Below are positions 1-41,298 of a DNA stretch of 41,298 nucleotides, one piece after another. The notes beneath the pieces were generated by a model, which did no database searches, was not told where the DNA came from, and saw only the letters and a list, made by a program, of their open reading frames with translations. How positions within the stretch are numbered: position 1 is the stretch's first letter; the number at the start of each line of letters is the position of its first letter. The translations under genes were made by a program, and so were the position numbers. The stretch is from positions 47,332,716 to 47,374,013 of the forward strand of contig NC_057719.1 of NCBI RefSeq assembly GCF_004010195.1. The letters run 5' to 3'. Source of the stretch: Chiloscyllium plagiosum (Eukaryota).

Positions 1-317
1 GATGACGTCAAACAACCTTATGGGGGCCAGAGATAGGCATTTGTCACGGACAAGGCCGGATAAACAGAAGTTGTGGGATCAGTCTTAAGGAAATGAGTGA
101 CGTAAGCGGAGGAGGGGGCAAACAATGAAATAAGAAAAAATATGGGGATTCAAACTGTATAAATTTCGAGAGTTTGTTGGATTTGATGTGTATTTGACAT
201 TGCCTTACCTGGCATTAGACATTGCACCCACTTGCAAGTGTACAAATAAACGACACTGTTTCAGATTTTTGGTCTCGGACTGAAATTATTGAAGTAAGTG
301 AGCTTTTGTTTCTCACA
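1..317 (+). mobile_element. 3' part of an LTR (probably solo, cut by the window edge)
   Basis: LTR-like order of motifs: CRE TGACGTCA (3-10) and TGACGTAA (98-105), TATAAAT (158-164), AATAAA (245-250), ending ...TCTCACA (317). No PBS follows. Confidence 0.55.
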
Positions 318-1036
318 AAATGTCTCCTAGAAATCCAAGAACTTTATGCCTATGGGCTCTCCTTTATCCACGATGTGTTGCTACTTCAAAAACCCTAATA
401 AATTGGAAAAACATGATAAAATACTAGCTCTTTCCAATCACTTTCAGTTGTTTCTAAGGACACTGATATATCTTCTTTAATGATTAAATCAAATTCTTCC
501 CCACAATAGATGTTGACCTAGCTCGTCTGTGGTTTCTTGCCTATTTTCCTTGTTGAACGGAGGACTTATATTTGCTACTTGTAAAAATTGCTGCACAGAG
601 TACAAAAGCAAGTGAATTAAGATGAACTTTTTACAAACACATGTTTGGCCACATCTGGAATATTACGTTCAATTCTGGCACTGCATTTTAAGAAAGTTGT
701 GATGGTTTTGGAAGGGGTGCAGAAAAAAAAATCTGAATAGTTTCAGGACCAGAGAATTAAATTACATGGTAGATCGGAGAAACTGGACTTGGGGGGAAGT
801 TTAAGAAGAGATTGAATTGAGGTATTGAAAATCCTGAGGTGTCTCTCGACTGAATAGATGGAAGGAAATCGTACACATTGATGGAAGGGTTGATTTTTGA
901 TTTGAATTGATGTGATTTATTATTGTCTTGTGTGTAGGGACAGTGGAACTTTTTTTATGTGCAGTACAGGCAGATTATGTCATACAAAGTGCTGAGTGAA
1001 GAACGTAATGTTAGATTTGCAGAGAATGTGCACAAA

Positions 1037-1295
1037 GTTAAAAATCACACAACAAGGTTTATTTGGAAGTACAAGCTTTCAGAGCGCTCCTCCTTCATCA
1101 GGTAGCTGGTGGAGCAGGATCATAGGGCACAGAATTTATAGCAAAAGATCATAGTATCGTACAACTGATGTGATATATTGAACACACCTAGAATGCTGTT
1201 AAGTCTTTAATCTTTTAGAATGAATTGCAGGATTCAATTCATTAACATGTAAATCCAATAATTTGTTTTAAGTCACATTCTCGAAATAACTTAAG
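1037..1295 (-). mobile_element. Penelope-like element terminal fragment with hammerhead motif
   Basis: Reverse complement of the terminus of the 6134-6905 element. Contains CTGATGA...GAAAGCTT on the minus strand at 1070-1104. Confidence 0.6.
1070..1104 (-). ncRNA. Minimal type I hammerhead ribozyme motif (Penelope type)
   Basis: Minus strand reads TAC-CTGATGA-A-GGAG-gagcg-CTCT-GAAA-GC-TT-GTA: stem I TAC/GTA, stem II GGAG/CTCT, intact core, palindromic AGCT helix III. Confidence 0.6.
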
Positions 1296-1515
1296 TCACC
1301 TGCCCTGCCTTATTTCACCAGAGTAGGTAAACTTTTATAGCTTCTCTAGTAGGTCCATCCACATACTGAATCAGAAAATTTTCTTGCACACACTTAACAA
1401 ATTCCTCTCCATCTAAATCCTTTAGCACTATGGCAGTCCCAGTTTATGTTTGGAAATTTAAAATCCCCAACCATAACAAACCTATTAATCTTACTGATAA
1501 CTGAAATCTCCTTCG
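1294..1515 (-). mobile_element. CR1-like LINE fragment (APE endonuclease region)
   Basis: Closely similar to 12031-12260 (GDFNFP, LDLLL motifs on the minus strand). Confidence 0.7.
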
Positions 1516-1624
1516 AAATTTATTTCTTTGTCACCTTTCTAAAAACAAAACCTTAAGTTATCTCGGGAATGTGACTTGAAAGAAGTCCTTGGATTTGCAT
1601 ATTAATGAATTGAAAGCTGCAACC

Positions 1625-1871
1625 CTGCGCCTGGGTTGCCCCTGTTCTGTGATCCTGGCTCGAGTACGCTTTGACCCCACAGCCCGACCAAGAGACCAGG
1701 GAACCATTTCGGTTGGACTCGAGGCCTAGTCCCTGGGGTCCTCGGGGTTTGAAATGCAGTTGCCGCCGTCGCGCTGGGCGGAGCGGAGTGAAACGCGTTT
1801 GGTTGTTAGTGTCGCTTTGTGCTTGCCGTCGGGAGCCGGGGTGTTTGGGGCGGGTGGTTGTTGGGAGGCTG
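1625..1871 (+). promoter_or_regulatory. CpG-rich proximal promoter / 5' UTR of CGRRF1
   Basis: Abrupt CpG/GC enrichment against an AT-rich background, extending through exon 2. GC box GGGCGG at 1776-1781, just upstream of ATG 1872. Confidence 0.6.
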
Positions 1872-1975
1872 ATGGCTGCGGTCTTCCTGGTGATGTTGTA
1901 TGAATATTCACCGCTCTTCTACATAACCCTCATCTTCCTCTGCTTCTTTGTAACCACTGCCGTCATCTTGGGATG
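1872..1975 (+). CDS. CGRRF1: CGRRF1 coding exon 1 (transmembrane segment)
   Basis: [35 protein letters not shown]; donor TG|GTAAG at 1976. Confidence 0.96.
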
Positions 1976-4900
1976 GTAAGTGTCGCAGATAAGGTGCCCC
2001 GCAAATAAAAATGTTGCCGGATCTGGAGTCTTGATAACGATGAAGACGTTCACTTTATTCCCCAAAACAGGTTTGTTTGGGATATTCCTGTAATAATCCG
2101 GAATTCGGAGGAGACCGAGTCCGGGACCAGGGTGCAGAGAAAACGTATGGTGCAGGTGAAAAACCCGTTCGCGTTGGAAGTTTTGAACCCCGGTGCTGCA
2201 TCAGTTATCGGTAATTACTTTGTTATTTTAAATGGTTCCTCTGTGTGTAACTGCAAGAAACATGGTTCAGAGGGTTCAAATATTGGCCCTTAACTAACCA
2301 GAGCCACTGTTAATACCCACTTTGAGTGATTGTGAGTGAGCAGCGGATGATACTCAGGCATGCACTTCTCATTCTTAAAGCTGTTTAAAAAAAGAAACAT
2401 CCCATCTACTATGTCAGGTCTGATGAAGAGTCATCTAAACTCGAAACGTTAGCTTGCTGTCTCTCCACGGATGCTGTTATTTCCAGCATTTTTTTTTGTT
2501 TTCATCTCATCTATTGTGTCCAACTGTTAATCTCTGTTATTGGAACGCCTACCAATGAATCTACTTTTTACATGTTGTTTCCCAACTCTGTTTCTGCCAG
2601 AAAGTAGTTTACGGCAGTTTGGATTTCGTTCGAAAATAGTAATTTGGTCAGCTAAAGTCTTAAGATCTCTCTCTCCATCTGACCTCCCCGCTCCTCCCCC
2701 ATCACTGTTATTGTTTACCTTCAGACTAGTCCAGAACTATTTAGGGCAATGTGCAGTTGACAGGTTTGCAACAGCATGTTGATATCATGACACCCTGATT
2801 TCAAACTTAGTGTGGGTGAAGTTTTTGGAATGTTTTATTGGTTCATAAAATATTCAGTAGTTTGTAGTGAAGAGGTATGGCATGAGTTCTGATTTTCAGA
2901 GAATATGGGCCTCAATTAGCAGAAATGCTCATTTGGTAGTCTCCCAATAGTCATAGAATAAGTTAAGTCCTGAGTGGTTTAAAGTCTGAGGTAGAAGGCT
3001 GCGGAAGGGGAGCTTAAGGAACCCATAATAATAAATAAATGATGTTATGTTAGCTGTTTGTTTAAAAGTCTCAGCTGCAGCTTGCCCATTGAACAAGGAA
3101 ACTCGAAATGGAAGCAGGGTGACTTCACAGGTTTGAGTAACTGGAAGATAATTGTTGGGAGTAAAAAGTTTTAACCTTTGTTTATGATATTTATTAATAA
3201 ATTTGAAATGTTTGTATAGTGTAAACAGGGTTCTTGTGTAATAAACTTTGTTAAAAATGTGTTGCTGGAAAAGCGCAGCAGGTTAGGCAGCATCCAAGGA
3301 GCAGGAGAATCGGCGTTTCGGGCATGAGCCCTTCCTCAGGCTCATGCCCGAAACGTCGATTCTCCTGCTCCTTGCATGCTGCCTGACCTGCTGCGCTTTT
3401 CCAGCAACACATTTTCAGCTCTGATCTCCAGCATCTGCAGTCCTCACTTTCTCCTAATAAACTTTGTTCTTTTGTTAAAAGTACATTGGCAGCATCTTGT
3501 GAGTATGTTCAATGGCTGACTGTTAAGAGCAACAAATTGTAACAGTAGAACTAAAGTAAAAGTAAAAACTAAAATAAAAACCAGGTTTCACTCTGGAATC
3601 TGACTTGTCTAGAATTACTATTGCCTTGGATCATGACACATTTTGGTAGTTTGTAACAAATATTCAGTAGCGTAGCATGATAATTGTAATACAAGAGAAA
3701 ATAATTGACTTTGAACCTGTTGTTTCTGAAAATCTCCACTGGAATTATCTTCGCCTCATATCTGGGTATGTTGTGAACTAACAATCACATTATCATTGAA
3801 TACAGTTGTTAGGAGTTGTTATGCAGTCACCAAGTTTTTTTTTGACAGGTTTATTTTGGTGGAAGTTTATTAGTGTGTGCTGCTTTTTTAAGAACCTTCA
3901 TTCAAATGATTGACTTAAAACTTGTCATCGCTGGTTAATAAATTATTTCAAAGGTGAACTAGATGGACCTTGATCGAGCAGTTTGCCTCAATTCCTGCAC
4001 TCGTATTTAAAGTAATTCCTGTGTGTGTCTTAATCATGAGAGATATCTGAATCTATTGGTCCTGTATTTCATGGGTAAAAATTGTTTGGGCATTTTTCAT
4101 TCCTACTCTACCATTCAATCATTGACTACTGATAAACCAATACGTCAAATCCCAACCATAACTGGGCTACAATGACCTCTTGTGTTTGTTCTATTTGATT
4201 TATATTTCTCCTTTCTACCTCCTTTTTCTGTTTTTGCCAATGTGTCTTTCAACCTGCTGTCTTTCTTGCATACTCTTTATTTCTGTTATGTCTAATTTGT
4301 CTCCAAATCACCATTTTTGTTCGATATTTTACTTTCTGCATTCATTTTTCATTGGTCAAGGAGATCAACTGTTTGACACAATATGATACAATGTAGCACA
4401 GGAACAGGTGCTTCGGCCCACCAAGCCTGAACCAATTCTAATCCTTATTTAGACCCACTACTTATTGCCCATGTGCAGTTTCTACCCCTCCACACACCTC
4501 TTGTTCATGTGCCTTTCAAGATAGGTCTTAAAACATTGCTGATGTGCCTGCTATCACCACCTCCGCTGGCAGTGTGTTACAGGCATCCACCACTATCTGT
4601 GTGAAAATCTTTCCACACTTCTCCCTTAAATTTTCCCCCTCTCACCTTGAGCCTGTATCTTCTTGAAGTTTACCTTTCCACCCTGGGAAAAATAAACCTC
4701 TGAATATCCATCCTACCTATGCATCTCATTTTGTAGACTTCTATCAGGTTGTCTCCTCAGCCTTCATTTTCCAATGAAAACAATCCGAGTTAATCCAACC
4801 TCTCCTCGTGACTAGAACCCTTTAGACTAGGCAACATCCTAGTAAACCTCATCTGCACACTCTGCAAAGCATCCATGTCCTTCTATTAGTGTGGTGACCA

Positions 4901-7900
4901 GAACTGCACATAATATTCTAAATGTTGCCTATCTAAAGTTTTGTACAGCTGTAACATAACTTGCTAACTTTTACATTCAGTTCCCCGCCAAATGATGGCC
5001 AGCATGCTGTATGCCTTCTTGACCACCTTAGTCACTTGTGTTCGCACCTTTTGGGGATCTGTGGACCTGTATGCCCAGATCCCTCTATATGTCGAAATGT
5101 TCATGCATTCTCAGATATACCATTCATATTGCTGTACCGTTAATGCTTCAGTGATCTAGCAATTTTCAGTGTAAATTTAAACCAATTTCTACAGAGGTGT
5201 AGCAAAACTAGTTAACATGGTTCACCACGAAATATGACATTATAGCAATTTCTTACTGTAGGATAAATTTTAGGCATGACCTTACACAGTCCTCAAATTG
5301 TAGTGCAACTGCAATAAAATTTAACTAATTTGAGGCTCCCTACTCAGCATGATTTTTGTTATCAAGTCATCACTTGAAAGTCGATTTTGGGCTTGTAAAC
5401 GTGAATTAGGTTCATTGTCCTTTTAAGTATGAAAATGGTTGTCTGTTGAATCTCAGTGCTCAGCAGTTCTCTATAATGATGGCCAATGCATAAACATTTT
5501 GTCCTTGCCTCCTTTGGCATCTAAGGGTTCATGTACTATTTGGACAACACAATTTTTTTCAGCCTTTGATACGTCTAATATACCTTATTTAGTGATACAT
5601 CAGATAATATCAATTTAATATTTAACTTACTTTGCTTTTATTTTTACCTTTGTATATTTTCACTTTCTAACTTCTCTCATTTCTTTGTGATATTGGAAGA
5701 GTTTTTCTGGAGCATGTGTAATGTTCTTAGCTTCCTTAATCTGAAGTCTTTGCTGCTTTCATAACACTTCTCACCAACTTTCGTAAATTCATGTATACTT
5801 TTCAAATTGCTCCTACCTTACTAGATTTCGAATTATTTTCTTTATATTTCACGCTTTTAATCGACATTTTCATTCAGTTTGAAGAATCTATATGTTGAAC
5901 TTATTTATTTTTATTGTACACTTATTGTATTCATGGATGAGACCTTCAGAGAGTACCCTCCTCATTCATTTTGATTTCTCTGCAGCCTTTGACTAGGTTG
6001 ATCACAACATACTGCTCAATCAGATCTTCTCTGTTGTTAGAGATTGGAAATGTCTTTGTGTAATTCTATTGTCACTAATCCAATCATAGTCAGAAAGATG
6101 CCTGCAATGTCCCTTTGCATTGTTGCGTTGGATCACAAAGTGGCCGAGTAGAGGCTGATCGCTGAGTTTGGTAGCCATGGGGATGGCCTTAACCAGGACC
6201 TTGGGTCCATGTCACACTACAGGTGACCCCATTGCACTCTGCGCTCTCGTTCTCACACACACACGCACATAACTTCTCTCATACTCAAGCTTTCTCTCAT
6301 ACGCTCACACGTACTCACCCACACAAGAAACTCTCACGGACTTATACCCTTTTACACTCAGACGCATACACGTACACACTCTCACAGGCACTCATTTTCC
6401 CCCCCCTCCCATCACAAGTTTGTGAGGTGAATTTGTACTTGCAGAATTACATTTTATTTTGCTCAAAAACTGCATGAATCCATGTAAGATTCTGTAGATC
6501 CGTTTTTTAGATTAGAATCAGTCTGAACATTGGGACACAGACAGCCTTATACCTTCAATACATTATCTGGGCTGACATGGCACCAATTGTTAAAGTTCAC
6601 TTGAGAATGTAACTTTAAAAAAAGTTCTGGGATTTACATATGAAAGAAATGACACCAACATGGTCATTCCAAAAGATAAAAGACTTGAAAAACATCTGGA
6701 CTGTTTGTTAATATAATTTCAGTTACATCACACTGTAAACTTTTGCTGTAAATTCTGTGTCTTACGATCTTATACTCAACAACCACCTGATGAAGGAGCA
6801 GCACTCCGAAAGCCAGTGCTTCCAAATAAACCTGTTGGACTATAACCTGGCATTGTGTGAATTTTTAACTTTGTACACCTCAGTCCAATACTGGCACCTC
6901 CAAATCTTTCTGGTCCTGCACTGTTGCCTTTAGAGCCCTCCAAAAATCTATCCTTGGGAGTTTCCTATTACTCATGCATGTTGTCACTCTACAGCAATGT
7001 CTCATGACAAGGTGTCACATTCTACACAGAGTCATAGAGATGTACAGCACGGAACAGACCCTTCGACCAGATATCCCAACTTAATCTAGTCCCACATGCC
7101 AGCACCTGGCCCATATCCATCCAAGTACTTCCTATTCATATACCAATCCAGATGCCTTTTAAATGTTGCAATTGTACTAGCCTCCACCACTTTCTCTGGC
7201 AGCTCATTCCATACATGTACCACCCGCTGTGTGACAAAGTTGCCCCTTAGGTCTCTTTTATATCTTCCCCTCACCGTAAAACTATGTCCTCTAGTTTTTT
7301 CCCCACCCCATCAATGCCCGTCATGATTTTATAAACCTCCAGAAGGTGCCCCCTCAGCCTCTGACGCTCCAGGGAAAACAGACCTAGCCTATTCAAACTC
7401 TCCCTATAGCTCAATTCTCTAACCCTGATAACATCCTTGTAAATGTTTTCTGAACCCTTTTCAAGTTTCACAACGTCCTTCCAATAGGAAGGCGATCAGA
7501 ATTGCACACAGTATTCCAAAAGTGACCTAGCCAATGTCCTGTACAGCCGCAGCATGACCTCCCAACTCCTGTACTCGATACTCTGACCAATAAAGGAAAG
7601 CATACCAAATGCCGTCTTCACTATCCTATCTATCTGCAACTCCACTCACAAGGAGCTATGAATTTGCACTGCAAGGTCTCTTTGTTCAGCAACACTCCCT
7701 AGAACATTACCATTAAGCGTAAAAGTCCTGCTAAGATTTGCTTTCCCAAAATGCAGCATCTCTCATTTATCCAAATACATGTACATCCTGTCCCTCAGGA
7801 TTCCCTCCAACAACATGCCCACCACCGACGTCAGGCTCACTGGTCTATAGTTCCCTTGCTTGTACTTACCACCTTTCTTAAACAGTGGCATCACATTAGC

Positions 7901-10900
7901 CAACTTCCAGTCTTCCGACACCTCACCTGTGACTATAGATAGAGTCATAGAGATGTACAGCATGGAAACAGACCCTTCGGTCCAACCTGTCCATGCCGAC
8001 CAGATATCCCAACCCAATCTAGTCCCACCTGCCAGCACCCGGTCCATATCCCTCCAAATCCTTCCTATTCATATACCCATCCAAATGTCTCTTAATGTTG
8101 CAATTTGTGGTGAAACGGTTAAAAATTATGTCCCAATACATGTGTGAATCTAACCGGAATGGAGGTGTTGCTTAGTCCCGTGTGAATCTTATTACACACC
8201 TCCCCGTGTGAATCTTCTTATCTGTATGTAACCAGAATGGAATGTGTTTTTTAGCCTTGCTCTGCTGTTCACATGAATGTTTATATCTGGAAAAGAGTAT
8301 ATCAGCTGGAAAAGTCTCCAGTTCGGAGAGTCTGCTCCGGGGTTACGTTTAACCGCCGAGCGTGGGTTGTTGGCAACCGCTCTACGAGAACTGACGGCTC
8401 CCAGTTCCGGGAACATGTAGAGTGAGTATAAGCCAGACCCGTTCTGGCGACGCTGCGGGGAATAAAATGCCCATATTCTAGCAGACTCGCCTCTTGGTCA
8501 TTTGTTCTGTGTCAGACTACTCTCCTACGAACCTGACCTTGAGAATTTTTAAAAACATTTGGCGTAGTCGAGCAGGATCAATCGCAATTGAGGAGAGATT
8601 TTGATACAGAACAATGTTTTGGAAAAAGACTAAGAAACCAGAAGAACAAACTGTGGAGGTCCCGACCGTCCCGGGATGGCATGGATGTGGGCATGTACGT
8701 GGCAGTTTGTTTGAGAAAGGATCCCAGTCCTGCCGAAGAACCCCTTGCCTGGGGTACAGCGGAGGATGTGGGCATGTCCAAAAAACTGAAGCGGAGTTAA
8801 CAGAATTGAATGGGATTGAACTGAACTGAACTGAGTGGAACTGAAGTGAATCAAATTGAACGGAACAAAATGGAACTGAGCTAAATTGAATTGAAATGGA
8901 CGGAACTGAATTGAACACAATTGAATTGAACTGAACAGACCTGAACTGAGCTGAATTGAACTACACTGAATTGACTGAACTGAAATTAACTGAAACGAAT
9001 TGCATAATGTAACACATGTATTGGGCCAAGCAGTGGAATGTGGTGAAACAGTTAAAAATTATGTCCCAATACATGTGTGAATCATAATGTAACACATGTA
9101 TTGGGCCAAGCAGTGGAATGTGGTGAAACAGTTAAAAATTATGTCCCAATACATGTGTGAATCATAATGTAACACATGTATTGGGCCAAGCAGTGGAATG
9201 TGGTGAAACAGTTAAAAATTATGTCCCAATACATGTGTGAATCATAATGTAACACATGTATTGGGCCAAGCAGTGGAATGTGGTGAAACAGTTAAAAATT
9301 ATGTCCCAATACATGTGTGAATCATAATGTAACACATGTATTGGGCCAAGCAGTGGAATGTGGTGAAACAGTTAAAAATTATGTCCCAATACATGTGTGA
9401 ATCATAATGTAACACATGTATTGGGCCAAGCAGTGGAATGTGGTGAAACGGTTAAAAATTATGTCCCAATACATGTGTGAATCATAATGTAACACATGTA
9501 TTGGGCCAAGCAGTGGAATGTGGTGAAACGGTTAAAAATTATGTCCCAATACATGTGTGAATCATAATGTAACACATGTATTGGGCCAAGCAGTGGAATG
9601 TGGTGAAAGGGTTAAAATTATGTCCCAATACATGTGTGAATCTAACCGGAATGGAGGTGTTGCTAAGTCCCGTGTGAATCTTATTACACACCTCCCCGTG
9701 TGAATCTTCTTATCTGTATGTAACCAGAATGGAATGTGTTTTTTAGCCTTGCTCTGCTGTTCACATGAATGTTTATATCTGGAAAAGAATAAAAAGCTGG
9801 AAAAGTCTCCAGTTCGGTGAGTCTGCCCCGGGGTTACGTTTAACCGCCGAGCGTGGGTTGTTGGCAACCGCTCTACGAGAACTGACGGCTCCCAGTTCCG
9901 GTAACATGTAGAGTGAGTATAAGCCAGACCCGTTGTAAGTATGAGACCAGGTTGTGGCGACGCTGCGGGGAATAAAATACCCATATTCTAGCAGACTCGC
10001 CTCTTGGTCATTTGTTCTGTGTCAGACTACTCTCCTACGAACCTGACCTTGAGAATTTTCTAAAACATTTGGCGCTGCGAGCAGGGTCAATCGCAATTGA
10101 GGAGAGATTTTGATACAGAACAATGTTTTGGAAAAAGACTAAGAAACCAGAAGAACAAACTGTGGAGGTCCCGACCGTCCCGGGATGGCATGGATGTGGG
10201 CATGTACGTGGCAGTTTGTTTGAGAAATGGTGGGGGGCGACCGGAGGAACCCCAGGGTCGCTGCTGTCCACCCTTGAGAGGATCCCAGTCCTGCCGAAGA
10301 ACCCCTTGCCTGGGGTACAGCGGAGGATGTGGGCATGTCCAAAAAGCTGAAGCGGAGTTAACAGAATTGAATGGGATTGAACTGAACTGAACTGAGTGGA
10401 ACTGAAGTGAATCAAATTGAACGGAACAAAATGGAACTGAGCTAAATTGAATTGAAATGGACGGAACTGAATTGAACACAATTGAATTGAACTGAACAGA
10501 CCTGAACTGAGCTGAATTGAACTACACTGAATTGACTGAACTGAAATTAACTGAAACGAATTGAACTGAATCAAGCATAATGTAACACATGTATTGGGCC
10601 AAGCAGTGGAATGTGGTGAAACGGTTAAAAATTATGTCCCAATACATGTGTGAATCATAATGTAACACATGTATTGGGCCAAGCAGTGGAATGTGGTGAA
10701 ACGGTTAAAAATTATGTCCCAATACATGTGTGAATCATAATGTAACACATGTATTGGGCCAAGCAGTGGAATGTGGTGAAACGGTTAAAAATTATGTCCC
10801 AATACATGTGTGAATCATAATGTAACACATGTATTGGGCCAAGCAGTGGAATGTGGTGAAACGGTTAAAAATTATGTCCCAATACATGTGTGAATCTAAC

Positions 10901-13900
10901 CGGAATGGAGGTGTTGCTTAGTCCCGTGTGAATCTTATTACACACCTCCCCGTGTGAATCTTCTAATCTGTATGTAACCAGAATGGAATGTGTTTTTTAG
11001 CCTTGCTCTGCTGTTATTATCTGTATGTAACCAGAATGCTTTTTCTTAACCAAACCCTCAATTCCTTTAGTCATCCAGCATTCCCTATAGTTATCAGCCT
11101 TCCCTTTCACCCTGACAGGAATATACTTTCTCTGGACTTTTGTTATCTCATTTCTGAAGGCTTCCCATTTTCCAGCCATCCCTTTACCTGCGAACATCTG
11201 CCTCCAATCAACTTGATCCAAATATCTCAGCAAGCAGCCCAGCCATCACTTCTCGCGCTTCCCACAGAGTTCTAGGGTACACCTGATCAGGTCCTGGGGA
11301 TTTATCCACCTTTTCCCATTTCAAGACATCCAGCTCTTCCTCCTCTGTAATGTGGCCATTTTACAAGATATCACCATGTATTTCCCCGCATTCTATATAT
11401 TCCATGTCCTTCTCCACAGTAAACACGGATGCAAAATACTCGTTTAGTATCTTCCCCCATCTCCTGCGGCTCCACACAAAGGCCGCCTTGCTGATCTTTG
11501 AGGGGCCCTATTCTCTCCCTAGTTACCCTTTTGTTCTTAAATTATTTGTGAAAACCCTTTGGATTCTCCTTAACCCTATTTGTCAAAGCCATCTCATGTC
11601 CTATTTTTGCCCTCCTGATTTCCCTCTTAAGTATGCTCCTACTGCCTTTATACTCTTCTAAGGATTCACTCGATCTATCCTGTCTATACATGACATATGC
11701 TTCCTCCTTTTTCTTAACCAAACCCTCAATTCCTTTAGTCATCCAGCATTCCCCATATCTACCAGCCTTTCCTTTCACCCTGACAGGAATATACTTTCTC
11801 TGGGTTCTCGTTATCTCATTTCTGAAGGCTTCCCATTTTCCAGCCGTCCCTTTACCTGCAAACTTGTGTCCCCAATCAGGTGTTGAAAGTTATTGCTTAA
11901 TACCATCAAAGTTGGCCTTTCTCAAATTTAGAACTTCAACTTTTAGATCTGGTCTATCCTTTTCCATCACTATTTTAAAACGAATAGAATTACGGTCGCT
12001 GGCCCCAAAGTGCTCCCCCACTGACACCTCAGTCACCTGTCCTGCCTTATTTCCCAAGAGTAGGTCAAGTTTTGCACCTTCTCTAGTAGATACATCCACA
12101 TACTGAATCAGAAAATTTTCTTGTACAAATTCCTCTCCATCTAAACCCTTAACACTATGGCAGTCCCAGTCGGTGTTTGGAAAGTTAAAATCCCTTACCA
12201 TAACTACCCTATTATTCTTACATTAGCTGAGATCTTCGGACAAGTTTGTTTCTCAATTTCCCTCTGACTATTAGGGGATCTATAATACAATCCCAATAAG
12301 GTGATCATCCCTTTCTTATTTCTCAGTTCCACCTAAATAACTTGCCTGGATTTATTTCCGGGAATATCCTTCCTCAGTATAGCTGTAATGCTGTCCCTTA
12401 TAAAAAATGCCACTCCCCCTCCTCTCTTGCCTCCCTTTCTATCCTTCCTATAGCATTTGTATCCTGGAACATTAAGCTGCCAGTCCTGTCCATCCCTGAG
12501 CCATGTTTCTGTAATTAGTATAATTACTGTGGTATCCCCAATCCCATGTTCCTACCCATGCCCCGAGTTCATCTGCCTTCCCTGTTAGACCTCTTGCATT
12601 GAAATAAATGCAGTTAATTTATCAATCCTACCTTGTTCCCTGCTTTGTCCCTGCCTGCCCTGATTGTTTGACTCACTTCTGTTCGCAATTGTACCAGTCT
12701 CAGATTGATCTCTTTCCTCACTAGCTTGTTGGGTCCCACCTTACTAGTTTAAATCCTCCTGAGCAGCTCTAGCAAAGTTCCCTGCCAGCATATTAGTCCC
12801 CTTCCAATTTAGGTGCAATCCGTCCTTCTTGTACAGGTCACTTCTACCCCAAAAGAGATTCCAATGATCCAAAAACGTAAATCCTTCTCCCATACACCAG
12901 CTCCTCAGCCATGCATTCATTTGCCCTCTTCCTGCCCTCACTAGCTCATAGCACTGGGAATAATCCTGATATTACTACCCTTGAGGACCTCCTTTTTAAA
13001 TTCCTGCCCAACTCTGTGTAGTCTCCCTTCAAAATCAATCTTTTCCCTTCCTATGTCATTGGTTCCAATGTGTACAATGACCTCTTGCTGGTCCCTCTCC
13101 CCCTTGAGAACATTCTGCACCCTCCCTGAGACATCCTTGATCCTGGCACCAGGGAAGCAACACACCATTCTGCTTTACCATTGCTGGCCACCAAAACGTC
13201 TATCTGTGCCCTGACTAGAGAATCCCCTAACACAATCGATTTCTTGGAACTCAATGTACCCCTTGTTGCATTAGAGCCAGTCTCAATACTAGAAACTTGG
13301 CTGTTCATGCTACGTTCCCCTGCGAATCCGCCCCCCCCCCCCCCCCGACATTTTCCAAAACGGCGTACTTTGAAATGGGGATAGCCACAGAAGACCCTGC
13401 ATGAACTACCTACCTCTCTTACCTTTCCTGGAGTTTAACCCATTTTGTGACCGAATCTGCGACTTTTCCCCCTTCCTATAATGGCCATCCATCACATCCC
13501 CTTGCTCTTGTAAATTCCTCATTGCCTGTAACTGTCTCTCCAACTATCCATTCGATCTGATAGGATTCGCAACCAACGGCATTTATTGCAGATGTAATCC
13601 TCAGTAACCCATAAACTCTCCCTAAACTCCCACATCTGACAAGAAGAGCATATCACTCTACTAAGGGCCGTTTTTGCTTCTTTCAATCTACAGACCCAGA
13701 AAATAGCATTATCTTATTCCTCGACAAAACACTGCTCCAGGTTAAATTAATACTTATGGCTTATATTCTAAGTTTAATCAAGAGACGTATCTCAATAAAA
13801 CATATAATCAAGAAAGAACCCACTCTACTCACTACTGCAGACTGACTGTAAGGCCACTTATAATATTCACTTATCTGTTTCTGTGCTGTGACCTGTCCCA

Positions 13901-16900
13901 AACAGGTTCCTCCAAGATTAGTTGTGAATTTCACTGTGTGGTGATGATTTCCAACTCTAGTCACCATCACTGCTGTCAATCTTTCTGCTCCCACTGCTGT
14001 CAGGCTGCTATTCTGACACAATCCCGGATGAACTTTTCTGTTGGTAAATGTTAGGCAGACCAAAGGAGCTGTCTTCAGTTCCAACCATTACTAAAGTTAT
14101 TGCCTGGAGAATAAGATCTTAAGCAGAAGAGGAGAACATCAAACAAGTTCCTTCGAAGTAAACTTTTAGCTTTAAAACCGAGGTACGTAAATTTGTATCC
14201 TGTTCAAAACCAAAGCAGATGACTTATGGATGGAATTTAATTCCAAAATTAAGCTCGTCAGTGGGCTATCTTTTCTCTTTTTATTTTGACTTTAATGTCC
14301 TCTGACCAACTCTGCTTGCAGTGAAATGAGTCTGGAAAGTTTTCAAAATATCTACTACAATGGAAGCCACACAACAAAACAAAATTGCATTCAGCACTAA
14401 CTGCAACTTTAACTCTGGGAATGGAAACAAATAGATGTGCTGTGTCAGTAATTGAAAACCCTCTTCTACTTCTGGATTAAGTGCATTGTTGGAATCCTAC
14501 ATAAGAAAAATAACCACAAGTCTAACTGTTGACATTGAAATTCTTCCTTACATCTTGGTGAGCATAAAAAACTATGGACGAGTTGGACCATTGACCCTAT
14601 GACTATTTAGGAGAAAGTGAGGACTGCAGATCAGAGCTGAAAATGTGTTGCTGGAAAAGCACAGCAGGTCAGGCAGCATCCAAGGAGCAGGAGAGAGAAA
14701 GTGAGGACTGCAGCTGCTGGAGATCAGAGCTGAAAATGTGTTGCTGGAATATAAAATGCTAGAATATAAATTTTATTAAATATAAAATGTGTTGCTCTCC
14801 TGCTCCTATGACTATTTATTTTATTCTAATCTATCACCAGAATGAAATTGTATCAATTCAGTATCTGTTGTTTTGCTAATTGAACAATTATATTCTTAGT
14901 TTATATGGCTGCACTGGCAAAGAATTATCGAATTTTGTGAGATATATAATTAGATGCATATATTGCACTTTAGTTCTTCTTAGGCAGACCCTTGGGATTA
15001 AGGATGACTTTCTTCCACTTTGGTGTTGTGGATGTGAGGTGACTAAATAGCCCAATACTGGATGTCCACACCCTGCTGCAGATATGACCAGTAGTCTTTA
15101 CTGAAGTGGGCGGGTGGGTGGGATGCTCAGGATTTCATATTCTCCTTCCATTGTTCGTGATTGCCCTCCATCTGGCCTGTTGGAGATGTTTGGCACATTC
15201 ACAGAGACTTCACTTCTATCTAATGCTATTAAGGTTTAAATGTCTATAAGAAATGACTGTGTCAGTTGTGATTTTAATTTAACTGTTCATTATCTTACAT
15301 CAAATTCAATCTCCTCCTTAATATAATGCACAAAATTTTCATTGCATCTTGAACACAACATGTGTAATAAATAGAAATCTAGGCATGTTATTTAAGACTA
15401 TACCATTTCTCCGCAACTGTTGAGAAATGATGAGTTAACAATTCATTCATGACTTAAAAGGCAATGAAAAGGCTTCAATATTTGTGCAAGATTATCTTTA
15501 AAACTTTGATAAGATAGCTATATCTGCTCTTACTGGGTTATAGTTAGCATGGAAATTTGAGAAATGTCTGGTGAGGACCACATTAGGATTATTGATGATA
15601 CCCCATAGATTTAATTGTATGCCAACACTTCTGATTAACATTTGAAAAATGGTTACTAGATTTTATATTGCGATGGATGGCCATCTGGTACAAAGAGAAG
15701 TGTATGTTTTCATGACTCAACACCTTCAAAGAAATTTGAAAGGGTTCAGAAAAGATTTACAAGGATGTTGCCAGGGTTGGAGGATCTGAGCTACAGGAAG
15801 AGGCTGAACAGGCTGGGGCTGTTTTCCCTGGAGCATCGGAGGCGAGGGGTGACCTTATAGAGGTTTACAAAATTATGAGGGGCATGGATAGGATAAATAG
15901 ACAACGTCTTTTCCCTGGGGTTGGGGAGTCCAGAGCTAGAGGGCATAGGTTTAGGGTGAGAGGGGAAAGATATAAAAGAGACCTAAGGCGCAACCATTTC
16001 ACGCAGAGGGTGATACGTGTATGGAATGAGCTACCAGATGGTGTGGTAGAGGCTGGTACAATTGCAACGTTTAAGAGGCATTTGGATGGGTATATGAATA
16101 GGAAGGGTTTGGAGGGATATGGGCTAGGTGCTGGCAGGTGGGACTAGATTGGGTTGGGATATCTGGTCGGCATGGATGGGTTGGACCGAGGGGTCTGTTT
16201 CCATGCTGTACACCTCTATGACTCTAAGAGGAGCCAAAAGCATGAGGGAAGGCTGGAGAAAGTATGTGTTCTGGAGTACAAGCGAGAGATATTGCAGGGT
16301 CAACACTTTACTGAGTTCCAAGCCTTGGTTGTGTTGCTTATGAAGTGTGAGAAAGTAATTGGAACAAATTGCCATTGACTTCTTGTGATTCTTGCCGAAA
16401 AGCTGGCTTGGGAGTTTTATCTCACATCTTCTGTGGAAAAGAGAGAAAACGCTGAAAATGCAGGTTCATCAAAGAGGTTAACATGCAATTAAAAGTTCTT
16501 GTGTGTTTGCTGTCTATTTTCAGAAGGTGTAGATAAATTGCTTGTACATTGCTTATTTGTTATTTGGTCAGATTACTTTTCAATTGTGGAATTTTTGCAT
16601 TTCTAAAAGTAGTACTGTCTTTTCAAAAGTTTGGCAAGGAACATGTTCATTTTATAAAATTATTATTGTGCATTAGATGAGTAAATATGACCATACCAGC
16701 ATTAAATCTCATTTTTACAACTAACCAGGGCATGGCCCTTGTTTGAAACGATACTCTATACTTACAATAAGTCTAACAGTGAAGGGCTAGACTCACAGTT
16801 TAACCAGAATTATACAATTTTTAATCACTTAATTTTTGGAGTTGTATGAATTTTTAAAGAATAATTACTGTAAAAAATCTCTCCCTGTGTTGACTATTTT

Positions 16901-19900
16901 AATATTACTTTGTTGAACTAACCAGCTTTTTATTGCTACCAGTTCTCACTTGCAAAACTTTGCTGTAAATTTATTTAATTTCCAAATCCTACTATTTTCT
17001 TAACCTATGGATGGGTATATGAATAGGAAGGGTTTAGAGGGATATGGGCCAAGTGCTGGCAAATGATACTAGGTTAGGTCAGGATATCTGGTCGGCATGG
17101 ATGGGTTGGACTGAAGGGTCTGTTTCTGTGCTGTAAATCTCTGACTCTAAACAATGTAATTCTTAGACAGTAAATCATTACAACATAAGCACCAATTTAC
17201 ATGGCGCAACATAACTTTAAGACTTCAGAACTTTTGTGATGTCTATCTTTGTTTTGATGTGAGAGGCTTTTCTTGGGTTGGATAAGGAGATAAAAATCTT
17301 CAGTCACAGTCTCTGTGCCCAACACAGTCACAGCCAGTTTCTGGCTTTTTCTTTTAAATTTCCCTTATTCTGTAACATGAATACCTGCCTCACTTCCTTC
17401 AATCTCATTGAGAACTGTCACCACCTCCTTGTTCCTGTTGTATGTAAATCTATTTCTGCTGTATCAAGATATAGTGTTGTATTTTCAACATTGTTTGTTT
17501 TATATGAAAACAAGTTGAGAATGCAGTACCTTGTGGCCAATGTGAGTATATTGACTGACTGCAATGCACAGGAGATAATGGTGTAAGAATATGCTCAAGA
17601 AATATAGGAAGTTATTTTCACCTTGTTTCTCTTTCCATTATCACAATGTTCACTGCGTCTTTTACAAAATCAAATGAGCTTTCTGGACGGTGCTAACTTT
17701 ATAAGTTTTGATGAAGAACATAATTTGTCAGTAACTACATTTCTAATGTACTTCTCAACAAGTTTGTCTGTGCTGAGAATACTTTGGATATAATTTGCTA
17801 CGTCTGAAACCGTTTCTGCATTATCTTTGCAGGTGGAGTAAATCTCAAATCTCATTGCATAGAGAAATGCTTTCTGACAGTCTACTGGGGATGTAATGTT
17901 CATAAACTTCATGAAGGATTACAAAAACATATTTACAGCTTCAGAATCAAGGTGCCACAGAAACTGGAAGAAGCTATAGATAGACAATATCTCTATCAAG
18001 AGACATTTCTGTATCCTTTTTTTAAATTTCTGAACAAATCTGAGTCTTGTATACCTATCAAAGTTGTTAATAATGTTAACTCATTTCAAATGGCATACAA
18101 AAATAGCAATTAACTTGTGAGGCACCTTCAGGGTAGTGAAATGTCACAAGCATCATTTAATCAAGAGTGACACGGAGCCACATTCAGATATTAGTTTCTG
18201 GTTACCTGAAGTTTGATCAAAGAAGTAGGTTTTGAGGAGTGTCCTAAAGAAAGAAGATCGGGTAGAGAAGCAGAGAGGTGTTGGAAGAGCACCCAAACCT
18301 GGAGGTCCAGGCAACAGAGGATACTTTGGGATGTACAGTTGGTCAGAATTATATAAGTGCACATATCGTTGGGAGCTATGGAGCTGACACAGGTCACAGA
18401 TCGGGAGAGAATACAGGAGTTATGAAGTCTTGCTTCAGTTGAAGTTAACTTCGACTTTGCCCGGAGTATTGTGTGTAGTTTCGGTCTCCTTACCGCAGCA
18501 AAAATGTTGCCACAGAGGGAATGCAATAAAGGTTGACCAGACTTTGTCCTGAGATGATGTGGCTGGCCTATGAAGGGGATTGGGTAAATTGGGCCTATGC
18601 TCTCCAGAGTTTTAAAGAATGGGAAATGATCTAATTGAAATCTACGAACTATTTCAAGGAATGGACAGTGCTAATGCAGGCAGGATTATTTCCTGGGAGG
18701 GGAGGAGGAGGAGGAGAAGGAGGAGGAGTTGGTGGACATTTTTATGGGGTATATCATTCAGGACCAAGACAAGGAGAGTGTTCTTTTCGCTCAAAGGGTG
18801 GTAGATCTTTAGGATTCTGTACACCAGGGCTATGGAAGCTCAGTCTTTGAATATTTGTAGAGTACAGGTTGATTTTTTAAAAAATCTTTATCAGTGGCAT
18901 AAAGAGTTAGTGTGGGTATGTGGGCATTGAAGTATTTGATTACATTAAATAGCAGAGCAGGTTTGATAGCCTGAATGGCCTACTCTGTCCCCATATTCCT
19001 GAAATATAAACTATTAAAAACCTAAGTAATTATTAAACTGATCCCCAACTACATCTCCCTGAACTCTGACCAACATCCAAACCCCAGTAATCTCCACCTG
19101 GGGCTCAAATGCTGCAGGATTCAACACTCCCTAACATCTCCTGCCCACCCAATTTTCCCGAAGCACTCCTTCATTGGCACCCTAATCTCACATCTATCTA
19201 ATGCCCTTTCTTGCCCTTTCACAAGAGCTGTCAAAGTTTGTCTGCGAGCTAGACATTTAAATCTCAGAATACAGCACAAACTGTGAGAAAGGGGACGTTG
19301 TTTACTGTTTCCTGACTCCTGTATTTTGCGGGATCTGTCAGACGTAAAATGCAACTCTGCATTTCTGAAGGATCCCTGACTGGAATCTTCTGTTGGAAAT
19401 GCAGTGCTCTTTCTTTAAAAATTTCTTTTAAAAACAAACAGAGTGGCAACCACGCTCAGATTGGAAAATTCATCCTAAACTGTTTTCTTTAAAACAAACC
19501 GGAGATTCAAATAATTGTGAATTTGTCTTGCAACATTACAATTAGAACTGATAATATGTTTCAGAATTAATTTCTTTACCATATTGTACTAGCATTGAGA
19601 AACAGAGTGACAGTGAAAAATTCTCTCAGCTACCTAAATATTTAACAATAAAAGATTTTGGGAGTCTGCCTCGAACACGATATCCACTAGTAGCATTGTT
19701 AACATTAGCAGAAGAGGAAGACTGGGACATTTATGAAATTGTAAGTATATGAATTGATTTTTTAAAAAATAAAAATGGTTACATACCAATTTAAAAATAC
19801 TTTATTTTTGACCGACTGTCTACCTCCTCAGCAGATGGCAACATATTCTGGGCTATTGTAACATTGCATTAGAGGCCTGTGATGCTATATGGAAGCAGTA

Positions 19901-22900
19901 ACTGATCCCAGCCTTGTGTTAACAGACTATTCAACCCACAGTTTGGTGCTGCAGTTTTCAAACCTTCACATTTTTCCCCCCTCCCTCTTTTTTTTTGCTG
20001 TAGTTGATCTAAGGCTGAAAGTCAATTGTGCCCCTCTGCAGCCTTGGAGAGTGAGAGAACATAGAAATATTAAATTGTATTACTTTTAATAGGATGCTTA
20101 GAGTGAAACTTTATAAATGACTACAAATTGCAACTAAGAATCTATTGACCACGATGGCACGGTGGCTCAGTGGTTAGCACTGCTGCCTCACAGCGCCAGG
20201 GACCCGGGTTCAATTTCAGCCACGTGGGTTTCCTCTGGGTGTTCCGGTTTCCTCCCACAGTCCAAAGGTGTGCAGGTCAGGTGAATTTGCAGGTCAGGTG
20301 AATTGGCCATGCTAAATTGCCCATAGTAATAGGTGCATTAGTAGGGGAATGGATCTGGGTGGGTTACTCTTCAGAGGGTCGTTGTGAACTTGTTGGGCCG
20401 AAGGGCCTGTTTCCGCACTGTAGGGAATCTAATCTAATCTAAACTAAATATTTCAGGCTGTATTGTGCAATTACTCAGAAACTTCAGCTTGATACAATTG
20501 GTTAAGTAAATCATCCGTCAAACTACCTTTTAGAAATTCAAGCTGTTTAAATGTTTTTGTTGCTGTGTTTACATTTTAATCAGAAAATTTCACAATATAC
20601 ATGGCTTCTGTATCTTCAGGTTTCTATGGTTACAGTAATTCATGTTCCAGATGAGAAATACAGACTCACCTGCCGAATCTTGTACCAGTATCTGTTGACT
20701 GCACAAGGTCACATATATGACCTTAAGGTAGGTCTACCAGTTGTCGTGATTATAGGAGAATGGAATCAACTATGTATTCTAATATTTCTCCTAAGGTTTA
20801 TTACAGAGAGCCTTTGAGAGTAAAATGCCACTATATTATGGTTTACATGCATAAAGATTATAGCTAAGATTTTCAGCTTGTTTTCTCTACTGTTTCCTGA
20901 GAGAGATTGTTATTAAGCTGTTTGATTATGGAGAGAGCAAGGAGCATTATTGCTGATTGCTAAGCATAAATAATAAAAGCGTAGGTGAGTTTAGAAACTG
21001 GCAAAAGTAACAATTAAAACTATGCAGTTCCTTATTAATATCATGGTTAATATTGCTGCACATCAATTGGGAGACTGGCATTTAGTTCCCTAATGGGGAG
21101 AAGGTATTGACTTAAAGATTTTGACTGCTGTAGCTCAGTACAAAACCATCTGAGAGAGAAGGTTGCAGGTTTAAGTCCTCTCCAAGGAGTTCTTTATGCC
21201 TACCTTTTTATTTTAATTATAAATCCTCATGGTGCAGTATTAGTTTTTGAAAATAAGAAGCAGAAATTTCAGCTCAGTGAGGTTTTAAAGAAAAAAAATA
21301 CAGCATGTTCATTATTGGATAGGCGAGAGTTTTTTTCCCTTCTCTAATTGTCCTTGTGAAAGTGGTAGTGAGCCGTGACCATGAACAATTACAGTCCGTG
21401 TAATTTAGGTACGCCCAGAATGTTGTTCAGAAGGGAATTTCAGAATTTTGAACAAGCAGTAGTGAGGGAACAGCCATATGTCGTGAAGCTGTATAGCTTG
21501 ACAGTTGATGGTGTTCCCATGTGTCCCTTGTCCTTCTAGGTGGTAGAAATTGCAGGTTTGAAAGGTTCTGTCGAGGGAGTGAATGTTTAGATTGTGGATG
21601 GGATACTAGTAAAATGGGCTGTTTTTGTATTAATGGAGATACAGTCATCCATGAAAATGGATGATATTCTGTCACATTCCTGATTTGTGTACTGTAGATG
21701 ATGGGCAGGCTTTTGAGAATCAGGAGATGAGTTTGTTGCCTCAACTCCCAGATTCTGCCTCCTCCTCAGCTACAGTACTTATAAAGTTGGTCCAGTTTAG
21801 TGTCTGGTCAATAGTAATCCCCAGGTTGTTGATAGTGGTGAATTCAATAATAATAATTCTATAAAATATTAAGGAGAGGTGGTCAAATTCTCCTGTTCAA
21901 GATAGTCATTGCCTAGCACTTGTGTGATTCAGTTGTTGCTTCCCAGTTACCAGTTCAAGCCTGAGTGTCCAAGTCTTATTGCACATGGACATGGACTGTT
22001 TCAGTATTTGAAGAGTTGCAAATCTCACTTAACACTGTAGATTCATGAGTGAACATTCCCACTTATGAAGGGAAGATCATTGAAGGTAGTACCTTCAGCA
22101 GCTTCATCAATGATCTTCCCTTCATAAGTGGGAATGTTCACCCATGAATCCACAGTGTTAAGTGAGATTTGCACCTCCTCAAATACTGAAACAGTCCATG
22201 TCCATGTGCAATAAGACTTGGACACTCAGGCTTTAATTGGTAACTGGGAAGCAACAACTGAATCACACAAGTGCTAGGCAATGTCTAGAACAGTGTCAGG
22301 GAGAACTCCCCCTGCTGCAATATCCTTGGACTGAGATTATGATCTCCAACTACTACAACCATTTTGCTTTGGGTTAGGTTTAATGCACAAGATAGTAGGA
22401 AATAGGAGTAAAAATAGGTTATCTTGCCTGTTGAGCCTACTCTGTGATTCAATAATTTCATGGCTGATTTGATTATGGCCTTAATTCCATTTCCTTGCCT
22501 GTTCCTGTAACCCTGGATTCCCTTGTTAATCAAAAATCCATGTATCTTACCCTTGAGTATATTCAAACATCCAACCTCCACTGCTATCTATAAAAGACAA
22601 CTTCTGTCGTCAAGCAGTAGTACATAGATGATGTTTGAGTGTGCAGAGACCAAGCACTGTTAACATGTTCACCAAGGTGTTTGAGAGAATAGGCCTCAGA
22701 CTGGACATCCGGAAAACTAAGGTTCTGTACCAGTCCACTGCTGTCGTACAACACTGCACCCACTGGCAGAATAGTGTATCAATGTGAGAGTTTGCTCCCT
22801 GGCCAGTATTCCCAGTATTGAGATACTGGTTATGCATACCCAGCTGTGACAAGTAGGCCACATTGTCCAGTTGCTCAACAGACAATTTGGGGCGGCACAG

Positions 22901-25900
22901 TGACACAGTGGTTAGCACTGCTGCCTCACAGCGCCAGTTTAGTTCCCGCCTCAGGCAATAGTCTGTGTGGAGTTTGCACATTCTCCCCATGTCTGTGTGG
23001 GTTTTCTCCCACGGTCCAAAGATGTGCAGGTTAGGTGAATTGGCCATGCTAAATTGCCCATAGTGTTAGGTGAAGGGGTAAATGTAGGGGAATGGGTTTG
23101 GGTGGGTTGCTCTTCGGAGGGTCGGTATGGACTTGTTGGGCCGAAGGGCCTGTTTCCACACTGTAAGTAATTTAATCTAATTAAAAATTTCCTAAAGAAA
23201 TGCTCTACAGCAAGCTCTTCAATTATAAGTAATCTCTAACAGGGCAGAGGACAAGGATGTCTTGAAAACCTCCCTAAATAAATGCAACATTTCTGCTGAC
23301 ATGTGGGAGTCACTTGCCCTAGAATGCATGAATTGGAGAAGAAGCCTCTGTGAATTGAGTACGTAGAGGCTAAGTGAAAAGAGTGCACAGAATCTAGAGT
23401 GTCCCATTCACCCACCTGCCCCGCCTGAGGCAGAGTGTGTGGCTCCATTGGACTATTGGACTATTTAGTGAGTACAGAACCCACTACCTCCTATCACCTC
23501 ACCATCCCCCCGCAACCTGCCGGTCAGCCCGTTTACAACCCTCCACCGCACTCACTGGCTGAGTGGAAGCAAATCATCTTCAGCCCTTAAGGACTGGCAA
23601 AGCAGTAGACTGAGAAAAGATAGAAGAGAATTAAAAAGACTTTGCATTGCTCTGAAAGAAAAGCTTCCTGTTCATCTTCACCTTAAATGATGGGAGATTT
23701 TATTTTGAAACTGTACTCAGTTCTTGATTCCCAAACCCCCGCCCCGAGAGGAAATGTTTTCTACTCCATCAGGACCCATCAGTATCTTGTATTTCAATTG
23801 ATTGTCTCTTAGTCTTCTAAACTGTAATGAATAAAGAAGTAGTCTGCTTAACCTTTCTTCGTAAAATAGCCCCTTTCATCCCAGGAATCAGTGTTGTGAC
23901 TTTCTCAGATATACTTAGAGTCATAGAGATGTACAGCATGGATACAGACCCTTCGGTCCAACCCGTCCATGCCGACCAGATACCCCAACCCAATCTAGTC
24001 CCACCTGCCAGCATCCAGCCCATATCCCTCCAAATCCTTCCTATTCATATACCCATCCAAATGCCTCTTAAATATTGCAATTGTACCAGCCTCCACCACT
24101 TCCTCTGGCAGCTCATTCCATACATGTACCACCCTCTGTGTGAAAAAGTTGCCCCTTAGGACTCTTTTATATCTTTCCCATCTCACCCTAAACCTATACC
24201 CTCTAGTTCTGGACTCCCTGACCCCGGGGAAAAGATTTTGCCTATTTACCCTATCCATGCCCCTCATAATTTTGTAAACCTCTATAAGGTCACCCCTCAG
24301 CCTCCGACACTCCAGGGAAAACAGCCCCAGCCTGTTCAGCTACTTGCTTTGGAAGCAGTTAAATCTTTCCTTTACTAAGGAGATAAAACAGAACACCGTA
24401 CTCCAGATGCATTCTGACCAATGTCCTGTTCAGTTGTAGTAAGATTTTCTAACTCTTGAACTCTATTCCTCTTGCAATAAGTGCTAGCATTCCACTTGCC
24501 TTCCTAATTGCTCTGGTCTCTTTGTACTGCAATGTTCTACAGTCTCTATCCACTTGCATGATATTCTGCATTTTCAGGTTTCCTGCCAAGGTGGATAATT
24601 TCATACTTTGCAATATTGTATGCATCTGCCAATTTTTTGCCCACTCACTTAACTTGTTTCAACACTTTTTGAAACCTCCTCACAGTGTGTTTTCTTATCC
24701 TTGAAGGAGACTTGGTGAGTTACTGTGGTGCAATCTTGTAACTGGCATACATTGCTGTGACTATATGTTGGCATTGGAGGGAGTGAATGGTTAAAGCAAT
24801 GTATGTGATACCAATCAAACAAGCAGTTTGTCTTGGATGATGTCAAGCTTCTTGAGTGTTATTGGAGCTGATGGATTATTCCGTCACACTCCTGACCTTG
24901 CCTTGTAGAAAATGGAAAGGCTTTGGAAATAAAGAGATGAGTTCACTGCAGAATTTAAGGAAACGGAGAGTGTGACTGATGGGGATGTGGGTAGTGTGGA
25001 TTTAGAAGAGGTTGCAAAAGAGGTCCAGCAAATGTTGGTTGTGTCCAACCAGTAAGAACTAGAATAGAATTATAAAAGTAATAGACGATTTTATAATAGA
25101 GGATAGATAGCATCTTCCGTAACCAAGAACATCAATCCCAAAGTGTGTGGCCTAGCAGATCCAAGGATATGGGATATTTCACGTCACCTGTAAAGGAAGA
25201 GACAAAATAATTAGACAAAAATAAAATCCATGTGAATAAGGATAAAACATAATAAAGACTTAGTCACAGGTGCAGGTGTCGTCTACAGATGACCTAATGA
25301 TGAAAGTGAAGGAAGAAAAATGTAGACAAGTTAGGGAATTGGCTTTTTTAAAGAAAATGGGAGATTGTCACTACCTTGATATTAATTGCTAGGAAGATGC
25401 TTATGAATGCGAAGTGGAGAGTTGAGGAGCAATATTTTCACTTAGAGGTTGGTAGGATCTGGAACTCCCTTCCAGGAAGGATGATTCAGTCAGAAACTCT
25501 TTTGATATTTAAGCAGTATTTAGATAGTCATGTATATTGTCAAAGCCTTCAGAAGCAAAAACGAAAAATGGGATTAATGAAGTCAGATTTTGTCAACATT
25601 GTGTAGGCACAATATGCAAAATGGCTCCCTTCTGTGCTGCATTGAGTTCATGAACAGTAGAAGTAGCTAATGGAAATAAGGGAATGGAGTTTCTACAATG
25701 TGTATTGTTGATTTTCTGATCCAACGTATAGTTCAATAAGGGAAGTTTTTTTTTATTGGATCCGGTAATGAGAATAAACCAAAATAGATATGTATGGCAA
25801 GACATTGCTACATTAGTCATACATTATGTTTTGAGATAGGTTGGGGATAAACTGAGTCTGAGGGGCTGAGATTATAGGCTTTGCAAAGAAAAAGGCAGTA

Positions 25901-28900
25901 ATGGCAAGCAACAATGTAGAACAGAAACAAAAGCATTTAAAGTGATAAACCTGTTCCACTAAAACGAAAGAACAGACTTAACAAAAATTCTCTGGATGAA
26001 TAAAGATATCAGGGAATAATTGAAGGTTAAGAAAGTCAACAGAGGGTAGAATAAGAAACTGCACACAGTCCAGGCTTATGAGAAGCATCACTGATAACCA
26101 ATCCTGTGCAGTATGCACTGTAAACCGCTAATCTGACCCAGCCAGCCTGACCAAGCAAGGCAGCCATAATGGCTGAACCAGAAAACCGTGACCAGGGCAG
26201 ACATGAGATGCTCAACAGAACATCAATAGATAAAGTGAGAAGGTATGATAGTGAGTTAAACCTGATGAGTATGTATTACTAATATGCAACACCGGTGTAT
26301 CTGGTGAATTGAGATATATTCAGTGCACATGATGGAAATGCCTGGTACTTGTGCTTCCTCTCAGCCATGCGGCCTCAAGGAAGCTCCGTGCACAGTGATC
26401 AGCGTACAGATTCATGGATTCCACTTTTGGAAGCCAATACCGTGCACAGACCTCAGGGGTTCACACAATCGCAAGAAAAATTATAAGGAACTTTGGCTGG
26501 CACCCAGTCTTGTATGTGACAGTCTGCTTCATTGGATAACTTCCCCTATTTGTGAAATTAGTAATTAAAGCTAAGGCAGCGACCTTGATAGAAAATAGAA
26601 TATTACAGCGCAGTACAGGCCCTTCAGCCCTCAATGTTGCGCCGATCTGTGGAACTAATCTAAAGCCCATCTAATCTATGCTATTCCATTTTCATCCATA
26701 TGTTTATCCAATGACCATTTGAATGCCCTTAAAATTGGTGAGTCTACTGCTGTTGCAGGCAATGCATTCCACGCCCCTACTACTCTCTGAGTAAAGAAAC
26801 TACCTCTGACATCTGTTCTATATCTATCACCCCTCAATTTAACACTATGTCCTCTCGTGCCAGCCATCACCATCTGAGGAAAGTTGCGCTCACTGAGAGC
26901 CCTCATCTAACCCTTTGATTATCTTATGTCTCAGCTAAGTCACCTCTCCACCTTCTTCTCTCTAACGAAAACAATCTCAAGTCCCTCAGCATTTCCTCAT
27001 AAGTCCTTCCCTCCATACCAGGCAACATCCTAGTAAATCTCCTCTGCGCTCTTTCCAAAGCTTCCACATCCTTCCTATGATGAGCTGACCAGAACTGCGC
27101 ACAATATTCCAAGTGCGGCTGCACTAGAGTTTTGTACAGCTGCAGCATGACCTCATGGCTTTGAAACTCAATCCCTCTACCAATAAAAGCTAACACACCA
27201 TATGTAGCCTTAACAACCCTATCAACCTGGGTTGTAACTTTCAGGGATCTGTATACATGGACACTGAGATCTCTCTGTCATCTACACTAGCAAGAATCTT
27301 ATCATTAGCCTAATACTCTTTATTCCTGTTACTCCTTTCAAAAGTGAATCACCTCACACTTTTCTGCATTAAACTCCATTTGCCACCTCTCTGCCCAGCT
27401 CTGTAGCCTACTATGTCCCTCTATAACCTGCAACATCCTTCAGCACTATCCACAGCTCCCCCGACCTTAGTGTCATCTGCAAATTTACAAACCCATCCTT
27501 CTATGCCCTCATATAGGTTATTTATAAAAATGGCAAACAGCAGTGGCCCCAAAACAGATTCTTATGGTACACTACTAGTAACTGAACTCCAGGATGAACA
27601 TTTCCCAACAACCACCACCCTCTGTCTTTTTTCAGCTAGCCAATTTCTGATCCAAACTGCTAAATCACCATCAATCCCATGCCTCCGTACTTTGTTCAAT
27701 AGCCTACTGTGGGGAAACTTATCAAATGCCTTACTGAAATCCATATACACCACATCAACCGCTTTACCCTCATCCAACTGTTCGGTCACCATCTCAAAGA
27801 AATCAATTAGGTTGGAAGCATGACCTACCTTTCACAAAACCGTGTTAAGTATCCCTAATCAACTTATTCCTCTCTAGATGATTAGAAATCCTATCTCTTA
27901 TAATCTTTTCCAACATGTTACCCACAACCGAAGTAAGGCTCGCTGGTTTATAATTATCAGGGTTGACTTTACTCCTCTTCTTGATCAAGGGGACAACATT
28001 TGCTATCCTCTAGTCTTCTGGTACTATTCCTGTAGACAATGACAACATAATGATCAAAGCCAAAGACTCTGCAATCTCCTCCCTGGTTTCCCAGAGAACC
28101 CTAGGACAAATCCCATCCAGCCCAGAGGACTTTTACCTATTTTCTCACTTTCCAGAATTGTTAACACCTCCTTGTGAACCTCGAGCCCGTCCAGTCTAGT
28201 AGCATGTACCTCCATATTCTCCTCGACAACATTGTCTTCTTCCAGTATGAATATTGATGAAAAATATTTATTATGCGCTTCCCCTATCTCCTCAGATTCC
28301 ACATACAACTTCCCACTACTGTCCTTGACTGGCCCTAATCTTTTTCTAATCATTCTTTTATTCCTTATATACCTATAGAAAGCTTTAGGGTTTTCTTTGA
28401 TCCTATTTGCCGATGATTTTTCATGTCCCCTCTTGGCTACTCTTAGCTCTCTCTTTCGGTCTTTCCTGGCTAACTTGTAACTCTCAAGCACCCTAACTAA
28501 GCCTTCAACTCTAATCCTAACATAAGCCGCCGCCTTCTTCTTGACAAGAGATTTAGCTTCTTTATTAAACCATGGTTCCCTCGCTCGACCACTTCCTCCC
28601 TGCCTGCCAGGCACATACTTATCAAGGACACGTAGTAGCTATTTCTTGAATAAGCTCCACATTTCAATTATGCCCATCCCCTGCAGTTTCTGTCCTCATC
28701 CTATGCATCCTAAAACTTGGTTAATTGCATCATGATTGCCTTTCCCCCAGCAATAACTCTTGCCCTGTGATATATATTTATCCCTTTCCATCGCTAAAGT
28801 AAACATAAGTGAATTGTGGTCACTATCACCAAAGTGCTCCCTGACCTCCAAATCTTTAACACCTGACCAGGTTCATTAACCAGTAGCAAATCCAATGAGG

Positions 28901-31900
28901 CCTCGCTCCTTGTTGGCTTGTCTACATACTGTGTCAAGAAACCATCCTTCACACATTGGACAAAGGCTGACCCATCTAAAGTACTCGAACTATAATATTT
29001 CCAGTCAATATTTGGAAAGTTAAAGTCCCCCATAACCATTAACCTGTCACTCTTGCTCCTGTTTAGAATTATCTTTGCTATCCTTTTCTCTACATCTCTG
29101 GAACTATTCAGAGGCCTATAGAAAACTCCCAACAGGGTAACCTCTCCTTTCCTGTTTCTAACCTTAGCCCATTCTACCTCAGTAGACGAATCCTCAAACG
29201 TCCTTTCTGCCACCATAATACTGTCCTTGACTAACAACGCCACACCTCCCCCTCTTTTTACCACTTTCTATGTTCTTAGTGAAACATCTAAATCTCAGAA
29301 CCTGCAACAACCATTCCTGCTCTACCCATTTCTCCGAAATGGCCTCAACATTGAAGTCCCATGCTGTAACTTTGCCCACCTTATTCTGGATGCTCCTGGC
29401 GTTGAAGTAGAGACACCTCAAACGACCTTCCTGCTTGCCGGTGAACTCTTGCGAACTTGAAACCTTATTTCTGACTTCACTACTCTCAACCTTCTCTATC
29501 GCTCTCTCTCTCTCTCTCTCTCTCTATCGCACTCTCCTCTCTATCGCGCGCTCTCTCTCTATCGCGCGCTCTCTATCTCTATCGCTCTCGCGCTCTCTAT
29601 CTCTCTCTCTCTATCTCTCTCCGTCCCCGACTGTAACCCAGCTGCCTTTGTCTTGCAGCTGAGGAGTGACTACCCCTGTAACCCCCTCTGCCTCCCGAAT
29701 GATCCGAAGTTCATCCAACTCCAACTCCAGTTTTCGAGGAGTTGGAGTTGGGTGCACTTCCTGCAGTGGAAGTCAGCAGGGACACTACTGGTGACTGCTA
29801 CCTCCCACATTCTAAATTCAACTGCCCTAACCTCCATTTCCACTATTCTAAATTGCCAAAGAGACTGTTGAAAAACTTTTAAAAACTGGTTCCCTTACCA
29901 ATCTGGCGCACAGAACTTTTTTTTGGTTAGAGAACGAGGATGGGTGGGAGATACTGCCTAAGTAGTGTAACGCAACCACCCAAATGTATTACTTACTTAT
30001 TCAGCAGTCCCGTGTCCACTCCTGCTCAGCGTGCTCTCCACCTATTTACGAGGTAAGTTTTCAAATCAGTGATTCGCCTTTCCATCAGACCCCTGGTCGA
30101 CACTCCCGTTTTTGCTCCTACTGAAACAAAAAAGTGGCAGTCTTTGGTTGGGGTGGCCTCATGTTGCCTGCTGTCAAAAGCAGTACATCCCTTCTCTCTC
30201 ATGACCTGCAGAACATCTAGGCATGTGTAATTGGAATGTGCAGCCACATTTTGTCTGCTCTCCGATATTTCCAGGGGCAAGTAGCAGGAGCCCAGCAGAG
30301 GTTATAGAACATAGAAAAATACAGCGCAGTGCAGGCCCTTTGGCCCTCGATGTTGCGCCGATCCAAGCCCACCTAACCTACACTAGCCCACTATCCTCCA
30401 TATGCCTATCCAATGCCCGTTTAAATGCCCATAAAAAGGTAGAGACCACCACTGCTACTGGCAGAGCATTCCATGAACTCACGACTCGCTGAGTAAAGAA
30501 TCTGCCCCTAACATCTGTCCTATACCTACCACCCCTTAATTTAAAGCTATGCCCCCTCGTAATAGCTGACTCCATATGTGGAAAAAGGTTCTCATAGTCA
30601 ACCCTATCTAAACCCCTAATATCTTGTACACCTCTATCAAGTCACCCCAAACCTTCTCTTCTCCAATGAAAACAGCCCCAAGTGCCTCAGCCTTTCCTCA
30701 TACAATCTTCCTACCATACCAGGCAACATCCTGGTAAACCTCCTCTGCACCCGTTCCAGTGCCTCCACATCCTTCCTATAGTATGGCGACCAAAACTGCA
30801 CACAATACTCCAGATGCGGTTGCACCAGAGTCTTATACAACTGCAACATGTCCTCAGGAACTCAATTCCTCTGCCAATAAAAGCCAGTACCCATATGCCT
30901 TCTTCACCGCACTATTTACCTGGGTGGCAACTTTCAGAGATCTGTGTACATGGACACCAAGATCCCTCTGTTCATCACACTACCAAGTATCCGACCATTA
31001 GCCCAGTACCCCATCTTTTTGTTACTCTTACCAAAGTGAATCACCTCACACTTAACTACATTGAACTCCATTTGCCACCTTTCTGCCCAGCTCTGCAGCT
31101 TATCTATATCCCGTTGTAACCTGCCACATTCTTCCTCACTGTCAACAACTCCACCGACTTTCGTATCATCCGCAAACTTGCTCACCCAACCTTCTAGCCC
31201 CTCCTCCAGGTCATTTATAAAAATGACAAACAGCAATGGTCCCAAAACAGATCCTTGCGGAACACCGCTAGTAACGGCACTCCAAGATGAACCTTTACCA
31301 TTAATAAAGGTCGAGTGATGCTCCTAGAAAATGCTCAGAAGATTTAATGTTCTGCTTGCGCATGCAATGGCCTGAGAAGAACAGAATCACATAAAATCGA
31401 CCTAAGCTACCTGTGAGTGGAAGTACTTTCTACTTTAGGTGCAGCACCACACTTGTCTTCTAAAAGAGAGGATTCTATGCAAAGTGATCTTGGACTACAA
31501 ACACATGCTGCACTGTGGGTTAGCAAGATCATGTCTTTTCTTTCACAAAAGACAAGCCATACCCTAGAGTTTACTTTTCGAGAAAAGGAATTGAAAGTTG
31601 GTAGATTATGCTCAGCCTGTATTGAAGTTTAGTTCAATCACACACGAGAGAACACCTGCAGGTTTGGGCACAATATTAAAATTATATTGCAGCATAATAA
31701 GGGGTGCAGGGAATATTTACAACGATGATACAAGAAATAAATGAGTTAGTGTGTCAGGAAAGGATTGACAGACTGGATCTCTTTCTTTGGAATAATGTAC
31801 GCTGAGAAGTGACCTATTCGGAGACTTCCAAATAGTGGTTACAGAAATAATGTTTTCTCTGTGAGACAGAGCATACGTAGTGATCATAAGTATAAGATAC

Positions 31901-34031
31901 CAAGAAATCCAGCCAAGAGTTCAGAAAAAGCACTGTCCAAAGAGTGGTGGAACTATGCAGCTTGCTACCACAAGGAGTGGTTGGTGTGAGTGTATAGGCG
32001 TATTTATGGGTGAGCTCCATGAGCATATGAGAAAATGATAGATTGTTATCATGGTTGGTTTAGGTGAAGGTTTTGGGGAGGATGTTTGAGCGCTGTATAC
32101 AACACCGCCATGGACTGGGTGAGTGAATGGCTTTTATCTGTGCAGGTATCCCAAGTAAAACAGTTCCAGGCTTGCAAACCACCCTCTTCTAGTCAAGGAA
32201 TACCATGTGAGCATTTGGAGCAGATGGGACTGAGAGTACAGGACAGTGGGATTAGTTTTGGTTTTAAGAGTTGACACGGTATGTTAGACAAAATAGTTCA
32301 TGTTGTAATCAACTGTAATTTTATTAAACCAATTATATTCATACTGCTGCTTCAATTACATGAATCTGAACAGACTCTGATTGGAACCCGTGATCTTGGT
32401 TGTATGTATGATTCAGCCTTTGGTTGATGAGCCATTTGGCACTGTATAGTTTTAAATGTATTAAGAAACATTAAACATTTAGTTAGTGTATTAAATTTAA
32501 CTTAGATTCTGTCAAGCTTCTTGATAGACTAATTGGATTCTTCATTGGCTTGCTTCCATGTATTTTATTAAATGGCTATTTATCATTTATGTACAAACAT
32601 AAATACTAACAATTTTTAAATTTCAAAATATTCATATTATGAATGCTGTACTTTTAAAATTACTTATTTTGACCATCATGTTCTTCCCCAGGTACCTTTT
32701 TAGAAGGTGGGTGTGAGATTTATTCCCTTGAAGTTGCTATAGTTGCTGTGAATTAGTTTGAGTCATAGCTGAGAGCAGCCTGGTGATACCTGCTCTTTTG
32801 TGAGGAGATATTTGGCCTCTGTTGTGATTAAGTAAAAATTTGGAACTCATTGGTGTGGATATCTGTAGGTAAACTCATTTTGCAGCATTATGCATGATTG
32901 CTTCAGAATTATATTTCAACATAGGCATATTTACATTTCTTAAGTGAATCCCTCTGCAATCCTTACTTTGCACCGTGTTTTCAAAATGATTTCCTTCGAT
33001 TTTTTTTTTCCCTTTGCTCCTCTGTTTTGTGTTCATCTTTTTATTTCACCCTTCACTTTCAATGAAGAGCATATAAATTACCACCATTGCTCAGCAGCTA
33101 GTTTTAGTATTTGTCTCTCTCCCTTTATCCGAGAATGTTACTTGTTACTCTGCCTCTGCTTCTTGTTTTCTCTTTCCCTTTTCTACGCGTTCCTACTGTG
33201 AAACACTTCCTAATATAAGCAGTGAGCTGAAAATTCTATCAAAAGTCCAATAAATTCAAAACATTACAATATAAATGTCATTTAGTATGCATTCATATAC
33301 ATCAGTTATTTATTATATTGTATCATTTGTGGCACATTAGATGTGAAACCAGTTGAGGGAGTGCTGCATTGCTGTCGGTAGCTTCTTTCAACAAGTGCCT
33401 TCTTATTCAGCTAGGCATAAAATCTCCTTTTGAATACGAGTAAATTATTTAGTGTCCTACATTTATCTAGGAAACAAAAGTGACTGCATATGAAGTTTTT
33501 GGAATATTTCTTGCAGTTGTATTGATTTAGCTCTGGCTGTTTAGCAAATAAAGTGATTAGTTTTCAGAATAGATATTACATAACCAGCTGTATTCTCCTA
33601 TTTTAATTTTATCTTGCTACTTTTTAATTACTCAGAGACTTTTTGTACCTGTGGATGAAACCAGTTTGCCTGCACAACTGCCTTCAGAAACTAGCCTGGA
33701 TAAAAAACTCCTGGAAAAATTTGGCACCACAGAGGAGGAGCTTGACTCTCAAAGTGAAAGCAGCAAGGATTGTGTTGTGTGTCAGAATGCTCCTGTGAAC
33801 TGGGTTCTGCTGCCTTGCAGACATGCCTGTCTGTGTGACTGTTGTGTGAACTACTTCAAGCAATGTCCCATGTGCAGAGAGTTTATTGCAGAATCTTTTG
33901 CCCTCTTACGAACAGAAGAAGAAGTTGGTGCAGTTAAAGGTGATGATGATAATCGGACATCTGAAGGTATCTGGGAAGAATCGGATGAAGAAAACATTCA
34001 CAATGATGTAAATGAACAGCTTGATATTTAA
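1872..34031 (+). CDS. CGRRF1: Cell growth regulator with RING finger domain 1; join(1872..1975,2071..2210,17833..18010,19593..19740,20620..20727,33636..34031), about 357 aa
   Basis: Six exons with GT-AG boundaries splice in frame (104+140+178+148+108+396 = 1074 nt). The translation [17 protein letters not shown]...QVKNPFALE...YWGCNVHKL...[14 protein letters not shown]...CRILYQYLL...[37 protein letters not shown] is recognisably vertebrate CGRRF1. Confidence 0.96.
2071..2210 (+). CDS. CGRRF1: CGRRF1 coding exon 2
   Basis: Acceptor aaacag|[47 protein letters not shown]; donor G|GTAATT. Confidence 0.95.
2416..2502 (+). mobile_element. 87-bp hammerhead-bearing Penelope-derived short insertion
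   Basis: CTGATGA-A-GAGT-catctaa-ACTC-GAAA-CG-TT at 2420-2450. Flanked by an 18-bp direct repeat with 3 mismatches (2398-2415 / 2503-2520). Confidence 0.6.
3253..3454. mobile_element. Palindromic Penelope-derived short element
   Basis: 77-bp inverted arms (3254-3330 / 3339-3415, 3 mismatches). TSD TAATAAACTTTGTT (3239-3252 / 3455-3468). Confidence 0.8.
4385..5100 (-). mobile_element. CR1-like LINE 3' fragment, degraded
   Basis: Similar to other CR1 3' ends here (ggcaacatcctagtaaac, accagaactgcacataatattc = EYxVQFWS motif on the minus strand). Confidence 0.7.
6134..6905 (+). mobile_element. Penelope-like retroelement 3' end (GIY-YIG C-terminus, CA-rich tract, terminal repeat with hammerhead)
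   Basis: 6134-6226 translates [29 protein letters not shown] (PLE-type GLN C-terminal motif). Hammerhead CAC-CTGATGA-A-GGAG-cagca-CTCC-GAAA-GC-CA-GTG at 6784-6818. Confidence 0.75.
8560..8578 (+). other. Primer binding site, tRNA-Ser(AGA)-like
   Basis: TGGCGTAGTCGaGCAGGAT, 2 nt after the LTR-terminal CA. The recalled complement of the vertebrate tRNA-Ser(AGA) 3' end is TGGCGTAGTCGGCAGGAT. Confidence 0.8.
8802..9001 (+). repeat. Degenerate (AACTG/AATTG)n pentamer array; second copy at about 10363-10572
   Basis: Direct reading; near-identical in both internal regions. Confidence 0.9.
9003..9641 (+). repeat. 80-bp tandem repeat, 8 copies
   Basis: Units start at 9003, 9083, 9163, 9243, 9323, 9403, 9483 and 9563. 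Unit CATAATGTAACACATGTATTGGGCCAAGCAGTGGAATGTGGTGAAACRGTTAAAAATTATGTCCCAATACATGTGTGAAT. Confidence 0.97.
10070..10087 (+). other. Primer binding site, tRNA-Ser(TGA/CGA)-like
   Basis: TGGCGCTGCGAGCAGGGT, one mismatch to the recalled complement of the tRNA-Ser(TGA) 3' end TGGCGCAGCGAGCAGGGT. Confidence 0.75.
10576..10895 (+). repeat. 80-bp tandem repeat, 4 copies
   Basis: Units start at 10576, 10656, 10736 and 10816; all carry the AAACGGTT variant. Confidence 0.97.
14610..14804. mobile_element. Rearranged Penelope-derived short element
   Basis: Same family as 3253-3454, with internal re-starts. TSD CCTATGACTATTTA (14596-14609 / 14805-14818). Confidence 0.75.
15731..16226 (+). mobile_element. 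CR1-like LINE 3' end (young)
   Basis: [12 protein letters not shown]...[13 protein letters not shown]...FKRHLD and 3' UTR ending ctatgactct. Confidence 0.9.
17007..17150 (+). mobile_element. Short CR1-like 3' end
   Basis: Matches 16083-16226. Confidence 0.8.
17833..18010 (+). CDS. CGRRF1: CGRRF1 coding exon 3
   Basis: Acceptor ctttgcag|[62 protein letters not shown]; donor |GTATCCTTT. Confidence 0.93.
18011..19592 (+). other. U12-type (minor spliceosome) GT-AG intron 3 of CGRRF1
   Basis: 5' splice site GTATCCTTT. Branch-like TTTCTTTACC at 19571-19580, about 13 nt before the AG, with no polypyrimidine tract. Confidence 0.85.
18150..18430 (-). mobile_element. Old L2-like LINE 3' fragment
   Basis: Minus strand [11 protein letters not shown] resembles the L2 ORF2 terminal FKxxLKTxLF motif. 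Confidence 0.5.
19593..19740 (+). CDS. CGRRF1: CGRRF1 coding exon 4
   Basis: [49 protein letters not shown]; donor |GTAAGT. Confidence 0.95.
20154..20441 (+). mobile_element. HE1-type tRNA-derived shark SINE
   Basis: A box TGGCTCAGTGG, B box GGTTCAATT, LINE-like 3' end and (AATCT)n tail. Confidence 0.85.
20620..20727 (+). CDS. CGRRF1: CGRRF1 coding exon 5
   Basis: Acceptor tcttcag|[37 protein letters not shown]; donor AAG|GTAGGT. Confidence 0.96.
21907..22283. repeat. Inverted duplication, 177-bp arms with a 23-bp spacer
   Basis: 21907-22083 is the reverse complement of 22107-22283, with about 6 mismatches by eye. Confidence 0.95.
22600..23610 (+). mobile_element. Degraded RTE-clade LINE fragments (interrupted by a SINE)
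   Basis: [15 protein letters not shown] (RT) and [22 protein letters not shown]...WRR (RTE C-terminus). A similar 3' end lies in reverse near 14985-15200. Confidence 0.6.
22890..23181 (+). mobile_element. HE1-type SINE
   Basis: Homologous to 20154-20441. Confidence 0.85.
23917..24340 (-). mobile_element. CR1-like LINE 3' end (young)
   Basis: High similarity to 15731-16226 in the opposite orientation. Confidence 0.9.
26588..30050 (-). mobile_element. Long degraded CR1-like LINE (most of ORF2, ORF1 largely deleted)
   Basis: [43 protein letters not shown] and [14 protein letters not shown] on the minus strand. Confidence 0.9.
29494..29620. repeat. Compound (CT)n/(CTAT)/(CG) microsatellite
   Basis: Direct reading; lies at the ORF1 deletion point of the LINE. 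Confidence 0.9.
30304..31300 (-). mobile_element. 5'-truncated CR1-like LINE (RT to 3' end)
   Basis: [12 protein letters not shown]...SKFADDTK...[10 protein letters not shown]...WNALP. Confidence 0.92.
33636..34031 (+). CDS. CGRRF1: CGRRF1 coding exon 6 (C3HC4 RING and stop)
   Basis: Acceptor ttactcag|[11 protein letters not shown]...[36 protein letters not shown]...QLDI*. Confidence 0.96.
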   Translation, partial: RLFVPVDETSLPAQLPSETSLDKKLLEKFGTTEEELDSQSESSKDCVVCQNAPVNWVLLPCRHACLCDCCVNYFKQCPMCREFIAESFALLRTEEEVGAVKGDDDNRTSEGIWEESDEENIHNDVNEQLDI

Positions 34032-34545
34032 TGGAAAAAGTAAATAAATTTGGCATGTACAGCTTTTACAATACTGAAGGTCTGTGTGCAATCTAGAGTC
34101 ATAAGCCATGAAGAAGGATGACATAAGATGTCTTGTAATTAAGTTATTTAAGACATTATTGAGATTCTGAGTAGGGATAATGTTTACTTGTATGTGTTAA
34201 GGTTCAAAGGAATTATATTAACAAGTAGGTTAATCGTTTAAACTTCTCCAGGAACACAATAACATTTATACAGTTTAATTTAATTAAATTAGTATTTGAC
34301 ATTTTTAAACATCAACTTATTGCTGCACCAGAAATTGTTTCAGGTTCTTGCAAGTTTAAGTGGTAATTATATTCAAATCTTCACACATTTTATTTTACTT
34401 CAAATCATGATCTTTCTCTTATCTATTTCAAAGAATCTTAGTGATTATGCCTGTTACAACAAAACTTATCATGGACCGGACACTAATTTAAGAATAGGAC
34501 CTGTTTAGAATTTTTCATCTGTTTCCCAGCTACAGTCAGCAATGG

Positions 34546-34866
34546 TTTGATTAGATTAGATTACTTTACAGTGTGGAAACAGGCCCTTCGGCCCAACAAG
34601 TCCACACCGACCCGCCGAAGCGTAACCCACCCATACCCCTACATTTACCCCTTACCTAACACTAGGGGCAATTTAGCATGGCCAATTCACCTGACCCTGC
34701 ACATCTTTGGACTGTGGGAGGAAACTGGAGCACCCGGAGGAAACCCACGCAGACACGGGGAGAACGTGCAAACTCCACACAGTCAGTCGCCTGAGACAGG
34801 AATTGAACCCGGGTCTCTGGCGCTGCGAGGCAGCAGTGCTAACCACTGTGCCACCGTGCCACCCAC
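34546..34866 (-). mobile_element. HE1-type SINE, full length
   Basis: Reverse complement of a tRNA-like head (A/B boxes) and (AATCT)n tail. Confidence 0.88.
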
Positions 34867-35278
34867 AGAGAGTCAGTCAAGCTGGTAGGCCTTTGGCCTT
34901 GGGAAGTAGAGAGAAAGGAGGGATTAGAAAAGGCCTGAATGAGAAGAGTAAAAATTCAGGCCCATCTGGGGCAAATCAGAAGTCATTTCGAGGAGATAAC
35001 ACAAGTTGGTTAAACAGGAGTCTTGATTATGAGAGGTGGATAATGCAGATGACCTGGAAAGATATTTGCCTTCTAGCAGTCCTCCCCACCCTTTAGTCAA
35101 CAGATTCATAAAATGGTTAGTGTAAAAGGATGCCATTCAGTCTACCATATCAATGCTGGCTTTCCAAAGTACCAATTTACTCATAGTAAGTTCGACTCTA
35201 GCCTTTTCCCTGTAACCTTGCATATTCCTTCATTTTTCAATAATTCAGTACTCTCTTATCTGCCTCAATAAAACCTGC

Positions 35279-35408
35279 TAGGCAAAAGTGAGGACTACAG
35301 ATGCTGGAGATCAGAGTTGAGAGTGTGGTGCTGGAAAAGCACAGCAGGTTAGGCAGCATCAGAGTAGCAGGAAAATTGACATTTTGGGCAAAAGCTCTTC
35401 ATCAGGAA
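35279..35408 (-). mobile_element. Penelope-derived short element with decayed hammerhead
   Basis: Minus strand CTGATGA-A-GAGC-tttt-GCCC-AAAA-TG-TC. 14-bp TSD TCAATAAAAYCTGC (35265-35278 / 35409-35422). Confidence 0.7.
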
Positions 35409-35800
35409 TCAATAAAATCTGCCTCCAGCACACTCAGGCAGTGCCTTCCAATTCTAACCATTCCAAAAATGAAAATATTTTTCTTCATGTCTCCAATGCT
35501 TTTGCCAATTGTACCATCCTGTTCCCATTGATGGAAGGATCAAGAATATTTTTCCCACCTACTCTCTTCAGACCCTTCATGATTTTATATACTTCCACTG
35601 AAATTCCCCACAAGCTTCTCCGAGAGAGGGTCCCAATCCCATGAGTCTATCTATAAAATGAAGTTCCTCATCCCTGGAACCATTCTCATTAATCTTTTCA
35701 ACACTCTGTTTAGTTTTTTCACAGGTGTAGTACCCAAAATTGGATGCAGTACTCTTATTGAGGCCAAACTAGTATTCCATACAAATTTAACATAACCTCT

Positions 35801-35938
35801 TAAAACAAAAAGAACTGCAATGCTGGGAAACTGCTCCATTCTGAGGAAAGGTCACTGGTCCTGAAATGTTAACTCTGATTTCTCTTCACAGATGCTTCCA
35901 AACCTGCTGAACTTTTCCAGCAATTTCTGTTTTTGTTT
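35801..35938 (+). mobile_element. Penelope-derived short element with hammerhead-like core
   Basis: CTGAGGA-A-AGG...CCT-GAAA-TG-TT at 35841-35870; flanked by an ATAACCTC direct repeat. Confidence 0.55.
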
Positions 35939-38679
35939 GATATAACCTCCTTTATGTTGTACTCTTATGTTCTTTTTTAATGAAATTAAATGCTTTATTA
36001 ACCATTCCTTCAATCTACCCTGCTATTTTCAATAACATATCTACATATACACTCAGGTCCCTCTGTTTCAGTTCTCCTTTGTAATTGTACCCTTTAGTTT
36101 AGATTGTCTCTCCTCATTCTTACTAATAAAATGAATCGCTTCCCATTTCATTGCATTATGATTCATTTGCCATTGCCTGCCCATTCAACCAACTATCTGT
36201 GCAGACAGTGGTTCTAAACTATCCTTCTTACTATTGATAATGCTTTCAAAATTTATCATCTGTAAAGTTTGAAATTGTGCTCTATTCACAGATGTCCAGA
36301 TCATTAATATACCAGAAAGAGCAATGGCCCTAACACCTCCCTGGAGAACTTCATTGTACATCTTTCTCCAGTCCAAGAAAATTTGACTGACTATGGCTGT
36401 TTTTTCTTTTCTCAGCCAATTTTGTATCTATATCACCGTGATCCCTTTTATTTCATAAGTCATAATTTCACTCCCATTGTAAAATCACATAATGTTTATG
36501 AATTCATATACACTGTCAACATCAACCCTCTCTGTTGCCTTATCAATAAACTCCAGAAATTTAGTTGAATGTAGCTTGCCTATAACAAATTTATCTCATT
36601 AATTAACCTGCATTAACCCTACGGACTAATTTCTGTGAAATAATAATTTGTAAAAGCTTCCCCACCATGAAGGTTAAACTGCTTGTCCTGTAGTTTCTGG
36701 ATTTATCTTCATATCATTTTTACAAGGGTTGTAATTTTTCCGACCTCTGGCACCACCCCAAGTTTAAGGAAGACAGGAAAATTATGCCCAGTACCTCTGT
36801 CATCTCCACTTGCACTTCCCTCATGCATCCTTCAATGTATTGCATTTGGTCCTGGTAGCTAGTCAACTGTAAATGCAGTTAGCCTATCCAGTGTCTTTAG
36901 AAATTTAAAACCCTTCAAGTGCATGAATTATTATCTCCTTTACCATGATTTATGTAGCATCATCTTCCTTGGTAAACTTAGATGCAAAGTATTTAATACC
37001 TCAGCTATGCTCCCTGCCTCCCAACCCACCTCTACTTTTATCAACCTTTTTAATATTTATATCCCTGTCAAAAGGTTTTGGATTTCCTTTTGTGTTAGCT
37101 GATAGTCTTTTTTTAATAAAGTAAAGAACTGTAGATGCTGGAGATCTGAAACAACTGAAATTGCTGGAAAAGTTCAGCAGTTCTGGCAGCATCTGTGAAG
37201 AGAAAGCAGGGTTAACATTTTGACTCTTCATCAGAAGTTTTTTTCCATGATCTTTTATTTTTCGTCAAGTTCATATATTTTAACCCAATACATGGCGTAT
37301 TAGCCACCGGATATATATATCATAAACATACTTTTTTTTTCATCATCTCTACTTTTTCATCATCCAGGGAGCTTTGGATTTGTTTTCTCGATCTTTCCCC
37401 TTGAAAATAAACCATGCCTGTGTCCAAATCATCTCTAGTCAACTTGTATTCCATTCCTACCTTTCTTTGAACCAGGTCTCTGATATAACCAGGACATCAT
37501 ATTTCCACGTGGCAATCCTTGCCTGCATTCTTATCAATCTTATTTACTGCCTTTCATGTTCTCATATACATGCATAGTAACCCTAATGTGGACTTGATTA
37601 CTTTTTCCCTTAATCTAAACCGCCTGATATCTATTTCCTAATGCTATTTATCATCTCCAAGAGTTCTGTGCATCTTGATATTTCTCTCTGATGTTAGCTG
37701 CTATCAATCCTCCTCAAGAGCACTAACAAGTTGACCCACAAGCAAATCTGTTTAGGTGCAACTTGTCTGTATGAGTTATGTTGGCCCCAGATCTGCTCTC
37801 AATGTTCCAGAAATCTCAAGTCCTAGCTCTTATCCAGTCTCTCCAACTATTGACAGATCTGTATTATCCTCCAATTCACTTGTGCACAAAACTAGTAATA
37901 ATTCTGTAGATTACCACTTGCATGTGTATATATGAATTAGGAACAGGTGTAGGCAATTCTGTCATCAAGCCTACTGTGCCTTTTGGTAAGATTATAGCTA
38001 ATGTGCTCATGACCTCAAGCCTACTTTCCCTTGTATCTCATACCCTTTGACTTCCTGTTAGTCAAGTATAAGCACCTCTGTCTTGCTAATATTCAGTGAC
38101 TCTGCCTCCACTACTCTCCGTAAAAGAGAATTAAACAAACTACTTAGCGAGAACATTTCTCCTCCTTTCTGTCTCAAATGGGAGACTCCTCATTTTTAAA
38201 CTGTTCCTTGACTCTAATCTCTCGCATAAGGAAATGCCACCTTCCACCATCCACCTTTTCAAGTCCCTTGGACCTTGTGCGTTTCAATAGATCACCTCCT
38301 CTAAAATCCAATAGATAGGGTCCAACCTTCCTTCACAAGATAACCCCTTAACCCCAGGAGTAAATCAAGTGAACATTCTCTGAAATGTTCTGGTCTGAGT
38401 CGATTCTGATAATGGGTCACTCAACCTGAAAAAATAACCCTGTTTTCTCTCTGCACAGGTGCTGCTTAACCTGCTGAATTTTTCAAATAAATTTTTCATT
38501 TAAAATTTCCAGTATCTCAATCTTTGTTCTTAGCGCCTTAAGTTTTGATTACTGCACTATATTTACTGTCCAACCTTTCAGGCTGTTATTGGTCCCAATG
38601 TGGATCACTACCCCTTGCTGTTTACCAGCTCAGTTCCTCTGCAACCACTGAATAATATACTTGATTCTGATACCAGAAA

Positions 38680-38890
38680 CGAAGCTGAAAATGTGTTGCT
38701 GGAAAAGCGCAGCAGGTCAGGCAGCATCCAAGGAGCAGGAGAATCGACGTTTCGGGCATGAGCCCTTCCTGAAGAAGGGCTCATGTCCAAAACGTCGATT
38801 CTCCTGCTCCTTGGATGCTGCCTGACCTGCGCTTTTCCAGCAACACATTTTCAGCTCTGATCTCCAGCATCTGCAGTCCTCACTTTCTCC
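38680..38890. mobile_element. Palindromic Penelope-derived short element
   Basis: Inverted arms 38683-38768 / 38774-38856. TSD TCTGATACCAGAAA (38666-38679 / 38891-38904). Confidence 0.8.
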
Positions 38891-41117
38891 TCTGATACCA
38901 GAAAAGCAATATACTATCCTGGAGTCATTTGCTGAAAACTCATGGCAGCGAGGCTGATCTGGACATTTTCTTTTCCTTTTGTTTCTGTTTCTTTTTAAAT
39001 TTCCGCTCTTGTTTTTAATTCTAACTATTGTACTCTAAGATGGTGCTGTACTCCTGTACCCAGGTACATGTGACGATAAAATTAATCAATCAAACATGTT
39101 TAAATTGAGCACGTTGCCGAAATAAGAGGCATACTGCCTCATTTATAATATTAGTATTGTTGACCCACTTTTGTTAAAACCAGGTAACGGATTTTTAACA
39201 TTTTCACATCCCCAAACTGAAAGTTTTCAGGAGTTAAAACTCCTCCAGTATTTATTGAGAGTCTGGAGTGCTGTAAATCTTTTGAAGTAGGCCCTGTGCC
39301 CAGAAAATAAATATGATGCTGTACAGTATGTATATAAGCTTTTTAAAATGAATTTATATATTGTGAACCATGGTAATGATAATGTGAATTATTACCATTT
39401 TTTAGCCAATGATGATGGCTGAGAATGTGGGTTCTTTGAACTTGTAATATAGGTCAATGTTCTAATAGAATAATAAACATATGGTGCATGTCTCGTTTAT
39501 GTTAAGCTATGAATTACTTGTACAATGCTGAAAATATAACATCAGGTTTTCCAGGTAGTCTCATGGAAATAAAAGTGAACACTAAGTTTGCTTTTTCCTT
39601 TGACTTCCAAACTACTCGAATATCTCCTTTCCTAAAATACACATCTTCATTAATCACTTTCAAATTTTGGCTCTTTTAATGTTTAGCAGTGATTCAGTAC
39701 TGTTTTAACATAATGATTCTTGAGGGTGTCAACATTCAAAACTAAAAAGTGTAATTTTATTTGATTGTTTACAATAGGGCAAGTATACAGAGGTCATTTT
39801 GCCTTACGTTTCCATGAAATGTCGAGGTTTTGTTATGTAAATGCTTTTTTTTTAAAAATACAATTCCAACTATTGTGTTGCTTTTTAAGTAGGAGCCTTG
39901 AATGAAAACAGATCAAAAGTTATTAACCATCCAAACTACTCAATGCAATCAATTAACAGCTGTAGTTCTACACGTGTTACAGGGTTTTCTTTTCAGTCTA
40001 TTTAGGAACAGTCGATTATCTGGTCATTACAGAACAATTGCTGAATATTCCACAAAATGTCAAAATAAATAAGATTGCTATTTCACGCTAAATAGACATA
40101 ATTATGACATTCGTTATTTGAAGAAGCAAAAACAAATGGAGAATGTTATAATTAATTAATCTAGTAAGCAACACATGTGAATGTTAATTTTTTAAAAGAA
40201 AATCCCATTTAAATCTATCAGAGATTTCTAGTTCTGCTTATTTCCAGCACAAAGATATACTGGATTTTTATGAAGTTTATGCTCAGCATTATGAAAAGGA
40301 TAGTCTGGCTTTAATCAAGTCTCATGTGTTTAGAAATCTATGTTGCCCATCAAGTAACTTTTATACAGGGGACTTGTCATGCTACCTTAAAGAAATTGAA
40401 ATCTACCTTTTATGTGCAGAGTACAGAGTCTGGAGGAGGAGCCTTTTCCAGCAGTGTGACTGCTTGTGTGTAAAATATAAATCACTTTTTGTACTGATGG
40501 GCTGCAAATACGAGTGGGGATAGCTTAGTCCTCTGTCAATCTGAGCATAGGTATTTGTCTGTAGCTACTGCTCTTCTTAACAATTAGTTTGAAGGATCTA
40601 TATTGATACCTGTTTTGGAGATAAAGGGAATTGGGGCATAAAGACTCATTCAGCATATATGCCAAATTGGAAGTTATGCCAGCGTTGGTATGGCATGTCA
40701 ATTTCGGGCTAACATGCCTGAAGCACCTCAGAAGTACTGTTTTTTATAATAGCCCTTTTCATATTGGCAAGCTGAGGCCTTAATTTCCATGCCTATATGG
40801 CACCTTTTCCCTTTTAAATTGGCAAAAGAAGCTCTGCTACAGGTTTCAACAACAAGAGACCGAATAGTTGGCAGCTTGGTCCAACAAAATCCCCAGCCTT
40901 TCCAAAATAAGGGCAGGTCCTAAAATTCATATGAAGCGGCTGAAGTTGAATCATGGTCCATTTCCCAAACGCTATCTCACAATTTTCAGAGATGAATCTC
41001 GTTGTGAAAAGACAACTGTCCCCTATATGTCAGTAGCATAAAACGAGTATTTGTAATCTTTAAGGTTGACAAAGCAATGAGCACATGATGTTTTCATAAG
41101 ACTAGTAATCTAGACAT

Positions 41118-41298
41118 GAGCTGAAAATGTGTTGCTGGAAAAGCGCAGCAGGTCAGGCAGCATCCAAGGAGCAGGAGAATCGACGTTTCGGGCATGAGCC
41201 CTTCTTCGGGAATGAGGAAAGTGTGTCCAGCAGGCTAAGATAAAAGGTAGGGAGGAGGGACTTGGGGGAGGGGTGTTGGAAATGTGATAGGTGGAAGG
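41118..41298 (-). mobile_element. Penelope-like element terminus (runs off the window)
   Basis: Same family as 3253 and 38680. Minus strand ATTC-CCGAAGA-A-GGGC-tcat-GCCC-GAAA-CG-TC-GATTC at 41177-41213. Confidence 0.7.

Follow-up and report, generated by a model that had tools for sequence, protein, structure and literature searches.

Tandem 80-bp units carrying a putative PPT hairpin in a non-coding LTR element within CGRRF1 of Chiloscyllium plagiosum

Within the CGRRF1 gene of the carpet shark Chiloscyllium plagiosum, the junction between the internal region and the LTR of a retroelement is repeated in tandem, which raises the question of how this junction came to be multiplied, and whether the two stretches that hold the copies are one array or two. 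The locus was studied in a window of 41,298 nucleotides (NCBI RefSeq assembly GCF_004010195.1, contig NC_057719.1, positions 47,332,716 to 47,374,013 of the forward strand), and all positions given here are those of the window. A previous sequence-only reading had described the array and an inverted repeat in each unit, and had suggested that slippage or template switching driven by the hairpin multiplies priming and integrase-end signals, or that a minisatellite is being born from a retroelement cis-signal.

The host gene was identified by tblastn, using the closest Chiloscyllium plagiosum protein as query, which gave six plus-strand exon matches to CGRRF1, four at 98-100% identity followed by two at 83-91%. 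The placement of the element inside CGRRF1 was confirmed, as one exon match ends at 2212 before it and the next starts at 17832 beyond it, which puts it in intron 2 (2213..17831, plus strand, 15.6 kb, the ends being approximate because they derive from tblastn), in the same orientation as the gene. No further copies of the element were found within the window. To the intron the element adds, in gene orientation, three AATAAA motifs (8461, 9788 and 9971) and four donor-like motifs (8422, 9817, 9913 and 9935), and premature polyadenylation is a possible consequence of such motifs. Immediately to the right of the element lies LINE-like DNA on the minus strand (11039-12222) with a weak endonuclease Pfam match and a 172-bp direct repeat (11039-11210 and 11707-11878). 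A short repeat also occurs in the window at 3254-3455, 38683-38891, 14607-14749, 41118-41232 and 35279-35430, two of these copies being near-perfect palindromes of ~160-175 bp, and a separate 386-bp palindrome with arms of 93% identity is located at 21903-22287.

All parts of the element lie on the plus strand, in the order LTR1, PBS1, internal region 1, array, LTR2, PBS2, internal region 2, array and a truncated LTR3. The LTRs start with TG, end with CA and contain TATAA and AATAAA motifs, and a 2-nt spacer is found on every inner side. LTR1 (8106..8557, 452 bp, type alpha) carries TATAA at LTR position 322 and AATAAA at 356, has no extra units at its start, and is preceded by unrelated DNA, so that the 5' LTR at 8106 defines where an LTR begins. 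LTR2 (9599..10067, 469 bp, type beta) differs from LTR1 by 12 substitutions in 450 sites plus indels, one of them of 19 bp, whereas LTR3 (10852..11038) shows 1 substitution in 164 bp against LTR1. LTR3 holds the start of a 53-bp U3 duplication (joint from 9761 to 9710) and is cut within that duplication, against the LINE-like DNA. No target-site duplication was readable, the 3' end of the element being deleted and the flanks not matching.

Behind the spacer of LTR1, PBS1 (8560..8578) is the complement of the tRNA-Ser 3' end, interrupted by one inserted nucleotide. PBS2 (10070..10087) is tRNA-Ser-like with a different sequence, presumably that of another tRNA-Ser isoacceptor. Both PBS forms are present in other runs, and as the PBS is recopied from the primer, the two forms hint at the use of two tRNA-Ser isoacceptors. 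PBS1 matches the tRNA-Ser template oligo of PMC3299991 with one extra base. Internal region 1 (8558..9038) lacks a 52-bp and a 12-bp segment that are carried by internal region 2 (10068..10611). The 3' edge of the missing 12 bp (10564-10575) is also the 5' edge of the repeat unit (9002/9003), which places two breakpoints at one position. The 3' half of each internal region is filled, up to shortly before the PPT hairpin, by a degenerate TGAAC pentamer microsatellite of ~200 bp (8799-9002 and 10360-10570).

None of the seven stop-to-stop frames of at least 100 aa in the element, those of internal region 1 included, matched a Pfam family, and over 12 frames of the window the only matches were to the last CGRRF1 exon and the weak LINE endonuclease. 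The element is a non-autonomous, non-coding LTR element, for which a superfamily assignment would have to come from a coding partner; the 5' end of the LTR fits the CsRN1 motif given in PMC3601003 (5' motif TGTGGYG) and the 3' end does not. ARAGORN found no tRNA genes. Ten Rfam matches on 7500-12000 all belonged to one miRNA family and were rejected, as they scored 21.4 bits against a cut-off of 98.

The array was found as it had been described, with 8 + 4 units of 80 bp starting at 9003, 9083 and so on to 9563, and at 10576 to 10816, and with each unit made of the 36 bp at the internal 3' end and the first 44 bp of the LTR. The units are arranged head-to-tail with a period of 80 bp and 99-100% matches, which fits the minisatellite unit range of 10-100 bp. 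The left part (9003..9641) comprises seven alpha-type units and an eighth of 79 bp, the LTR part of which coincides with the beginning of LTR2, and the right part (10576..10895) comprises four identical alpha-type units, the last of which continues into LTR3. Every unit retains the PPT, the AA/TG attachment site and both arms of the inverted repeat; the idea of a minisatellite arising from a retroelement cis-signal is supported, the unit being the whole PPT hairpin module. The ordered variants were also recovered at LTR positions 11-12, as five CA, two CG and one GG followed by four CG. Stepwise growth had been read from this order, but the lone 'AAAGGG' unit is no growth step, being the start of LTR2, which is of the other family type.

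The inverted repeat is perfect over 14 bp, with arms at unit positions 10-23 and 63-76, and the reported loops of 39 nt within a unit (38 nt in unit 8) and of 13 nt in the alternative between units were both confirmed. At the LTR2 junction the hairpin occupies 9572..9637, with arm 1 at 9572-9585, the putative PPT and AA at 9586-9598, the LTR start at 9599 and arm 2 at 9624-9637. Dinucleotide shuffling of one unit gave no 14-bp inverted repeat in 5000 trials, the longest being 12 bp; in the shuffled 1013-nt monomer one occurred anywhere in 1 of 60 and, separately, 6 of 3000 shuffles, and within a 100-nt span in 2 of 3000. The perfect inverted repeat is beyond chance.

A structure of this kind has been described at the PPT before. 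Bousios et al. 2010 (PMC2829016) report a PPT/3' LTR inverted repeat in all Sireviruses but three and in almost half of classic Ty1/copia elements, in which the left arm borders the PPT, the right arm begins a mean of 28 or 18 nt inside the LTR, and the LTR part of the loop is variable and frequently deleted; the role proposed is exposure of the PPT to RNase H. A comparable inverted repeat in HIV is noted by Benachenhou et al. (PMC3601003), who urge a systematic search. In the shark element 13 nt, 9 of them purines, separate arm 1 from the LTR TG, the PPT being assigned to them purely from its position, and LTR position 27, preceded by 26 nt of LTR, is the first base of arm 2. As in the Sirevirus and Copia inverted repeats, the left arm stands at the PPT border and the loop consists of the PPT, the attachment site and a variable LTR start. 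The differences lie in the arms, which are 14 bp and perfect compared with published means of 28 and 19 bp at ~89%, in the vertebrate host, and in the repetition of the whole module, the extra PPTs of Sireviruses being without inverted repeat and attachment site in the account of PMC2829016. Extra PPTs are also found in PMC4728375 and PMC3605345.

The family itself was followed in public runs; of the 24 listed, 20 contain a portion of the element, and these carry three organism codes and a mouse-metagenome label. Contigs of four of these 24 runs were compared over 9556-10350 (6267, 727, 51 and 2 contigs); the two contigs of run X18 both lie within U3 only. No arm variant was listed in the four runs, which is not in itself proof of identity, and no compensatory change was seen, while the loop was variable in the length of its A-run, at 9613, at 9620 and by a 7-bp gap. 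In X16 a contig whose internal region differs retains the 80 nt with one other letter and a 7-bp gap. By analogy with the plant elements, the inverted repeat is most likely a replication signal of the LTR family, with a putative role at the PPT, that predates the array; it belongs to a known kind of PPT signal and is no product of the array. Longer or different internal regions exist, possibly closer to the autonomous partner: in X5 and X16 some contigs diverge from the internal region at 10338, two X16 contigs join at 9563, and in X16 the other sequence amounts to at least 230 letters.

Folding was predicted for the unit alone and in its array. Stem energies of the RNA were -18.0 to -22.5 kcal/mol for the 39-nt loop and -20.7 kcal/mol for the 13-nt loop, and in a slice without the upstream unit (9563-9800) the predicted stem probability was ~1.0 for both RNA and DNA. 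Within the array, the predicted probability of the terminal PPT stem was 0.47 (array 2) and 0.19 (array 1) for RNA, and 0.23 and 0.22, respectively, for DNA. As the two stems are nearly equal in energy, arms of different units pair with one another at the expense of the terminal stem, so that in these predictions amplification tends to scramble rather than reinforce the PPT structure. The proposal that the array multiplies priming and integrase-end signals was not borne out, folding predicting a weaker terminal PPT hairpin. A 5' LTR starting with repeat units, which the sequence-only reading had proposed to look for, was likewise not seen, LTR1 being the sole 5' LTR at hand, an observation which does not discriminate because the 3'-most PPT is expected to win, as discussed in PMC2829016.

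A second duplication of the PPT and LTR start was found elsewhere in the family. X1 has four variants, at a depth of 175-316, of a joint that leads from 9603/9605 back to 9586 across 7-9 intervening letters, and X16, from another organism, has a matching loose end at 9586. The duplicated segment of 27 bp consists of the PPT and 14 LTR bases, belongs to a sub-family whose loop is 7 bp shorter and begins exactly at the first loop base. The sequences point to at least two independent duplications of the PPT and attachment site. Among the joints listed for the four runs the 80-bp junction did not appear; as the compared stretch starts 7 nt before it, and contigs overrunning the ends (21, 4, 3 and 0) could hide it, this is evidence neither way. 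Two contigs ending exactly at 9642 were considered as a branch at the unit junction and rejected, a 7-bp gap ~30 nt upstream explaining the end. Duplications of 114 bp (9819-9932, depth 12,472 and 13,385) and of 53 bp (9710-9761, depth 728 and 1,397) within the LTR are far deeper in the contigs than the PPT duplication, contig depth not being usable as copy number since the ratio of pre-LTR to internal depth varies between runs, and deletions occur at several places. The junction is therefore not the sole unstable spot, and the family may simply be duplication-prone. A metagenome scan with a 19-nt LTR pattern gave two loci, rejected as chance 20-nt matches in AT-rich DNA without further similarity among the rows listed, and a scan of viral contigs gave no matches to the family.

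The reading to which we give slightly better than an even chance is that the module was duplicated by a hairpin-aided slip, grew to 11 units, was split by recombination with a second family member and later lost its end by deletion, the array itself being neutral. The 14-bp stem would close around the PPT and LTR start, probably presenting the PPT to RNase H if plant Copia elements are a guide; in one copy it may have looped out during DNA synthesis, either in reverse transcription or in the chromosome, the strand re-pairing one module back to give the 80-bp duplication. The unit extends beyond the stem by 9 nt on the arm 1 side and by 4 nt on the arm 2 side, which fits the hairpin-driven slippage that had been proposed, but there is no short direct repeat at the junction, where 1 nt is shared, and the first slip would have had to proceed without classical microhomology. 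As looping-out of the stem joins both unit ends, a hairpin-aided slip is the likeliest start. Stepwise growth to 11 units would then have followed in the chromosome, one point variant spreading to five neighbours. Retroviral reverse transcriptase switches template at hairpins, and a 110-bp direct repeat is deleted in 41% of single retroviral cycles (PMC3187697); with repeats lost so often, 11 units are unlikely to survive reverse transcription intact, and together with the variant shared by five adjacent units this makes chromosomal growth the more likely. Decidedly unlikely, in our judgement, is an incidental hairpin, with the unit left by an internal deletion in an older LTR-internal-LTR tandem (from LTR position 44 to 36 nt before the next LTR) or by an ordinary slip, followed by unequal exchange. 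Formally the deletion route yields the identical sequence, a deletion is the proposed origin of maize CRM1TR/CRM4TR, where direct repeats are likewise missing from the junctions (PMC3648361), and elsewhere than at the hairpin the family shows duplications of 114 and 53 bp and several deletions; on the other hand, both unit ends lie within 10 nt of the stem base and 9586, where the 27-bp duplication begins, is the first base of the loop. That the array is instead a sub-family trait, spread by transcription and reverse transcription, with units that are complete priming and integrase-end modules and with both halves having inherited arrays, is a possibility of some weight but an improbable one. 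It would account for the completeness of every unit (PPT, AA/TG site and arms, unlike the extra Sirevirus PPTs), and it agrees with the 27-bp duplication in four X1 variants and as a loose end in X16, and with the family-level duplication by which LTR3 and LTR1 differ. It is opposed by the alpha type of all array units bar one around a beta middle LTR, by the bare start of LTR1, by the frequent deletion of such repeats by reverse transcriptase (PMC3187697) and by the predicted drop of the terminal RNA stem from ~1.0 to 0.47 (array 2) or 0.19 (array 1). An assembly artefact is scarcely credible even though no read-level support for the 80-bp junction came from the four runs, as the novel junction occurs 10 times, with ordered variants and in two distinct upstream contexts, although unit numbers may still be off. 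Mis-assembly, moreover, tends to collapse tandem arrays.

Whether the 8 and 4 units are two arrays was judged from diagnostic sites. The alpha type, defined by a run of five A and a C at position 11, is shared by 11 of the 12 LTR starts in the array, LTR1 and LTR3, five alpha-type units bearing one further change in the typing of positions 11-12 and the A-run, and only the LTR2 start differs. The PBS1 form, the 52-bp gap, the LTR1-type U3 states (9789-9794) and the form without the 19-bp segment were found in many X1 contigs and also in X5 and/or X16, and because the differences between the halves recur in many contigs of other runs, the halves represent two family types, not a local duplication. 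In X16 the LTR1-type U3 states dominate with 793 of 793 depth, as do the PBS1-type insertion with 968 of 968 and the 52-bp gap at a depth of 1693; this joint dominance, in unphased data, pairs internal region 1 with the alpha LTR. The claim that both elements carry the array stands as to the 8 and 4 copies, but not as two independent arrays; the sites suggest that the arrays are not independent and probably descend from one. An alpha element with a single array of 11 units (5 + 6) would have been split 7 + 4 by a beta monomer at 9599-10611, the entering member being LTR2 with internal region 2 (1013 bp), for example as a one-LTR circle or cDNA. From the flanking diagnostic sites, the crossover would be confined to unit positions 1-46 (arm 1, PPT and first 10 LTR bases), giving an LTR-internal-LTR-internal-LTR tandem whose 3' end was lost through a later deletion; the array itself would most likely be a by-product without function. 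A one-LTR circle entering by plain homologous recombination fits the split equally well. Ectopic LTR-LTR recombination of two integrated copies and a heterodimer formed in reverse transcription both fit worse, as either would give LTR2 an array-like start, whereas LTR2 is beta from position 11 next to an alpha left array. Against the split-array reading itself stand the missing target-site duplication, which leaves nothing for dating, and the 53-bp U3 duplication, a family variant in X1 and X5 that is present in LTR3 and absent from LTR1, so that this is perhaps not one integration and a third member may be involved. In fission yeast, Tf1/Tf2 tandems around one LTR arise from cDNA insertion at existing copies, single-stranded PBS and PPT ends guiding integrase-independent insertion (PMC11042837). 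The shark locus is similar in that two related, distinct members lie around a single LTR and the crossover window contains the PPT; it differs in that Tf1 tandems form mostly via PBS/LTR homology upstream of the existing copy, while the shark route is drawn from one locus. We regard as unlikely, if worth stating, the wider proposal that this family repeatedly multiplies its plus-strand priming module (80 bp and 27 bp independently), and that such arrays would serve as landing pads for PPT-directed, integrase-independent cDNA entry, building vertebrate germ-line tandems as Tf1 does in yeast.

Regulatory motifs had also been noted in the array. Inside the element lie 15 of the 17 window occurrences of TGGAATGT, 14 of 21 of CACATG and 13 of 28 of CATGTG. 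We take TGGAATGT to be a TEAD-like motif, and CACATG and CATGTG to be E-box motifs. The clustering is real as counted, but it follows from the repetition of one motif-bearing unit, and the insertion is young and truncated; it is very improbable, despite their clustering, that these motifs make the array an enhancer of CGRRF1 or account for its retention.

Among known elements, TRIMs have terminal repeats of 100-250 bp and a length below 1000 bp (PMC6934838). The shark element shares with them a PBS complementary to tRNA directly after the 5' repeat and the lack of coding capacity, but with LTRs of 452-469 bp and an element length of ~1.4 kb it is too large. Its non-coding nature, its PBS and PPT and the arrangement of x LTRs with x-1 internal regions resemble the tandems of Cassandra (PMC7215508) and biv-TRIM (PMC6934838), in which, as described there, the entire element and not an 80-bp junction is repeated. 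Tandem repeats derived from LTRs are known from maize (CRM1TR/CRM4TR, PMC3648361), and from the mouse MaLR-derived minisatellite Ms6-hm and the soybean Gmr9/Ogre minisatellites (PMC6947457); these are likewise arrays of a retroelement segment with local homogenisation of variants, and the CRM repeats also span the LTR-internal junction. No array whose unit is a complete PPT hairpin with attachment site was found in the part of the literature covered. The parts (PPT hairpin, LTR tandems and LTR-derived minisatellites) are known, and the combination is unusual.

The array is probably a neutral single-locus event, in which case it is a tidy curiosity, and there is a modest chance that the locus records a more interesting replication or insertion route. 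Should a relative really have entered the array by a PPT-directed route, the split array would provide a natural example, in a vertebrate, of tandems formed without integrase. The locus shows, as a clean snapshot, how a minisatellite starts out from a structured replication signal, and a second duplication has arisen independently at this hairpin in the family. The PPT-enclosing hairpin of plant Copia elements and HIV is extended to a young, high-copy LTR family of a cartilaginous fish, in which thousands of family contigs make conservation of the hairpin testable.

Follow-up and report, generated by a model that had tools for sequence, protein, structure and literature searches.

Two copies of a short LTR element with gag remnants around one common LTR in a shark intron: a probable derivative of a class III endogenous retrovirus

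How two short retroelements that encode nothing intact came to stand head to tail around one common long terminal repeat (LTR), and what mobilized them, are questions raised by a locus in the shark Chiloscyllium plagiosum. The window analysed here is a stretch of 41,298 nucleotides (RefSeq assembly GCF_004010195.1, contig NC_057719.1, positions 47,332,716 to 47,374,013, forward strand), and coordinates count from its first letter. As a preliminary description of the window had it, the element lies in an intron, namely intron 2 of a RING-finger gene, in sense orientation and with the host exons in order on either side. The same description placed a three-LTR tandem at 8106..11015. Two full LTRs and two internal regions are present, but the third LTR is a 187-bp 5' fragment, and the true end lies 23 bp further on, at 11038. 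The order of parts is LTR1, internal region 1 (int1), eight copies of an 80-bp repeat, LTR2, int2, four copies of the repeat and the LTR3 fragment. One unit with its two LTRs, arrays excluded, measures about 1385-1482 bp, and no second copy turned up when the element was compared by BLASTN with the remainder of the window. With a probability of roughly 0.7, the tandem is a real genomic structure, its two copies belonging to a non-autonomous element that arose by deletion from a shark class III (ERV3/ERV-L-like) endogenous retrovirus (ERV); on this reading they would have been mobilized in trans, joined by recombination and later altered by slippage in the arrays. The LTRs and flanks are these:

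7934..8105, minus strand: left flank, an interspersed repeat interrupted by LTR1; 93-94% alike to 23910-24082 and 16060-16226
8106..8557, plus strand: LTR1, 452 bp, TG...CA, without a 19-bp segment; AATAAA at 8461, GTGAGT at 8422
9599..10067, plus strand: LTR2, 469 bp, common to both units; carries the 19-bp segment, two AATAAA (9788 and 9971) and three donor-like GTRAGT (9817, 9913 and 9935)
10852..11038, plus strand: LTR3, 5' fragment of 187 bp, cut by a deletion and joined to what is presumably CR1 sequence
11039..13400, minus strand: right flank, a decayed LINE ORF2 (endonuclease and linker region), from six-frame reading and BLASTN

The left-flank repeat, which we take to be the 3' end of a CR1-type LINE, ends at LTR1; a related copy at 7028-7469 extends beyond that point. 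The ORF2 on the right is presumably CR1 as well, and the two flanks are non-contiguous LINE parts. Since the right end of the element was lost with LTR3, a target site duplication, which in ERV3/ERV-L-like ERVs has 5 bp, is not callable.

Twenty-four runs were listed, all as contigs, and four of them (X1, X5, X11 and X16) were aligned, only over 9563-10375. The alignment of the LTRs bears out the lengths of about 450-470 bp and the extra 19 bp and several substitutions described for LTR2: besides the 19 bp, LTR1 and LTR2 differ by 12 substitutions and two 1-bp indels. These differences are unevenly spread. The two LTRs are identical over 8470-8549, and upstream of 8470 there are 10 substitutions and 3 indels. 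At 8500/10010 they also agree in a rare letter: in all four runs, 99.5% of the depth or more reads otherwise at this position. LTR1 and LTR3 agree at 162/163 positions; this likeness was dropped as support for a single reverse transcription event, both LTRs carrying mostly the common letters of the family. At the end of LTR3, 11016-11038 represents the opening stretch of a 52-bp U3 duplication, one also found in other family copies. Its joint, 9761 to 9710, is present in X1 and X5, two independent runs, and the idea that 11016-11038 is a repair-templated insert was given up.

The internal regions measure 481 bp (int1) and 544 bp (int2) up to the first polypurine tract (PPT). They contain the following:

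8560..8578, plus strand: primer binding site 1 (PBS1), complementary to the 3' end of tRNA-Ser, 18/18 with one extra base, by eye against the human tRNA-Ser oligo in PMC3299991
8614..8777, plus strand: gag stub 1, broken, without a 52-bp segment; matched in tblastn by P0002 and P0009, in two frames at an E value of about 1e-8
8799..9002, plus strand: degenerate TGAAC microsatellite, unit 1
10070..10087, plus strand: PBS2, complementary to tRNA-Ser(TGA), 17/18, against the Ser_TGA_1-1 primer in PMC12217144
10123..10338, plus strand: gag stub 2, homologous up to 10338, with frame breaks at about 10195-10205 and about 10246
10360..10575, plus strand: degenerate TGAAC microsatellite, unit 2, 12 bp longer than in unit 1

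The two primer binding sites thus differ, as had been noted, and both match tRNA-Ser, which supports the proposed tRNA-Ser priming; the first 16 nt of PBS2 are identical to a tRNA-Ser PBS listed in PMC4635179. The internal regions had been said to hold only a PBS, a short ORF, a pentamer microsatellite and a PPT-like tract. All of these parts are present, and the microsatellite is a degenerate TGAAC type in both units, but the ORF is a gag remnant and two arrays of the 80-bp repeat had been overlooked. Each unit retains a broken version of the first ~70 codons of gag, besides LTR, PBS, leader, microsatellite and PPT. Stub 2 matched P0002 (query P0001) with an E value of 5.8e-13 in a search among 1.84 billion proteins, with 44/83 residues identical; the stub is 53% alike to basking-shark Gag. 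No Pfam family was found on it. No pol or env homology was found across 7-12 kb, and no source of the microsatellite was traced there. The 52 bp missing from int1 are indeed absent, but not by way of the TTGAGA microhomology proposed for the deletion: the TTGAGA words lie 54 bp apart, out of register, and the joint shares 1-3 letters. Outside the PBS, int1 and int2 differ by one substitution, which fits the earlier label 'young'; against it, about 1% of the LTR2 letters are near-absent from the aligned contigs.

The 80-bp repeat makes up, in its two arrays, about one third of the element:

9003..9642, plus strand: array 1, 8.0 copies, 99%
10576..10896, plus strand: array 2, 4.0 copies, 100%

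Its unit spans the boundary of internal region and LTR: 36 nt from the end of the former, which hold the PPT-like tract (short and imperfect, 9/11 purines), and the first 44 nt of the latter. A perfect 14-bp stem can form in the unit, its loop enclosing PPT and LTR tip, and the unit ends lie 4-9 nt from the stem base. The hairpin is not a product of chance, because such a stem was reached in 0/2000 shuffles (longest 10) and the folding z is -3.1 to -3.3 as RNA and -4.0 as minus-strand DNA. Among the 11 full units there is one variable column, common to five adjacent copies, and no singleton. If the arrays had diverged as the LTR has (0.5-0.9%), such uniformity would have a chance of 0.012 to 0.0004. 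The sequences therefore suggest recent turnover of the arrays; polishing of the assembly can also give such uniformity.

The joint between 80-bp units is present in 4/4 runs. Its depth relative to that of the gag break is 1.5 in X5 (where the joint sums 3 contigs) and 1.7 in X11, both presumed DNA runs, and 0.02 in X1 and 0.15 in X16, contig depth being a summed value that gives no copy number and such ratios being liable to err several-fold. The low ratios imply many abundant copies without an array in X1 and X16. Because the joint occurs in every aligned run, at a depth near that of the element in both presumed DNA runs, the array looks like a family-wide trait. In other copies there are units of lesser length, and also a second PPT/LTR-tip duplication that is shorter; two further sites in the LTR are duplicated in tandem within the family (52 and 114 bp). 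The PPT/LTR pattern had no match in the metagenome collection.

The contigs aligned in the four runs number 6358, 732, 31 and 52, and together with the many haplotypes they point to a multicopy family. The 52-bp skip occurs in 3/4 runs, the PBS1 type in 4/4 and the form without the 19 bp in X1 and X5. Each of the two internal haplotypes, int1 and int2, is represented in the family, in keeping with the suggestion that two distinct copies were joined. In two runs with the label mouse metagenome, 0.36 and 0.12 of the sequence words are present, which counts as no evidence; four of the listed runs have next to none, which is not proof of absence. In X16, a sequence that looks spliced onto 9913 is absent from the window (its one match, with 2 mismatches, is at chance level).

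In three of the four runs (X5, X11 and X16) the gag sequence continues beyond 10338, which shows that there is a helper-like form. The first ten codons of the loose ends at 10338 match P0002 residues 80-89 at 8/10, by eye. In X11, LTR pieces lie at the same depth, one of 147 bp with 7 changes and 2 gaps, another of 180 bp with 16 changes and 8 gap letters. Contigs with an LTR roughly 90-95% alike thus occur in the same runs as those with continuing gag, and to judge from contig depth the two would belong together. Besides env, the stub's relatives carry protease, RT, RNase H and integrase, the last followed by dUTPase. The dUTPase downstream of integrase is seen in the relatives only (P0083 from Carcharodon, P0064, P0065 and P0013). 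No Pfam family of the Gag zinc finger type was found on P0002, an incomplete Gag, or on P0003, which appears whole. The env of the relatives has no Pfam family above cut-off, and the AlphaFold model of one Env relative has a mean pLDDT of 46. For one Gag relative, spumaviral Gag makes up the nearest Atlas clusters (0.87), which is no more than a lead, and PDB matches give MLV-type RT first, then foamy. Gypsy-type matches score far below retroviral ones. In the metagenome collection, none of 325 pattern matches for Pol relatives was confirmed.

The helper family is probably class III, ERV3/ERV-L-like, judging from the order of domains in relatives whose Gag is about 53% alike. An autonomous retrovirus-like or Gypsy partner had been proposed; a partner of autonomous retroviral type agrees with these data, and Gypsy does not, the relatives having env and a dUTPase after integrase. 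ERV4 was considered and set aside: by the criterion in Table 1 of PMC4299795 it lacks a dUTPase, and the relatives carry one. The dUTPase after integrase and the lack of a Gag zinc finger are also described for ERV3/ERV-L-like ERVs in the portions of PMC4299795 and PMC5753468 consulted; in contrast to those, the present lineage is of sharks and fish, with its own env family and apparent tRNA-Ser priming, and this element encodes nothing intact. A search of open-access main texts returned no account of this family or of a PPT-centred minisatellite; the helper may figure in the supplementary tables of ERV surveys such as PMC10435555. The parasite and helper pair in sharks is likely uncatalogued, and multicopy. 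To our knowledge, few ERVs have been described in sharks.

MaLR elements of mammals depend on ERV-L, and their internal part is gag-derived. They may be one of the closer analogies, being LTR elements that have no genes, or remnants of gag, and for which a class III helper is presumed; the shark element differs in its much shorter internal region, its microsatellite and its PPT arrays. In Repbase, MaLR (MLT1, MST, THE1) are placed under ERV3, according to PMC5753468. The element had also been called TRIM-like. It has a PBS and a PPT at the internal ends between two LTRs, and it encodes no protein for mobilization, its gag being a broken stub. Yet it does not qualify as a TRIM, because at ~1.4-1.5 kb the unit exceeds the size limit of 1000 bp (TRIMs being <1000 bp as stated in PMC10886601) and keeps gag remnants. 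TRIM helpers are thought to be Copia or Gypsy (PMC7215508 and PMC10886601, as far as quoted), whereas the relatives here are retroviral. Cassandra (PMC7215508) and zebrafish Helenus LTR-11_DR (PMC10886601) are, from the text available, likewise short and non-autonomous, with PBS and PPT kept and LTR-sharing tandems, one of them in a vertebrate. In TRIMp3 elements (Cassandra, Helenus, Ajax) the LTR holds small-RNA-derived sequence; the window has no Rfam match at gathering score. The supposition that LTR-sharing tandems are mostly a plant matter finds no support either: they are reported for zebrafish LTR-11_DR (PMC10886601) and for yeast, bivalve and Drosophila elements (PMC11042837), to go by the passages concerned.

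With a helper of this kind, the units would have been copied in trans by its Gag and Pol. A second copy, as linear cDNA, may then have entered the 5' LTR/PBS of a resident one through homologous recombination, without integrase, leaving two units and one common LTR. Among the routes considered this is the favoured one, tentatively and at somewhat less than even odds. LTR1 would be a hybrid of resident and incomer, and, as would then be expected, LTR1 and LTR2 are alike in the 3' part, rare letter included, and unlike upstream. A later deletion would have taken most of LTR3 and flanking LINE DNA. The 80-bp unit was probably duplicated once in an ancestor of the family, by slippage across the hairpin base; the array would have passed to daughter copies, its copy number now shifting as in an ordinary minisatellite in chromosomal DNA. 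In the accessible part of PMC11042837 (Li et al. 2022), Tf1 inserts at resident Tf2 without integrase, driven by homology at PBS and PPT, and likewise leaves two distinct elements around one hybrid LTR; that case is experimental, in fission yeast and with autonomous elements, whereas the shark case is drawn from one locus. Against this, the cDNA route needs a collapse to accommodate the U3 duplication that LTR3 has and LTR1 lacks, and the rare letter could also have been obtained by gene conversion after the tandem had formed.

Other routes to the tandem have to be weighed. Two different co-packaged family RNAs could have given a dimer in one round of reverse transcription, with the minus strand transferring an extra time, out of the 5' R of the first RNA and onto the 3' R of the second, before a single integration of the 3-kb cDNA. 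The two units are indeed two family haplotypes, LTR1 and LTR3 are nearly the same, the small size lifts the packaging limit, and template switching is named in the cited section of PMC7215508 as a route to Cassandra tandems. The outer LTRs should then match, yet the U3 duplication separates them, and the rare letter is unexpected if R-U5 came from different RNAs; we hold this origin to be unlikely. Neither do we expect, to about the same degree, that chromosomal rearrangement made the tandem, through ectopic or unequal exchange between two insertions (neighbours in the intron, or by way of the 80-bp arrays) with later LTR conversion. Non-contiguous LINE flanks and three LTR haplotypes speak for it, and recombination of neighbouring elements is a documented origin of three-LTR structures (PMC7215508, same section), but exchange between neighbours predicts that LTR2 equals LTR1 in the 5' part and the identity is in the 3' part, sister-chromatid duplication predicts identical internals where PBS type and 52 bp differ, and the break in LTR3 alone accounts for the flank mismatch. 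An artefact, in which the assembly fused two loci or haplotypes through LTR and arrays, is very improbable. The region is repeat-rich and truncated at one end, and no read or contig spans the tandem (longest aligned contig piece 188 bp; four runs, contigs only); against this, the junctions keep exact LTR/PBS/PPT register, the flanking DNA is unduplicated, the host exons are in order, and the 80-bp, 52-bp and U3 joints occur in independent runs.

The arrays, rather than being inherited and changed by slippage, might be made afresh by reverse transcriptase jumping back at the 14-bp hairpin base, with several recopies per round and the unit number fixed at insertion. The unit ends close to the stem base, the hairpin forms in minus-strand DNA too, and the shorter units and second PPT/LTR-tip duplication of other copies indicate that the spot was duplicated more than once. 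That the arrays look more uniform than the adjoining LTR implies later turnover in DNA, duplications at other LTR sites mean that the PPT site may not be special, and ERV-derived minisatellites are common (PMC3389668, in the part seen); this origin is quite doubtful. HERV/LTR12 minisatellites (PMC3389668) and maize CRM1TR/CRM4TR (PMC3648361) are likewise pieces of LTR elements amplified in tandem, sometimes transposition-borne, but none of those in the passages cited is a short hairpin unit centred on a PPT and an integrase tip. More speculative still, and decidedly a long shot, is that the hairpin of PPT and integrase tip drives recopying of the 80-nt unit while the PPT arrays act as landing sites for integrase-independent insertion, the family building its own tandems. 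If true, the family would offer an example from nature, in a vertebrate, of a retroviral reverse transcriptase synthesizing repeats in conjunction with self-targeted insertion.

Non-autonomous ERV derivatives, LTR-sharing tandems and ERV-born minisatellites are known already; new here are the likely class III parasite/helper pair in sharks and the apparently family-wide PPT/LTR-tip repeat within a hairpin. With the repeat one can test how structured RNA at the origin of the plus strand gives rise to duplications, and ask whether extra PPTs and LTR tips shift the plus-strand start or favour recombinational insertion. For the host, the element most likely has no function; a small effect on the transcript is possible, from sense orientation, putative poly(A) signals and donor-like sites.

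The element, which runs from 8106 to 11038 on the forward strand, is a real-looking, probably uncatalogued, non-autonomous derivative of a class III ERV. The tandem itself is ordinary; the one unusual trait of the family is a repeated hairpin of the PPT and LTR tip. The preliminary description had omitted these repeats, which form an 80-bp tandem array after each microsatellite, ahead of the LTR that follows.

Features of the tandem (window coordinates)
8106-8557, + strand: LTR1
9003-9642: 80-bp array 1, 8.0 copies
9599-10067, + strand: LTR2, shared by both units
10576-10896: 80-bp array 2, 4.0 copies

Between LTR1 and LTR2 there are 12 substitutions and two 1-bp indels, besides a 19-bp segment that LTR1 lacks. 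The two internal regions are nearly identical, differing in the PBS, a 52-bp segment, 12 bp of microsatellite and one further substitution. The TTGAGA microhomology noted at first is out of register with the missing 52 bp, since the TTGAGA words lie 54 bp apart. The element was also thought to end at 11015, whereas LTR3 is a 187-bp 5' fragment with its last base at 11038, followed by part of a LINE. With LTR3 cut and this LINE part not contiguous with the LINE of the left flank, the TSD is unreadable at the locus. A 172-bp LINE piece occurs twice at the break (11039-11210 and 11707-11878, 91% alike), which makes the right junction a complex rearrangement.

What had been described as a short internal ORF is a remnant of gag. 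A search of 1.84 billion proteins with the 75-residue ORF of unit 2 gave two matches, P0002 (E 5.8e-13) and P0003 (E 1.7e-4). P0002 is a basking-shark protein, with an N-terminal alignment to the stub at 44/83 positions, and the nearest named protein relatives are from sharks. P0002 shares 211 of 218 N-terminal residues (97% in Gag) with P0009 of the white shark. Beyond Gag, P0009 has RT, RNase H and an integrase zinc domain, and P0002 matches an Env-like family found in sharks and teleosts. As annotated, P0002 is Gag joined to Env and P0009 Gag joined to partial Pol, both being further copies, with deletions, of a related lamniform-shark retrovirus. The Env-like family (P0004-P0012) has no Pfam family above cut-off, and its structure model is of low confidence. 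No pol or env homology was found inside the element. A dUTPase follows integrase in the Pol relatives, including white-shark P0083 (99% identical to P0009 across their overlap). Under the table of Chong et al. 2014 (PMC4299795) and under Kojima 2018 (PMC5753468), this layout agrees with an ERV-L-like ERV3 rather than with ERV4, a provisional classification from the order of domains in relatives. PBS1 matches a human tRNA-Ser complement quoted in PMC3299991 at 18/18 positions with one extra base, and PBS2 a tRNA-Ser(TGA) quoted in PMC12217144 at 17/18.

In the 80-bp unit, 36 nt from the 3' end of the internal region, with the PPT-like tract last, run into the initial 44 nt of the LTR. The junction is flanked by the arms of a perfect 14-bp inverted repeat (-27 to -14 and +27 to +40 relative to the LTR start), so that the PPT and the TG tip fall in the hairpin loop. 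Such a stem was reached in 0 of 2000 shuffles, and folding z-scores are -3.1 and -3.3 for RNA and -4.0 for minus-strand DNA. The 11 full units have a single variable column, whose variant is common to five adjacent copies. This uniformity exceeds that expected from LTR2 divergence (chance 0.012 to 0.0004) and suggests later turnover of the arrays, unless assembly polishing evened them out.

The stretch 9563-10375 is present in 20 of 24 listed public runs, which span nine studies and a number of coded organisms and consist of contigs throughout. Four of them (X1 and X5 from organism A, X11 from B, X16 from C) were aligned, against that stretch only. The 80-bp joint occurs in all four. Dividing its depth by that of the gag break at 10338, where Gag homology stops, gives ratios of 1.5 (X5) and 1.7 (X11) for the two presumed DNA runs, but of 0.02 (X1) and 0.15 (X16) for the others, contig depths giving no copy number. 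We read the array as a family-wide trait, because ten joints at one locus could hardly equal whole-family depth. Other family copies have shorter units and a second, shorter PPT/LTR-tip duplication (9586-9605); tandem duplications within the LTR, of 114 bp (9819-9932) and 52 bp (9710-9761), are also seen. As the 52-bp skip is found in three of the four runs and the PBS, too, occurs in either form, the two internal regions are family haplotypes; a joint accounting for 11016-11038, seen in X1 and X5, makes LTR3 a third. Contigs leave the gag stub at 10338 in three of the four runs, and since their next ten codons match P0002 (8/10, by eye), a gag-continuing, helper-like form exists.

Variants at 10136 and 10345 dominate in X1 and X16 and are absent in X5 and X11. 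Depth at the non-autonomous junction in X16 is roughly 43-fold that of the gag-continuing form. One highly expressed copy would fit these observations if X1 and X16 are RNA. An X16 contig leaves LTR sequence precisely at a donor-like GTGAGT (9913) and continues for 255+ letters of other sequence, whose source was not found in the window. This hints weakly at a spliced host transcript driven by some family copy and at a transcription start upstream of 9913, the RNA status of X16 being a guess. Two RNA runs labelled mouse metagenome (X19 and X20) contain fractions of 0.36 and 0.12 of the words that make up the element, possibly by contamination.

The tandem may have formed when a linear cDNA recombined with a resident copy at the latter's 5' LTR and PBS, giving two units, a reading we put at about 40%. 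Differences between LTR1 and LTR2 are spread over the first 364 bp, some being variants known in other copies, and 8470-8549 of LTR1 is identical to LTR2, including one letter nearly absent from the four runs. A divergent 5' part and an identical 3' part with a shared rare letter are as expected from this route, which has been shown for Tf1 (PMC11042837). Against it, a U3 duplication is present in LTR3 and not in LTR1, and gene conversion could also supply the shared letter. A dimer made by RT and a chromosomal exchange are both rather unlikely, to a similar degree. An artefact is very improbable. The boldest reading, that RT synthesises the repeats and that insertion is self-targeted, is improbable as well. 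The longest aligned piece in the four runs (within 9563-10375) is 188 bp, and none spans the tandem.

At 9665, 9827, 10010 and 10060, about 1% of its length, LTR2 carries letters from which at least 99.5% of the depth differs in all four runs. Han 2015 (PMC4422223) assumed 2.2e-10 per site per year for elephant shark; at that rate, this divergence would take tens of millions of years to build up. The age would be younger if these letters are RT errors or mark a rare sublineage.

The element probably works in the mode of a TRIM or a MaLR, with cis signals only and movement in trans; by length or helper, it is not the TRIM it was first likened to. The view that LTR-sharing tandems are described mostly for plants is not supported either: reports exist of tandem arrays of a vertebrate TRIM (zebrafish LTR-11_DR; PMC10886601) and of tandems with one shared LTR in yeast, bivalves, plants and Drosophila (PMC11042837, PMC7215508). 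In the human genome, minisatellites that arose from ERVs are common (PMC3389668). No published record of the family or of a PPT-centred hairpin minisatellite was found among the papers listed in the literature searches.

The element lies in sense orientation in intron 2 of a multi-exon + strand gene (1872-34031) with coding exons at 1872-1976, at about 2071-2210 and next from about 17833, and a C3HC4 RING domain in the last exon, near 33.6-34.0 kb. We take this gene to be CGRRF1. Decayed LINE copies, presumably of CR1 type, surround the element. AATAAA signals and donor-like sites are present in the element in sense to the gene. Further long pieces of decayed LINE ORF2 lie on the minus strand at about 27000-31300, separated by a (TC)n tract (29493-29621).
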